Below are positions 1 to 64,000 of a stretch of 64,000 nt of DNA, piece after piece. The notes below the pieces were generated by a model. That model saw nothing but the letters and a program-made list of their open reading frames with translations. It was not told the origin of the DNA and ran no database searches. Source of the DNA: Candidatus Pacearchaeota archaeon (GTDB taxonomy: Archaea; Nanobdellota; Nanobdellia; Pacearchaeales; JAPDKA01). The position numbers and the translations under genes were made by a program. The stretch spans positions 16,784 through 80,783 of the forward strand of contig JAWBVE010000003.1 of the NCBI GenBank assembly GCA_038840695.1, read 5' to 3'. Position 1 is the stretch's first letter. Each line of letters begins with the position of its first letter.

Positions 1-220
1 TTATTATTTTTTCTGGCCCTTTGAGCTTAAAAAGGCGTTAAAGCAAGTTGGCTTTAAAATTCAAGCCTCTTTTTGGCTCAGCAAAAATCTTCGTTTTTTA
101 ATTAAAAAGCCTTAAATCCCTTAAATCCCCTTAAATTAAAATGTCACTCAAAATGCCAACCTCATTAGCTATCAACCTCAACACAAATCGACTAATCAAC
201 TCAATTAATAATCAACTCGA

Positions 221-856
221 TTAATCAACTTCAATTTCAATTATCTTTCCTTCTTTGCCAACATTTATCAACTTTGTCTTGCCAATTTTTTCTTCTAATC
301 CGCTCGCCTCATGAACATGACTAAAAAGTGCAATATCAGGTTTAAAATATTTTATAGCCTTCTCCACAGCCTGGCTTCCAGGAACAAATTTGCTAAATTT
401 TTCACTGAGTGTTCCAGAAGGATGCACATGTGTAATCATTATTTTTTTCTTTGCATCTTTTATCTTTTCAAATCCTTGCTTTAAAGAAGAAAAAAGTTGC
501 TCATCTGTTAATGTAAATTTTGGGCCAACAGCAACAGCCCCGCCAGCTCCAAAAATTCCGAGATTACCCATTTTTATTGAATAGCCATGAATATTTTTAA
601 CTTCAGGACCATAGAGATCGACGAGAAAATCGATTGTAGCTAAGCTCTCGTGATTTCCAGGAATCACTAATACTTTTCTACCTTTTTTCAAGAAAGGCCC
701 TATTAAATTTTCAGTCGTCAATTCTCCAAACGTAAGATCACCAGTCAAAATAACCAAATCTACATTATACTTATCAGCCTTCTTTGCTAGCTCTTTGACC
801 GCCCTCACATCACCGTGCAAATCGCCTGCAGCCAATATCCTAATTTTCTTTGTCAT
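221..856 (-). CDS. Calcineurin-like metallophosphoesterase
   Basis: GDLHG, GD, PGNHE, THVH and SHVHE metal-binding motifs in canonical order. Confidence 0.88.
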   Translation of the reverse strand: MTKKIRILAAGDLHGDVRAVKELAKKADKYNVDLVILTGDLTFGELTTENLIGPFLKKGRKVLVIPGNHESLATIDFLVDLYGPEVKNIHGYSIKMGNLGIFGAGGAVAVGPKFTLTDEQLFSSLKQGFEKIKDAKKKIMITHVHPSGTLSEKFSKFVPGSQAVEKAIKYFKPDIALFSHVHEASGLEEKIGKTKLINVGKEGKIIEIEVD

Positions 857-869
857 GCTTTGTATGTTT

Positions 870-2615
870 TTATTGTGTAACTTTTTTCTGCATTTTAAAC
901 ATTTCGATTATTTCTTTAACAGATGTTGCATCCTCAGGTTTTTTATCGCGTATCCAGCTCTCAATGCGAGGAAAGCGTAATGCAAAACCTGGCTCAGTCT
1001 TTGTTTTGCCAGCAGTATGAACAGGGCTTTTTGTTATTTCATCAGCTCTTACAGTAAATACATATTTTGGCTCGACCCATACATCAGCCTCAATTTCACT
1101 CTCAACTCTCGGATGTTTTTTGTTAAGTTTTATTTTATCAAGCAATTTTTTTATTTCTTGCCATTGTTCTTCGCTGAGCCCAGAGCCTATTTTTGCAATT
1201 GTTTTAAATGTATCAGTGCTACTATCATAAACACAGCCAAGCAATGCGCCTATGCCAAACTTTGCTCTTAAGCCTCGACCTTTAAAATATCCAACTATTA
1301 CAACATCGATTGTATCTTGAAGCTCGCCTTTGTAAGAGCGTTTTAACTTTATCCAATTAAAATTTCTTGCTCCAGCCTGATAGACTGCATCAAGTCGCTT
1401 AGCTATAATTCCTTCCGTGCCTCTTTCAATATTTTCTTCAAAAAAAGCCTCGAGCTCTTTTGGGCTAGAAGTTATTATTCTTTCAGTAGGCCTTATGGTA
1501 GAATCAGGCTTTATGATCTTTCTTAATATTTCAGTTCTTTTTAAATATGGTTCTTGAGTCATGTCTTTGCCATTCAAATAAAGCAAATCAAATGCAAAAA
1601 GTACAAGAGGAAATTCTTTTGCCATAGCTTCTATGCCATGCTTTCTTTTTCGTTGAATTGTAACTTGGAATGGAAAGAATTCACCAGTAGCCTCATTGAA
1701 GGCAAGAGCTTCTCCTTCGATAATAGCACTCTTTGCTTTTAATTGTTTTTTTATTCCTTCAACAATTTCTGGAAACATGTGAGTCATTCTTTCAAGATTT
1801 CGAGAAAATATTTCAACTTTTGAGCCATCATAGTGGCATTGTAACCTTAAGCCATCATACTTAGTTTCAACAGCACATTTACCAATCTTCTTTATAATAT
1901 CTTCTGCACTCGGCAATCTTTCAGCTAGAGCCATTCTTATTGGCAAGCCAACTTGAACCTTAAACTCTTTCAGCTTAGCTATGCCTTTTTCAAAAAGCAC
2001 CTTCGCCACGAAACCTAAATCTGAGCATAGATTATATGCTCTTTCAATATCAGGTCTTATTTTTGCTCTATCTCCTGTGATTGCTTTACTCAAGCTATCC
2101 ATGATTGTCGGATCACCGATGCCGAGCCTTAATCGCCCCAAAACAAATCTCGCTATATACTTGCCCTCAAGAGGAGTAGCACTGACTAACAAGCCGGCTA
2201 GCATATCAATTTTCTTTTCAACACTTCCCTCGCCTGTTGTTTGTGCGATTTTGTAAAGTTGATTATAAACATCACTAATGCTCAAAGCCTTTGTTGGGAA
2301 AAGTGTGGCAGGTTTTTTACTAAGCAAGTTGAAAGTGACTAAGCCAAGATCGCCTTGCTTTTTATATTCACTTTCTATCTTCTCAAGCTTTACTCCAGTA
2401 GCTTTTGCTATTGCCTTTTCAACCATTTTCTCTGCCATTCCTATTTCAAGGCCTTTAAAAGATGGCAAAAGTTGTTCCTGACAAAAGTAAACAACTTTGT
2501 CAATTTCCTCTTTGTCAACTTTTTTAAAGAACTCACTCAAAATTTCAAACATCTCAAGCCTTTTTGTTGTTGCTTCAAGCTTTTCAAAAACCTTTGCAAG
2601 CTCAATAAACTTCAT
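870..2615 (-). CDS. lig: ATP-dependent DNA ligase (archaeal type)
   Basis: Motif I ETKYDG, EGE, FDLLY, EGIIAK, WIKLK, ALRFPR; 581 aa. Confidence 0.97.
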   Translation of the reverse strand: MKFIELAKVFEKLEATTKRLEMFEILSEFFKKVDKEEIDKVVYFCQEQLLPSFKGLEIGMAEKMVEKAIAKATGVKLEKIESEYKKQGDLGLVTFNLLSKKPATLFPTKALSISDVYNQLYKIAQTTGEGSVEKKIDMLAGLLVSATPLEGKYIARFVLGRLRLGIGDPTIMDSLSKAITGDRAKIRPDIERAYNLCSDLGFVAKVLFEKGIAKLKEFKVQVGLPIRMALAERLPSAEDIIKKIGKCAVETKYDGLRLQCHYDGSKVEIFSRNLERMTHMFPEIVEGIKKQLKAKSAIIEGEALAFNEATGEFFPFQVTIQRKRKHGIEAMAKEFPLVLFAFDLLYLNGKDMTQEPYLKRTEILRKIIKPDSTIRPTERIITSSPKELEAFFEENIERGTEGIIAKRLDAVYQAGARNFNWIKLKRSYKGELQDTIDVVIVGYFKGRGLRAKFGIGALLGCVYDSSTDTFKTIAKIGSGLSEEQWQEIKKLLDKIKLNKKHPRVESEIEADVWVEPKYVFTVRADEITKSPVHTAGKTKTEPGFALRFPRIESWIRDKKPEDATSVKEIIEMFKMQKKVTQ

Positions 2616-2675
2616 TTTCTTTGTTTTTTAAGTCATTTTTAACCCCTTTTTAACCACTTCTTATTAAGAGGCAAG

Positions 2676-2747
2676 GGCGGTAGCCGAGAATCGAACTCGG
2701 TTCTCCAGGGCCACAGCCTGGCGTCTTACCAATAGACTACTACCGCC
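2676..2747 (-). tRNA. tRNA-His(GTG), genome-encoded G-1, C73, no CCA
   Basis: Cloverleaf: acceptor GCGGTAG/CTACCGC, anticodon arm CCAGG-CTGTGGC-CCTGG, T-arm CCGAG-TTCGATT-CTCGG. Confidence 0.95.
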
Positions 2748-2810
2748 ATAATTTAAAAAATAAAACAAGTTTTAAAATTTTTTCAATTTTTAAAATTTTT
2801 TCAATTTTTC

Positions 2811-3116
2811 ATCATTCCTCGCCTAACATTCCTCACCTAAAATACCTCACCTAACAATACCTAACAACTCAACTTCTCCTAACTTCACTCATAACTTCTA
2901 ATTCCAATAACTCAAAACTCCCACTTTAATAGCCTCAACTCAGCTCAATCCCCATTTTCGACTCAACCTTCTCATCTCAACCTCCAATCTCAGCCTTATA
3001 AGCCCTCATCTCATCATCTCACTCTCATCTCACCCTCATCTTACCCTCATCTCACGTCAGCCTCGCAAATCTCACAAACCCAAACTCTAAAACCATCATA
3101 GCTTCTTAAGCCTTCC
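2811..3116. repeat. Strand-asymmetric low-complexity tract (CTCATC / CCTCACCTAA-like units)
   Basis: About 300 nt with only roughly ten G on the + strand; no long ORF in the track. Confidence 0.7.
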
Positions 3117-3620
3117 CTAAGCCCTCAAACCTCTAGCTTTTTTTGCAGCACTTGTTAAGCCCCTAAAAGCTCTGCCTCGATTTTTTTTGTTGGTAATCCA
3201 TTTTAATTGCTCATCTGCCTTAATAGAAGGCTCGCTTGGATCAACAAGAATTACCTCATACCAATAATACTTTCCATCTTTAGCAAGCCAATAGCTATTT
3301 AGCACTTCCAAGCCTGTCTTCCTTGCTGCTCGTTGCTCTGCTATCCATCGATAATTCATACGCAAAGCCTTTCTAATTGTTTGCTTGCTTGTCTTTCTTC
3401 CGCTTCTAGGCCTAGGCCTTTTATGCCCCCCTCTCTTAAGCTTTACTCTTGCAACATAAATACCAGGCTTTGCCTTGTAACCTAGCCTTCTTGCTTTGTC
3501 AAGTCTAGTTGGCTTTTTTAGCATAACAAGGCTTGGCTCTTGTCGTAGCTTGATTAAATCAAGCTCAAACTTGCCCTGCCTCCATGCATCACTCAAATAT
3601 CCATAAAGTCCCTTCACCAT
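3117..3620 (-). CDS. rpl15e: 50S ribosomal protein L15e (short C-terminus)
   Basis: PTRLDKARRLGYKAK, EVLNSYW, GRAFRGLTSA motifs. Confidence 0.96.
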   Translation of the reverse strand: MVKGLYGYLSDAWRQGKFELDLIKLRQEPSLVMLKKPTRLDKARRLGYKAKPGIYVARVKLKRGGHKRPRPRSGRKTSKQTIRKALRMNYRWIAEQRAARKTGLEVLNSYWLAKDGKYYWYEVILVDPSEPSIKADEQLKWITNKKNRGRAFRGLTSAAKKARGLRA

Positions 3621-3731
3621 CCTTTAGTTTGATTTTTTTATTTTTAAACTTTTTTTATCTTTTTTATTCCTTAGCTTTTATCCTTCTTTTAAAATTTTAA
3701 AAACTTTTTAAACATAAAATCATCTTTTTTC

Positions 3732-4394
3732 ATGCCATTCATCGTAGCACATCGAGGGGCAAGTGCATATGAACTAGAAAATACAATTGCAGCATTTGAG
3801 AAAGCAATTAGGCTAGGAGCAAAATTTTTAGAATGTGATATAAGGCTTAGCAAAGATGATGAGCTTGTTGTATTTCATGATGCAAGTCTTCAGCGATTGT
3901 GGCGAGTTAGTGCCAATGTTAATGATTTGACTGTAGAGGAACTTAGAAAGTATAGGGTGCCAACACTTTCTGAGCTTCTCGATTTAATAAAAAGTTACAA
4001 ACGAAAAGGAAAAAAACTTACTCTTTTGATTGAAATAAAAGAGCCTGGAATAGAGGAAAAATTGGCAAGGTTATTAAAACAAAAGCATATCCTAAGGAAT
4101 GTTATCGTTGTTTCTTTCTTCGAAAAAAGCTTAGAAAAGATGCGAGCACTTTTACCTGTGAAGATTGGATTTATTTTTTCTATACGCTTAGATGGAATTG
4201 AAACTGCATTAAAGCTCAAGCCAAATTTTATTATTCCTAGATATGATGTCATAACAAAAGACCTAGTCAAAATTGCGCATAAAAATAAAATGAAAGTGAT
4301 TGCTTGGACTGTCGATGACAAAAACCTTGCATTAAAACTTGCTAAGTTAAAAGTTGATGGAATAGCCAGCAACAAACCAGATTTACTGCAATAA
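3732..4394 (+). CDS. Glycerophosphodiester phosphodiesterase
   Basis: AHRGAS..ENT, ECDIRLSKD, VVFHD, IEIK, AWTVD, GIASNKPD. Confidence 0.93.
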   Translation: MPFIVAHRGASAYELENTIAAFEKAIRLGAKFLECDIRLSKDDELVVFHDASLQRLWRVSANVNDLTVEELRKYRVPTLSELLDLIKSYKRKGKKLTLLIEIKEPGIEEKLARLLKQKHILRNVIVVSFFEKSLEKMRALLPVKIGFIFSIRLDGIETALKLKPNFIIPRYDVITKDLVKIAHKNKMKVIAWTVDDKNLALKLAKLKVDGIASNKPDLLQ

Positions 4395-4436
4395 AAAACA
4401 ATAAAATTTTAAACCATAAAGGTTTTAATAACCAAA

Positions 4437-5012
4437 ATGGAACTAGATACAGCAATAAAAACAAGAAGAAGCATTAGAAAATATGCACTTGATGCTAAAG
4501 GAAATCCTGAAAAAGTGGATATAGAAAAAGTTATTGATGCTATCGATGCTGCGAGATATGCGCCGATGGCAGGCGGACTCTATAGCTTGCGTTTTATTCT
4601 TGTCTCAGAGAGAGAAAAAATACAAAAGATTGCCGACGCTGCACAGCAAAACTTTATTGCAAATGCTGCTTTTGTGATTGTTGTTTGTACAGACCCGAAA
4701 CAAACACAGCGTTTTTATCCAGAGCGGGCAGAACGTTATTTAAGGCAACAAGCAGGAGCAGCCATTCAAAACATACTTTTAAAACTCACAGAGGCAGGTC
4801 TTGGTAGTGTTTTTATTGGCCATTTTTATGATCAAGGCATAAGAGATATTCTCGAAATTCCAGAGGATATTTTTGTTGAAGCCTTAATTCCCGTTGCTAA
4901 ACCAATCCCTAACTTAAAGCTTCCATCAAAAAGTTTGATGGACATGCGAGACATTTTGTTTTTAGAGAAGTGGAAAGGCAAAACTTATAAGAAGAAAATA
5001 GTGAGAGTGTAG
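4437..5012 (+). CDS. Nitroreductase family protein
   Basis: IKTRRSIRKY, APMAG, AAIQNILL...GLGSVFIG. Confidence 0.9.
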   Translation: MELDTAIKTRRSIRKYALDAKGNPEKVDIEKVIDAIDAARYAPMAGGLYSLRFILVSEREKIQKIADAAQQNFIANAAFVIVVCTDPKQTQRFYPERAERYLRQQAGAAIQNILLKLTEAGLGSVFIGHFYDQGIRDILEIPEDIFVEALIPVAKPIPNLKLPSKSLMDMRDILFLEKWKGKTYKKKIVRV

Positions 5013-5118
5013 AAAGGTGAAAGTGTAGAGTGAGAGTGTAGAAAGATTAGCGGCAACATAACAACACAAACATGCCCTTTCTCCTTCGCTTCGCGCTCAA
5101 TTTCCTATTCTAACTTTT

Positions 5119-6906
5119 CTAACTTTGCTGTATGGCACTTTTTATTTTTTCTATTACGCCTGGATTTGAAAGTGTTGAGATATCGCCGAGAGGTTGATTT
5201 AAGAGAATAGCTTTACATACTCTCCTCATGATTTTTCCACTTCTGGTTTTTGGTAGCTCATCAACAAAATAAATCTCTCGTGGATAGGCATGACCAGCAA
5301 GTTGCTTTTTCATAAAAGCCTTTATGTTTTCTTTTAATTCATCACTCCGCATTATATTTTTCTTTAATACAATAAAAGCCACCACAATTTCACCCCTAAT
5401 AGGATCTGGCTTGCCAACTATTGCACATTCTGCAACTGCCTCATGCTTAAGCAAGTGTGCCTCTATTTCTAGCACACTAACGCGCTCGCCAGCAGTTTTT
5501 ATCATATCTTCACGTCTGCCTACAAAATAAAAATAGCCATCCTTATCGTAATAACCTCTATCTCCACTCAAGTAAAAACTATCCTTGAAGTAACTTGCCT
5601 GCATTTCTTTATGCTTATAAATACTATGCATCAATCCCGGGAAATCTTTTTTGAATGCAAGAAATCCTTCCTGATTTGCTTTTAATTTTTTTCCTTTTTC
5701 ATCTAAAATAAAAGCCTTCACTCCTGGCACAGGTTTGCCCATGCTTCCAGGCTTAATTTTTATGCAAGGAAAGTTAGCTATTACAATAGCTCCAAGTTCT
5801 GTCTGCCAATAAGTGTCGTGAACTTCTAAGCCAATAGCTTTTTTGACACGCTTGAATGTTTCTGGATCAAGCCACTCGCCGACACTGCAAATGTGCCTTA
5901 AGCTTTTTAGGCTATATTTTTTGTAGGTCTCGTCTTGGAAAAGCATGCGTAATGCTGTAGGGGCAGTGTAAATAACATTTACTTTATATTTGTCAATTAA
6001 ACCAAACCACTTATCAGAATTAAATCTCCCTTCGAATGAAACAAATTTTATGCCTAAGCAAAGAGGAGCGATTATACCATAAACAACTCCAGTTACCCAT
6101 CCTGGATCAGCTGTGCACCAATAAATATCAGATGCCTTTAAATCTAAAACCCATTCAGCTGTTTTTAATTGATGAAGCAAGGCATAGTGCTTAATTAATA
6201 TTCCTGCCACAGGAGTTCCGGCTGTAGCAGAAGTAAAAACCATAATTGCAGGATCATCAGCTTTTGTTTTAACAATTTTAAAATTTTTACTTTCGTGTTC
6301 AATTTTATTAAAACTAATTTCTTCCCAATATTTGGTTTTTTTGTTTTCTTTAGCATCGACAACAATCACATATTTCAATTTTAGCTTCTTCTTTTCATTT
6401 TCATCAATGTTATAAAGTCTCTCAAGAAGTTCTTTGTTTGTTATTAATAACTTTATGTCTCCTTTAAGCAATCTTTCTTTTAAGCCATCACTTCCAAAAG
6501 CGGGGAATAGAATACTGGCTATTGCTCCTAATTTCAAAATGGCGAGAAAAGAAATAAAAAGCTCAGGAGTTCTTGGCAAAAAAATTGTACATTTATAACC
6601 TTTTTTTATGCCAAGCCTCTTCAAGAGCCAGGCCAACTGGCTTGATCGTGAAAAAAGCTCATTATAACTTATCTCTTCCGCAGCACTCTCGCCTTCCCAA
6701 AAAATTGCTGTTCCTTGCTTTCTTTCCTTAAAAAGATTTTCTATATTATAAGCTATGTTCAAATATTTTCTTTTGCGGTCGAAAAATAAAACTTCTTTTT
6801 CAGCACTTTTCCACTTAAAATTTTTATAAACTTGATCATAGTTTTTTAAATTTGGTTGGGTTTTTAATCTTTTTTTCAATTGCTTTTTTTGTTTAGTTGC
6901 AACCAT
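5119..6906 (-). CDS. acs: Acetyl-CoA synthetase-like AMP-forming acyl-CoA ligase
   Basis: TADPGWVTG, SVGE, DTYWQTE, SGD, LPKTRSGKIMRR; P-loop is atypical. Confidence 0.85.
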   Translation of the reverse strand: MVATKQKKQLKKRLKTQPNLKNYDQVYKNFKWKSAEKEVLFFDRKRKYLNIAYNIENLFKERKQGTAIFWEGESAAEEISYNELFSRSSQLAWLLKRLGIKKGYKCTIFLPRTPELFISFLAILKLGAIASILFPAFGSDGLKERLLKGDIKLLITNKELLERLYNIDENEKKKLKLKYVIVVDAKENKKTKYWEEISFNKIEHESKNFKIVKTKADDPAIMVFTSATAGTPVAGILIKHYALLHQLKTAEWVLDLKASDIYWCTADPGWVTGVVYGIIAPLCLGIKFVSFEGRFNSDKWFGLIDKYKVNVIYTAPTALRMLFQDETYKKYSLKSLRHICSVGEWLDPETFKRVKKAIGLEVHDTYWQTELGAIVIANFPCIKIKPGSMGKPVPGVKAFILDEKGKKLKANQEGFLAFKKDFPGLMHSIYKHKEMQASYFKDSFYLSGDRGYYDKDGYFYFVGRREDMIKTAGERVSVLEIEAHLLKHEAVAECAIVGKPDPIRGEIVVAFIVLKKNIMRSDELKENIKAFMKKQLAGHAYPREIYFVDELPKTRSGKIMRRVCKAILLNQPLGDISTLSNPGVIEKIKSAIQQS

Positions 6907-7156
6907 TTTTATTTTCTCAACTCTTTTCTCAGCTTTTCAATTGCAATAATAGTAATGATAAAATTAGAATGAACTATTATTTAAACTTTTACGATCTTGA
7001 AAATAAAATTAAAAAAGCAAAGCAAGCAAACAGAAAAAACAAAAAGCAAAATCTAAAAAATAAACTTCCAAATAAAAAAATTAAAATTTTCAGTTAGGCG
7101 CTAGTGCTTAGCTTGTTTGGCGTGGCTGCTGGGCTCTGCTGAGCTTGTTGTAGTTT

Positions 7157-8440
7157 TTAGTAGTAAATTTCTTCCACTTTCTCTACCTGTTTTGGTTGCC
7201 TTACTAGTAAAACAATCAATGTTATAAACATAGCTAATGCGATTGCTGCGAGGATTGCTATGGCTATCCAAAGTCCGATGTTTCCTGCTCCACCAGCTTT
7301 AAGCTCTTTACCTTTAACTTCAGCAACTAGATTTTTGCTTGCAATTAGTTTTCCAGCGGATGTAGCTTGTAAGCTAAAAATATGAGCTCCACTAAGTGCA
7401 CTTTCATCAGCAGTTAGCTCTATTGTTACAGTATCACTTGATCTTGGAGGCAACACAAGAGCTGTCTTTGATAGGCTCCCTCTTGCCCATCCTTCTAAGC
7501 CACTTAAGCTTAACTCAATTGTTAGTGGTGAAAGGCCCATGTTTATCAACACAACTTCATATCTCGCTTTCTCGCCTGCATTTACTTCTGCTCTCTCACT
7601 TGGTGTTGTTATGGTTAGAGTTTCTGTAACTTTAGTCTCTCCTTCTATTACCTTGCCTTTAACTTCAAAGTTTGCGCTCTTTTCTGCACTTGCATCTGGA
7701 TTAGATGCAATCACATGCAATGTATAAGTCTTTGATTCAGCATTGCTTGGAATGCTAAAGCTAAATGCAACTACCTTTGTATCTCTTTCTGTATCATCTG
7801 CATAGTCCCTAGCATAAAGATCACCGATATAAACTGTTTTCTCGATTCCAAGTTCACTGATTATTGCCTTAACATAAATATCTTCAAGCTTGTGTGAGCC
7901 TCTATTTTTGATAACTGCAGTAGCTGTTAAGGTTTTACCTGCCTCAATCACAGCTGGTAAATCCAAGTTAACACTTAGCACTTCAGCTAAGTAATTTGAT
8001 CTTTGAACGGCAAGAGCTATCTCTCTACTTGTATCACCAAGCAATGCCTGCTTTCCTGTTATCAAAACATGTAATGTATAGAGCCCGTCTTCCATGTCAT
8101 CCGGAAGTCTTAGATTGAGAGTTTTTGAATAAAGCCTGCCAGCAAAAATATCAAAGCGCTCTGTCTCTGCTTTGATCTCATTTCTATAGCCATCGATCCA
8201 TGCTTTAACTCTTACTTCACCACTCTCGCTTATATCAGAAGTTAAAAACAAAACCTTAACACTTAAAGTACTCCCTCTCTCTATGCTGAAAGTTTCTGAG
8301 CTTACGTAATGACTGTTCAAGTAAACATCCATCACTGCTATCTCAGGCTGTGCAGCAGCAAAAGCACTGATTGCGACACTGAATGCAAAAATGCCAGTTA
8401 GCACTAACATCAAAAGCCCAATCAACTTTAAGCTTTTCAT
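7157..8440 (-). CDS. Membrane-anchored surface protein with Ig-like/CARDB-like domains (S-layer candidate)
   Basis: Signal peptide, beta-rich repeats (VIKNRG..KLEDIYV, VLINMG), C-terminal TM helix with short tail. Confidence 0.65.
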   Translation of the reverse strand: MKSLKLIGLLMLVLTGIFAFSVAISAFAAAQPEIAVMDVYLNSHYVSSETFSIERGSTLSVKVLFLTSDISESGEVRVKAWIDGYRNEIKAETERFDIFAGRLYSKTLNLRLPDDMEDGLYTLHVLITGKQALLGDTSREIALAVQRSNYLAEVLSVNLDLPAVIEAGKTLTATAVIKNRGSHKLEDIYVKAIISELGIEKTVYIGDLYARDYADDTERDTKVVAFSFSIPSNAESKTYTLHVIASNPDASAEKSANFEVKGKVIEGETKVTETLTITTPSERAEVNAGEKARYEVVLINMGLSPLTIELSLSGLEGWARGSLSKTALVLPPRSSDTVTIELTADESALSGAHIFSLQATSAGKLIASKNLVAEVKGKELKAGGAGNIGLWIAIAILAAIALAMFITLIVLLVRQPKQVEKVEEIYY

Positions 8441-8666
8441 TTTATCTTTGAATTTAATTTTTTGTTTACTATTTTATAGTTATACCCTTTTTAAATCTTT
8501 CGTTTGTTATTTCTCTGCAGTTACTATGCTTTTTAGTTATAGCTATTTTTCTATAAAGAAAGACGTGCTTTATAAAAATATGTTATCCTAAGTTAGGCGT
8601 GAAAATTGAAAAGAAAAAAATTTTCGTCCTGGCTATGATGGCCATGATGGCAGGATGTGGGGGCTA

Positions 8667-8740
8667 TGGGCCCATTGGGACTCGAACCCAAGACCTCTAC
8701 GTTATCAGCGTAGCGCTCTAACCTGCTGAGCTATGGGCCC
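8667..8740 (-). tRNA. tRNA-Ile(GAT)
   Basis: GGGCCCA/TGGGCCC acceptor, CTACG-CTGATAA-CGTAG anticodon arm, TTCGAGT T-loop. Confidence 0.96.
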
Positions 8741-8885
8741 TTTAACTTTTATTTTTGCTTTTTTTATTTTTTATTATCAACTTTGTTTTTAAATATTTTA
8801 ACTTTTTTTCATAAACTAAAAAATTTTTAAATAGCCTTCATTAATTAATAAATTAAAAAGCAAAAATGAGGAAAAAAATGAAAAA

Positions 8886-9746
8886 ATGAGTGGACGTGTG
8901 ATGGGTGGGCGAGTAGGTGAAAAAATAAAAAACAATGCAAAAGATCAAAGCACAAAGAAAGTTGAGATAGCGTTTATTATTTTGATTGTATGCATATTTA
9001 TTTTAGCCGGCTTGTTGATCTATGCTTTCTATTTTTATGCTAGGCCAGAAAAGCCAGAAACAAATGAAAGCACTGAAGTTGTTGTTCATCCTTCTAGCAA
9101 ATCTTATAGCCAAGCTTGTGGTCCGATTGCTTATGAAAATGCTACAATAAAATCGATGAAAGTGCCAGCTGTTGATAGAGATGGCAAAGGAGCAATGACT
9201 GAAATCACTGTTGAAGTATTTCCTGGTCATGGCAGAGTTCTTGTCGATATAAATAATTTGCTATTTTGGGAAGATACGCAAGAAAGCATAAGAAAGGCAA
9301 GAGAAGTTGCACAAGATTTTACAGGACTAAATTTAAGTAATTATGATTTAATTTATCATATAAGTGCTAATGCAAATGTGGTTGGTGGTCCAAGCGCAGG
9401 AGCAGCACTTACGGTTTTGACAATAGCAGCTTTACAAAATAAGAGCATAAGGAACGATACTACTATAACAGGTGTTATAAATTATGATGGCACGATTGGG
9501 CCTGTAAGTGAAGTTATGCAAAAAGCAAAAATATTAGGAAAATATAACATAACAAACTTTCTTGTTCCTTTAGGCCAGAGCAAAGAGATTGATTATGATG
9601 AGCGAAAAGTTTGCAAGACTTATGGCTATTTGGAATATTGCACGATTGAAAGGATACCAAAATTAATTAATCTAAGTGAGATGCTCGGAATAAATGTGAT
9701 AGAAGTTTTGAACATAAACCAAACAATCAATTATATGCTGGTATAA
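8886..9746 (+). CDS. Membrane-anchored Lon-like (S16) protease domain, no ATPase
   Basis: N-terminal TM; GPSAG Ser motif, ITGVINYDGTIGPV, downstream Lys (QKAK). Confidence 0.85.
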   Translation: MSGRVMGGRVGEKIKNNAKDQSTKKVEIAFIILIVCIFILAGLLIYAFYFYARPEKPETNESTEVVVHPSSKSYSQACGPIAYENATIKSMKVPAVDRDGKGAMTEITVEVFPGHGRVLVDINNLLFWEDTQESIRKAREVAQDFTGLNLSNYDLIYHISANANVVGGPSAGAALTVLTIAALQNKSIRNDTTITGVINYDGTIGPVSEVMQKAKILGKYNITNFLVPLGQSKEIDYDERKVCKTYGYLEYCTIERIPKLINLSEMLGINVIEVLNINQTINYMLV

Positions 9747-9827
9747 AATAAATAAACAGCAAAGCTAATGTTCTTTCTAGGCATTTAAAAACAAAACATT
9801 TTTAACTAACAGAAATATGATAAAATA

Positions 9828-9867
9828 AATGCATAAAGTAAAAGCATAATGCATAAAGTAAAAGCAT
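9828..9867. repeat. Perfect 20-bp tandem duplication followed by A-rich degenerate repeats
   Basis: AATGCATAAAGTAAAAGCAT at 9828-9847 and 9848-9867. Confidence 0.9.
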
Positions 9868-9960
9868 AAGTTAAAGCAAAGTGAAAAACAACAAATAAAA
9901 CAAAAACAATAAGTAAACAAAAATAAAAATAAGTAAACAAAAACAACAAAAAAGTTTAAA

Positions 9961-10698
9961 ATGGTAAAGTGTTCAAGATGCAGAAAAAAGATAGATAGTA
10001 GCTTTAGCTATTGCCCTTATTGTGGGGCAAGACAACTGAAAGGAAACCTTCTTGATGATATTGACGAATTAACAAAAGCAAATGAAGATGAACTTTTTGG
10101 AAATATTTTTGATAAGTTTGATAAGCTTAATTTCCCCTTTGGTTTTGGCAAATTAATAAAAGGGCTAACAAAGCAGATAGAAGCAGAAATAGCTAGACTT
10201 GATAAGGAATTTAAGTTGCAAGCTTCAAACAAAAAGCGAGAGCCAAAAACCTCGCCTAATAAAATTGCAATAAGAATAACTTTTTCTGACAGCGATACTC
10301 CTGGTATTGTTATCGATAAAATAGAAGAAGGAACTGAAAGGCATATCGAGAGAGAAAATGTAAAGCGAGAAGGAAAGCGTGAGATAGAAAATGAAAGAAA
10401 GAAAATTAAAAAAATTCGAGAAATAAAAGGCACAAAAATAAAGAAATTAAAAGAGCTTGCAAGAGAAGAAGCGAAAACGAGAATAATGAGATTAAGTGAC
10501 AGGATTATCTATGAGCTTGAGCTTGATGGTGTAAAAAGCTTGGATGATATTGAAATCAGACAACTCGAAAATACGACAGAAGTCAAAGCAATAGCAAAAG
10601 ACAAAATTTATTTCAAACTTATTCCACTAGCGCTCCCTATAATTAGCTATGAATTTAAAGATGGAAAATTGTATATTTATTTTAAGCCGGAAATTTGA
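9961..10698 (+). CDS. Zinc-ribbon protein with C-terminal Hsp20-like beta domain
   Basis: CSRC...CPYC at N-terminus; C-terminal IIYELELDGV..LDDI..EVKA..KIYFK..GKLYIYF. Confidence 0.6.
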   Translation: MVKCSRCRKKIDSSFSYCPYCGARQLKGNLLDDIDELTKANEDELFGNIFDKFDKLNFPFGFGKLIKGLTKQIEAEIARLDKEFKLQASNKKREPKTSPNKIAIRITFSDSDTPGIVIDKIEEGTERHIERENVKREGKREIENERKKIKKIREIKGTKIKKLKELAREEAKTRIMRLSDRIIYELELDGVKSLDDIEIRQLENTTEVKAIAKDKIYFKLIPLALPIISYEFKDGKLYIYFKPEI

Positions 10699-10741
10699 AC
10701 ATTTAAATAGCGAGATAGGGATAGTAATAACGAGATAAATA

Positions 10742-11365
10742 ATGAATAAAATGAATGATGACATTTATGAACCCCGTGAGGATTCATTTTTAATGCAAGA
10801 AGCGATTCGAAAAATTATAAAAAAAAGCGATAAAGTGCTGGAAATAGGGACTGGAAGTGGCATTCTTGCATTTGAAGCTGCGAGGATTGCAAGACATATA
10901 GATGCAACAGACATAAATAGATCAGCGCTTGAATTTGTTAAAGCCCAGATTAGGGCTTTAAATTTTAATAACATTAGTGTCTTTTATTCTGATTTATTTG
11001 AAAATGTAAATAGTAAATATGATCTAATCATCTTCAATCCACCTTACCTGCCTTCCATTCCCCCTCTATCACATTCTCTACCCTTGCCAAAAAGAAATGA
11101 AATAAAAGATTGGGCAGTCGATGGAGGAAAAGAAGGCAATGAAATAATAAAAAAATTTATTTCACAAGCAAGTTCTTTTTTAAAGCCAAGAGGCAGAATT
11201 CTTTTTTGTTGTTCCTCATTGAGCAATCCTAAAGCAATTGAAGCTGAACTAAAGCGACACAATTTTAAATTTAAAATAATTGCAAGAAAACCACTTTTTT
11301 TCGAAGAACTTTTTGTTTACCTTGCCAGGAAAAATGAAGGGAAAGAAAAAAGCAAATGTAGCTAG
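10742..11365 (+). CDS. HemK2/PrmC-like Gln N5-methyltransferase (putative aRF1 methylase)
   Basis: YEPREDSFL, EIGTGSG, FNPPY. Confidence 0.88.
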   Translation: MNKMNDDIYEPREDSFLMQEAIRKIIKKSDKVLEIGTGSGILAFEAARIARHIDATDINRSALEFVKAQIRALNFNNISVFYSDLFENVNSKYDLIIFNPPYLPSIPPLSHSLPLPKRNEIKDWAVDGGKEGNEIIKKFISQASSFLKPRGRILFCCSSLSNPKAIEAELKRHNFKFKIIARKPLFFEELFVYLARKNEGKEKSKCS

Positions 11366-11801
11366 AGAAGTTTCTGCAGGAGCAATAATATTTTACTCGG
11401 AAAAAGGAAAAATATATTATCTAATTTTATACCGGGCCCCTCATGGCAACTTCAAAGAGTATTATGGATTTGTGCAGGGTAATGTAGAGAAAGGTGAAGA
11501 AGCTCGAGATACAGTGCTAAGAGAAGCTAGAGAGGAAGCTGGACTAGACATAAAGTTAATTCCGAATTTTAAAGAAAAAATTCATTATTTCTATCAAAGA
11601 GACAATAAAACAATAAGCAAAGATGTGATTTTTTTCTTGGCTGAAGCTAAGACAAATAAAGTAAAACTTAGTGAGGAACATGACGGCTATTTTTGGCTAA
11701 CATATGATGAAGCATTGAAAAAATTAAGATTTAAAAATCAAAAAGAAATTTTGGCCAAGGCTAATGAGTTCATAACAAAAGCCACAAACAGTGCAGCATA
11801 A
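11334..11801 (+). CDS. Nudix hydrolase, Ap4A hydrolase-like
   Basis: Nudix box GNVEKGEEARDTVLREAREEAGL, LSEEHDGYFW; ATG at 11334 preferred over the longer track ORF. Confidence 0.88.
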   Translation: MKGKKKANVAREVSAGAIIFYSEKGKIYYLILYRAPHGNFKEYYGFVQGNVEKGEEARDTVLREAREEAGLDIKLIPNFKEKIHYFYQRDNKTISKDVIFFLAEAKTNKVKLSEEHDGYFWLTYDEALKKLRFKNQKEILAKANEFITKATNSAA

Positions 11802-11851
11802 GCTCAGTAAATTCTATGCTCATGAGCATTGTAGCTTGCGAGCTTAATAGA

Positions 11852-12736
11852 CTAGTAGCATTTAGCCTCTCTCAGCGCGTTTTTTATATCAGAAATTTTT
11901 CCGGATTTTACATTGATGTTTAGGGCTTTTTTTGTATTTTTAGCCTTATCAACAATAATCAATTCAACGGGCACTTTGTTTAATTTTTCATAAGCTCGCC
12001 CAAGGCACAAACTACTAAACATACTAACTGCCTCTCTCTTCGTAAAATCGCCATACTTTACTATATAGTCGCTAGTTTTACTCGTTAGCTCTACTCTCGC
12101 TTCACCCTTGTTGTTTGTTGTTAATTCAGTTTTGAATCCTAGCGCATCTGAATAGAGTTCAAATTTTGCATTTGCAACTGGTTCATACTTAACAAGATAT
12201 TTCTCACTTATCGGATTCTTTTCTATTTTTGTTTCATCTGTTTTTCTTTCTTCATGCTTAATATCTTCAATAATTTCCCTTCTTTCATGAAGTCTCTTAT
12301 GTTCTGGCTCACATATGCCGAGACCAATCAATATGCCTGGAAGAATAAAAAAAGCCATGCCAATACCTGCAGCAATCGAGCAACCAATTATGAATGGCAC
12401 ATTTTCATACCTCTCAATTCTTGTTGTTTTTAGCTCAATAGTCTGGTATTTTCGCTTAGTAACTTTTTCATATTCTGTTTCATAAAATTCATGGAAAGCA
12501 GAAATCGATAAAAGACCGGTTATGTTATCAAATTTTGTCTCGTAATTTGTTACTACCTCCCTCTCCTTAAACTGACTTTTATTTTCAACTTTATAGCTAT
12601 AATTTTCTGTAGGGATTTCTTTTGTATTTCTCTCTACAAGAACCCACTTAGTGCAGCCTGGTACTAATGATAATGCTAAAGTTAGTGGAATAATTTTTTT
12701 TGTAACTTTTTCAATAATTTTTTCTAAAGTGATCAT
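11852..12736 (-). CDS. Orphan putative lipoprotein with internal hydrophobic segment
   Basis: KK + hydrophobic stretch + VPGC (Cys28); Gly-rich hydrophobic segment near residues 114-141. Confidence 0.5.
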   Translation of the reverse strand: MITLEKIIEKVTKKIIPLTLALSLVPGCTKWVLVERNTKEIPTENYSYKVENKSQFKEREVVTNYETKFDNITGLLSISAFHEFYETEYEKVTKRKYQTIELKTTRIERYENVPFIIGCSIAAGIGMAFFILPGILIGLGICEPEHKRLHERREIIEDIKHEERKTDETKIEKNPISEKYLVKYEPVANAKFELYSDALGFKTELTTNNKGEARVELTSKTSDYIVKYGDFTKREAVSMFSSLCLGRAYEKLNKVPVELIIVDKAKNTKKALNINVKSGKISDIKNALREAKCY

Positions 12737-12950
12737 TTTTGATTTTTTGCTTTATTTTCTTTTTTTAGAATTGTCTAACATTTTTAAAAAATTCGCTAAA
12801 TTTTTTCTCACGAGCAGTAACAAAAAATTGGCAAAAAGTTTAAAAAAGAAATTTTTTTAACTTTTTAAGTGATTACACTACAAAAAGAAACAAAGAAATA
12901 AAAAAAGAAATAAAGAAATAAAATAACAAAATAAAATAAAAATCAATAAA

Positions 12951-15062
12951 ATGAAAAAAATTTTATTGGCTGGGATGACGATAGCTTGCCTGGCCATCAT
13001 CATTGCCTTAGCACTCATTTCGCTTGCTTCTATTGTCAGTGCTTTTGATGTTCAAAGCAATTTGCTTACAAATGTTGTCTGTCCTTCATCAACACTTGTA
13101 ATCGAAGAAAAGATAACTGCTGATAAAGACACAAAGTTGGAAGTGCTACTCGAAGGAACTGCTGCAAGTTTTGCAACAGCCTTGCCCCAAGCACTTATGT
13201 TAACGAAAGATGAAGTAGCAAGTACTTATATTTATATAACACCTTCAAGCACTGTGATTCCAGGTAGCTATAGCCTAAATGTCGTGCTCTCTGATGGAAT
13301 AGAAACAAAAAGAGTAAGTCATAACATAATTGTTGAGAATTGTAATAAGTTAGTGCTTAGCCTTGAGCCAGTTAAAGATGTTTGTGCTTGCGACGCTAAA
13401 ATATACAAAGCAAGCATAAAGAATAATGGCATTTATAGAGAGCGTTATAAGATAGAGATTATGGGTAATGCGGCAAGCTTTGCTAGGCTAAGTACTGATA
13501 TGCTTGCACTTGATCCTGGCGAGACGCGAAATTTCTTAGTTTATTTTAATCCTTCTTGCAGCTTAAAAGCAGATAGCTATTCTTTCACATTAAAAGCAAG
13601 TTCACTTGATAGTCGTGCTCTAGCAATTCTTGATGGAAAAATAAATGTGAGAAATTGTTATGGATATGAGCTTTTGCCTGAAAAAAATTTCTATAGCTTA
13701 TGTGATGGCGAAAAAGGCAGTGTGAAATTTACCATAGCAAATAAAGGTGAAAGTGAGAATAGCTATGAAATAAATCTTGATGGTCCATCGTGGACACATC
13801 TTACAAAAAATAGACTAATCCTAGCACCGGGCGAGAGCAATGAAGTGAATATCTCATTATTACCAAAATTTGGCGAGAAGGAAGGTAATTATAGCTTAAA
13901 AATAAAGACTTTATCTGATAAAGGCAAAATTTTAGCTAAAGATACAATTACAGTGCAGCTTAGAGAATGTCATAGTGCCAGTCTTGAGATTCTATTTGAT
14001 AAGAACTCTGATAAGATATGCAATGCCCTTTCGAATACTTATGAAGTTGAATTAAAAAATACTGGTGAAAAGCCTGGCGATTATGTGTTAATGTTAACCG
14101 GCCCTAGCTGGGCAAAATTAAAAAATGCCACAACAGCTCAGCTCGAGCCTCAGAAAAGCTTTAAATTTAATCTTGAGATTAGCCCACCTTATGGCACAAA
14201 GTCAGACAAGTATGAAATAAAAATAAGTGCTAAGGACAGAAATTCTGAAGTAAAAGTGAGTGATGAAATAGTGATTGAAACTTTTACAAAAGAAGAATGC
14301 TATAAGCCAAAAATAAACCTTGAGGAGAAAGAAATTAAAGTGGCTAAAGATAGTACTAAAGTAATCATCGCAACTGTTGAAAATGTTGGCGCAAGAAAGG
14401 CAAGTTATATAGTTGATAGTTCTGGAACTGCAAATCGATTTGTTTCTGTAACGCCAAGTTTGCTTGAGATCGAGCCAGAAAAAGCAAAGCCTCTATACAT
14501 TTATATAGCTCCAACTTTAACAACACCAAATGGAACTTATGATCTAACAATAAGCATTAGACTAAATGATTCAACAATACTTGCTTCTCAAAACTTAAAG
14601 ATAGAAGTCGTTGATAAACTTGAAAAAGCTAAAGAGGAAGAGCTCGAGCTTGAGCTCGAGCTTGAAAATCTTACGCTTGAAGAACTTGAAAGGCTTGAAA
14701 AAGAGCTAGGCGAGGAAAGCAAGAAAGAAAGCAAGAAAAGTTTATGGAGTAGAATTAGAGATTGGTTTAAGAAGATATTCGGAAAAAGGGCAGAAAAAGA
14801 AAGCACTACACAGCAAGCATCATTGCCGAAACAAACAAATACCTCAAATATTTCAAGCAAGTCAAGTAAGTTGCCAACCCAGTCCCAATTAGCAACTCAG
14901 GCAAGTCAAGAGCATCAACAGCAGCAACAGCAAAATAAAACAATAAACAAAACAAGTTTTAACGAATTTCTTGCAAAATATAAATGGGAGTTTATTGCAG
15001 CACTTGTGATAATTTTAATAATCCTTATTCTCGTACTCCTTGATTTTTTTAGGAAAAGTTAA
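12951..15062 (+). CDS. Large surface protein of Cys-containing Ig-like repeats with C-terminal TM
   Basis: Signal peptide; ~100-aa repeats with regularly spaced Cys; low-complexity linker; TM anchor. Confidence 0.65.
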   Translation: MKKILLAGMTIACLAIIIALALISLASIVSAFDVQSNLLTNVVCPSSTLVIEEKITADKDTKLEVLLEGTAASFATALPQALMLTKDEVASTYIYITPSSTVIPGSYSLNVVLSDGIETKRVSHNIIVENCNKLVLSLEPVKDVCACDAKIYKASIKNNGIYRERYKIEIMGNAASFARLSTDMLALDPGETRNFLVYFNPSCSLKADSYSFTLKASSLDSRALAILDGKINVRNCYGYELLPEKNFYSLCDGEKGSVKFTIANKGESENSYEINLDGPSWTHLTKNRLILAPGESNEVNISLLPKFGEKEGNYSLKIKTLSDKGKILAKDTITVQLRECHSASLEILFDKNSDKICNALSNTYEVELKNTGEKPGDYVLMLTGPSWAKLKNATTAQLEPQKSFKFNLEISPPYGTKSDKYEIKISAKDRNSEVKVSDEIVIETFTKEECYKPKINLEEKEIKVAKDSTKVIIATVENVGARKASYIVDSSGTANRFVSVTPSLLEIEPEKAKPLYIYIAPTLTTPNGTYDLTISIRLNDSTILASQNLKIEVVDKLEKAKEEELELELELENLTLEELERLEKELGEESKKESKKSLWSRIRDWFKKIFGKRAEKESTTQQASLPKQTNTSNISSKSSKLPTQSQLATQASQEHQQQQQQNKTINKTSFNEFLAKYKWEFIAALVIILIILILVLLDFFRKS

Positions 15063-15110
15063 AGAGAAGTTAAAGAGAAACATTTTTAATTTTCATTGCT
15101 TCTTATTTAT

Positions 15111-16022
15111 ATGGAAAAAGAGGAAATCAAAAGTGGGTATGATGAGAGTGAAAGTACAAAATCAAGAGAAAAGAAGGTTTATTGGCCAAGAGTGATTGAA
15201 TATAAGCAACCAGAAGCTAAAGATGAAAGGGGAGAAGTGATGGCAAAAATAAAAAACTTTTTGCTAGGCATTAAGCCAAGAGAAAAGCTACAAATGCTGG
15301 AACAAGTTTATTTAAACAATTTTATTTATGCCAAGACAAAAGAGCAGATGGAGCTATTATTTAATATATTGAAAGCTATGGATGCTGTCGATAGGGCTTA
15401 TTTTGTCTTGCGAGAATATAGGAACATGGCATACTTTGATAATGCATTACCAATAGGCTTTGATCAAACAATAAGTCAGCCAAGCACCGTTGCAAGAATG
15501 CTATTGTTGCTTTTTGATGGAATTTGGGATCGAACAAGAGAAAAAGTTAAATTTAAAGTTTTTGAAGTCGGCACAGGCTCTGGATGGAATGCAGCATTAA
15601 TTGCTTATTTGCTAAGTTTTTATTTTAAAAGTTATGAAGTGCACAGCGTTGATAGAATTGAAGGGTTAGTTAAGTTTGCAAAACAAAACCTAGCAAAGCT
15701 ATTGGCTATGCAAAATCAAAAAGAAATAAAAATAATTAAAAATAAAATCAAGATCGCCTTTGATGATGCGTTTGAATACGCTAAAGGAAAAAAATTTGAT
15801 TATATTATATTTACTGCTGGAATTCCAAATAAAATAATAGAGGAAAAAGTGAAAGCGATGGCAAGAGAAAACTTAAGAAAAGATGGCATATTAATATGCC
15901 CTGAAACTTATGGCGAAATTTTTATTTATAAGAAGGCAAAGCATGGCCATAGCCTAAAACTTGAAAAAACATCTGAAGCCTTCGCTTTTGTTCCATTGCT
16001 AGAAGGAAAAATATATGAATAA
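15111..16022 (+). CDS. pcm: Protein-L-isoaspartate O-methyltransferase-like protein with N-terminal extension
   Basis: VDRAYF, LPIGFDQTISQPSTVARML, EVGTGSGWNAA, FVPL. Confidence 0.8.
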   Translation: MEKEEIKSGYDESESTKSREKKVYWPRVIEYKQPEAKDERGEVMAKIKNFLLGIKPREKLQMLEQVYLNNFIYAKTKEQMELLFNILKAMDAVDRAYFVLREYRNMAYFDNALPIGFDQTISQPSTVARMLLLLFDGIWDRTREKVKFKVFEVGTGSGWNAALIAYLLSFYFKSYEVHSVDRIEGLVKFAKQNLAKLLAMQNQKEIKIIKNKIKIAFDDAFEYAKGKKFDYIIFTAGIPNKIIEEKVKAMARENLRKDGILICPETYGEIFIYKKAKHGHSLKLEKTSEAFAFVPLLEGKIYE

Positions 16023-16062
16023 GCAAGTGTTCAAAAAAAGAACGAATGTCTTTTTAACTATT

Positions 16063-16728
16063 TTAACTTGCAATTTCTTTTGAAATTTTTCTGACATATT
16101 TTGAAGCAGCAACGATTGGATAAGGATACTTATATTTGCCAAGTCCAAATTTTTTTGTTAAGCTTACAGCACTATCAAGAGATATTTTATGCCCAACACT
16201 GACAATAATGGGTTTTGCAAAATCTACAAGCTGGACAAGGCGACCAACAACTTTGCCATTCAAAACAACATCATTTTCTTTAATTTCAAAGCCTTTTATT
16301 GGTTCATCTGCAATGGATATAACGCAGCTATCCGTTGCTATGCCAAAATGTGATGCGAGACCACAGCCTCTCGGATGATCAATGCCAAGAGCTCTGATGA
16401 AGAATACATCAGGCCTATTTTCAAGTTTTTCATAGCAAGCAATAAGCGGTCTGAGTTCTCGATAAGCTCTGAAGCCAGGGATATAAGGAAAATTTAACTT
16501 ATCATGGCAAAATTTTGATTCGATCTCTTCCAAATTTTCATTAAGTACAACAATTCCCACAATTATACTTTTATTTTTTTCATCAACGCTTTCAGCAATG
16601 CCTGCAACACTTTGCAAAGCTGAAAAATCCATGTAATCTTTTTTCGAAACAAGCTTACTAAGCTTTAATTGTTCTCGCTTTAATGCATCAATATCTATAC
16701 CTCTTTTCCTGGCTTCTTCCTCCAGCAT
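16063..16728 (-). CDS. nfi: Endonuclease V homologue, catalytic Asp residues replaced
   Basis: FPYIPGF.AYRE, HPRGCGLASHFG, VSVGHKISL; acidic metal ligands substituted. Confidence 0.85.
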   Translation of the reverse strand: MLEEEARKRGIDIDALKREQLKLSKLVSKKDYMDFSALQSVAGIAESVDEKNKSIIVGIVVLNENLEEIESKFCHDKLNFPYIPGFRAYRELRPLIACYEKLENRPDVFFIRALGIDHPRGCGLASHFGIATDSCVISIADEPIKGFEIKENDVVLNGKVVGRLVQLVDFAKPIIVSVGHKISLDSAVSLTKKFGLGKYKYPYPIVAASKYVRKISKEIAS

Positions 16729-16751
16729 TTTACAATTTTGGTGATTTTATT

Positions 16752-17285
16752 TTAACCTAAATATTTTAATTCTTGGCTTTTTCTTTCTGCAATGCAAGCA
16801 TTTAAAATTGCAAGAATTTCAGGCTTCATTTTTTTCCATTCATCATAAAGTCTTTTTATCATCTCTGCTTCGTTTTTCTCATCATACTCAAGTTCTAGCT
16901 TTAATGATTCAAATCTAATCCGTGAAACTTTTTCAATAAAATCATAAATTTTTCTTTTTTCTTCGTCGCTTATTTTTTTTAAGGCCATCATACCACTAAC
17001 TCTCAAACCACTTAAAAGAGAATCAAAAACTCCTGCAAAAAAGCTAAATTTGTCATAAATACAGCGCCTTATAAACTTTAATAAAAACATTGTTTTATGC
17101 TTAATTAGCTGTTCAATTTCAAATTCTTTATTCAATTCATCAAAGCTTGGCAATGAATATTTTTTTCTAAGGTTTTCATATCTTTCTTTTAGTGCTTTTA
17201 TTTTTTTCTCTTCTTTCTCATTTACTGTTTTGTCATTTTCAGTTTTGTTTTTTTCCTGATTTTTTTCTTTATTTTGCTTTGGCAT
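16752..17285 (-). CDS. Hypothetical helical protein
   Basis: 177-aa ORF with host-like composition filling the gap. Confidence 0.7.
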   Translation of the reverse strand: MPKQNKEKNQEKNKTENDKTVNEKEEKKIKALKERYENLRKKYSLPSFDELNKEFEIEQLIKHKTMFLLKFIRRCIYDKFSFFAGVFDSLLSGLRVSGMMALKKISDEEKRKIYDFIEKVSRIRFESLKLELEYDEKNEAEMIKRLYDEWKKMKPEILAILNACIAERKSQELKYLG

Positions 17286-17317
17286 TTTAGCTAGGGCAAG
17301 TAAAGGTGAAGAGCCAG

Positions 17318-17390
17318 AGCCACTGGAGGGCTTCGAACCCTCGACCTCAGCCTTACCATGGCCGCGCTCTACCAGCTGAGCTACAGTGGC
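17318..17390 (-). tRNA. tRNA-Thr(GGT)
   Basis: GCCACTG/CAGTGGC acceptor, CGGCC-ATGGTAA-GGCTG anticodon arm, TTCGAAG T-loop. Confidence 0.94.
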
Positions 17391-17491
17391 ATGCTTAAAT
17401 TAACGATAAGAAATTATGATTTTAAATTTTAAAATTTTACTCACTAAAATTGGTGAAATAGATTTAAAAATGTCATAAGGAAAAAATCCTT

Positions 17492-19027
17492 ATGATAAAG
17501 GCTAGGCATGAGTGTGGACTAGCAGCTTTAGTTTTTCCTAATGAGCATGTTGCACCATATCTTTATCGTATGATTCTCGCACTGCAACACCGAGGACAGG
17601 CATCGGCTGGAGTTGCAACAATTGATGAAAATAATAATGTTCACTTGCATAAAGGTATTGGATTTGTGAATCAGGTTTTTGAAACAAGAGATTATGAAGC
17701 ACATAAAAAAATCATTGCAAGCTTAAAAGGAGACATTGGAATAGGGCATGTAAGATATTCAACTTCAGGAAAAGAAAATTTTGATGAAGAAGCGCAGCCC
17801 TTTTATCGAAGACACAGCAAGCTTTGGAAAAAATTTGTATTAGCATTAAACGGCCAACTTACTAATTATTTAAAAATCAAGGGCAATCTAGAAAAATGTG
17901 AGTATCATTTTGATACTTCAACAGATACAGAAGTAATTCTTTGTCTTCTAAGCAAAGAAATAAAGGAAAAATCATTGTTGATTGGGGATAAAAATCCTGA
18001 CATGTATGATGTTGTCAAATCGCTTTCAAAAGAGCTTGATGGCTCTTATAATTTACTTGTGTTACGAGGCGATAAGGAACTGGCAGTAATAAGGGATCCT
18101 CTCGGCTTCAGACCTCTTTGCTATTTTTATGATGAAAAAGAAAGGATATTCGCCGTTGCTTCAGAATCAGTTGCATTGAATGCTGTCGGTTTTGAAATTA
18201 CAGGGCATGTGAGACCAGGAGAAATTATAATCTATAAAGAAGGAAAACTTGAGAAGAAAATTTTTGCTGAATCAACGAGGAGAGCGCAATGTATGTTTGA
18301 AAGAGTTTATTTTGCACATGATGCATCTAATCTTGATGAAGGAAATGTATACAAGATAAGATATGATCTTGGGGCTGAATTGGCAAAGCGATTAAAGGAT
18401 AAATTAAAATTAAACGAGCTAAGTGATTATGTTGTTATACCTGTTCCAGACTCTGGAATTCCTGCAGGAAAGGCAATAGCTGATTATTTAGAAATAAACT
18501 ATGAACCAAGAGCTTTAGTTAAAAATCGAGAAGTAGGAAGAGCTTTCATTGATGAAAAAGCCCAGCGAGAGCTGAAGATGAGCTCAAAGTATATTTTAAA
18601 TTATGAGCTAATAAGAAATAAAAAAGTTATAATTGTCGACGATAGCCGCGTGAGAGGTGAAACTTCGACAAAGATAATAAATTTTATTGCACAAGCTAAG
18701 CCTAAAGAAATCTGTTTTGCTGTAACGTGCCCACCAATCTATTATCCTTGCTTCTATGGCATCGATTTTCCTACTAAAGAAGAACTTGCTGCAAGTAAAT
18801 ACAAAGAGCTCAAACTTGATGATCTCGAAATCATTGTAAGCAATGAAATAAGTAGAGAAATAAGCAATGAAACAAGCTATAAAATGCAAATAAAATTTGT
18901 TTATCAGAGCCTTGACGGATTTTTAAATGCTATGAAACTTCCTAAAAGCGAATTATGCCTAGCATGTTTGAATGGAGATTATCCTACTCCTGGCGGATTT
19001 GAGAGGTATTTAGAAAGCCTAAGCTGA
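17492..19027 (+). CDS. purF: Amidophosphoribosyltransferase-like protein
   Basis: N-terminal ECG, QHRGQ, GHVRYST, DTE, CMFERVYF, VDDS, CFYGID, CLAC Fe-S ligands. Confidence 0.9.
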   Translation: MIKARHECGLAALVFPNEHVAPYLYRMILALQHRGQASAGVATIDENNNVHLHKGIGFVNQVFETRDYEAHKKIIASLKGDIGIGHVRYSTSGKENFDEEAQPFYRRHSKLWKKFVLALNGQLTNYLKIKGNLEKCEYHFDTSTDTEVILCLLSKEIKEKSLLIGDKNPDMYDVVKSLSKELDGSYNLLVLRGDKELAVIRDPLGFRPLCYFYDEKERIFAVASESVALNAVGFEITGHVRPGEIIIYKEGKLEKKIFAESTRRAQCMFERVYFAHDASNLDEGNVYKIRYDLGAELAKRLKDKLKLNELSDYVVIPVPDSGIPAGKAIADYLEINYEPRALVKNREVGRAFIDEKAQRELKMSSKYILNYELIRNKKVIIVDDSRVRGETSTKIINFIAQAKPKEICFAVTCPPIYYPCFYGIDFPTKEELAASKYKELKLDDLEIIVSNEISREISNETSYKMQIKFVYQSLDGFLNAMKLPKSELCLACLNGDYPTPGGFERYLESLS

Positions 19028-19072
19028 ATGTAAACAGCAAGCTACAAGCTTTCCTATTTGCGCTTGTCTCTG

Positions 19073-19357
19073 CTATTGCTTTGTTTCATTTTTGGTTTCA
19101 TTTTTCTTAACTTCAGACTTAATTTCAGGTATCCAATCCTGCTTTATAACAAAAGAAGTTATCTCGGCGATATTTTTAATACTATTTTTTGCGAAAGCAC
19201 CTAAGCTACTAAAATATAAGTTTATTCCTTCTTTTTTTGTTATATCGATTTTGTTTTTTATTATAATCACAATGCTCAAAATTATAAACAAAATAAAAAT
19301 TATGATAAAAAGTCTTTCTAGAAATTTACCAAAAATAAGCTGTCTCACACCCATCAA
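19073..19357 (-). CDS. Small single-pass membrane protein
   Basis: 94 aa, one strong hydrophobic helix. Confidence 0.55.
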   Translation of the reverse strand: MMGVRQLIFGKFLERLFIIIFILFIILSIVIIIKNKIDITKKEGINLYFSSLGAFAKNSIKNIAEITSFVIKQDWIPEIKSEVKKNETKNETKQ

Positions 19358-19421
19358 GCAAGATATTTTTAAAGTTTAAAATCTTTTTTATTTTGTGCTT
19401 TTAAGCTGCTTTTAAGCTCAT

Positions 19422-19494
19422 AGCCCTGTAGTCTAGTGGTCAAGGACGGCAGGCTCTGGCCCTGCAGACCTCGGTTCGAATCCGAGCAGGGCTA
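19422..19494 (+). tRNA. tRNA-Gln(CTG)
   Basis: AGCCCTG/CAGGGCT acceptor, GCAGG-CTCTGGC-CCTGC anticodon arm. Confidence 0.95.
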
Positions 19495-19522
19495 CTTTTT
19501 ATTTTTGTCTTTATTTTTGTCT

Positions 19523-20605
19523 TTATTTTTGCTTTTCTTTCATCAGTCCTCTAAAAAAGAAAAAACCAATAATTGTGGGAATCCATAAATTAAGAAGCCT
19601 AAATATTATTGTAGAGGTTACAGCAAGTTCATAGCTTATGCCAAGTGCGCTTAGCGTTAGTGCAAGAGCTCCCTCGAAAAACCCAATCTTTATATAACTA
19701 AAAAAGGCAATTCCGGCAGTAACAATTTCAGCAATTATTAATTTATCTAGTGATACATACTGATTAAAGCTCAGCACAACAAAGAATAGGGTGATATATA
19801 AAAAAACCCTATTAAGGAACATAAAAAAGAAAGGCATAAACCAATCTTTAGCCTTTATATTTCTTTTCGCTCGGTAATAGCCTCTGAAAACTCCTTCGGC
19901 TCTTTCACTGAAATTAACTATTATTCTATCAAGCCATTTTTTAGGAATTTTTCTGAAGAATGCAATTACATAAGGTTTTCCTTTTGATGAAAAAAAGAAA
20001 GGCGAGATTGGAACATACAAAATAAAAAATATTCCTGTAAAAATTAAAAGTAAAATTCTTATTATTGAGGCTTTGATAAAGAAAAAAGCATAAATAGTTG
20101 CTACAACAAAAATCAAAAAGTCAACGCCAAAATTAGCAATACCACTAACAAAAATTGTAAAGCTTCTTTTTGGTTTGCTTGCTACTTTTTGTCTAAGCGA
20201 CTTAAATATAAATATATGCCCACCTATTCTTTGACTAGGCACAATAGTATCAACAAATTGCATAGCTATAACTAACTTTGTCAAAAACCACAAACTAACT
20301 TTTTCATTAACTTTTTTTAGTACTTCTTTTATGTGTAAAGCAAAAGAAAAAAAATTCAGGAATTGAGAAAAGAGTGCTATAACAAACCAGTACCAAATTA
20401 TATGCTTAAAAAGTCCTCCAACTTGCTTTATTTGTGCAAAATTTAGTAAGATAAAAATTATTAGAAGAAAAAAGAAAATATTAATAAGGAGTTGCCGCTT
20501 GCCTTTTTGTATTTGTTCGAGAAGCCAGTCCTTAATTACTGCAGCATGTGCGCCTATTTTTTTATGAATTGCAAGGCGGCTCAGTGTCGCTTCCTCTTTT
20601 GCCAT
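19523..20605 (-). CDS. UPF0104/LPG-synthase-TM-type flippase-like membrane protein
   Basis: Multiple TM helices, PSQRIGG, IGFFEG, IFRLLNLWIP. Confidence 0.8.
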   Translation of the reverse strand: MAKEEATLSRLAIHKKIGAHAAVIKDWLLEQIQKGKRQLLINIFFFLLIIFILLNFAQIKQVGGLFKHIIWYWFVIALFSQFLNFFSFALHIKEVLKKVNEKVSLWFLTKLVIAMQFVDTIVPSQRIGGHIFIFKSLRQKVASKPKRSFTIFVSGIANFGVDFLIFVVATIYAFFFIKASIIRILLLIFTGIFFILYVPISPFFFSSKGKPYVIAFFRKIPKKWLDRIIVNFSERAEGVFRGYYRAKRNIKAKDWFMPFFFMFLNRVFLYITLFFVVLSFNQYVSLDKLIIAEIVTAGIAFFSYIKIGFFEGALALTLSALGISYELAVTSTIIFRLLNLWIPTIIGFFFFRGLMKEKQK

Positions 20606-20627
20606 TCTTTTTTTAAATGTAAGAACT

Positions 20628-20715
20628 TTTAAAAATATTGGGCTTTTAAAATTATTAGGCTACTTGGTGTTTTTAAAAATATTGGGCTTTTAAAATTATT
20701 AGGCTACTTGGTGTT
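20628..20715. repeat. Perfect 44-bp tandem duplication containing TATA-like boxes
   Basis: TTTAAAAATATTGGGCTTTTAAAATTATTAGGCTACTTGGTGTT at 20628-20671 and 20672-20715. Confidence 0.95.
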
Positions 20716-20749
20716 GTCCCGGTTGCGCCCCGGTGGTGCCCCGGTGGTG
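20716..20749 (+). repeat. Three stubs of the tRNA-Glu 5' end
   Basis: GTCCCGGTTG (20716, degenerate), GCCCCGGTGGTG (20727 and 20738); 20736-20749 is identical to 22971-22984. Confidence 0.8.
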
Positions 20750-20751
20750 GT

Positions 20752-22845
20752 TCAATCCCTCTTGAAAAGCTTTTTTATATGATAAAGCACAGGATGCTTT
20801 CTCCTTTCCTCGACATCCTCTATTATTTTAGCAGCTGACATTTGCCTATAGCGCTTACTATTTGCAATTTCTGGGGGTATAGCATGCTTAATTAACTCTA
20901 CTATCTCATATCCTTTAAATCTCTCATCATAGTCCCTTACTTCATACGGCTTAACTCCTTGCCTTACCAAAGCCCTTATATCTTTTGCACTAAATTTTTC
21001 AGGATAAGAGGCAGCCAATTCAGGCCCTATATTTTTCTTAAACAATGTTACTATTTCATATCTATCAAATCTTTCTGGGTAAGAGGCAGCTATTTCAGGT
21101 GTTACTTTTTCTAAGACCAAAGCTATTATGTCCTTTGCATTAAATCGTTTAGGATAAGAAGCTGCTAACTCAGGACCTATCCCGAATACGACAAAATTGG
21201 CTATGCTCTCACCATCAAACCTTTTGTCATATCGTAGAGCTACATCTAAAGGTATGTTGGTGTTGGCTAGAGCAATAATATCTTTAACATTAAACCTACT
21301 CTCTCTATATTTTTCAGCTATTTCAGGAGCCACATTGGCTTTGACAAGAGCAATGATATCAGAGCCATTAAAGCCAGCATATTGCAATGCTATAGCAGGA
21401 GCTATATCTGCATCTGCCAATGCCTGCTTCTCAATTTCAGAGAGCCTTTCTAGCTTAGACTTTTCTTCGCCAAGCTTGTTAAACTCTAAGTCCCATGAAA
21501 ATTTCTTTGGATTAGCCTTCTTGCATTTATCCCAATATTCTCTCAACTTTTCCTCAGGAATTAGTGAATGGGCTTCATCCATAATTTCTTTAAATTGGTT
21601 GAAAGAGATCTTAGCTTTTATATAAGCATCCGCTGCTTCGCTAAGATGGCTGCTCAGGAAATCTTTTTTAATCCCCTCATTCATCCATTTCAGTAATGAA
21701 TATCTAGCTGTATATAGCCAGAAATTCTCATGCCTCACCCATTCTTCCCACATATCTTTGCCTTTATCTTTTAGATGAGCCCTGTCATCATTGCCGAATT
21801 CTATTTCATCATCAAGTGAAAGGCTGCCTGCATTTGCCTTCAGATTGTTATAAAGGCTTGAAAGGAAATTCCTTACTTTTTCTTCCTTCTTCACCGATTT
21901 CAGATAGTTCTTAAGAGCTATAAAGTGCTTGTAAGGAATGCTGATTTTTTGTGCCGAGATTTTATTCAATTTATCTTCTATAATTTTATCATTAATCACA
22001 TCGAGCAGCTGAAAATAAGTAAATTCAGCATCTATTAGTGTTTTAATAAACTCTTCTCCCTCACTCTTTCTTAGATCCAAAAGTTTTAAAAACTTCTCTG
22101 CATCAAACTTCTCGCACATCTTCCAATATTCTCTCCATTCCTTACACCTCTTAACCCCTTGAGGGAGTTTCCAGTCTTTATCAACATCATAGATTACCTT
22201 CTCGCCTTTAATAATTTCCGGAACTGAAAAGGATAACCGCTCCATAACAATCACCGTTTTTCCTTTCTTAACCTCCAACCCGAGATGGAATGTGGTATCT
22301 TCTGATATGGCTATTGGGTAATAATCTATTGTTCTGCCCCCTTTATACAGACTCTTTTTTTCTATTCCTGGTATCTCAATAGCAATCTCATCTCCTTGCG
22401 GGTTAAATGGTATCTTATCAATAAAATATCTTGATTTATCTTGAGGCATCTTATCTGTCTTCAGGAGAGGTTCAAATTCCTTTCGCAATTTTTTTATTTT
22501 ATTCTCATCCATCAAAGAGAGCATTGTCTTCATGAATGAGAGGCAATCATCCGGGTTATTAATATCGCTTTCACCGTAGAAACCAAATTCCCTGGGGACA
22601 TCTTTCCTCTTTGCGAGCTCCGGAGGAAGAACACCAAGGAATGTATACAAGACCGAACATAGTTTATCATTCTTCCTGTAAAAATAGACGATTCTCGCTG
22701 CAATTGATATGAAAGTAGAAATCCGCTCCTCATTTTTTAAAAGATTCTTCTTTATCTCTTCAGCAGGTGTGCCTTCTATTATGTATATGTGGTCTGGTCC
22801 CAAGTTAATAGCAAAACCGCCAAACCATGTCTGAAGCTCTGCCAT
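20752..22845 (-). CDS. Orphan protein with 8 C-terminal 25-aa helical repeats (paralogue A)
   Basis: Repeats RF(D/N)xxxIxxLxxxxIxPExAxxY; near-identical to 40576-42036. Confidence 0.85.
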   Translation of the reverse strand: MAELQTWFGGFAINLGPDHIYIIEGTPAEEIKKNLLKNEERISTFISIAARIVYFYRKNDKLCSVLYTFLGVLPPELAKRKDVPREFGFYGESDINNPDDCLSFMKTMLSLMDENKIKKLRKEFEPLLKTDKMPQDKSRYFIDKIPFNPQGDEIAIEIPGIEKKSLYKGGRTIDYYPIAISEDTTFHLGLEVKKGKTVIVMERLSFSVPEIIKGEKVIYDVDKDWKLPQGVKRCKEWREYWKMCEKFDAEKFLKLLDLRKSEGEEFIKTLIDAEFTYFQLLDVINDKIIEDKLNKISAQKISIPYKHFIALKNYLKSVKKEEKVRNFLSSLYNNLKANAGSLSLDDEIEFGNDDRAHLKDKGKDMWEEWVRHENFWLYTARYSLLKWMNEGIKKDFLSSHLSEAADAYIKAKISFNQFKEIMDEAHSLIPEEKLREYWDKCKKANPKKFSWDLEFNKLGEEKSKLERLSEIEKQALADADIAPAIALQYAGFNGSDIIALVKANVAPEIAEKYRESRFNVKDIIALANTNIPLDVALRYDKRFDGESIANFVVFGIGPELAASYPKRFNAKDIIALVLEKVTPEIAASYPERFDRYEIVTLFKKNIGPELAASYPEKFSAKDIRALVRQGVKPYEVRDYDERFKGYEIVELIKHAIPPEIANSKRYRQMSAAKIIEDVEERRKHPVLYHIKKLFKRD

Positions 22846-22865
22846 AATATATTATGCAAAAAGGG

Positions 22866-22881
22866 TTTTTAAATTTTTTGC
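22866..22881 (-). promoter_or_regulatory. BRE + TATA box of paralogue A (leaderless spacing)
   Basis: Minus strand GCAAAAAA-TTTAAAAA about 25 nt before the ATG; same sequence at 42057-42072. Confidence 0.7.
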
Positions 22882-22972
22882 TATTTGCAAGTGATTATAA
22901 AATTAGTAGCTTGAATGCAGCATTGTGCGAAAGCACTAATTTTTAAATATTGCTTACTTAATTAATCATTGT

Positions 22973-23045
22973 GCCCCGGTGGTGTAGAGGCCAAGCATGC
23001 GAGCCTCTCGCGCTCGCGACCTGGGTTCAAATCCCGGCCGGGGCA
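22973..23045 (+). tRNA. tRNA-Glu(CTC)
   Basis: GCCCCGG/CCGGGGC acceptor, CGAGC-CTCTCGC-GCTCG anticodon arm; TTTTAAAT at 22941-22948. Confidence 0.94.
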
Positions 23046-23315
23046 ATGGGTGCACGAAGCCCAGAATATATTTATAGGCCAATCGAAAGATTAGAAAATT
23101 TAACCAATTTTACTAATATTCCATCAATAGTGCTTTTTTATCAGATATATGGTGGTGAAGAATTTGACCCAAGTAGATATGTAACTTTGCACAGAACATA
23201 TGGCGATTACAAACTTGCATACAATGTTTGGGCTTTAAGAGGAGAGTCTATAATTTTAACTGATACTGACGATTATTCAATCAAAATTGAGCTTGGCGAT
23301 GTGCCGAGATATTAG
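23046..23315 (+). CDS. Hypothetical 89-aa protein beginning immediately after tRNA-Glu
   Basis: ATG at 23046 directly follows the discriminator base; protein-like composition. Confidence 0.45.
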   Translation: MGARSPEYIYRPIERLENLTNFTNIPSIVLFYQIYGGEEFDPSRYVTLHRTYGDYKLAYNVWALRGESIILTDTDDYSIKIELGDVPRY

Positions 23316-23339
23316 ATGCCAAGATATTAGTTTTATTTT

Positions 23340-24341
23340 TTATTTTTTAGTATTTTTTTCCTTCAGTAAAATAACCCGACTAGCTTTATCACAATCAGCA
23401 TAGCTAAAATTTTTAATTTTCTTTAGCAAATTTTTTGAAAAGTCCACAACATCAGCATAATATGGCATATTTTCCTTTTTTAGCCTTAGCATTGAATAGC
23501 CAAGATACATATATCCTTTAATTTCGATAAAATCAGGCTTGCAAATTTCAACGAGCTTTTTTAGCTCACTAATATTTTTTTCTTTATCATTGATGCCCTT
23601 AATTAAGGTATATCTTAATACTTTTCTACATTTAGCGCTTCTCGCAATTTTCAAGAATTTCAAAAATCTTTCCCAAGCGTCCTTATAAAGAGGCCTTTTT
23701 AGTTTAAAATAGTCCTGCTTGTTTGTTGCTGTTATACTCAAATAAAGATTTGTTGGCAAAGCACTTTCTTTTATGAGTTTTTTTAAAGCATCCGGCTCTT
23801 GGCAATTTGAAACAAGAAAAATGCTCTTTGCGCTATATTTTGTTTTTAGCAATTTAATTAATTCACTAAGTTTTGGATAAAGCAAAGGATCTCCTACAAG
23901 GCTTATTGCAAAATGTATTGGCCTTAATGCTTTTTCTATTCGCTTTCTATCAAGACGCTTGTCACCAAAAAATCCCATCAACAATTTTTTCCTTTCCTCA
24001 ATTAAATTTTTTATAATTTCATCTGGCTCTGCAAATTCTCTGCTTTCTATTTTTAACATATTTGCATTAGTTACAAGTAGCTCTTTTGGTCGCCAGCAAT
24101 GAACACAGTTTTCTTGGCAAAAAATAAAAGGCGTAAATTGCATACATTGTAGGCAAGAAATGCCATAAAATTTTTGCTTATAACAAAAGCCCTCATTCCT
24201 TATAGCACGTTTTGTCCATAAACAAATCTGAACAGCCGCATTTTTGTAAACACCATATTGCTTCTTAACTAAACTTCTTTCTAAGCTATTCCTACTATTT
24301 TCTTTTTCTCCAATTTCTTGCACATTAAATTCGCCACTCAT
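23340..24341 (-). CDS. taw1: 4-demethylwyosine synthase (radical SAM)
   Basis: QICLWTK, KQKFYGI..C.Q.TP, CQENCVHCWR, HFAISLVGDP, FIEIKGYMYLGYS. Confidence 0.92.
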   Translation of the reverse strand: MSGEFNVQEIGEKENSRNSLERSLVKKQYGVYKNAAVQICLWTKRAIRNEGFCYKQKFYGISCLQCMQFTPFIFCQENCVHCWRPKELLVTNANMLKIESREFAEPDEIIKNLIEERKKLLMGFFGDKRLDRKRIEKALRPIHFAISLVGDPLLYPKLSELIKLLKTKYSAKSIFLVSNCQEPDALKKLIKESALPTNLYLSITATNKQDYFKLKRPLYKDAWERFLKFLKIARSAKCRKVLRYTLIKGINDKEKNISELKKLVEICKPDFIEIKGYMYLGYSMLRLKKENMPYYADVVDFSKNLLKKIKNFSYADCDKASRVILLKEKNTKK

Positions 24342-24410
24342 AAATTATAATAATTTTGAAAGTTTTAAAAATTAATTGCACTCAGAAGTTGCAGAAGTCA
24401 CCAAAGCCCT

Positions 24411-24659
24411 TCACTTTTTCTTTAGCTTTTTGGCTTCTTCTTTCTTTTCTTTTCCCTCTTTTATTTCTTCTACACTAATTGCCCCAACAGGACAAAGCTC
24501 GCTTGCTTCAAGATTGCAATCATATTCGCTTTCACTAATTACCTCTTTTTTCACATCAGCCTTGCCTTCTTTGAAATAAAAGTTCGAAGGACATGTACTT
24601 ACACAACTGCCACACCCTATGCACTTTTCCCTATCAACCTTCACTCTAAACTTTCTCAT
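24411..24659 (-). CDS. Single-cluster ferredoxin
   Basis: CIGCGSCVSTCP and CPVGAI. Confidence 0.92.
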   Translation of the reverse strand: MRKFRVKVDREKCIGCGSCVSTCPSNFYFKEGKADVKKEVISESEYDCNLEASELCPVGAISVEEIKEGKEKKEEAKKLKKK

Positions 24660-24710
24660 TTTTGATTTTTATTTCTTATATTTGTTTTTGATCTAATGCT
24701 ATAATTCAAT

Positions 24711-25508
24711 CTATTTTTTATTGCATCGTTTTATTTTTAAATTTTTTCCCTCTTCTTTAGCAAAAAGAATAAATAATACTAAAATTATCCCAAGCGAAAT
24801 CCATTGAGCAAGTGTTAGGCCAGCATATCTAGTTGAGTCACGCAAAAAATCAAGAAAGAAGCGAGCTATTGAATATAATAGAAAGAAGCTCTTTGTTAAT
24901 TTTAGCTTATTCAATTCTTTCCCTTTTTTCTGCTTTTTATCAACATAGATTTTATCCACATAGATTTTATCAATATAAAACAAAATAGAAAAGATTGCTA
25001 AGCTTGCTATAGCTTCATAAATCTGGCTAGGATGTCGTGGAGGGTCATTAGCTACTTTTATTCCCCAAGGCAAATTTGTTGGCAAGCCATAGTCATCCCA
25101 ATTTAAGAAACATCCAAGTCTGCCAATAGCTAATCCAATAGGCAAAAAAAGAGCTATTATTTCAATATATCTAAGTGGAAGCTTTTTTAGCTTTAAATAT
25201 GCCATTAATGAAAAAGCGCCGAGAATTAGGCCACCATACCAACTCAAACCGCCTTTAATAAATGCAAAAAAGTCAAGAATGCTAAGCCTATTTTCAATTG
25301 CATAGAGCGATCTTGCTCCAATCATCCCGGCAAAAAATACTATCAGCATTAAATTAAAAACTTCATTGGCATTGAGCTTTTCTTTTTTGACTTTTGAGTA
25401 TACTAAAATTCCTGTGACTATAAAAGCAAGAAATCCCGTTACCCCCCAACTATAAACATTAATGCCTTTAAAGCTAAGCAAAATTCTTGGAGGAGTATAA
25501 GTAATCAT
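24711..25508 (-). CDS. lgt: Prolipoprotein diacylglyceryl transferase (Lgt family)
   Basis: GARSLY, GGLSWYGG, GRLGCFLN, RHPSQIYE, RFFLDFLR, about 7 TM helices. Confidence 0.88.
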   Translation of the reverse strand: MITYTPPRILLSFKGINVYSWGVTGFLAFIVTGILVYSKVKKEKLNANEVFNLMLIVFFAGMIGARSLYAIENRLSILDFFAFIKGGLSWYGGLILGAFSLMAYLKLKKLPLRYIEIIALFLPIGLAIGRLGCFLNWDDYGLPTNLPWGIKVANDPPRHPSQIYEAIASLAIFSILFYIDKIYVDKIYVDKKQKKGKELNKLKLTKSFFLLYSIARFFLDFLRDSTRYAGLTLAQWISLGIILVLFILFAKEEGKNLKIKRCNKK

Positions 25509-25509
25509 G

Positions 25510-26244
25510 CTACAATACTCTCTTGATAATTATTTTTATTTTTTCATTGATCCAGCCCTGAATAAGGAAATCTTCATAGTAAACAGCGATTTCTTTTTCA
25601 AGTGGCATTTTTGTTTTTTCTGCAAGCCTCTTCATTATTGACATTAGCTCTTCCCTATTAAGTTTCAACTCCTTTGTCTCAACTCTTCCATCTTTGTATG
25701 CAATTATAACATTTTGTTCCTCTATGCATTGCACAGAATCGACTTGTTCAGAATAAACAAATTCATTAAGTTTTCCAAAGATAAGTTCTCTAGCCACAAT
25801 CACTTTCTCTTCTTTTGCTTCTTTTGGCGACTGAGCTTGCAAGGAAGGTAAGGCTTGCGGCTTTTCTGGCCTGAATTCGCGCATTGTTTCAAGCATTCTT
25901 TCCTTCTCGCCTGGCCTTGGCACTTTTGTAATGACTGGCGCAAATTCAGGAGCAGCAATTTTTTCAATAAATCGAACAAAAACAGGCTTTGCAATTGGCT
26001 TAGCGATTGCTTCTGCTTTTGCTTCTCCTTTCTCGTCAATTTTTTCAACTTTTTCAACTTCTTCGACCTTTTTAACTTCTTCTACCTTTTCAGCTTCGAT
26101 TTCAGCCACTTTTGCAACTTTTGCAGCTTTTGCAACTTCAGCTTTAGCTTCTTTCTCAAGCTCCAGCTCCTGCCATGCTCTAACCAATCTAATAAAGAAA
26201 TCTCGATAAAATTCTTGCGCTTCTTGCGCTTTTGTTTCTTGCAT
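25510..26244 (-). CDS. Hypothetical protein: low-complexity stalk plus domain resembling the N-domain of secretion ATPases
   Basis: FGKLNEFV..VDSVQC..IIAY..LNREEL..RLAEKTKMP; no Walker motifs. Confidence 0.45.
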   Translation of the reverse strand: MQETKAQEAQEFYRDFFIRLVRAWQELELEKEAKAEVAKAAKVAKVAEIEAEKVEEVKKVEEVEKVEKIDEKGEAKAEAIAKPIAKPVFVRFIEKIAAPEFAPVITKVPRPGEKERMLETMREFRPEKPQALPSLQAQSPKEAKEEKVIVARELIFGKLNEFVYSEQVDSVQCIEEQNVIIAYKDGRVETKELKLNREELMSIMKRLAEKTKMPLEKEIAVYYEDFLIQGWINEKIKIIIKRVL

Positions 26245-26267
26245 TTTTAATTTTTAATTTCAAAATT

Positions 26268-26699
26268 TTAAGTGCTTTCTTCGCTGCTTTCTTCACCTCT
26301 TCCAATTTTTTCTTTTATGATTTTTTCCAATAAACTCATGCCTTCAGCGATTGCTTTATTTTGTTCAATAATAGCTTCTATCTTCTCTATGAGCTCTTTA
26401 TTTCCCTTAACTTCCTTCATTCCTTCAACTTTCTGAGTCTTGGCTGCTTTCTCAACAAGTGAAAGAAATGAATCAAGCCTCGCATTTAAGCCTTTAAAAG
26501 CCACTAGTGTATCTGCAAGAGTTTTTTGTAGAAGCACAAGATTTTCAAGCAAAAGGGCCATTTCGCTCTTGTTTTTCCCTTCCCTTTTCCTTTCTTTCCT
26601 CTGCCCTTCTTTTCCACTCTTCATTCCTTGTGATTTTTTTTCAGGTTTTTCAAGTTTTTTTTCAGCTTGTCTTTTTATTCCTCTTTTTGCCTTTGCCAT
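26268..26699 (-). CDS. Hypothetical coiled-coil protein
   Basis: Charged N-terminus, heptad-like LLLENLVLLQKTL. Confidence 0.65.
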   Translation of the reverse strand: MAKAKRGIKRQAEKKLEKPEKKSQGMKSGKEGQRKERKREGKNKSEMALLLENLVLLQKTLADTLVAFKGLNARLDSFLSLVEKAAKTQKVEGMKEVKGNKELIEKIEAIIEQNKAIAEGMSLLEKIIKEKIGRGEESSEEST

Positions 26700-26765
26700 A
26701 ATTTTTTCATTTTTTGTAATTTAAATATTTTTAATGCTTGCGATATCTGCATGATGCATGGCTCA

Positions 26766-26838
26766 TGGGGCCAGAGGGACTCGAACCCTCAACTGACGGT
26801 CTGGAGCCGTCCGTTTTAGCCATTGAAACTATGGCCCC
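26766..26838 (-). tRNA. tRNA-Trp(CCA), intronless
   Basis: GGGGCCA/TGGCCCC acceptor, GACGG-CTCCAGA-CCGTC anticodon arm. Confidence 0.94.
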
Positions 26839-26842
26839 AACA

Positions 26843-26870
26843 ATGCAACTTTGCTCATGCAACTTTGCTC
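26843..26870. repeat. Perfect 14-bp tandem duplication upstream of tRNA-Trp
   Basis: ATGCAACTTTGCTC twice. Confidence 0.9.
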
Positions 26871-27032
26871 TATTCTTCTGTCTTTCTTAAATTTTAAAAT
26901 GAAAGCTAATTTAAATATGTTGCTAGAATAGGAAAAATTAAAAATTGCTAAAAAGATAAAGAAAAGGTTAAAAATAGAACAAACTAGAATATAACAATAT
27001 AACAAGATTGAGCACTTTGAAAATTTAAAAAA

Positions 27033-28601
27033 ATGAAAAAGAGGGCAATAAGAGAAGAAAACAAGCAAGATAGGAATGAAATTGAGCAAGTGGCTTTATC
27101 ATTAAGTGAAAATGAGAGAAAAATTCTTCCATTGCTTTTAGAAAATAAACAGCTCGATGAGATAAAAAAATCAACAGGGTTGCTTGATGAAGCTGTAAAA
27201 CGTGCTCTTGAGTTTTTGGCTAATAAAGGCATAATAGAACTTAATATTGTAAAATATAGTATAGTTGATTTAGATGAGAATGGAGTTATCTATTTAAAAG
27301 TTGGCTTGCCTGAACGAAAGCTTGCAAATCTTGTCATAGAGAAAGGGCAAGTGTCGAGAGAAGAGGCTAGTAAAGAACTTAAAGATGAATTTAGCATTGC
27401 GCTTGGAAAGCTTAAAGAGCTTGGTATAATCTCGCTCGAGCAAGATAAAATTAGATTGCTTAATAAAGAAGCCGCAATAAAAAAATTTCCCCAAGAAAAA
27501 TTTCTTGAAGCTTTGCCCAAGAGACTTGATCAGCTCAGCAATGAAGAAAAGCTAATTCTTGAACAGCTGAGAAAAAGAAGGGCTATTGTTAAGATAGCTG
27601 AAAGGGCAGAGTTTGTTTATAAACTCAATCCAATTGCAAAAAAAATAGCTGAAATTAGCGAAAAATTTGGCGGAACACTAATTGAAAAGCTTACTCCAGA
27701 AATTATAGCTAGCGAGGAGTGGAAAGGTAAAAAGTTTAGATATTATGATATTAAAAGTCCGCTGCCAAGAATTTATGGTGGCAAGAGACATTTTGTAAAC
27801 CAAGCAATTGATTATGCAAGGAAAATATGGCTTGAAATGGGTTTTGAAGAGATGACTGGCTTGCTTGTTGATCTTGCTTTTTGGAACTTTGATGCATTAT
27901 TTACCCCACAAGATCATCCAGCGCGAGAGCTACAAGATACTTTCTATATAAAAGATAAGATTGAGCTTGATATACCTCCTAAGCAATTAATAATGAATGT
28001 AAAAAAAGCTCACGAGAAAGGCATTGCTGGAAGCAAAGGATGGCGCTATAGTTGGGATGAGAGTGAAGCTTTTAAGCCAATCTTGAGAACACACACAACA
28101 ATTCTCTCTGCTAAGACCCTAGCAAAAATAGCCCCTCTTGTCAAATCAGGAAAGTTAAAGCAAGGAAAGTGGTTTGCTATTGGCAAATGCTTTAGAAATG
28201 AAACAGTTGATTGGGGTCATTTATTTGAATTTAATCAGACAGAAGGAATAGTAATTGATGAAAATGCTAATTTTAGGCATTTACTTGGCTATTTGCAAGA
28301 ATTTTTTAAGCGCATGGGTTTTGAAAAGCTGAAGTTTTATCCTTCGTATTTTCCTTACACCGAGCCAAGCGTTGAAATTTATGGCTATCATTCAGGAAAG
28401 CGGGCATGGATAGAGATTGGTGGAGCAGGCATTTTTAGGCCTGAAGTAGTTGTGCCATTTTTTGGCAGATTTATTCCTGTACTTGCATGGGGGCCAGGCT
28501 TTGATAGAGCATTAATGGAATATTATGGCATAACTGATATTCGCGAGCTTTATGAAAATGATATAAATAAATTAAGGCAAGTAAAATTTTGGATAAGATA
28601 A
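27033..28601 (+). CDS. pheS: Phenylalanyl-tRNA synthetase alpha subunit (archaeal long form)
   Basis: WNFDALFTPQDHPARELQDTF, LRTHTT, FRNE, FPYTEPS, AWGPGFDR. Confidence 0.97.
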   Translation: MKKRAIREENKQDRNEIEQVALSLSENERKILPLLLENKQLDEIKKSTGLLDEAVKRALEFLANKGIIELNIVKYSIVDLDENGVIYLKVGLPERKLANLVIEKGQVSREEASKELKDEFSIALGKLKELGIISLEQDKIRLLNKEAAIKKFPQEKFLEALPKRLDQLSNEEKLILEQLRKRRAIVKIAERAEFVYKLNPIAKKIAEISEKFGGTLIEKLTPEIIASEEWKGKKFRYYDIKSPLPRIYGGKRHFVNQAIDYARKIWLEMGFEEMTGLLVDLAFWNFDALFTPQDHPARELQDTFYIKDKIELDIPPKQLIMNVKKAHEKGIAGSKGWRYSWDESEAFKPILRTHTTILSAKTLAKIAPLVKSGKLKQGKWFAIGKCFRNETVDWGHLFEFNQTEGIVIDENANFRHLLGYLQEFFKRMGFEKLKFYPSYFPYTEPSVEIYGYHSGKRAWIEIGGAGIFRPEVVVPFFGRFIPVLAWGPGFDRALMEYYGITDIRELYENDINKLRQVKFWIR

Positions 28602-28615
28602 AATGATAAAATAAA

Positions 28616-30283
28616 ATGACTATCGTGCATTTTTCAAGAGCGGAATTTGAAAAACACATAAAGATTACGAGTGAAATAGAGGAAAAAATGAATTTGTTCG
28701 GAACTCATGTTGAAAGCATAACGCATGATGAAGTTGCGCTTGAGATTTTGCCAAATAGGCCTGATATGTTCTCATTGCAAGGCTTTTTGCGTGCCTTCAA
28801 AGCTTTTCTCGGAAAGGAGACTGGATTAAAAAATTACAATGTTAAAAAGCCCCAGAAAGACTTTGAAGTAAAAGTAGATAGTTCAGTAAGCAATGTTAGG
28901 CCATTCACTGCTTGCGCCATAGTAAAAAACATAAGCTTTAATGATGCAAGGATAAAAGAAATTATTGATGTTCAAGAAAAAATTCATTTTACAATTGGTA
29001 GAAATAGAAAGAAAGTAGCTATTGGCATTTATCCTCTTGAAAAAATTTCATTGCCAATTACTTATGTAGCAAAAAAGCCAGAAGAAATAAGATTTGTGCC
29101 TTTAGGTTTTGATTATGAGATGAGCGGCAAAGAAATCCTAGAAAGGCATCCTACTGGAATTGAATATGGGCATTTGTTAAAAGACAAGGAAATGTTTCCA
29201 GTATTTATAGATGCAAAAGGCGATATCTTAAGCATGCCACCAATCATAAATTCAGAAAAAACAGGCAAAGTTACAGAGGCAACAAGAGATGTGTTTATTG
29301 AATGCTCTGGCTTTGATCTCGAGCTTTTGAAAAAAACTTTGAACATACTTGTAACAATGTTAGCTGATATGGGCGGGACAATTTATCAGATGAAAATTAA
29401 ATATAGCAAAGGCAAAATAGGCAAAAGCAAAGACAAAGTAATAATAACTCCAGATCTCACTCCTGAAAAATTTTTAATAAATGCTGAAGCTGTCAACAAG
29501 CTTCTTGGTTTAAATTTAAGTTTACAGGAAATAAAGAAATGCGCTGAAAGGATGGGACATTTGTGTAAAGTTAAAAATAAAATGCTTGTCGTTTATGTGC
29601 CAGCTTGGAGAACAGATGTTATGCATGAGAATGATTTAATAGAGGACATAGCAATTGCATATGGCTATAACAATTTTAAGCCAGAGCTGCCTATGATAGC
29701 TACCATTGGCAAGGAAAGCAGAACTGAAATAATCAAGAGAAAAATTGCTGAAATGCTTATTGGCCTTAATTTGCTTGAGCTTTCATCATATCATTTAATA
29801 ACTAAAGAAGACTTAAAAAAATGTGGGGAAAAAAATGCTATAGAGGTTGAAAAAAGTAAGACAGAGTATTGCTTGCTAAGGCCAAACTTGCTTTGCAATT
29901 TGCTAAAGATTTTTGGTAAAAATGTTGATGCGGAATATCCGCAAAGAGTTTTTGAGATTGGAAAAGTGTTTAAGCTAAATAAAGAAAATAAGGAAGATGG
30001 CATCCTTGAGAGTGAGCATCTTGCTATCGGGCTTTGCCCAGGAAATTTTACAGAAATAAAACAGATTTTAGATTATATTGGAAGAATGCTTAATTTAAAC
30101 TTTGAGATTGAGTATACTCAAAATAGGCTTTTTATTGATGGCCGCGTCGGAAAAATTATTCTTAATAAAAATGAAATTGGAATCTTGGGCGAAGTCCACC
30201 CGGCAACTTTGAAAGAATGGCATATAAGGCTGCCTCTTGTCCTACTCGAAATCAACCTTGAGCCAATTTTTAGCATATTTTAA
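28616..30283 (+). CDS. pheT: Phenylalanyl-tRNA synthetase beta subunit (archaeal type)
   Basis: NRPDMFS, LSMPPIINS, PAWRTDVMHENDLIEDIAIAYGY. Confidence 0.96.
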   Translation: MTIVHFSRAEFEKHIKITSEIEEKMNLFGTHVESITHDEVALEILPNRPDMFSLQGFLRAFKAFLGKETGLKNYNVKKPQKDFEVKVDSSVSNVRPFTACAIVKNISFNDARIKEIIDVQEKIHFTIGRNRKKVAIGIYPLEKISLPITYVAKKPEEIRFVPLGFDYEMSGKEILERHPTGIEYGHLLKDKEMFPVFIDAKGDILSMPPIINSEKTGKVTEATRDVFIECSGFDLELLKKTLNILVTMLADMGGTIYQMKIKYSKGKIGKSKDKVIITPDLTPEKFLINAEAVNKLLGLNLSLQEIKKCAERMGHLCKVKNKMLVVYVPAWRTDVMHENDLIEDIAIAYGYNNFKPELPMIATIGKESRTEIIKRKIAEMLIGLNLLELSSYHLITKEDLKKCGEKNAIEVEKSKTEYCLLRPNLLCNLLKIFGKNVDAEYPQRVFEIGKVFKLNKENKEDGILESEHLAIGLCPGNFTEIKQILDYIGRMLNLNFEIEYTQNRLFIDGRVGKIILNKNEIGILGEVHPATLKEWHIRLPLVLLEINLEPIFSIF

Positions 30284-30338
30284 AAGCAAAACCTGCAAGC
30301 CAAGCTAAGTTTTTAAAGTTTATTCTTTTAGTGAAAAA

Positions 30339-31499
30339 ATGAAGCGTGTTTATCTTGATTATGCTGCAACTACGCCTCTCAACAAAGAAGTTTTAAAGGC
30401 AATGCAACCTTACTTCGCTAATAAGTTCGGCAATCCAAGCTCACTCCATGACTTTGGCCAAGAAGCAAAGCAAGTTATCGATGGCGCGCGTGATAAAATA
30501 GCTCGCTTATTAAATGCAAACTCCCAAGAAATAATTTTTACAAGTTCTGGAACAGAAGCAGATAATCTAGCAATTAAGGGCTTTGCATTAGCTAATAGGC
30601 AAAAAGGAAAGCATATTTTAATAAGCACTATCGAGCATAAAGCAGTTATAAATCCAGCTAAATGGCTAAGAGAGCAGGGCTTTGATGTCGAGTTTGTTAG
30701 TGTTGATAGTGAAGGCATAGTTAAGCTTGACGAGCTTGAAAGAAAGATTAGAAAGGATACAATACTTGTTAGTGTTATGACTGTGAATAATGAAATAGGT
30801 ACGATTCAGCCAATAGCAGAAATAGCAAAAATTTGTAATGCAAAGGGAGTGTGTTTTCATACTGATGCAGTTCAAGCACTTGGAAAGATGGAGTTAAATG
30901 TTAAAAAGCTAGATATAGGGATGCTAAGTGCAAGTGGGCATAAAATTTATGGCCCAAAAGGAGCAGCTTTCTTGTATAAGCGAGCTGATATCAAGCTAGT
31001 GCCGCTTTTGCATGGCGGAGGCCAAGAAAATGGTCTAAGAAGTTCTACTGAGAATGTGCCAGGGATTATTGGAATTGCTAAGGCACTTGAATTGTGTTTA
31101 AAAAATCTTGATAAAGAAGCAAAGAGGCAAGCCGAGCTTAGAGATAAAATAATTGATGAAGTTCTTGATTATGATTTTATAAAAGTAAGGCTTAATGGCT
31201 CACGAGAAAAGAGAATATTTAACAATGCAAATTTTAGTTTTTATGGTATAGAGGGAGAAGCTCTCGTGCTAATGTTGAATGAAAGAGGAATAGCGACAAG
31301 TACAGGAAGTGCTTGCAGTGAAAAAACATTAGAGCCTAGTCATGTGTTACTTGCTCTCGGCCTAAAGCCGCAAGAAGCTCATGGAAGCTTACGCATTACT
31401 TTAGGAATGCCAACAACTCTGGCAGATGTTAATTATTTTCTTTCTGTCTTGCCTGAAGCAATAAAAAAATTGCAAAAAATAAGTCCTTACAAAAAGTAA
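30339..31499 (+). CDS. iscS: Cysteine desulfurase
   Basis: YLDYAATTP, FHTDAVQ, SGHKIYGPKG, TGSACS. Confidence 0.96.
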   Translation: MKRVYLDYAATTPLNKEVLKAMQPYFANKFGNPSSLHDFGQEAKQVIDGARDKIARLLNANSQEIIFTSSGTEADNLAIKGFALANRQKGKHILISTIEHKAVINPAKWLREQGFDVEFVSVDSEGIVKLDELERKIRKDTILVSVMTVNNEIGTIQPIAEIAKICNAKGVCFHTDAVQALGKMELNVKKLDIGMLSASGHKIYGPKGAAFLYKRADIKLVPLLHGGGQENGLRSSTENVPGIIGIAKALELCLKNLDKEAKRQAELRDKIIDEVLDYDFIKVRLNGSREKRIFNNANFSFYGIEGEALVLMLNERGIATSTGSACSEKTLEPSHVLLALGLKPQEAHGSLRITLGMPTTLADVNYFLSVLPEAIKKLQKISPYKK

Positions 31500-31547
31500 G
31501 AAACAAAAAAGCAAGAAAAAAGTTAAAGTAAATGAAAAAACAAAAAA

Positions 31548-32006
31548 ATGAAAGCAAAACAAAACCAAAAGGGCCTGTATAGTAAAGAAGTTATGCAACA
31601 CTTTTTAAAGCCTAAAAATATGGGCAAAATCAAAAATCCTGATGGAATAGGAAAGGCTGGAAATCCTGTATGTGGAGATGTTATGTATTTATACATCAAA
31701 GTTGGAAAAAGAAAAAAAACTAGGAAAAGTACAGAAAGAACTGAGGAATATATAAAAGATATAAAATTTGAAACTCTTGGTTGTGCTGTTGCGATCGCTG
31801 TAAGCTCGGTGCTTACTGAAATGGTAAAGGGTAAAAGCCTCGAGGATGCTGAAAAAATTTCAGAGAAAGAGATTGTGAAAAGACTTGGTGGAATACCAAA
31901 ACAAAAATTTCATTGCTCGTTACTAGGAAAACAAGCTTTGCTAAATGCAATAAAAGATTATAAAAAGCGAGCTATAAAGCACAATCAGCACAACTTAAAT
32001 TTCTGA
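31548..32006 (+). CDS. iscU: Fe-S cluster scaffold IscU/NifU
   Basis: GNPVCGD, FETLGCAVA, KFHCS. Confidence 0.95.
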   Translation: MKAKQNQKGLYSKEVMQHFLKPKNMGKIKNPDGIGKAGNPVCGDVMYLYIKVGKRKKTRKSTERTEEYIKDIKFETLGCAVAIAVSSVLTEMVKGKSLEDAEKISEKEIVKRLGGIPKQKFHCSLLGKQALLNAIKDYKKRAIKHNQHNLNF

Positions 32007-32046
32007 ATGCTTCGACAACTTCGACGAAAGTTATTTTTCTTTCTTT

Positions 32047-32859
32047 CTAAAACCTTTCTTCAGCAATTTTTTGCAGTTCTCGACAATAATCAATATTTTC
32101 CTTCCCCAAAACTTTCAATAGCGCATCAATGGGCTCAACTGCATATAAGTCTCTAGCATTTTTTATTAAATGTTCAATTATTTCATCATTGCTATATATT
32201 TTTTGATAACCACCCCTATTATGCATGGCATCATAAGTATCTGCTGGTTGAATTATTTCATATGGCGATATTTGATGAGATATAGGATTGATTACAAAAG
32301 GATAGCAAAGTTCATGCTCGATATTTGGCCTTTGATGATGGAAAGTCATAATGTTCCTCAAAATTTCATTCTTTTTTTCTTCTTCGATGCTCCTGTAACG
32401 ACTTTGATTATTATCATCTCTCAAGTACATTAGTAAATCATTAATGATGACATGTTCAGCCTTTTCGCAGCCATTTAATTTTATTTTGTTGTTATAAGCA
32501 TTGGTAAAGAGCTTCCCTAAATCATGAATGAGTGCCCCTTCATAAATCGCTTTGCCCTCTGATTCATTAATGTCAATAATTTTTACCATTTCTTTAACTA
32601 ATTCAGCAACATTTTTGCAATGCTTATAGAGTTTTTCATCGTGGTCCTTTATAATCCCAGGCATATCTTCAACTTCAGCATTCAGTATTTTAAGCAAAAG
32701 ATCATAGTTTGCATCTAAATCTTTGATGATATTGGCATGTAATTTTGTGCATTGGTAATGTGCCTTATAAGCCACACTAGCTTCTTTCAATCTTTTTGCA
32801 GCACTGCACAATATTTCTAATTTTTTCGCAATTGGCTTTTTTATTTTTTTATTTTTCAT
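32047..32859 (-). CDS. HD-domain phosphohydrolase, HD-GYP-like
   Basis: HCKNV, LIHDLGK, FHHQRP...CYP, ADTYDAM..R..Y. Confidence 0.75.
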   Translation of the reverse strand: MKNKKIKKPIAKKLEILCSAAKRLKEASVAYKAHYQCTKLHANIIKDLDANYDLLLKILNAEVEDMPGIIKDHDEKLYKHCKNVAELVKEMVKIIDINESEGKAIYEGALIHDLGKLFTNAYNNKIKLNGCEKAEHVIINDLLMYLRDDNNQSRYRSIEEEKKNEILRNIMTFHHQRPNIEHELCYPFVINPISHQISPYEIIQPADTYDAMHNRGGYQKIYSNDEIIEHLIKNARDLYAVEPIDALLKVLGKENIDYCRELQKIAEERF

Positions 32860-33180
32860 TTTGATTATTCTGATTTGTTACTATTTAGTTATAATATAAT
32901 AGAATTTTTGAGTTTATAAATGTTACTATCAATTAATAATAAAAATAAAAAGAAGCAACGAAAGCTTTATTTTTACTTATAATTGATTACAAAAGCTTTT
33001 AAAACATTTTTCTCATCAAATTTTATGGAAGAAAGGCCAAGTAAGGGCTTAAGTATGAAATTCAACTATAGTGGTAGTTCTAATGATAGTTCTAACTATG
33101 TATTATGCTATGTATTATGCCTAAACCCATGCCTATCTACTTGGCCTATATACACAGTTAAATTTATTGCTGCCCACTAA

Positions 33181-33206
33181 ACCCCTAATTAAAAAATATT
33201 AGGGGT
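33181..33206. promoter_or_regulatory. 9-bp inverted repeat upstream of Zn-finger gene
   Basis: ACCCCTAAT-N8-ATTAGGGGT ending 15 nt before ATG 33222. Confidence 0.45.
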
Positions 33207-33221
33207 AGGGCATTTCTAAAA

Positions 33222-33641
33222 ATGGCGCTAAATATAAAAGAACCAGAGAATAGACATGAAGAATATGAGAGAATACAAGGCTATGATGAGCTTTGCTTAG
33301 AGTGCAAAGAAGCAATTTTTACTCCAATCTGCCCAGAGTGCTTAGCTAAAGCAATTGAAGTTTGGATGAGTGAATGTCTAAAAGGCAAAAAATATGAAAA
33401 ACTCCGGCGAGAAATTAGAGATGAAATTAAAGCGTTATTAAAATTGAAATTTCCCTCGACGAAATGTATTAAATGTAAGGGCAATGTTTTTATGTGCCCT
33501 TATTGCTTTACAGAAAGAGTATATAAAGTCATCAAGAAAAGTAAATTAAGTAAAGCTGAAAAAACTTTGATCATAGAAAACTTTTTAACATTTTTTAATT
33601 TTGATTTTGATCACACAGGTTATAGCAAAGAGATTTTATGA
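33222..33641 (+). CDS. Cys-rich putative double zinc-finger protein
   Basis: Four CxxC motifs (CLEC, CPEC, CIKC, CPYC). Confidence 0.7.
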   Translation: MALNIKEPENRHEEYERIQGYDELCLECKEAIFTPICPECLAKAIEVWMSECLKGKKYEKLRREIRDEIKALLKLKFPSTKCIKCKGNVFMCPYCFTERVYKVIKKSKLSKAEKTLIIENFLTFFNFDFDHTGYSKEIL

Positions 33642-33671
33642 GCAATAGCTTAATAAGCAATAAGCTTTGAA

Positions 33672-34097
33672 ATGAAGAGAAAAATAAAAATTATTTACGA
33701 AGAAGCAAGTGATATAAAAGAGAAAATTTTAGAAATTATCAATGTGTTAAATTTAAAACATATTCAACTCGATGCTCTTGCATGTATTCGCTCAAAAAAT
33801 GCAAGAACAAGCGCTATCGCAAGATGCTATAGTTTAAGCAAGCCATTGCAGATTGCTTTTAAACTTTCGCCGAGATATGTTATAGAAGTAGTAAGTGAAA
33901 AGTTTGATAAATTGAGCGAGGAGGAAAAAACAAAAGTTTTGATTCATGAGTTGTTGCATATACCAAAAAACTTTGGTGGCGGTTTTAGGCACCACAACTT
34001 TGTTAATTCCAAATCCGTCGAGCAATTTTACAAAAAGTATAAACAAAGTATAAACTTGTACTCGGAAATTGAAAAAACGGCTAAGGATGAAAACTAA
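33672..34097 (+). CDS. Putative zinc metallopeptidase
   Basis: LIHELLHIP (HExxH), FGGGFRHH. Confidence 0.8.
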   Translation: MKRKIKIIYEEASDIKEKILEIINVLNLKHIQLDALACIRSKNARTSAIARCYSLSKPLQIAFKLSPRYVIEVVSEKFDKLSEEEKTKVLIHELLHIPKNFGGGFRHHNFVNSKSVEQFYKKYKQSINLYSEIEKTAKDEN

Positions 34098-34332
34098 AGG
34101 TGAGGCTAGAAGGGAAGAGAGGAAAAAAGAGAGGCTAGGTCAAACAGCTCAATAACCTGAAGCTAGGGCATAACAAGATTCATGCAGAATTCATTATTCA
34201 TACGAGACCATTAGCTTGACGATTAGCTTTTCTGCCACTGCTGTGCTGTGCCATTGCTGCTTTCCGCGAGAGAAAGATATTTAAACCCTCGAAACTAAAA
34301 ATATAAAATAAATTTAAAATAAAAGAGGAAAA

Positions 34333-34578
34333 ATGGGACAAGTTATATTGAAAAACGCAGTTCAAAGAAAACCTGGTTTTCTTTACTATGTCGATGCTAA
34401 GGGAAATGTAATGGAAGTGCCAATGGCGAGAGGTAAGAAGAAAGGCAAAGGCGGCAAGCGAGTTGTTGTAAAAAATGCAGTAAAAAGAAAGGAGGGTTAT
34501 CTTTACTATGTCGATGCTAAGGGAAATGTATGCGAGGCAAAGATGGCTAAGGGAGGTCGAAAGAAAAAGAAAAAGTAA
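34333..34578 (+). CDS. Small basic protein of two ~40-aa repeats (candidate nucleoid-associated protein)
   Basis: KNAVxRKxGxLYYVDAKGNV twice; 31-bp identical DNA at 34380-34410 and 34500-34530; Lys tail. Confidence 0.7.
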   Translation: MGQVILKNAVQRKPGFLYYVDAKGNVMEVPMARGKKKGKGGKRVVVKNAVKRKEGYLYYVDAKGNVCEAKMAKGGRKKKKK

Positions 34579-34620
34579 TTTTTACTTTTCCTTTTTTTAT
34601 TTTTTGTTTTTAATTTTTTA
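34579..34620 (+). terminator. Oligo(T) archaeal-type terminator
   Basis: Several T5-T7 runs directly after the stop codon. Confidence 0.5.
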
Positions 34621-34726
34621 TTGAAAATTAGGTTGTCACGTTGTCACTTAACACTATCATCACTTGCAAGAAAAATTGTTAAAAGTTGCAAAAATAAAAA
34701 TAAAAAGCTGCAAAATATGAGTTTTT

Positions 34727-35749
34727 ATGATACTTGCTATTGAGAGTACTGCACACACATTTGGAATAGCTGTGATTAATGAAGCTAGGAGAGGCTATAA
34801 GGCTATACTCTCAAATGTTTCACATAGTTTTACTTCAGAAAAAGGAGGCATTATACCTATGGAGGCTGCAAAGCATCATGAAGCATGGAAAGGGCATCTG
34901 TTTAAGAAAGCACTTGATGGAGCTGGCATCGAAGAAAAAGATATAAATTATATTGCATTCTCGCAAGGGCCAGGCTTGAGCCCTTGCTTAATTATCGGCA
35001 AAAATTTTGCGAAGGAACTGGCTTTGAAGCTTAAGTTGCCAATCATTCCTGTAAATCATTGCATAGCACATCTCGAAGTTGTGAGAGCTGTAACAAAGGC
35101 AAAAGATCCAGTGCTGCTTTATACGAGTGGTGCTAATACACAAGTTATAGCTTATGCAGCTTCTCGCTATCGAGTTTTCGGTGAGACTCTTGATATTGGC
35201 GTTGGCAATTTTCTTGATAGCTTCGCAAGATATGTCGGTATAGGTTTTCCAGGAGGACCAAAAATTGCACAACTTGCACAACTCGTGCAAAGAGAAAAAC
35301 AAAAAAAACTAGTTAAGCTTCCTTACACAGTTAAAGGTATGGATGTTGCATTTTCAGGAATGCTAACAAACTTAAAGCAAAAATTCGATTCTGGTAAGTA
35401 TACAATAGAGGAGCTCTGCTATAGCTTGCAAGAGCATGCTTTTGCAATGTTAATAGAAGTTGCAGAACGAGCTATGGCACATCTTAACAAGAATGAATTA
35501 GCGCTTGGTGGTGGCGTGGCTTGTAATAAAAGACTGCAAGAGATGGCAAGAAAGATGGTGGAAGCAAGAAAAGCTAAGCTCTATGTGCCAATAGATGCAC
35601 TTTTAGTTGATAATGCCGCAATGATAGGCTTAACAGCTTCACAAATGTTAAAAGCAAAACGCTTTGTTTTTAATGAAGATACTGCCAAAAGAATAGAAAT
35701 AAAGCCTTATCAAAGAACTGATGATGTGGAAGTTTTTTGGCGTGAATAA
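34727..35749 (+). CDS. kae1: tRNA t6A synthase Kae1/TsaD
   Basis: LAIESTAHTFG, PVNHCIAHLE, SGANTQ, ETLDIGVGN, GGVACN, DNAAMIG. Confidence 0.96.
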   Translation: MILAIESTAHTFGIAVINEARRGYKAILSNVSHSFTSEKGGIIPMEAAKHHEAWKGHLFKKALDGAGIEEKDINYIAFSQGPGLSPCLIIGKNFAKELALKLKLPIIPVNHCIAHLEVVRAVTKAKDPVLLYTSGANTQVIAYAASRYRVFGETLDIGVGNFLDSFARYVGIGFPGGPKIAQLAQLVQREKQKKLVKLPYTVKGMDVAFSGMLTNLKQKFDSGKYTIEELCYSLQEHAFAMLIEVAERAMAHLNKNELALGGGVACNKRLQEMARKMVEARKAKLYVPIDALLVDNAAMIGLTASQMLKAKRFVFNEDTAKRIEIKPYQRTDDVEVFWRE

Positions 35750-35804
35750 AGTTATAAAGTTAACTATTAAAGCTATAGAAGTAAAGCTGAAGCTACGAGT
35801 TAAG

Positions 35805-36977
35805 CTAATGAGTTAAAATTTTTATAATATCATTATGTTTTAATATATAATCTTTTCCAAGCTTCTTATGCGTTCTCACGTCGATAGCGGCAACGAAAGC
35901 TTTTCCTATTTCCTGATGTATCTTATATGCTAAATCAAGCGCAGTGCTTCCAGGCGGCATTAAAAAAGCATCTGGCAAAACATTGCCACTTTTATCACTT
36001 AACTTCGTCTCATTCTCGACAGGATAAACAACATTATATTTTAAAAGCTCGAAGATAGCATAATCAATTGCATCTTGAACTCCAGTACTTTTGTACTTTC
36101 TTAGAAAAGCTGTGATTGCTTCTAATTTGACTTTATCACTTGCATCTGCTCTTTTTATTTCAAATTCAGAATTTCCAGGAATATAATTTATTTTTTCTTG
36201 CTTCGTTAGCTCTTTTAGCGCAAGTTCTGCTATTGCTGAAGCCTCAAAAACTTTTCCACTTGTGGCTGATTTAATCGCATCAAGATTTTTTTCACTGCTT
36301 GGCATATCAACTCGATTAGCTACAACAACAATAGGCTTGCTTATTTGTCTAAGTTTCTTCACAAATTTTTCAAGCTCTTCAGAACTCCATGTTGAGAAAT
36401 TTTCGTCAAGATTTAACTGCAGTATACTTTGCTTTATCTGTTCTTCGTTTATGCCTAAACCTACAAAGCGCTCTGCAAGCATAGCTATCGGCTTTGTTGC
36501 ATGAACAGCTTTTTTCTTTAAATTTTCCCAATCTTTTGTTATTAAGTTATAAAACCAAGCTTCTATCTCTTCTTCTAGCCACTTAACATCATTAGCAGGA
36601 TTGTAGCCTGTTGTTGGCCTACCTTCTTCATCAACGCTGCCGCTCGCATCAACAATATGCAACAACACATTTGCCTGTCTCAAATCGTCGAGAAATTTAT
36701 TACCAAGTCCTCTCCCTAAATGTGCTTTTGGCACGAGCCCAGCCACATCCATAACTTTGACTGGCAAAAAACGCCATCCATCAATGCAATAGCCATAATT
36801 AGGTTTGCACTTAACACCAAACTCCTTTTCGACACATTTAACTTTAACATAAGCTATTCCCTCGTTTGGCTTTATTGTTGTAAAGGGATAATTTGCAATT
36901 TCAACCTCACTCAATGTTAGTGCCTTAAAAAAAGTACTTTTTCCTACATTTGGCTTCCCCACAATACCAATTAGCAT
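35805..36977 (-). CDS. ychF: Obg-family YchF/Ola1-like ATPase with TGS domain
   Basis: GKPNVGKST, NYPFTTIKPN, DVAGL, LGNKFLDDLR, TGS at C-terminus. Confidence 0.92.
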   Translation of the reverse strand: MLIGIVGKPNVGKSTFFKALTLSEVEIANYPFTTIKPNEGIAYVKVKCVEKEFGVKCKPNYGYCIDGWRFLPVKVMDVAGLVPKAHLGRGLGNKFLDDLRQANVLLHIVDASGSVDEEGRPTTGYNPANDVKWLEEEIEAWFYNLITKDWENLKKKAVHATKPIAMLAERFVGLGINEEQIKQSILQLNLDENFSTWSSEELEKFVKKLRQISKPIVVVANRVDMPSSEKNLDAIKSATSGKVFEASAIAELALKELTKQEKINYIPGNSEFEIKRADASDKVKLEAITAFLRKYKSTGVQDAIDYAIFELLKYNVVYPVENETKLSDKSGNVLPDAFLMPPGSTALDLAYKIHQEIGKAFVAAIDVRTHKKLGKDYILKHNDIIKILTH

Positions 36978-37089
36978 AAAAAACTAAGTAAGATGTTTTT
37001 TAATCTTTTTCTTATTCCAAGCTTTTTACTTTCACAAAGTTTTATAAATTAAATAAATTATTTTCTTGTAAAAGCGCAAAAAGGCAAAA

Positions 37090-38571
37090 ATGGCAAAGAA
37101 AAAATTTTACATCACAACAGCGATAGACTATGTAAATGCAGAGCCTCATTTGGGACATGCCTATGAAAAAATTTTAACTGATGCTATTGCAAGGTGGAAG
37201 AGGCTCAATGGCTTTGATGTTTTCTTTCTTACTGGAACCGATGAAAATGCATCTAAAGTTGCGAGAGCAGCGAGGGAGGCTGGAGCAAAGAGCATTGAGC
37301 AAATTAAGGCTTTTGTTGATGGCAATGCAAAAAAATTTTTACAACTTGCAAAAGTACTTAATATAAGCTATGATGATTTTATTCGAACTACAGAAGAAAG
37401 GCATATAAAAGTTGCTAAAAAACTTTTTGAAATTATATACAGTAAGGGCTTAATTTATAAAACAAGTTACAAAGGTCTTTATTGTGTAGCTTGTGAGGCA
37501 TTCTATAAAGAGAGTGAAGCGATTGATGGCAAATGCCCAGTACATAAAAAGCCACTAGAGATGCTTGAGGAAGAGAATTATTTTTTCAAGCTTTCTAAAT
37601 TTAAAGATAAGCTATTAAAGCTAGTCCCAAGACTTGTGAAGCCGAGTAAATATGCAAATGAAATTTTAGCAAGACTTAAGCAAGAAGAGCTCAAAGATTT
37701 GTCGGTAAGTAGAGCTAATCTCGAATGGGGAATAAAAGTTCCCTTTGACCCTAGTCAAACAATTTATGTTTGGATAGATGCACTTAGCAATTATATAAGT
37801 GCACTTGGATGGCCTGACAGCGAGAAATTCAAGAAGTATTGGCCTGCTGATATGCATGTAATTGGTAAGGATATAAATTGGTTTCATTCTGTCATCTGGC
37901 CAGCCCTGCTTCTTGCTGCAGGAATAAAGCCTCCAAAGCAAATTTTTGTTCATGGCTTTATTACTTATGGCGGCGAAAAACTTTCGAAAACAGCAGGAAT
38001 TACATATGATCCAATAAAGCTAGCAAATATTTATGGCACTGATGCACTGCGTTATTTTTTACTTCGAGAAGCTGCAATTGGTGATGACTTTGAATTTAGC
38101 GAAGAAAAAATAAAGGAAAGACTAAATAGTGAGCTTGCAGATAAGCTAGGAAATCTTGTCACAAGGATTATAGGCCTAGCCAATAAAATTAACGGAAAAA
38201 TAAAAAAATCGCGAATAGAGAAAGAAATAAAAGAAAAAGTTAAAACTAATATAAAAGAAATCAAGCAGGATTTTAATGAATATAAATTTAATCAAGGGAT
38301 TAAGAAAATTTTTGATTTGATTGAGCTTTGCAATAAATATATTCAAGATAATGAATTATGGAAACTGCAAGGAAAACAACTTAATGATAGCCTTTATGGA
38401 ATTACAGAGTGCTTAAGACTTGCGACGATTCTTTTATGGCCAATAATGCCTCAAGCAGCAGAAAAAATCGCAGCACTTTACAAATTTGATATCAGTATAA
38501 AAAATTTGAAACTTGGCATAATGAAAGAATATGAACTAAAAGAAAAAGAGCCCATTTTTAAAAAAATTTAA
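37090..38571 (+). CDS. metG: Methionyl-tRNA synthetase, short form without C-terminal domain
   Basis: HLGH, TGTDE, YVWIDAL, GKDI, KLSKT; single Zn knuckle. Confidence 0.96.
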   Translation: MAKKKFYITTAIDYVNAEPHLGHAYEKILTDAIARWKRLNGFDVFFLTGTDENASKVARAAREAGAKSIEQIKAFVDGNAKKFLQLAKVLNISYDDFIRTTEERHIKVAKKLFEIIYSKGLIYKTSYKGLYCVACEAFYKESEAIDGKCPVHKKPLEMLEEENYFFKLSKFKDKLLKLVPRLVKPSKYANEILARLKQEELKDLSVSRANLEWGIKVPFDPSQTIYVWIDALSNYISALGWPDSEKFKKYWPADMHVIGKDINWFHSVIWPALLLAAGIKPPKQIFVHGFITYGGEKLSKTAGITYDPIKLANIYGTDALRYFLLREAAIGDDFEFSEEKIKERLNSELADKLGNLVTRIIGLANKINGKIKKSRIEKEIKEKVKTNIKEIKQDFNEYKFNQGIKKIFDLIELCNKYIQDNELWKLQGKQLNDSLYGITECLRLATILLWPIMPQAAEKIAALYKFDISIKNLKLGIMKEYELKEKEPIFKKI

Positions 38572-39021
38572 ATGATAAGCAGAGGGGTCCATCAACAAAT
38601 ACAAAAGAAAATCGCGGAAATAACTAAAGAAATAAAGGATGTTCCTAAAGTGTATTCAGATATAATTGAATTACTTGGTAAAGAAAAACTACATCTTTTG
38701 CAAGTAATTTATAAAAGAGAAGCAGGATTAAAACTTCGCGTAAAAAGAGAAGGAAGTAACATAGAAGAGTATTATCAAATTAAAATTAATCCAAACTTAC
38801 TAAAAGAAGCGAAAGAATTAATTCTTTTATTGACCCGCACGAATAAAGTGTTAGCCCACTCAGGCTTTACTACATACATGCCAGAAATTCACATAAGCGA
38901 GGAGGAATCTACAAAGCACCACCAGGATAAATCAATAAAAGAGATGGAAGAGACATATGAGAAATACCGCGATAAAATAAAGCTCCCGAAAGAAAATATG
39001 TATGCTAAACTGTTAACTTAA
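38572..39021 (+). CDS. Hypothetical protein
   Basis: 149-aa ORF abutting the metG stop. Confidence 0.6.
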   Translation: MISRGVHQQIQKKIAEITKEIKDVPKVYSDIIELLGKEKLHLLQVIYKREAGLKLRVKREGSNIEEYYQIKINPNLLKEAKELILLLTRTNKVLAHSGFTTYMPEIHISEEESTKHHQDKSIKEMEETYEKYRDKIKLPKENMYAKLLT

Positions 39022-39276
39022 TTTTTCATCGAATCTCGCATCAGTTTCCTTGATTATTTTTTCCAAATTTTCTCCTAGTAAATATTCTAATAAGACTATC
39101 CCACCAAGATATACAGTAGGATTTTCTGAATTCAAAAAAGAGACGATTTTATCAATATACTCACGTTTTTCTTCAAAATTTGAAATAAGAAATTGGTATT
39201 CATTAATAACATCAACTAATGTTTGCCGATAGTCTTTTAATTTTATTTTCTCGCCAATTAAATTTTCAAGTGACAT
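39013..39276 (-). CDS. Hypothetical protein
   Basis: 87-aa ORF, convergent 9-nt overlap with 38572-39021. Confidence 0.55.
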   Translation of the reverse strand: MSLENLIGEKIKLKDYRQTLVDVINEYQFLISNFEEKREYIDKIVSFLNSENPTVYLGGIVLLEYLLGENLEKIIKETDARFDEKLS

Positions 39277-39400
39277 TTTAAGGCCATTTTTACTTTAAAG
39301 ATTATTTTTACTTTAAAATAATTACACTTTAAAAATTTTTCTTCTTAACAAACATAACGTCAAAAAGCTTTTTAAAACAAAATGTATAAATAAGTAAGAA

Positions 39401-39509
39401 GGGCCCTTAGCTCAGCTAGGTTAGAGCGCTGGTCTTATATGGCCACTTGCCGATTTGGCAAGAGCGCTAGGATAACCAGAGGTCAGCGGTTCAAATCCGC
39501 TAGGGCCCA
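39401..39509 (+). tRNA. tRNA-Ile(TAT) with 34-nt intron at 37/38 (39440-39473)
   Basis: GGGCCCT/AGGGCCC acceptor, CTGGT-CT-TAT-A / A-ACCAG; BHB helix CUUA/UAGG. Confidence 0.92.
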
Positions 39510-39517
39510 CTTTAAAA

Positions 39518-40516
39518 ATGGCAAAGCTAAAGCTGACACATTCTCAGTATTCCCAGCATTCTCAACTTGAGAAACATTTGCTGAAGAAAATTCCGGTTGT
39601 AAATAAAAATACCACAGTAAAGGAAGTGATTTCTAAGATAGAAAAGAAGAAATATGATAGCATTGATTACATTTATGTTGTAGAAAATAAAAATTTGATA
39701 GGAGTCATCGACACTGAAGATCTTTTTAAACAACCAAAGAACAAGCCAGTTGGAAGCTTTATGCGAAATGTTTTTTTCGCAAAGCCAGACTTTGAGCTAG
39801 AGAGAATAGCACACCTTGCATTAATTCATAATTTAAAACAAGTTCCGATAATTAGAGAAGTGGGCAAAGAAAAAAGGCTTATTGGAGCTATATCAATTCG
39901 TGAAATCCTTTCAGTAATTAATAAATCATTAAAGCGAGATATATTGCATTTTGCTGGCATTCATAAAGCGCATCTTGAATTTGAAAATAGCATGGAAGTA
40001 CCATACAATAAAGCTATAGAGCATAGACTTTCTTGGCTTGTTGTTGGCTTTGTTGGAGCCCTTCTAATAGCACTATTCGTTAGTTTTTTCGAATCAGCAC
40101 TTGCAGGCTATTTTATTATAGCTTCTTTTATTCCAGTAATCACTTATATAAGTGATGCTCTTGGCACACAGTTCCAGACCTTACTCGTTAGAGACTTTGC
40201 AATTTTAGGAAAAAATCTAAATTTGGCAAAATATTTTTTTAAACAAATGGTGATTGGCTTCGCAATAGCATTAATTTTTGGAATACTAACTTTCGGCTTT
40301 ATTATTGCCATTTGGCATAAGCTCAAGGTAGCGTTTATAATTTCATTTGCAATTTTTGCAGCTCTTATTATTACAGGCTTTTTCTCACTTTTAATTACTG
40401 CATTAATAAAGCGCTTCAACTTTGACCCAGCCTTAGGCAGCGGGCCTATTGCAACTATTATCTCTGATATTGTTTCTGTTGTTATATACTTTATTATTGT
40501 TACGATATGGCTATAA
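39518..40516 (+). CDS. mgtE: MgtE-like magnesium transporter (CBS pair + TM domain)
   Basis: Two CBS domains, RLSWL, FIPV..ISDALGTQ, DPALGSGP..TIISD. Confidence 0.85.
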   Translation: MAKLKLTHSQYSQHSQLEKHLLKKIPVVNKNTTVKEVISKIEKKKYDSIDYIYVVENKNLIGVIDTEDLFKQPKNKPVGSFMRNVFFAKPDFELERIAHLALIHNLKQVPIIREVGKEKRLIGAISIREILSVINKSLKRDILHFAGIHKAHLEFENSMEVPYNKAIEHRLSWLVVGFVGALLIALFVSFFESALAGYFIIASFIPVITYISDALGTQFQTLLVRDFAILGKNLNLAKYFFKQMVIGFAIALIFGILTFGFIIAIWHKLKVAFIISFAIFAALIITGFFSLLITALIKRFNFDPALGSGPIATIISDIVSVVIYFIIVTIWL

Positions 40517-40575
40517 ATAAAGAGAATCTGACTATAAATAAAGAAATAAAGATACTTAGCCAAAGATTCAAAGAT

Positions 40576-42036
40576 TCAATCCCTCTTGAAAAGCTTTTTT
40601 ATATGATAAAGCACAGGATGCTTTCTCCTTTCCTCGACATCCTCTATTATTTTAGCAGCTGACATTTGCCTATAGCGCTTACTATTTGCAATTTCTGGGG
40701 GTATAGCATGCTCAACTAACTCTACTATCTCATATCCTTTAAATCTCTCATCATAGCCCTTCACTTCTTGTGGCTTAACTCCTTGCCTTACCAAAGCTAC
40801 TATTTCATCTACATTAAACTTTTTTGGATAAGAAGCTGCTAACTTAGGCTTTATATTGTTCTTGACAAGTGTTACTATCTCATTCCCATCAAACCTTGTT
40901 GCATATGAAGCAGCTACTTCTGGGGCAATATTATTCTTGATAAAGTTGGCTATGCTCTCACCATCAAATCTTTTGTCATATTGTAAAGCTACATCTAAAG
41001 GGATATTCGCTTTTGCCAAAGCAACGATATCCTCCCCATTAAACCTACTATTCCTATATTTTTCAGCTATTTCAGGAGCCACATTGGCTTTGACAAGAGC
41101 AATGATATCAGAGCCATTAAAGCCAGCATATTGCAATGCTATAGCTGGAGGAATCTCAGCATTTGCCAAAGCTTGTTTTTCAATTTCAGAGAATCTATCC
41201 AGCTTAATCCTTTCTTCTTCACCAAGCCTATTAAACTCTAAGTTCCACAAAAATTTCTTTGGCTCAACTTTTTCACACACCTTCCAGTATTCTCTCCATT
41301 CCCTGCACCTCTTAACCCCTTGAGGGAGTTTCCAGTCTTCAACGACATCATAGATTACCTTCTCGCCTTTAATAATTTCCGGAACTGAAAAGGATATCCG
41401 CTCCATAACAATCACCGTTTTTCCTTTCTTAACCTCCAACCCGAAATGGAATGTGGTATCTTCTGATATCGCTATTGGGTAATAATCTATTGTTCTGCCC
41501 CCTTCATACAGACTCTTTTTTTCTATTCCCGGTATCTCAATAGCAATCTCATCTCCTTGAGGGTTAAATGGTATCTTATCAATAAAATATCTTGATTTAT
41601 CTTGAGGCATCTCGTCTGTCTTCAGGAGAGGTTCAAATTCCTCTTGCAATTTTTTTATTTTATTCTCATCCATCAAAGAGAGCATTGTCTTCATGAATGA
41701 GAGGCAATCATCCGGGTCATTAATATCGCTTTCACCGTAGAAACCAAACCTCCTGGGGACATCTTTCCTCTTTGCGAGCTCCGGAGGAAGAACACCAAGG
41801 AATGTATAAAAGACCGAACATAGTTTATCGTTCTTCCTGTAAAAATAGACGATTGTCGCTGCAATTGATATGAAAGAAGAAACCGAGTCCTCATAGGATT
41901 CCTCTGTTTTTTTTAAAAGATTCTTCTTTATCTCTTCAGCAGGTGTGCCTTCTATTATGCGTATGTGGTCTGGTCGCAGGTTAATAGCAAAACCGCCAAA
42001 CCATGTCTGAAGCTCTATCTTATCTTCGAGTGCCAT
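40576..42036 (-). CDS. Orphan protein with 7 C-terminal 25-aa helical repeats (paralogue B)
   Basis: 138 bp identical to 20751-20888 at 40575-40712; shared N-domain and promoter. Confidence 0.85.
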   Translation of the reverse strand: MALEDKIELQTWFGGFAINLRPDHIRIIEGTPAEEIKKNLLKKTEESYEDSVSSFISIAATIVYFYRKNDKLCSVFYTFLGVLPPELAKRKDVPRRFGFYGESDINDPDDCLSFMKTMLSLMDENKIKKLQEEFEPLLKTDEMPQDKSRYFIDKIPFNPQGDEIAIEIPGIEKKSLYEGGRTIDYYPIAISEDTTFHFGLEVKKGKTVIVMERISFSVPEIIKGEKVIYDVVEDWKLPQGVKRCREWREYWKVCEKVEPKKFLWNLEFNRLGEEERIKLDRFSEIEKQALANAEIPPAIALQYAGFNGSDIIALVKANVAPEIAEKYRNSRFNGEDIVALAKANIPLDVALQYDKRFDGESIANFIKNNIAPEVAASYATRFDGNEIVTLVKNNIKPKLAASYPKKFNVDEIVALVRQGVKPQEVKGYDERFKGYEIVELVEHAIPPEIANSKRYRQMSAAKIIEDVEERRKHPVLYHIKKLFKRD

Positions 42037-42144
42037 AACATATTATGCAAAAAGGGTTTTTAAATTTTTTGCTATTTTTAAGTAACTACTCATCAAATCT
42101 TTCTTCAGGCTCTACGTCCCCTCTCCCCTCCCTCCATCCTTACC

Positions 42145-44685
42145 TCATCTTGCCTCCTCTGCCCCCTCAGCTTCAGCCTCTGGCCTGATCACATCAACAT
42201 CGATAACTTCATCATCAGGCTTTAATTTGATAATTTTGACACCTCGGGTTGCGCGACCCATGCTCCTTATATCTTTAGCATTAAACCTAATCACAATTCC
42301 CTTTTTTGTTATTAGCATTATGCTTTCATTTCCAAGCAAGGTTTTTATCGCAACAACGTTTCCTACATTTGCACTAAGCGAGATATTTCTAACGCCGCTT
42401 GCAGCGCGCCTTGTTAGCCTGTATTGCTCAATTGGTGTTTTTTTGCCGAAGCCCTTGCTTGTTATAGTTAAAAGCTCTGCCTTTGGCTCAACAACCGCCA
42501 TGCCAACAACCTCATCTTGCTTTAGCTTTACAGCTGTAACACCATAGGCCGCCCTTCCCATTTCTCTAACTTCACTTGTGTTAAATCTAACTGCCATTCC
42601 TCGTGCTGTGGCTATTATAATCTCTCCATCTTGATCAAGCACAAATGCAGAAACAATCTCATCATCAAAAGGCAACTTTATTGCCCTTATTCCACTCTTC
42701 TTTATGTTTCTGAATTCTTCTAAATTTGTTTTTTTTATTATTCCTTTCTTGGTAACAAGCAACAAAAACTTGCCTGGCTGGCCTGGCTGGCCCGGCTTGC
42801 CAGGCTCGCTTGGCTTGCCTTTGCCCTGCTCAGCTTCCCTCATCACAATCACAGCTCTTAATTTTTCTTCAGGTTTTATTGAAAGCAAATTGCTTATATG
42901 CTTTCCCTTTCCATATCTTGAGGATTTTTGGATCTCATAGGCATGTAGCAAGAAAGCATTGCCCCTATTTGTTATGAAAAGTATAGGATCATGAGTCGAA
43001 CATATGATGATCTTATTTATATAATCATTTTCAGTCAGCATAGTTCCAATCATACCCTTGCCCCCTCTTTTCTGCTCTCTAAATTCATCAATGCTTATAG
43101 CATTGAGATATCCCTTATAACTTATCGTTAGCACTATATTCTCTTTTTTTATCAGCTCGAGCTCTGCAATTTCCTTTTTTGTTCCTTCAATTATCTTAGT
43201 TTTTCTTTCATCACCAAATTTATTTTTTATTTCAATAAGCTCTTTCTCTATAACTTTCAAGATATTTTTTTCTGAACTTAATATCTCTTTAAGCTCAGAA
43301 ATCTTTTTTTCGAGAGTAGCTTTCTCTGCTTTTATTTTCTCTTGCTCTAATTTAGTCAAGCGAGAAAGTTTTAGCTCAAGCAGCGCTTGTGCTTGCTTTT
43401 GGCTCAAATTGAATTTTTCTCTCAGCGCTTTTTCAGCATTTGCAACGCTGTCAGACTTTTTTATAATTTCAATTACTTTCTCAATTGCGCTAAGAGCAAT
43501 AATAAAGCCATCCAAGATATGTTTTCTCTCTTCAGCAATTTTCAACTCATATTCAGTCCTTTTTCTAACTATATTTTTTCTATGCTCAACAAAATGCATT
43601 ATTAGCTCCTTTAAGTTTAATAATTTCGGCACTCCAGCAACAAGAGCAATAAAATTACCATTAAAATTTGTTTCAAGTGAAGTATAGTTGTAAAGTCTAT
43701 TGATCAAGATTTTCTCGTTTGCATCTTTTCTAAGCTGTAGCACAATTCTTATTCCGACTTTTGTTGATTCATCACGCAAGTCAAGAATGTCAGTCAATTT
43801 TTTGCTCTCAATAAGCTTTGCAATTTCTTGAATTAAAGAGGCTTTATTAACTTGATATGGAATAGCCTTAATTATTAGCGCTTTCTTGCCACCTTTTTCT
43901 TCAACATCTACAATTCCCCTCATAATCACTTTCCCATTTCCACTTTCATACATCTCGCGTAGCCCTTCACTATAGATCACTCCTCCTGTCGGAAAATCAG
44001 GGCCTTTAATATAGTTAAGAAGCTCTTTTATTTCTATAGCAGGATTTTTTATATAAGCAATAATCCCATCGATAACTTCAGCTAGATTATGAGGTGGAAT
44101 GTTCGTTGCCATTCCTACAGCAATTCCTTGGGAGCCATTAATTAATAAATTTGGAATTTTTGCTGGCAATACAACAGGCTCTTTTAGCGTATTATCAAAA
44201 TTCGGAACTAGTTGCACTGTTTCCTTTTCTATATCCTCTAGTATCTCAGCGGCAATTTTGCTTAGCTTTGCTTCAGTATAGCGCATTGCTGCTGGAGCAT
44301 CTCCATCAATTGAGCCAAAGTTACCTTGGCCAATTATTAGTGGATATCTTAAATTAAAGTCTTGCGCCATTCTTACTAATGCCTCATAAACAGCCACATC
44401 GCCGTGAGGATGAAATTTACCAAGACACTCACCAACTATTCTTGCACATTTTTTTGTTGGTTTTTCAGGCGATAGTCCCATTTCGTGCATTGTGTAAAGA
44501 ATTCTTCTCTGCACAGGCTTTAGGCCATCTTCCACGCTTGGCAAAGCTCTTGCAACAATAACTGACATTGCATAATCTATATATGCCTTTTTAACCTCAT
44601 CACTAATCTCAACAGCTTCAGCTTCTTCGACTTCCTCAATCTGATTATTCGTGCTATTTTTTTCTTTATCCTTCATTTTCCTCAT
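42145..44685 (-). CDS. gyrA: DNA gyrase subunit A
   Basis: [21 protein letters not shown], GyrA-box QKRGGKG, beta-pinwheel repeats. Confidence 0.97.
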
Positions 44686-44686
44686 T

Positions 44687-45028
44687 TTAACATGTTAAGT
44701 GAAAAATTCCAGCCTTTTTTTCTTTTAATGAATTGAATATCTCAATTGCCTTTGGCGTTATCTCAATGATGAGCCTAATTCCTCTTGCCCTTATCGCTTT
44801 AATGGCCCTCTCCTCAATTTTGGCTACTCCACCCTGGCCATTCCCAACAACAATTATTTTTGGCTCTTGTCTTAATATTTCATCAAACTCTTCAAGGCAT
44901 ATTTCATGACTTCCCATTAGCTTCTTGCGTTTTAATATAGTTTCGTCTGGCAAAATGACTATATCATAGTCATATTTTTTACCATTAATTGTTATTTCCC
45001 CAAACTGTGTTGCGTCGATGTGTAGCAT
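44687..45028 (-). CDS. Mth938-like domain protein
   Basis: [34 protein letters not shown], terminal FHLTC. Confidence 0.85.
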
Positions 45029-45065
45029 TTTGACATTTTAACTTAGCTTTTAGTTTTAAGCTTAG

Positions 45066-47012
<1,947 letters not shown>

Positions 47013-47038
47013 TTATAAATCTTTCGTCGGTAATTTTA

Positions 47039-47057
47039 TTTTTTCCGTCGGAAAAAA
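47039..47057. promoter_or_regulatory. Palindrome upstream of the gyrB TATA box
   Basis: TTTTTTCCG-T-CGGAAAAAA; TTTATAAA near 47012-47019. Confidence 0.45.
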
Positions 47058-47289
47058 ATGAAAAATAAAGAAACGTAAGAATTTTGTGTTTAAAAATTTT
47101 ATTATTAACTTTAGATAACAGAAATTTTTATAGCAGAAGAAAAAGAAGGAAAATTTCTTTACCTTATTGAAACTGGTACAGGTTCATTATATCTTGGGCA
47201 ACTTGAGAAAACAATAACAAAAATTGCCGCAGAACTTGCAAGACGATAATTTTTCAATTTTTCCATCGATTTTCTCTACCCTATCTACT

Positions 47290-47979
47290 CTATTTTTCTT
47301 CCTCAAGTAGTTGAGCTCTTAATTTTGCTTTTTCAACCTCTTTTACAAAGTTCATCGCATCCTCGACGCTTCCAACAATCTTAGCATAATGCATTGGAAT
47401 AGCAAGCCATGGCCTTATCTTTTTAACAAGCTCGCTTGCTTCTTTCCAGTCCATTGTATAGGTTCCTCCGACAGGCAACAACATTACAAGCCTCTCTGCA
47501 TATTTTTTTAAGTTATCTTGTTCAGGAATAACATCAGTGTCTCCTGCATGATAAATAATAAGCTCTTTTGTCTTTATCACATAACCAACCCAATCATGCA
47601 CTTTTGGATGAAATCGCTTTCCTATATTATAAGCAGGAATACATTCTAGTTCAAAATCATCCAGCTTAAAACTTGCTCCAGGCAAGGCTATCTTTATAGT
47701 TATTTTTGGTTGTAGTCTTGCTAAAGTGCTTTGGCAATCAGCTGTGCCAATAACTATTGTGCCATCTTTCGCAATCTTTTTCAAATCTTCTAGGCTAAGA
47801 TGGTCATAATGTTCATGCGTGATTAAAACATAATCTGCTTTCTCAAGATTTTCACTATCTTCTAGCTTATATGGATCAATATAAATAATTTTATTGTTTA
47901 TCCTCAACTTAAAACAAGCATGGCCAAGCCAATCTAATTCGATGTTTTTTATTTTCATTTTAGTTATTTCGTTAGACAT
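47290..47979 (-). CDS. MBL-fold metallo-hydrolase
   Basis: WLGHACF, THEHYDH, YHAGDT, IPMHY. Confidence 0.92.
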   Translation of the reverse strand: MSNEITKMKIKNIELDWLGHACFKLRINNKIIYIDPYKLEDSENLEKADYVLITHEHYDHLSLEDLKKIAKDGTIVIGTADCQSTLARLQPKITIKIALPGASFKLDDFELECIPAYNIGKRFHPKVHDWVGYVIKTKELIIYHAGDTDVIPEQDNLKKYAERLVMLLPVGGTYTMDWKEASELVKKIRPWLAIPMHYAKIVGSVEDAMNFVKEVEKAKLRAQLLEEEK

Positions 47980-48316
47980 TATTTTTTCTTTTTTCTTTTA
48001 GGAAAAATATGCTAGAAAGAAGTAAAAGAACAAATGACTCTAGTCTAAAAGAAAATAGTGCAAGAAAAGCTATTATTAAAAAATAAAACCAATTTCTTAG
48101 CCCTTGATAAATTTTAATCAGCGCTAAAACCAAAAGAAAGCCTAGCACAAGCCAAAGCAAGGAGAGAGATTTTAGTGCAATTCTAATATTTTCATTTACT
48201 GCTGCACCAGTGATAATATTGCTATAAATGAGGCCTAAAACAGCGTTAACTAGTAATAAAACAAATGCAATTAGACTTAAAATTACTCCTGCAACAAACC
48301 AACCGCTCTTTTTCAT
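47972..48316 (-). CDS. Small membrane protein
   Basis: Three to four hydrophobic helices; overlaps the MBL start. Confidence 0.65.
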   Translation of the reverse strand: MKKSGWFVAGVILSLIAFVLLLVNAVLGLIYSNIITGAAVNENIRIALKSLSLLWLVLGFLLVLALIKIYQGLRNWFYFLIIAFLALFSFRLESFVLLLLSSIFFLKEKRKNNV

Positions 48317-48447
48317 CTTAAATTTTTATTAATTTTTATTTATTAATTTTTCGCTTTTTGCTTTTCAACCCTTCACATCACTCATTTCATTTATTTATTC
48401 ACTTCACTTCACTTTTCACTCAACTCGTTCAAACACCATTCAAACTA

Positions 48448-48714
48448 TCATTCACCTTGCGCATTTTTAATAAGTTCATCACTTTCATCCATGACCTTTC
48501 CCATTATTTCTTTATCAGACATCCCACTTTCTCTATAGTTGAGTGCTTTAATTATGGCCGCTGCAGCTATCCTTTTAAGATCAAACCCTAATTTAAGCTC
48601 GTCGAGAACTGCCTCCAAAACTTTATCATTGCTCAAGCCAGGATGATCTCTTGCATAATCTAATGCCTGTGAAATAGCACTAACCATGGCCATCTTTATT
48701 TTTTCTATTTTCAT
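48448..48714 (-). CDS. Hypothetical helical protein
   Basis: 88-aa ORF with host-like composition. Confidence 0.6.
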   Translation of the reverse strand: MKIEKIKMAMVSAISQALDYARDHPGLSNDKVLEAVLDELKLGFDLKRIAAAAIIKALNYRESGMSDKEIMGKVMDESDELIKNAQGE

Positions 48715-48844
48715 TTTGAATTTTTGTGATTTTCGTGATTTTTGTGATTTTTTATTTTTACTTACTTATGATTCTTACTTATGATTTTATATTTAAAAAG
48801 TTATTTCACTTTTCACTTAGCACACTTTTTGCTCTATTTTTGCT

Positions 48845-49168
48845 TTATCTTTGCTCTATTATTGCCTTTATTTTTTTTAATGTTCCTGAAACATAAATGC
48901 AGCTAGGCTTTGATGGGCAAAGCAAAAGGCATCCTCGAGCTTGATTTAAAAATTTTCGATGCACACTAAAGATTAAAAAATTTTTCTCTTTAGCCTTGCT
49001 TAAGCTATTTTTATTTTCGACGAAAAAAGGCCTTGCTCGAGCATAATTCAGAAGCCCAACCCAAAGTAAAAAAGCATTCTTAATTTCCTGTTTTACTTTC
49101 TCTCTGCTCCCTTTATATTTAATTAGTAAATATCTTCTCGGCTCTTTCCAGCTCGGCAAGATTTGCAT
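48845..49168 (-). CDS. RNase P protein Rpp14/Pop5 family
   Basis: LPSWKEPRRYL, SGTLKK signature ends. Confidence 0.72.
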   Translation of the reverse strand: MQILPSWKEPRRYLLIKYKGSREKVKQEIKNAFLLWVGLLNYARARPFFVENKNSLSKAKEKNFLIFSVHRKFLNQARGCLLLCPSKPSCIYVSGTLKKIKAIIEQR

Positions 49169-49299
49169 AAATATTTAGTGCTCTGGGCTTTAAAATGTTT
49201 TTATAGTGCTGCTATTTGAAAATCAAGAAGAAGATGAGTTTTTGGAGAAGTAGGGGGAGGGCTCAAAAAGGTTTTTAAGATACCAACATACATAAAAAA

Positions 49300-49608
49300 A
49301 TGGAAAAAATAGAAAAAGAATTTTTAGACAAGTACAAGGGAAAAATAAAAAATTATGATATAAAAATAGAAAATAATCACATTTCAACAATAAAAATTTC
49401 TGAAGGTAACGAAGGGATTTATGAAAGTGGTGACCTTAAAAAATTGAAAAATTTAAAGAAAGTAGACATAGCCAAATCAGGCATTAAAAAGCTTGAGCCA
49501 GAATACCTGCCAGAAAGCTTGAAGGTATTGCGTGTCAGCAAGGACCAAGATGTAAGTGAAATTGAGAAGGATCCTAGGTTTAAGAAGTTGAGAATAGAAA
49601 AATATTAA
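49300..49608 (+). CDS. Small leucine-rich-repeat-like protein
   Basis: LKNLKKVDIAKSGIKKL and LPESLKVLRVS. Confidence 0.5.
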   Translation: MEKIEKEFLDKYKGKIKNYDIKIENNHISTIKISEGNEGIYESGDLKKLKNLKKVDIAKSGIKKLEPEYLPESLKVLRVSKDQDVSEIEKDPRFKKLRIEKY

Positions 49609-49619
49609 GATTAGGGGAC

Positions 49620-50012
49620 CACCAAAAATTGTAGTGATGGAGAAAGGATATTCTGCACCAAAAATTGTAGTAATGGGGAAGGACATTCTGTGCTAGTAGA
49701 AAGAATAGAAAAGAAGCTTCTTTTTGGGCATTACGGCGGTAAATGCGGTAATCTAGAGAATAAAGGGTTTTTGACAATGAAGCACAATTTAAAATTTATT
49801 GTGAACTACTTAGTTTTTTGACTTTTGGGATATGCCAAAAGGAAACAGAAGATACTTTTGCATTAATCGCCTGTGCTGCAATACACAATGAAATTACATA
49901 AACAGACAAATCCTGAAGAAGATGAGGTCGAGTTTAAAGATATTGAAAAGAGTGCAAGAGAGGAATTAAAAGAAAAGTTATGCCTAAGGTGCCTTCTGCC
50001 TCCGAGACAGTG
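49620..50012 (+). pseudogene. Frameshifted gene remnant starting with a 36/35-bp tandem repeat
   Basis: Second repeat copy is 1 nt shorter; protein-like segments continue in shifted frames. Confidence 0.35.
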
Positions 50013-50068
50013 ATTGGTAACTGACAGTGACAGTAAGTGGCAGTAACTGACAGTAACTTTTTTCCTCT

Positions 50069-51121
50069 TTATCTTATCTCACTTTTCTCAAAGATCCAGG
50101 GTTTGTAGATAGGAAATAGAACGATTTTATAAGCTTTTAATCCATATTTTCTTGCAAGATGCTTGGCGTTTTTTATACTTGTTAGTGCAAGCCCCTCTGC
50201 TTTATCATATTCAAGCCCAAGTGCTTGGCTAAGTTTTTTGCTACATTCAACGCCGCCATAAACAAGATAGCCATACTGATTTATGCTTTGCCATGGCTTT
50301 TTTATTTTTCTTGCCCTTCGTTTGAGCCTCTCGACAAGCTGCAACATGAATTTTGTCTTGACAGAACAAAAATGTGCATTAACACTTTTTTTTGCGGCAT
50401 AGCTAATTATTTTTCTTGCGAGCTTAGCAGAGCCCTTTACAGCATAACTCTCACCAATTCTTTCAAAGCCTCTTGCAAGCATTGCATTCCAGTTTGTTTC
50501 TGAAAATTCAAACTCGTTTAAATTTAAAAACAAATCATTTTCTGCACAGAAATCAACAATCCTCTTTAGCCTTTCAAGCTCAGCATTGTAGCGCTCTTTT
50601 TCAGGCCAAGGTATGCAAGGAATTTCTATGCCAGTACTCAAGCCTATATTGATCGCATTTTTAATTCTGTCAGCAACAAGCCCATCAAGCCTGTGAAATC
50701 TTATTTCGTCGAGCCCAGCATTTGCAAGCTGGCTCAGTCTTTCTTTGCTTGTGCCTATATATGTGTAAAGATGAATATGAAAGTTGCCTTTGCTGCCTTT
50801 GCTGAATCTTTTTTTAAAAGTACGCAAGTATTTTAAAACACGATTAAAAACAAGCATGGGCTCGCCGCCAGTAATACTAGCTCCAAGTGCATCCATTTCT
50901 TCAGCTTCTTTAATTGCATCACTTATCTTGCTTATCGGCCTTTCATTAACATAAACAACATCCTTGCCCCTTCTCTCATCTGAAATAGGACAATACCAGC
51001 ATCTAAAATTGCATTTGCCAGTTATAAAGATAACTGCTTTAGCACCTTTCCAACAAAGCTCACAGCCCCGAGCAATTTCGCCTGTCCAGAGCGAGCCAAA
51101 CTTGTTTGAGTGTATTGCCAT
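50069..51121 (-). CDS. Uncharacterised archaeal radical SAM protein
   Basis: GCELC, CNFRCWYC, ITGGEP, LNLNEFE. Confidence 0.88.
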   Translation of the reverse strand: MAIHSNKFGSLWTGEIARGCELCWKGAKAVIFITGKCNFRCWYCPISDERRGKDVVYVNERPISKISDAIKEAEEMDALGASITGGEPMLVFNRVLKYLRTFKKRFSKGSKGNFHIHLYTYIGTSKERLSQLANAGLDEIRFHRLDGLVADRIKNAINIGLSTGIEIPCIPWPEKERYNAELERLKRIVDFCAENDLFLNLNEFEFSETNWNAMLARGFERIGESYAVKGSAKLARKIISYAAKKSVNAHFCSVKTKFMLQLVERLKRRARKIKKPWQSINQYGYLVYGGVECSKKLSQALGLEYDKAEGLALTSIKNAKHLARKYGLKAYKIVLFPIYKPWIFEKSEIR

Positions 51122-51131
51122 GACATTCAGC

Positions 51132-51974
51132 TTATTTAATCCTGAGAAGTCTTCTTACTCTTTCCTCAACTGGCGGGTGCGTCGAAAAAAGCTTGACAAG
51201 GCCACTTGCTGAAAAAGGGCTTACAATGAATAAATTTTCAGTTGCCTCAAAGCCTAATGCCTTGCTTGAAGGTATCTTTGTCTGGCGTTCTAGTTTTAGT
51301 AGTGCATTAGCAAGAGGCTTTCCATTGCCAATAAGCCTTGCACCAGATTCATCTGCAAGGTACTCACGACTTCGCGAAATTGCTAATTGTATAAGCAAAG
51401 CAGCAAGTGGTGCAATGATTGCAATTAAAAGTAATGCAATTAAGCCGAGTATATTCCCTCTATTTTCCCCTTCGAAGCTGCCCATCATAATGTTCCATCT
51501 TATCATTGCAGCCAAATACATTACAACTCCTGCAAGAACACTTGCAATTGTTGCTATCAAAATATCTCTGTTTTTAACATGGCTTAGCTCATGACTTATA
51601 ACTCCGACGAGCTCTTCTCTGCTTAACATGTCCATAATTTTTCTTGTCACAACAACAGCACTGTGCTTTGGATTTCTGCCAGTGGCAAAGGCATTGGCTA
51701 CAGGAAATTCACTCACATAGAGCTTTGGTACTGGTATTCCTGCTTTTTTTGCAAGCTTTTCAGTTTCATGATAAAGCCAATGTTGTCTTGGCAATGGCTT
51801 TGCTCGATATAAGAATAAAACTATTTTATCAGAAAAATAATAGCTAAATAAATTCATAGCCAGCACAATGATAAATGCAATTATTAGCCCTGTTCTGCCA
51901 AAAATGCTTCCTATTGCTAGCACAATAGCTGTTAGCACTAAGAGCAACAAAAATGTTTTAATGCGATTGTCCAT
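51132..51974 (-). CDS. htpX: Zinc metalloprotease HtpX (M48)
   Basis: NAFATGRNP, HELSH, SRSREYLAD, STHPPVEER. Confidence 0.95.
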   Translation of the reverse strand: MDNRIKTFLLLLVLTAIVLAIGSIFGRTGLIIAFIIVLAMNLFSYYFSDKIVLFLYRAKPLPRQHWLYHETEKLAKKAGIPVPKLYVSEFPVANAFATGRNPKHSAVVVTRKIMDMLSREELVGVISHELSHVKNRDILIATIASVLAGVVMYLAAMIRWNIMMGSFEGENRGNILGLIALLLIAIIAPLAALLIQLAISRSREYLADESGARLIGNGKPLANALLKLERQTKIPSSKALGFEATENLFIVSPFSASGLVKLFSTHPPVEERVRRLLRIK

Positions 51975-52070
51975 TTTTTGCTTTTATTTTGCGCTTTTAT
52001 TTTACTTTTAATTTATTCTTAATTTATTTTATTCTTTACTTAAAAATCTTTCTTTTTCAAACTTTCTTTT

Positions 52071-52640
52071 TCAAAACCAGATCCCTTCAAACCTATAAAT
52101 TTTCGTTCTCTCGTCGAGCCATGAATCTGAGCTTAAGCCTGCCTTTAGGCATGTCTGTTGTAAAAAGGTTAGGGCATCAAAGTTAAACTCAAGCGCAACT
52201 TGTGGCAACAAAAGGCCACTCTTAATACCATCACTTACAATCAAACCATGCTTTCCTATAATTATATTTGCAATAATTTCGTCTAGGTTTTTAGTTTTTA
52301 TTTCTTCAGGTTGTGAAAGCAAGCTTATTTCAATAGCAATTTTTTTAAGTTCATCTTTGGTTAGAGGCATAAATCGAGGATCAGCAAAAGCAGAAAGCTT
52401 TGCAGCTTCAATGATTGCCTTGCCGAGAGGCCTTGCCGTTGGAAAACCTATGCATCCTCTAAGCTCATTGTCAATTTTAAGCGTTACAAAAACTCCTGCT
52501 GAAATTCTGTCAAGCTCTTTTGCTAATTCTTTAATTTTCTTGATGTCGTCAGCATTAGCCTTCTCGCTGAATTCAGTTTTAATAGCTAAAAATGCCAGTT
52601 CCTTAGCTTTCTTTTGTTGTGGTTTTGTTATTGTTAGCAT
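52071..52640 (-). CDS. AMMECR1-domain protein
   Basis: GVFVTL, LRGCIG, DPRF, SGLLLPQVA, CLKAG. Confidence 0.93.
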   Translation of the reverse strand: MLTITKPQQKKAKELAFLAIKTEFSEKANADDIKKIKELAKELDRISAGVFVTLKIDNELRGCIGFPTARPLGKAIIEAAKLSAFADPRFMPLTKDELKKIAIEISLLSQPEEIKTKNLDEIIANIIIGKHGLIVSDGIKSGLLLPQVALEFNFDALTFLQQTCLKAGLSSDSWLDERTKIYRFEGIWF

Positions 52641-52651
52641 TTTGCAGCATT

Positions 52652-53239
52652 CTATAAGCCCAAATTTAAGTTTAGATATTCATTCAATAGCCTCAAATCT
52701 CTTAAATGTTTCTCCTTTCGCACGCTTTCAGCGATTGCCTGCTTTTTTAAATTTATTAAATCATCTAAGCTAATTGTTGGTATCTCGATTGAATAAAAAT
52801 TAAATTTTACAATTTTATTGAAATCAATATCATAATCAAAAAATTTTTTGCAAGGATAAAGTGTGCCTACCGGGATGTCATAGGCAGTCTTGAGCCAGGT
52901 TGGTGAGAGCTTTGAATTGTTTACAATAATATCAATATCACTACATCCTCTATACTTTATTGCCTCCTTGAGACTGATTTTATTTGCTAAGTGAAATAAA
53001 ACAGCAAATCCACCAAAAAAAGCCCAATCACTAATGCTTTTTTCATTTAAGTCATTTGCAATTGCAAAAGCTTTAATAAAATTCCTTCGATATTTTTCTT
53101 TTTTATATAATGCTAGATCAGCGAAAAATTGCTCGCTTAAATTATTTTTCTCAAGCTTCAAAATTAATTTTTCTATATAATCATTTTGTTGTATTTCTAA
53201 ATCTTCAATGCTATGTTCAACGTTCATTTCCCTCGCCAT
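52652..53239 (-). CDS. Pol-beta-superfamily nucleotidyltransferase
   Basis: FFGGFAV, RGCSDIDI, LDDLINLK..RKEKHLRD. Confidence 0.7.
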   Translation of the reverse strand: MAREMNVEHSIEDLEIQQNDYIEKLILKLEKNNLSEQFFADLALYKKEKYRRNFIKAFAIANDLNEKSISDWAFFGGFAVLFHLANKISLKEAIKYRGCSDIDIIVNNSKLSPTWLKTAYDIPVGTLYPCKKFFDYDIDFNKIVKFNFYSIEIPTISLDDLINLKKQAIAESVRKEKHLRDLRLLNEYLNLNLGL

Positions 53240-53261
53240 TTTTATTTAGTTTTGCGTGGTT

Positions 53262-53702
53262 TTATTTAGCTAAATGGCTCATTAAGTTATTTAATGGTAT
53301 ATCAAAAGTGTAAACCCCGACAGCATAACCCATTTCTTTAATTTCTTTCGCAGCATAGGCACATTCTAAATCGGCTTTACTAATCCTTCTCCTTTCTTTG
53401 CCATTGTTTGAATTCACATTAATAAATAAACTAACCATCTCTTTTTCGCAATCTATTTCAGGCATATAATCAAAATGTGGCAGGCTACAAATAAGATTAA
53501 ATTTTTTTATATTCTCAGGATTTTTTACATAATTTAGGAATTCTTTTACTACAGCTTTAGGGATTACTAAATTGGCATGATTTTCATTTACTAAAGCAAG
53601 AAGTTTTTCATAGCTGAGGCTAAGTAAAGCAGATGTATCGAGTATAATCACTTTCTCTTTCTTCGCTTTCATTTTAGTATTTGTTGCGGTTGCGGTTGGC
53701 AT
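53262..53702 (-). CDS. PIN-domain protein
   Basis: ILDTSALL, KEF, KADLECAYAA, YTFD; ATG 53702 fits TATA spacing better than the track start 53717. Confidence 0.7.
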   Translation of the reverse strand: MPTATATNTKMKAKKEKVIILDTSALLSLSYEKLLALVNENHANLVIPKAVVKEFLNYVKNPENIKKFNLICSLPHFDYMPEIDCEKEMVSLFINVNSNNGKERRRISKADLECAYAAKEIKEMGYAVGVYTFDIPLNNLMSHLAK

Positions 53703-53777
53703 ACATATTAAAAGCAAGCAGCATTTAAAAATGTTATTATTTTTGCCACTTTAGAATAAGAAAAAAAGTCTTAAGTC

Positions 53778-56700
53778 TTAATATCTGCGCCTTTTTGCAA
53801 TAACTAGTATGACTGATATAACAATTAATACTGCAAGCAAGCCGATCACTACGATGTGCCAATTGCCTTTGAGCCAGCCAATGACGCCGCCTGTGACTGG
53901 CACAACTGGAAGCCTATCGACGAACAAGCCAATGATTGAGGCTGAGTTTATTAATGCTATCACTTCCTTTTTCTCTTTGTCATGGACACTCTCTATTTTT
54001 TTCCATCCTCCGTCATAGCTATAGATAAACAAATTAGCCCCTTCAGCAAAGCCTTCATTGTATTTTATTATTAGCTCAACATCCTCACTAAACCTGACAT
54101 CTGGCGTAAACTTGTATGCTCTAACTAAATAAACATCTTGTGGCAATGTTGGAAGTAGCGTTAGGTCTGTAATTTTCTCAATCTTTATTTTGCTTGGGTC
54201 AACTTTGTCACCTTTTGAGTCTGTTATGTCTATGCCTGAGTTCAAAGTTATGATCAAAAGGCCATCGTCACTTTTAATTTGGATTGTTTTTGGTGTTGAT
54301 GTTGGCTTAGGTGTTGTGGCATTTCTTGGTGTCGGCGCGCAATCAAGAGCGCAGTTACTTGAATTTTCTCCAAGCCAGCTCTCGCATATTTTATTGCCAC
54401 AAACATAGGCAGGAGGAGCTGCGCCGCCACCGCCACCACCCTTGCCTTCTTCCTCCTCTTCTGTTGTTTCTTGTTTAACTGTAAAGCTAATGGTATTCCA
54501 AGCTGAAGTGCCGTGAACATCTGTAACTTTTACTTTGACAACATAATTGCCAGGATTACTATAAGTATGACTTGCTGTTGAATCATTTATTTTTTCCTCA
54601 TCAAAGGTTCCATCATTTGTCCAATCCCATTCATATGTTATATTATCAGTTGTATCAAATTGGCCACTTATTATTGCATTGAATAATACTGGCTTATCTT
54701 CCATATAAGGTGAAGAGCTCGTTATGCTAATTATGACTGAAGGTAAAGATGAACTATTACTTAGATTCAATGGCGTGTTATTTGATGCATTATATGTGAA
54801 GTTTTCTGTTGTGATTGTGCCATTGTAAAGTATGCCATCTGTTATGTTTGCATCTATTAGCGTCGCATTTGAAAGGTTTGTATTTACAATTGTTGAGTTT
54901 GTTGCAGTAACATTTGTAAGGTCGGAGTCTGTGACATTTGAATTTAAAAGCGTGCATGCTGTTAGCTCTGAACCTGTTGCATTTGAACCTGTAAGCACAC
55001 AATCTATTATCGTAGAGCTGTCCGCTGCTGAATCTGTGAGTGTTGAATTCTCTACTCTTGAATCTACTGCTGTTGAATTATCTAAAGTTGAATTGCTGAT
55101 TGTCGAGTTATCTGCTAAGGAATTTGTTAGGGTTGAGTTTGTGATCTCAGAATCTGTGACAATTGAGTTTGTCAAATTTGAGCTTTCAATTGTTGAGTTG
55201 CTGACATTCGAATAGGTGATATTTGCCTCGTTTATTATAGCATTATCAACATTGGAATATGTTATATTTGAATAGCTAACGTTGGAGTAAGTAACATTCG
55301 ATTGATATGTATATGAGTTTGTTAGGTTTGAACCAGTTAAGTTGTTAGTTGGCTGTGGTGGATCATAGATTCCATTAGCAAGATAGCAATTTGAAGCTAT
55401 TATGCCTTTTACTGTTGCATTGATTACCGTGCAATTAGTTAAAATTGAATTATTGATTATTGATGCTGTTGCATTTACTGCTGTTAGCCATGAATTTTCT
55501 ATTGTTGAATTATCTATATTTGAATCTAAGATTAAAATATCCTCACTAAAGTTACCCCCAGCTGATGCCTTAATAGTTGAGAAATTCTTTATTATCGAAT
55601 CATTTATGTTATCGAATATTCCCGTCGATTGATTTTCATAGAATGTGTCATTTACAGTCGAATTATAGATCCAACCACTGTCTGTGGTTGTGACGTTTGT
55701 TGTTGTTGATGTAGTATTGCTAATGCTTGTATTCGAATTGCTTGTCGCAATTACATCTATAACATAAATTCCAGGATTTGAATCACTAACAGTGAGACTA
55801 GCTATATAACTTTCTCCTTGATTTAACATAGGTGTTGTTGTTGCATTCAAAATTGCTTGATCAGCATTATTAATATTTTGCACTGTTAAATTAAAGCTGT
55901 CTGGAGTATCGCCGATGTTTGTTATGGTTATTGTATAAACGGCTGGCACAAGTAAGCCGACAGTTTGTGATGATGGAGTTGCTGTTATGCTTACACCATA
56001 GTCTGGAACCGGGTTAACTGTTACAATAATAGTGTCATTTGCGCTGTATTCGCCATCTGATGCTATAAATGTAACCTCTGCAATTCCATTCCAATTTGGG
56101 CTTGCTGTTATATTAATTCTTGTGCCAACAAATGTGACAATAACATTACTATTATTCGAAGTAAATGAATAAACTAGTGTTGCATTATCAACATCCGCAA
56201 AGTAATTTGTCATATCGAGGCTATCATTGTAACTATCTTCATCGAAAGTTACATCTGGGATTGACGTGATTAAGTAAGGAGCATCATTTACTGGGTTGAC
56301 TGTGATTGTAACAATCGCTGTTGCCTGTGCACCATCGCTGTCATTGATCTGATATGTAAAGGAGTCAGTTCCGTACCAATCCGCATTTGGAGTGTAATTG
56401 ATTTGATTGCCTATAATTACTGCAGTACCGTTTGTTGGTGTGGTAATTATCGAATCGAGAATGACTGGGCCTTCTACATCTGTATCATTGGCTAGTACAT
56501 CGATTAGTATTGAGACATCCTCATCTGTTATTGCACTATCATCATTGGCAATTGGTGCATCATTGACAGGATTGACTGTGATTGTAACAATCGCTGTATC
56601 AGTCAGTCCGCCTGAGTCAATGACTTGGTATGTAAATGTATCAATACCATAAAAGTTTGCAGCTGGTGTGTACTCAATTTGATTGCCTATAATTACTGCA

Positions 56701-59700
56701 GTACCGTTTGTTGGGCCAACTACTATACTATCTAGGGTTGGTGTGCCGTCCTCAATATCACTGTCATTGGCTAGTACATCGATTAGTATTGAGACATCCT
56801 CATCTGTTATTGCACTATCATCATTGGCAATTGGTGCATCATTGACAGGATTGACTATGATAGTGACAGTTGCAATATTTGAGTCAAAAGTTCCATCATT
56901 AGCAACATAGGTAAAAGAATCTGTTCCAAACCAATTGGTATTTGGAGTATAATTGAAAGAGCCATCTGAGTTTAAAGTTAGGATGCCATTTGAAACGTCT
57001 GTGACTAATAGAGCTGTTAATTGGTCACCATCAACATCGCTATCATTGGTTAGAATGCCTTGAGCTGCAATATTCAGAGGTTTATCCTCATCAGTTGTGT
57101 AGATATCATCAGCAGCAACTGGCGCATCATTTACTGGATTGACTGTTACTAAAATATCATCAGAGCCTGATGCACCGTCAGGATCTGTGGCTATAAATGT
57201 GACAGTTTCTGTACCGCTCCAGTTAGCAGGGGCTGTAAAGTTGACAGCATGGCTAACAGGATCGATTGTTATAATAATATTGATATTACCTGTAGTTATC
57301 CAGCTTAACTGATCTGGGCTATTGTCAACATCTGTTACATAATCATCTAAATCGAGCAGATCATAGAAGCTGTCCTCATCAAATGTTACATCTGGTATGC
57401 CTGTCACAACAGGGGCATCATTGATAGGTGTGACATTAATATTGACTGTTGCACTCACTATGCCACCATTACCATCATCAGCTTGAACAACACAGGTTGC
57501 AAGGCCATACCAATCTTGAACTGGGGTCATCTCAAGATTATTGCCAGCAATGTTGCAATCTACCTCAGCCGGATTTTCTCCTATTATGGAGAATGTTAGA
57601 GTATCTCCATCAACATCAGAGAAATATGGGCTAATATCTACTGATGTTGTGCCCGAATCCTCCGCTATTGCTTGATCTGGTATGCCTGTGGTTGTCGGCG
57701 CATCATTTGCAGGAGTTACATTAATTGTTACAATTGCAACATTACTATTGTCCATGCCATCGCTTGCTACATAGCTGAAGCTATCAATGCCGTTGAAGTT
57801 GGCATTTGGGGTGTATGTGAAGGAACCATCTTGGTTTAATGTTAGGACACCATGACTGACATCACTAACAAGAATTGCTATTAAAGCATCACTATCAGTA
57901 TCATTATCATTTGCAAGCACGCCCGCCGGAGCCGAGATGCTTAATAGTTCATCTTCATTAGTTTCATAATAATCATTATTTGCGATAGGCGCATTATTAA
58001 TTACAGTTGTTGTTATGTTTTGTGTCTCATTATAAAGGACATTTATTGTTGAATTGGCATAAACTTTCACTACATAATTTCCTGGCGTAGCTGAGCTTAC
58101 GTTTAGCTCAACAAGTTCGCTCTGACCTGCTTGCAATGTAATGCTATTTGTGCTTAGCCAGACATTCGCACCATTATAATTTATAACGCCAAGCGCAAAG
58201 TTATTCCAAACATTTCCAGTGTTTGTTATATTAATGATATAAGTTGCGTTGACATTTTTTGAAACTGTTCTTGCATAGCTATCACTCTCCAAGATAACAC
58301 CAAGTTGCAAATCATTACTAAATCCTCTCGTGCATTGCTGGAATTGCCAATCACTTAAAGTATTAGTATCTTGACCATTCGGCACTCTCGCCCAGCAAAG
58401 ATCATTGCCAAGAGTGTCAGCAAAGTTATAAGATACATCATCAACAACCTGATCGAAATTATCATATAAAGTCAAATTTTCACCAGCATTGTTTAATCTA
58501 TTGCCTGCATTTATAATCATATAATCATTAGCTCCAATAATACCACTAAGGGTAAACTTATTAGCATTCCCTCCGTCATAAATGTACCAGCCTGTTACGT
58601 CAACATCACTTGCTGCCGGGTTATAAAGTTCTATCCAATCTCCACTAGAGCTACCATTATTGCTCTCAAATTCATTGATCACGATGTGTGCTGGAGGCAA
58701 GAGAACTAGGAATGTATAATTGCTGCTTGCAAATCCATGATTGCCCCCATCATCAACACATTCAACATTCCAAGCATAAACGCCATTTTGCAAGCCTGTA
58801 AAAGTATAACTACTCGTGCTTCCATTCAAAACTTGCTGGTTTGCATTGACTTCCCATACCCCAGTCGTATTAGACCAAACATAACACATGAGCTCAGTAT
58901 CCATATTATCAGTTACACTATAGCTTACAGTAACATTGCCATCATTGTCAATACTGCCATTAGCCGGCGAGATTAAAGTTACGAGAGGCGCTTCTGTATC
59001 AGGAACATTAACACTAAACGTCACGCTTGCAGAACCAACATTTTGGCTTTCATCTCTTGCATAAATTACAAGATTATAAGCGCCATTAGCTAAATTTAAA
59101 GTAGTATTTTGGCAGCCAGGCAAGTTTTGAGGAGTTCCACCATTTAATACATACCAGCATGCCTCTATGCCATCATCGTCACTAACTGAATACTCTAGTT
59201 GGATTGGCAAGGAATCATAAGTTACGCCATCTTGAGGGCTGTAGATAATTACTTGGGGGGCAGCAGTATCTCTAACTATAATTGTCTTTGTCCTACTTCT
59301 TTCATCACCATCAGCGTCTCTTGCTGTTAAAGTGACTGTATATGTTCCCCTTACAGCATAAGCATGACTGACACTTTGGCCGCTTGCAGTGCTTCCATCA
59401 CCAAAATCCCAGCTAAAGCCTGAAATGCCATCAAATGCTGTCGCACTAGCAACAAAGTTCACAAGCTGGCCGACAGAAGGCGAGCTTGGGCTGAAGCTAA
59501 AGTCAACGTTTTCTGGAGCTGTATCTGTTACAGTTGCACTCCAACCAGCTCCGCTACTTGCTTTACCATCACTAACTATGACAGCAATATTGAAAACCTC
59601 ATTGCTATCAACATTAGGCACTTGCCAGATAAAGCTATTGCCGCTTGAGCTTTGCTGTTGGTTATTAACATACCAGCTATAACTTATGCTATCCCCATTA

Positions 59701-60242
59701 GGATCACTTGCAGTAATGCTAAAGCTCTGACTTAATGAGGCTTCACTAATGCTGAATGTGTTTTGGCTTGGGTTTTTGCTTGTTATTTGTGGTGGCTGAT
59801 TTGCTCCTTCAAAATAAATCCTTAATGTTTGGCTTGTTGCAGTTTTGCCGCTTTTATCTTGTGTTTTTGCATAGAAGCTATGCCATCCAGCAGTGGAATG
59901 TGTTATTATAGCTGTTAATGCACAAGTGCTGCTACCAGCACAATTTTTCTCATATTTCAAGCTTCCATCTTCAAAGAGTTTTATCCATCTAAGGCCAGAA
60001 TTATCGCCTGGATCAAATGCATTTGCAACCAGTATTGATTGTGAAAGGCTTGGATCATGAGAGGTTTCAGCTAGGGTAATTGTAGGTGCAAGATCAAAAG
60101 CAAAGCTAAAGCTCAATTGCATAATTCCAACTATCAAAATTGCCAAAAATGCTGCCAAGGCTTTTAGAGCATAGCCCAAGCTGCCCTGGCCCTTGCCGCT
60201 TTGCCTTTTTTTTGATCCTTTTTGGTTTTGCATGTTTTGCAT
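53778..60242 (-). CDS. Giant multidomain surface adhesin (PKD, Ig-like, lamin-tail-like, 7 cadherin-like repeats, beta-helix, TM anchor)
   Basis: Signal peptide, WDFGDG, VINEF..DWIELYNP, seven N(N/D)AP repeats, NST-rich solenoid, CGNKICE..NC..DC, C-terminal TM. Confidence 0.82.
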   Translation of the reverse strand: MQNMQNQKGSKKRQSGKGQGSLGYALKALAAFLAILIVGIMQLSFSFAFDLAPTITLAETSHDPSLSQSILVANAFDPGDNSGLRWIKLFEDGSLKYEKNCAGSSTCALTAIITHSTAGWHSFYAKTQDKSGKTATSQTLRIYFEGANQPPQITSKNPSQNTFSISEASLSQSFSITASDPNGDSISYSWYVNNQQQSSSGNSFIWQVPNVDSNEVFNIAVIVSDGKASSGAGWSATVTDTAPENVDFSFSPSSPSVGQLVNFVASATAFDGISGFSWDFGDGSTASGQSVSHAYAVRGTYTVTLTARDADGDERSRTKTIIVRDTAAPQVIIYSPQDGVTYDSLPIQLEYSVSDDDGIEACWYVLNGGTPQNLPGCQNTTLNLANGAYNLVIYARDESQNVGSASVTFSVNVPDTEAPLVTLISPANGSIDNDGNVTVSYSVTDNMDTELMCYVWSNTTGVWEVNANQQVLNGSTSSYTFTGLQNGVYAWNVECVDDGGNHGFASSNYTFLVLLPPAHIVINEFESNNGSSSGDWIELYNPAASDVDVTGWYIYDGGNANKFTLSGIIGANDYMIINAGNRLNNAGENLTLYDNFDQVVDDVSYNFADTLGNDLCWARVPNGQDTNTLSDWQFQQCTRGFSNDLQLGVILESDSYARTVSKNVNATYIINITNTGNVWNNFALGVINYNGANVWLSTNSITLQAGQSELVELNVSSATPGNYVVKVYANSTINVLYNETQNITTTVINNAPIANNDYYETNEDELLSISAPAGVLANDNDTDSDALIAILVSDVSHGVLTLNQDGSFTYTPNANFNGIDSFSYVASDGMDNSNVAIVTINVTPANDAPTTTGIPDQAIAEDSGTTSVDISPYFSDVDGDTLTFSIIGENPAEVDCNIAGNNLEMTPVQDWYGLATCVVQADDGNGGIVSATVNINVTPINDAPVVTGIPDVTFDEDSFYDLLDLDDYVTDVDNSPDQLSWITTGNINIIITIDPVSHAVNFTAPANWSGTETVTFIATDPDGASGSDDILVTVNPVNDAPVAADDIYTTDEDKPLNIAAQGILTNDSDVDGDQLTALLVTDVSNGILTLNSDGSFNYTPNTNWFGTDSFTYVANDGTFDSNIATVTIIVNPVNDAPIANDDSAITDEDVSILIDVLANDSDIEDGTPTLDSIVVGPTNGTAVIIGNQIEYTPAANFYGIDTFTYQVIDSGGLTDTAIVTITVNPVNDAPIANDDSAITDEDVSILIDVLANDTDVEGPVILDSIITTPTNGTAVIIGNQINYTPNADWYGTDSFTYQINDSDGAQATAIVTITVNPVNDAPYLITSIPDVTFDEDSYNDSLDMTNYFADVDNATLVYSFTSNNSNVIVTFVGTRINITASPNWNGIAEVTFIASDGEYSANDTIIVTVNPVPDYGVSITATPSSQTVGLLVPAVYTITITNIGDTPDSFNLTVQNINNADQAILNATTTPMLNQGESYIASLTVSDSNPGIYVIDVIATSNSNTSISNTTSTTTNVTTTDSGWIYNSTVNDTFYENQSTGIFDNINDSIIKNFSTIKASAGGNFSEDILILDSNIDNSTIENSWLTAVNATASIINNSILTNCTVINATVKGIIASNCYLANGIYDPPQPTNNLTGSNLTNSYTYQSNVTYSNVSYSNITYSNVDNAIINEANITYSNVSNSTIESSNLTNSIVTDSEITNSTLTNSLADNSTISNSTLDNSTAVDSRVENSTLTDSAADSSTIIDCVLTGSNATGSELTACTLLNSNVTDSDLTNVTATNSTIVNTNLSNATLIDANITDGILYNGTITTENFTYNASNNTPLNLSNSSSLPSVIISITSSSPYMEDKPVLFNAIISGQFDTTDNITYEWDWTNDGTFDEEKINDSTASHTYSNPGNYVVKVKVTDVHGTSAWNTISFTVKQETTEEEEEGKGGGGGGAAPPAYVCGNKICESWLGENSSNCALDCAPTPRNATTPKPTSTPKTIQIKSDDGLLIITLNSGIDITDSKGDKVDPSKIKIEKITDLTLLPTLPQDVYLVRAYKFTPDVRFSEDVELIIKYNEGFAEGANLFIYSYDGGWKKIESVHDKEKKEVIALINSASIIGLFVDRLPVVPVTGGVIGWLKGNWHIVVIGLLAVLIVISVILVIAKRRRY
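56485..56856. repeat. Recent intragenic domain duplication (279-bp period)
   Basis: 93 bp identical at 56485-56577 and 56764-56856. Confidence 0.9.
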
Positions 60243-60264
60243 GTTCCTTTTTTAAATCATTTTT

Positions 60265-62292
60265 TTAAAATTTAATTTCTACGCCAGTCGAAATTCCGAA
60301 ATTGGTTGAGCCGTCAATCTCACCACATCCAAAAATGTCAATGCTTTCATTAACACTCCCTCGACCGCAAAGCCCAATGCGATCAGCCCCATTTCTATCC
60401 AAAGTATAACTTCCTTTCACTCCAAATTTATCATTGCCGTAACCAACTGTAAAAGTATAAGCTGGCTTTTGGTCTTTTCCATAGCTAATATCGACTCCAC
60501 CATAGAAATTTCTGCCTTTAGTTAATAGCCTATATTCATTTAGCTTATTAAATTTTTCAGGGCTTATCTGATAATTTAAATAGAATGAATTTCTTGTTTC
60601 GATGTAGCTAGGGTTTACATACCACACAGAGGCTGTATTTTTTGAATCATCTTTTAAATAATTAAGCACTAGCGAATTTGGACCAAGCTTCTGGGAAAAG
60701 TAAAGAATGCCTTCAATATGATCAGTGCCCTTAATTTCTGGGCCTATGTTGACTACTGGAATAGCTTCCACGACTAATTTATCATTTTCATAGCCTAAGA
60801 CAGCTCCAATCGGAAAAACTCTATGTGTTCTCTTTGTTATTAGCTCATAATTTTCTGAAACATAATTTTGGCTTGAAAATGGCTGCCTCGAAACTTCTTC
60901 ACCATTAATATAAACTATGTTCTCTCCTTCGACTTTATTATTTATAGTTTGCACAAGACTTAATTTGTTTTTTGCCTTGCTTTCTTCTATGCCAAAGAGT
61001 AGGCCAAGCAAAAAGTGCCCTCCACCAACTTTAATTCCCTCATTCAAAAAAGTTCCTCTAAATTTTATAAAGCGCTCGTCTGTCTTGCTAAGTCCTTTGA
61101 TATTAACAAAGTTCTCTACTGTTCCCTGTGTTACACTGCATATCTCGAATGGATCGTTTTGACAAATTCTATCATAGAGTGTTTCTTGGCTCTCGCTATG
61201 ATAATTGATTATATCTTGGCTTGATTTTGTTGCAAGATTTAAATAGCCGCCCAAGCTAAAACCTTTCCCTAGCCAGCCTTTTGCATAAAGATAATAGGTG
61301 TTAGGACTCTCAGAGAAACTGTATTTTTCCCAGCGCTTAAAGTTAAGGCCAAAGCCGCCTTCAACATATTTTGAATTTAGGTCAAATGTTACTGTTGTAT
61401 CTTGCACTTGGCCAGATGTATTAAAAAGCTCTCCTGTTAGGCTAAGATTTTTATCAAGCTCAACGTTTCCAGTTAGGATGCCCTCAATATTGCCTTTACT
61501 ATCATAGCTAAGAATAGCCTCAACACTATTTTTTGAGCCTTCTGCTGGTCGCGCTTTTCCCTTTATTATTTTCTTTTCTTTTGGCTTTTGTTTTTCTGCT
61601 TCGGTTTCATAAGTTTCAAACTCTTTCTCTTCCTCCAAACCTCTCTCTTCCTTCAAACCTTCCTTTTCCTCAAAACCTCCCCCTCCCTTCAAACCTCTCT
61701 CTTCCTCCAAACCTTCCCCTCTCTTCCTTGCCTTTTCTTCTTCTTTTATTTCTTTTTCGAGCTCTTTAATTATTTTTTCTTCTATTGTTCCAGGCTTAGC
61801 TACCATAACTTCTTGTCTGGCTTGTTTGTCTTTAAATTTTATATCATAAGCTGGTGGATTAAGTAATTCCATAATATTAGTGTGATCCTCTTTAGGCAAG
61901 CTTTTTAAGTTTACTTGAATACTCCCTCCTCCTAAAACTGAAATTAAAGCTTCGCCCTCTCTAGGCGATGCAAAAAATCCAATTGCAGTAACAGGATTTG
62001 TTACACCAAAGCAATAGCTTAACGCCTTTTGAAGTTCTTCATCCTTAATTGTATAAACTGTGCCAGAAGCGAATTCAGATTTTTCAATGCTATTTTTGTA
62101 CTCTTCCTCCTTTCTTTGGCCCCAAAATTGCTCTGCTTTAGGGCATTCAGGGTTTGTTGCTGTAAGCTCTATCGTTGGAGATAGCCCAATGCTAAGAGCT
62201 AGAAGCATTGGCATCACTATTTTTTTTATTTTGCTTTTTTTGCTTTCTTTGCTTTCTAGGAGCTTTTCTAAATTTTCTAAAATTTTTGTCAT
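60265..62292 (-). CDS. Exported orphan protein with C-terminal beta-barrel-like domain
   Basis: Hydrophobic leader, acidic repeat linker, ~420 aa of amphipathic strands, ends STGVEIKF. Confidence 0.55.
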   Translation of the reverse strand: MTKILENLEKLLESKESKKSKIKKIVMPMLLALSIGLSPTIELTATNPECPKAEQFWGQRKEEEYKNSIEKSEFASGTVYTIKDEELQKALSYCFGVTNPVTAIGFFASPREGEALISVLGGGSIQVNLKSLPKEDHTNIMELLNPPAYDIKFKDKQARQEVMVAKPGTIEEKIIKELEKEIKEEEKARKRGEGLEEERGLKGGGGFEEKEGLKEERGLEEEKEFETYETEAEKQKPKEKKIIKGKARPAEGSKNSVEAILSYDSKGNIEGILTGNVELDKNLSLTGELFNTSGQVQDTTVTFDLNSKYVEGGFGLNFKRWEKYSFSESPNTYYLYAKGWLGKGFSLGGYLNLATKSSQDIINYHSESQETLYDRICQNDPFEICSVTQGTVENFVNIKGLSKTDERFIKFRGTFLNEGIKVGGGHFLLGLLFGIEESKAKNKLSLVQTINNKVEGENIVYINGEEVSRQPFSSQNYVSENYELITKRTHRVFPIGAVLGYENDKLVVEAIPVVNIGPEIKGTDHIEGILYFSQKLGPNSLVLNYLKDDSKNTASVWYVNPSYIETRNSFYLNYQISPEKFNKLNEYRLLTKGRNFYGGVDISYGKDQKPAYTFTVGYGNDKFGVKGSYTLDRNGADRIGLCGRGSVNESIDIFGCGEIDGSTNFGISTGVEIKF

Positions 62293-62393
62293 TTTAAAAT
62301 CATAAAAAAAAATTATATTTAAAAAGCTTTCGATAATTTTTTATTACTAAGTTATAACATCTTTTTTTGCATGGTTTAACAGTTTAGCATTGC

Positions 62394-62669
62394 TCAGATT
62401 TCACTCTCCTCCATGGCCCGCCTTATACTAATTAAAATAATAATGATCAAAATTATCATAAAAATGATGAGAAGGATAAAGAAAATCAAGAAACCTGTTG
62501 AATAATTAGCAGCATAGCCGGGCATGTTCACAACAGCTTTTCCTGTAAGCGTCGGTGAATTGAGACTTTTGAAAAAAATAAAAATTAGTACAAAAATCGA
62601 GATTAAGAGCAAAAGCACTAGGATTGCTCTTGGATAGCCCTCCTCGACTCTTTCTTCATTGTAATCCAT
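62394..62669 (-). CDS. Small two-TM membrane protein
   Basis: Two strongly hydrophobic helices around TLTGKAV. Confidence 0.65.
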   Translation of the reverse strand: MDYNEERVEEGYPRAILVLLLLISIFVLIFIFFKSLNSPTLTGKAVVNMPGYAANYSTGFLIFFILLIIFMIILIIIILISIRRAMEESEI

Positions 62670-62736
62670 TAAAATAGATCGATTAAAAGTTTTTAAATTT
62701 AATTTGATTAATAAATTAAATTTGTTTAATTTTAAA

Positions 62737-63624
62737 ATGCAAAAAAAGGGGTTAAAAAACTTTGAGAAAATATGCTCTGATATAAAAGCTGCAAGAATTC
62801 AGGGTGCAGAAGCCATAGCTAAAGCTGCTCTCGAGGCATTAACATATAGGCATGATAAAGCAGCCATAGAAAGACTTGTAAGGCTAAGGCCTACAGAGCC
62901 AACACTAAGAAATGCAATAGTTATAGCGAGTAGCTTAGTCGATAAAGGTAAAAGTTGGGATGAAGCGATAGCAAGTGTTAAGCATTACTTTGAAATTTTT
63001 GATGCAAAAATTGATGAATATGCTGCAAGGCTAATTAAAGATAATGCGATAATTTATACACATTGTCATAGCAGCACTGTAGAAAAAGCACTAAAGCTTG
63101 CATGGCAAAAGGGCAAGAGATTTGAGGTTTATGTTACTGAAACGAGGCCTCTTTTTCAAGGCAGAATAACTGCTGAAAGACTAGCTAGAGCTGGGATTCC
63201 TGTCACGCTTGCTGTTGATAGTGCTGCCAGAGCCTTAATAAGAAAAGCTGACATGTTTTTGTTTGGAGCAGATGCCATAACAAGTGAGGGAAATGTAATA
63301 AATAAGATCGGCACAGGTACATTTGCTGAAATAGCACAAAGCTATGATGTGCCTTGTTATTGCTTGGCAATAGGTTTAAAATATGATCCTGTTACGAGAT
63401 ATGGCTATGAAGAGCCTATCGAAGAAAGACCTACAAGCGAGGTTTGGGATAAGAGAATTAAAAATTTGAAAATCTTAAATCCAGCTTTTGAAGTAGTTGA
63501 GGCAAAGAACATAAATGCGATAATAAGTGAGTTTGGCATTCTTAGGCCAGCCGATTTTGTTTTAAAAATTAGTCAGCTCTGGGAAAAAGACGGCATAATC
63601 GAAAACTTGAGACTATTTAGCTAG
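62737..63624 (+). CDS. Ribose-1,5-bisphosphate isomerase (eIF-2B family)
   Basis: IQGA, RPTEP, THCHS (catalytic Cys), TETRP.FQG, GADAI (catalytic Asp), NKIGT; ATG at 62737. Confidence 0.85.
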   Translation: MQKKGLKNFEKICSDIKAARIQGAEAIAKAALEALTYRHDKAAIERLVRLRPTEPTLRNAIVIASSLVDKGKSWDEAIASVKHYFEIFDAKIDEYAARLIKDNAIIYTHCHSSTVEKALKLAWQKGKRFEVYVTETRPLFQGRITAERLARAGIPVTLAVDSAARALIRKADMFLFGADAITSEGNVINKIGTGTFAEIAQSYDVPCYCLAIGLKYDPVTRYGYEEPIEERPTSEVWDKRIKNLKILNPAFEVVEAKNINAIISEFGILRPADFVLKISQLWEKDGIIENLRLFS

Positions 63625-63729
63625 CTCCTGCGCATGCTTAACAGTTAGCACTTGTTAAGCTAAAAGTTATTTTTTATTACAGCTTTATTTAAAAATACTA
63701 AAATACCTTTATATTAAATACCTTTGGAA

Positions 63730-64000
63730 ATGGCAAGGCCCTCGAAAGATGAATATTATCTAAATATAGCTAGAGAAATATCTTCGAGAGGGACTTGTTT
63801 AAGACGTAGTGTTGGGGCCATTATAGTAAAGAATGATAGAATAGTCTCGACTGGCTATGTTGGCGCTCCAAGAAAAGAAATTAATTGTACTGATTATGGG
63901 CAATGTCTGCGAGAAAAACTTAAAATCCCTTCTGGCCAATTCTATGAAATTTGTCGAAGTGTTCATGCAGAAGAAAATGCAATAATAAATGCTGCAGCAA
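63730..64000 (+). CDS. dCMP deaminase family protein (partial, runs off window)
   Basis: DEYYLNIA, TCLRRSVGA, TGYVGAP, CRSVHAEENAI. Confidence 0.9.
   Translation, partial: MARPSKDEYYLNIAREISSRGTCLRRSVGAIIVKNDRIVSTGYVGAPRKEINCTDYGQCLREKLKIPSGQFYEICRSVHAEENAIINAAA

Follow-up and report, generated by a model that had tools for sequence, protein, structure and literature searches.

An exported, fast-evolving beta-rich protein encoded upstream of a giant adhesin in Candidatus Pacearchaeota: a candidate membrane beta-barrel

The membrane beta-barrel is viewed as a hallmark of organelles and of the outer membrane of bacteria. The protein described here originates from a Candidatus Pacearchaeota archaeon and shares several features with the bacterial outer-membrane barrels (porins, FadL, the barrels of TonB-dependent transporters; PF13505). 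These features are a Sec leader, amphipathic Gly- and aromatic-containing strands of approximately 9-11 residues with short Gly/Asn/Asp turns, and an aromatic residue at or close to the end of the last strand. In contrast to the bacterial barrels, no sequence relation to them was detected for the protein, and neither an Omp85 insertase nor an outer membrane is known to accompany it. It also has a higher charge, its family carries a helical insert, and in its genus an N-terminal domain and a stalk are attached.

Barrel-type genes or domains that adjoin a giant adhesin with Ig-like repeats are found in two-partner secretion (FhaC/FhaB) and in the inverse autotransporters (intimin/invasin). The archaeal locus has the same arrangement, here with a candidate barrel. 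Unlike in two-partner secretion, Pfam searches detected no POTRA domain, no ShlB/FhaC-type barrel and no TPS domain in either the protein or the adhesin. Unlike in both bacterial systems, the adhesin carries a signal peptide of its own as well as an anchor at the C-terminus, and no outer membrane is known that it would have to cross. Beta-pore-forming toxins such as aerolysin and alpha-haemolysin enter a foreign membrane without an insertase and are, like our protein, exported and beta-rich. They differ from it in that the archaeal protein matches none of their families, is larger and has a conserved core which does not correspond to a single insertion hairpin. In archaeal S-layer operons of the SlaA/SlaB type, too, a surface protein of very large size, which is probably glycosylated, is paired with a smaller protein. 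In contrast to SlaA/SlaB, the membrane anchor resides here on the large protein, and the partner is a fast-evolving beta-rich protein. In our literature search no paper came up that describes comparable porin-like proteins from DPANN archaea. A possible distant relative of PopA in Altiarchaeales has been mentioned (PMC12228718).

The gene is located in a stretch of 64,000 nucleotides (the window), which belongs to an assembly of 0.64 Mb in 10 contigs with a completeness of 85%. A 98%-identical protein in NCBI is labelled Candidatus Pacearchaeota. The list of open reading frames with their translations contains the gene as a single ORF on the minus strand (60265-62292) that encodes 675 residues and ends in STGVEIKF followed by the stop codon. 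Its stop codon is separated by only 22 nt from the ATG of the downstream gene, which codes for the giant adhesin of 2154 residues. Thus, the gene directly precedes the adhesin gene, as the initial annotation had stated, and the two are probably co-transcribed. A TATA-like box in front of the gene suggests that it may be transcribed from a promoter of its own into an mRNA with a short leader or none. The adhesin consists of a signal peptide, PKD, lamin-tail and Big_9/cadherin repeats, a pentapeptide region and a C-terminal transmembrane anchor. It contains 79 N-glycosylation sequons, compared with 45 expected. Upstream of the gene a protein of 91 residues with two hydrophobic segments is encoded, for which Pfam matches were weak and below threshold. 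A similar two-segment ORF occupies the equivalent position in a second genome of the same genus, G001 (L002 3385-3819(-)). The features of the locus are listed below in window positions, together with the evidence on which they are based.

62394..62669, minus strand: protein of 91 residues with two hydrophobic segments, upstream of the gene (ORF list)
62314..62323, minus strand: TATA-like box TTTAAATATA, about 26 nt 5' of the ATG (read directly from the sequence)
62152..62292, minus strand: Lys-rich N-terminus and hydrophobic residues 25-43 (hydropathy scan; ortholog start MTKLKRTLESIIFALGIALGSLGLTQG)
61798..62151, minus strand: small N-terminal domain, residues ~48-165, with Cys residues C50 and C94 kept in the ortholog (alignments)
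61543..61797, minus strand: E/K/G-rich low-complexity linker, residues 166-250 (composition)
60268..61542, minus strand: beta-rich C-terminal domain, residues 251-675, the barrel candidate (composition; link to the family HMM via G001)
61123..61158, minus strand: family core motif 1, NDPFEICSVTQG (f4 profile aligned with G001 by hmmsearch; ortholog alignment)
60874..60927, minus strand: family core motif 2, GENIVYINGEEVSRQPFS (hmmsearch alignments; pairwise alignment with the G002 protein)
60268..60303, minus strand: last amphipathic strand NFGISTGVEIKF with beta-signal-like ending (translation; comparison of family C-termini)
53778..60242, minus strand: giant adhesin of 2154 residues (Pfam; 22-nt gap from the gene)

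The initial annotation had ascribed to the protein an export-like leader and a C-terminal part rich in Gly and aromatic residues, and both were recovered. The Lys-rich N-terminus is followed by the hydrophobic residues 25-43, a region which we interpret as a signal peptide or signal anchor of the Sec type. A canonical signal peptide is present on the ortholog from G001 and on most family members. A Cys residue past the leader is conserved. It was considered as a possible lipoprotein site, and this was rejected because the residues in front of it (TNPEC, NQSGC) form no lipobox. The small N-terminal domain is an orphan, for which an HMM search yielded only noise in 300 genomes of the order. The linker that follows is composed of 31% E, 21% K and 13% G and varies among strains. 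The C-terminal 425 residues contain 11.3% Gly and 12.2% aromatic residues. Between residues 255 and 310 Ser/Thr/Gly-rich alternating, hairpin-like stretches are found. No significant internal repeats were detected in the protein.

Outside the links to the wider family described below, the sole clear homologue is a 620-residue protein of another species in the genus (G001). It is encoded in an identical gene order and shows 39-42% identity to our protein with an E-value of about 1e-104. The identity is highest (45-60%) at residues 382-660. It drops to its lowest values over the initial 130 residues of the beta domain and over the final 16 residues of the protein. In the comparison of the source genome (G000) with G001 the protein is 42% identical, whereas 68% identity was found both for the eIF2B-like neighbour and for the adhesin N-domain. 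As both neighbours are better conserved, the protein evolves much faster than they do. A strain variant (P0002) differs from the protein at 12 positions, of which 11 fall into residues 137-205 and one into the beta domain. Between strains the beta domain is thus conserved and under short-term constraint. Apart from the protein itself, a phmmer search of 1.84 billion representative proteins returned no more than the G001 ortholog in truncated form and a spurious TPR protein. P0004 was rejected as a homologue, its match being a spurious one to TPR repeats. Word-indexed searches, a metagenome locus scan and a phylum-wide HMM search revealed no relative beyond the genus.

Gene position connects the protein to a wider family. 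Of the 301 genomes sampled from the order, 16 contain the N-terminal 150 residues of the adhesin. Thirteen of these 16, G000 and G001 included, have a signal-peptide-bearing ORF of 370-675 residues immediately upstream in the same orientation. The family was defined by this arrangement, that is, as exported beta-rich ORFs of 370-675 residues directly upstream of, and co-oriented with, a giant adhesin carrying the N-domain. G002 and G003, which belong to other genera of the same taxonomic family, both contain an eIF2B-like neighbour gene and an exported beta-rich ORF (491 or 512 residues) directly upstream of a giant adhesin. G003 and G005 were assigned to the family by gene position only.

A subfamily, f4, was composed of five adhesin-upstream ORFs and P0008. 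Its profile matched G049 (1e-5), G002 (2e-4), G001 (2e-4) and G031 (3e-3) at Z = 1000. A profile from which the genus of our protein had been left out scored 25 bits with G027 and 23 bits with G001, compared with 5.9 bits for the best of the decoys, which comprised 370 ORFs of the own genome and reversed sequences. The protein itself reached only 3.3 bits with the family profile and is linked to the family through its orthology with G001. Direct comparisons with the proteins of G002 and G003 by BLASTP and hhalign were not significant. A shuffling test of the alignments gave z = 3.1 for the G002 protein and nothing for the G003 protein. The shared family core consists of two motifs approximately 60-70 residues apart, which are represented in our protein by the sequences listed above as motifs 1 and 2. 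Motif 1 aligns to '..ggliiiTkTnl..' and motif 2 to 'iNGqtiVniqgnnqtYvDTiPvss' of the f4 profile. The C-terminal domain is the part that the protein has in common with the order-wide family. As read from the sequences, the family also carries a helical segment of about 40 residues in front of the last five or six strands. It is limited to a few families of one order. Searches of Pfam, NCBIfam and the PDB sequences with the protein, its subdomains, the ortholog and the f4 subfamily gave no match, and the f4 alignment had only four database relatives, all of them hypothetical proteins.

At the level of sequence comparison the protein can be regarded as an established member of an unannotated, order-level family tied to a giant-adhesin operon and not as an isolated orphan. 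By the same kind of evidence it is established as a real, exported protein under purifying selection which is nevertheless fast-diverging. It would represent the local version of a family that provides the first gene of the operon in 13 of the 16 genomes. The membership of the protein in an order-wide family is new, and the family was previously unannotated.

The C-terminus had been presented by the initial annotation as a canonical beta-signal of the kind used by Omp85 insertases. The pattern polar-x-G-x-x-hydrophobic-x-aromatic is indeed present, and the protein is the only one among the 632 genome ORFs of at least 100 residues to end with it. From the residue frequencies, approximately one chance match per proteome is estimated. 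The genome is AT-rich, and Phe is the last residue of 7.9% of its ORFs. Since one chance match is to be expected, the match alone carries little weight. The terminal aromatic residue is kept within the genus, with F in G000 and W in G001; in the wider family F or W is terminal in only five of the 14 members (13% background). The other ends include K in G002, N in G003 and G031 and SD in G039 and G006. The G001 ortholog ends in ...GEIYLGFKAKW and is four residues longer than our protein at the C-terminus; aligned from this end, the two proteins have G-hydrophobic-x-hydrophobic-K-[F/W] in common. An amphipathic last strand is present in all family members. An aromatic residue occurs among the last three residues in 10 of the 14, against a background of 30%. 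When roughly independent lineages are counted, the ratio is 7/10 with an estimated p of about 0.01.

The Omp85 insertase (PF01103, BamA-type) was searched for in the own genome, which is 85% complete, and in 40 relatives. None was found in any of them, and the bacterial control genomes were positive. The outer-membrane barrel family OMP_b-brl (PF13505) also gave no match in the own genome. Among 61 relatives of the same order five genomes contain ORFs with PF13505 matches, two of which lie above the curated cut-off. These ORFs were rejected as kin of the family, to which they show no HMM link. The Pacearchaeota are not known to possess an outer membrane.

The C-terminal domain was compared with 14 outer-membrane barrels of E. 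coli K-12, 18 soluble beta proteins and 17 other proteins. In Gly content, aromatic content and the density of hydrophobic-Gly-hydrophobic triplets it lies between the E. coli outer-membrane proteins and the soluble beta proteins, and well above the adhesin. The density per 100 residues is 2.1 for the protein, 0.7 for the adhesin and 2.5 for the E. coli outer-membrane proteins. Charged residues amount to 22-28%, which is above the values of the E. coli outer-membrane proteins. N-glycosylation sequons are not enriched in the protein (3 observed versus 5.3 expected), nor in the family. An AlphaFold prediction of the C-terminal domain reached a mean pLDDT of 33 for the sequence alone and of 28 with a 4-row alignment. 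It showed neither a barrel nor a sandwich, and the secondary structure was nearly all beta at this low confidence. A Foldseek search with the pLDDT-33 model returned TM-scores near 0.1, which is noise. Comparisons of the family profiles by hhalign with single E. coli outer-membrane and soluble controls also gave noise. A strand counter built on a membrane-transfer scale failed to distinguish the E. coli barrels from fimbrial subunits, and a column-periodicity scan over-called strands. Both lacked discriminating power, and these sequence tests carry no weight in either direction.

A barrel is favoured by these data because of the amphipathic strands with Gly and aromatic residues, the recurrent pattern of the terminal strand and the lack of sequon enrichment. 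It is disfavoured because there is no Omp85, no sequence link to a known barrel, a high charge, a helical segment and a terminal aromatic residue that is not invariant. On balance we consider, tentatively and with a chance somewhat short of even, that the protein may form a membrane-type barrel which acts together with the adhesin and is inserted without Omp85 into the membrane of a partner cell or into the own envelope.

A soluble fold would explain many of the same observations. The protein could be a beta-rich surface protein that serves as co-adhesin, tip, base or assembly partner of the adhesin, its amphipathic strands packing as sandwiches or as a solenoid; the barrel-like appearance would then result from the beta-rich composition and the AT-rich genome. 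The homology and structure tests for a barrel, which were all empty, point in this direction, as do the genome without insertase and the high charge content. Soluble fimbrial subunits scored like outer-membrane proteins in the strand counter, and they too end in alternating aromatic strands, for example ...TFTLEYQ. Cys pairs of the disulfide type, the stalk-like linker in the genus and an extreme divergence typical of exposed host-recognition proteins are likewise consistent with such a partner. Other observations fit it less well. Sequons are not enriched in the protein, unlike in the exposed adjacent adhesin, the Gly-rich strands give a hydrophobic-Gly-hydrophobic density above that of the soluble beta controls, and the aromatic-ended last strand recurs in the family. 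Taken together, we give a soluble partner of the adhesin the same chance as the barrel, again somewhat short of even.

It is rather improbable that the protein resembles a secreted beta-pore-forming toxin, in which soluble monomers assemble into an oligomer and form a pore in the target cell from hairpins, one per subunit. Such a protein would be exported and beta-rich and would need no insertase. Its gene would adjoin that of an adhesin as observed, and the alternating stretches at residues 255-310 could provide the hairpin. However, Pfam searches with E-values up to 10 matched neither the aerolysin, ETX/MTX2 and leukocidin families nor any other family, and within the domain it is the alternating region that differs most between the orthologs. 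Least probable is a porin in an outer membrane that the archaeon would possess in addition to its inner one, with an assembly like that of diderm bacteria; a pore for a second membrane had been proposed by the initial annotation. Despite the fitting C-terminal pattern, the export leader and the OMP_b-brl-matching ORFs of some relatives, this reading is very unlikely because the insertase was found neither in the own genome nor in 40 relatives, OMP_b-brl is absent from the own genome, the distribution is patchy (13 of the 301 sampled genomes) and the divergence is too fast for a core component of the envelope, the gene moreover being tied to one adhesin operon and not to genes of envelope biogenesis.

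For the membrane-type barrel acting with the adhesin we infer the following course of events. The protein would be exported by the Sec system. In the genus studied here, the N-terminal leader or the small domain, together with the E/K-rich stalk, would keep the protein near the cell. The C-terminal domain of 425 residues would then fold into a porin-like closed beta-barrel and enter a lipid layer unaided by an Omp85 insertase. Where the cell is in contact with another one, the barrel could act together with the adhesin, either as a pore or as a foothold in the membrane. Delivery of the putative barrel into a host membrane is possible. A more specific version, in which lineage-specific, insertase-independent porin-like barrels provide a conduit in the partner membrane for the uptake of metabolites after docking of the adhesin, is conceivable but unlikely.

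If the barrel reading is true, archaea would gain their first native family of membrane beta-barrels, and the view of these barrels as a bacterial and organellar hallmark would change. The family would also supply a concrete candidate molecule by which DPANN archaea with reduced genomes may tap a partner cell. Even with a soluble fold, a very fast-evolving, unannotated family is locked to a giant-adhesin operon in several families of Pacearchaeota. With the enlarged family the sequence diversity is now sufficient for a proper structure prediction. The family is a prime candidate for host recognition.

The exported beta-rich protein encoded at 60265-62292 (minus strand) differs from its strain variant P0002 at 12 positions. 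Eleven of these differences, two indels among them, were located within residues 137-205 (window positions 61677-61884, minus strand), in the last part of the N-domain and in the E/K/G linker. Variation is thus concentrated in a local hot spot. The protein also carries a conserved Cys behind its leader; no lipobox precedes this residue.

Lipobox-like Cys residues were observed in the small proteins encoded 5' of the beta-rich gene in G002 and G003, which represent other genera of the same family. The upstream genes in these genomes are as follows.

L041 (G002), 9752-12160: a 104-aa small protein and a 686-aa Cys-rich membrane protein
L042 (G003), 2919-5884: a 123-aa small protein and an 865-aa Cys-rich membrane protein

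A domain scan that covered the G002 Cys-rich membrane protein revealed a Kazal domain in it. The corresponding place in the window is occupied by a gene whose 91-aa product has two hydrophobic segments.

Two members of the family of beta-rich ORFs directly upstream of the adhesin are unusual in length or label.

L063 (G043), 2387-3682: a short member of only 432 aa
L065 (G013), 2293-3870: a member identical in sequence to database protein P0005

In the G043 member the stop falls within the helical segment and is followed by a 300-nt gap and then the adhesin; either a frameshift or a pseudogene is probable here. P0005 is labeled by NCBI as "candidate division WOR-3 bacterium" and derives from a contig of 8.8 kb. 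The same sequence was found upstream of the adhesin in a Pacearchaeota genome (G013), and the WOR-3 label probably results from mis-binning.

Among 61 genomes from this order, five contain ORFs that match the Pfam family OMP_b-brl (PF13505) (L072 in G054, L073 in G022, L074 in G020, L075 in G050 and L076 in G040), two of them exceeding the curated cut-off. Some possess signal peptides, and one ends in ...VGCKF. HMM comparison revealed no relation to the adhesin-upstream family, and no such ORF was found in the window's own genome. These ORFs could represent mis-binned bacterial contigs or true acquisitions.

The 2154-aa adhesin (53778-60242, minus strand) begins with an N-terminal domain of 150 aa, which is conserved in 16 of 301 sampled genomes of the order. 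The adhesin contains 79 N-x-S/T sequons, compared with 45 expected from its own composition. This excess suggests that the protein is heavily N-glycosylated.
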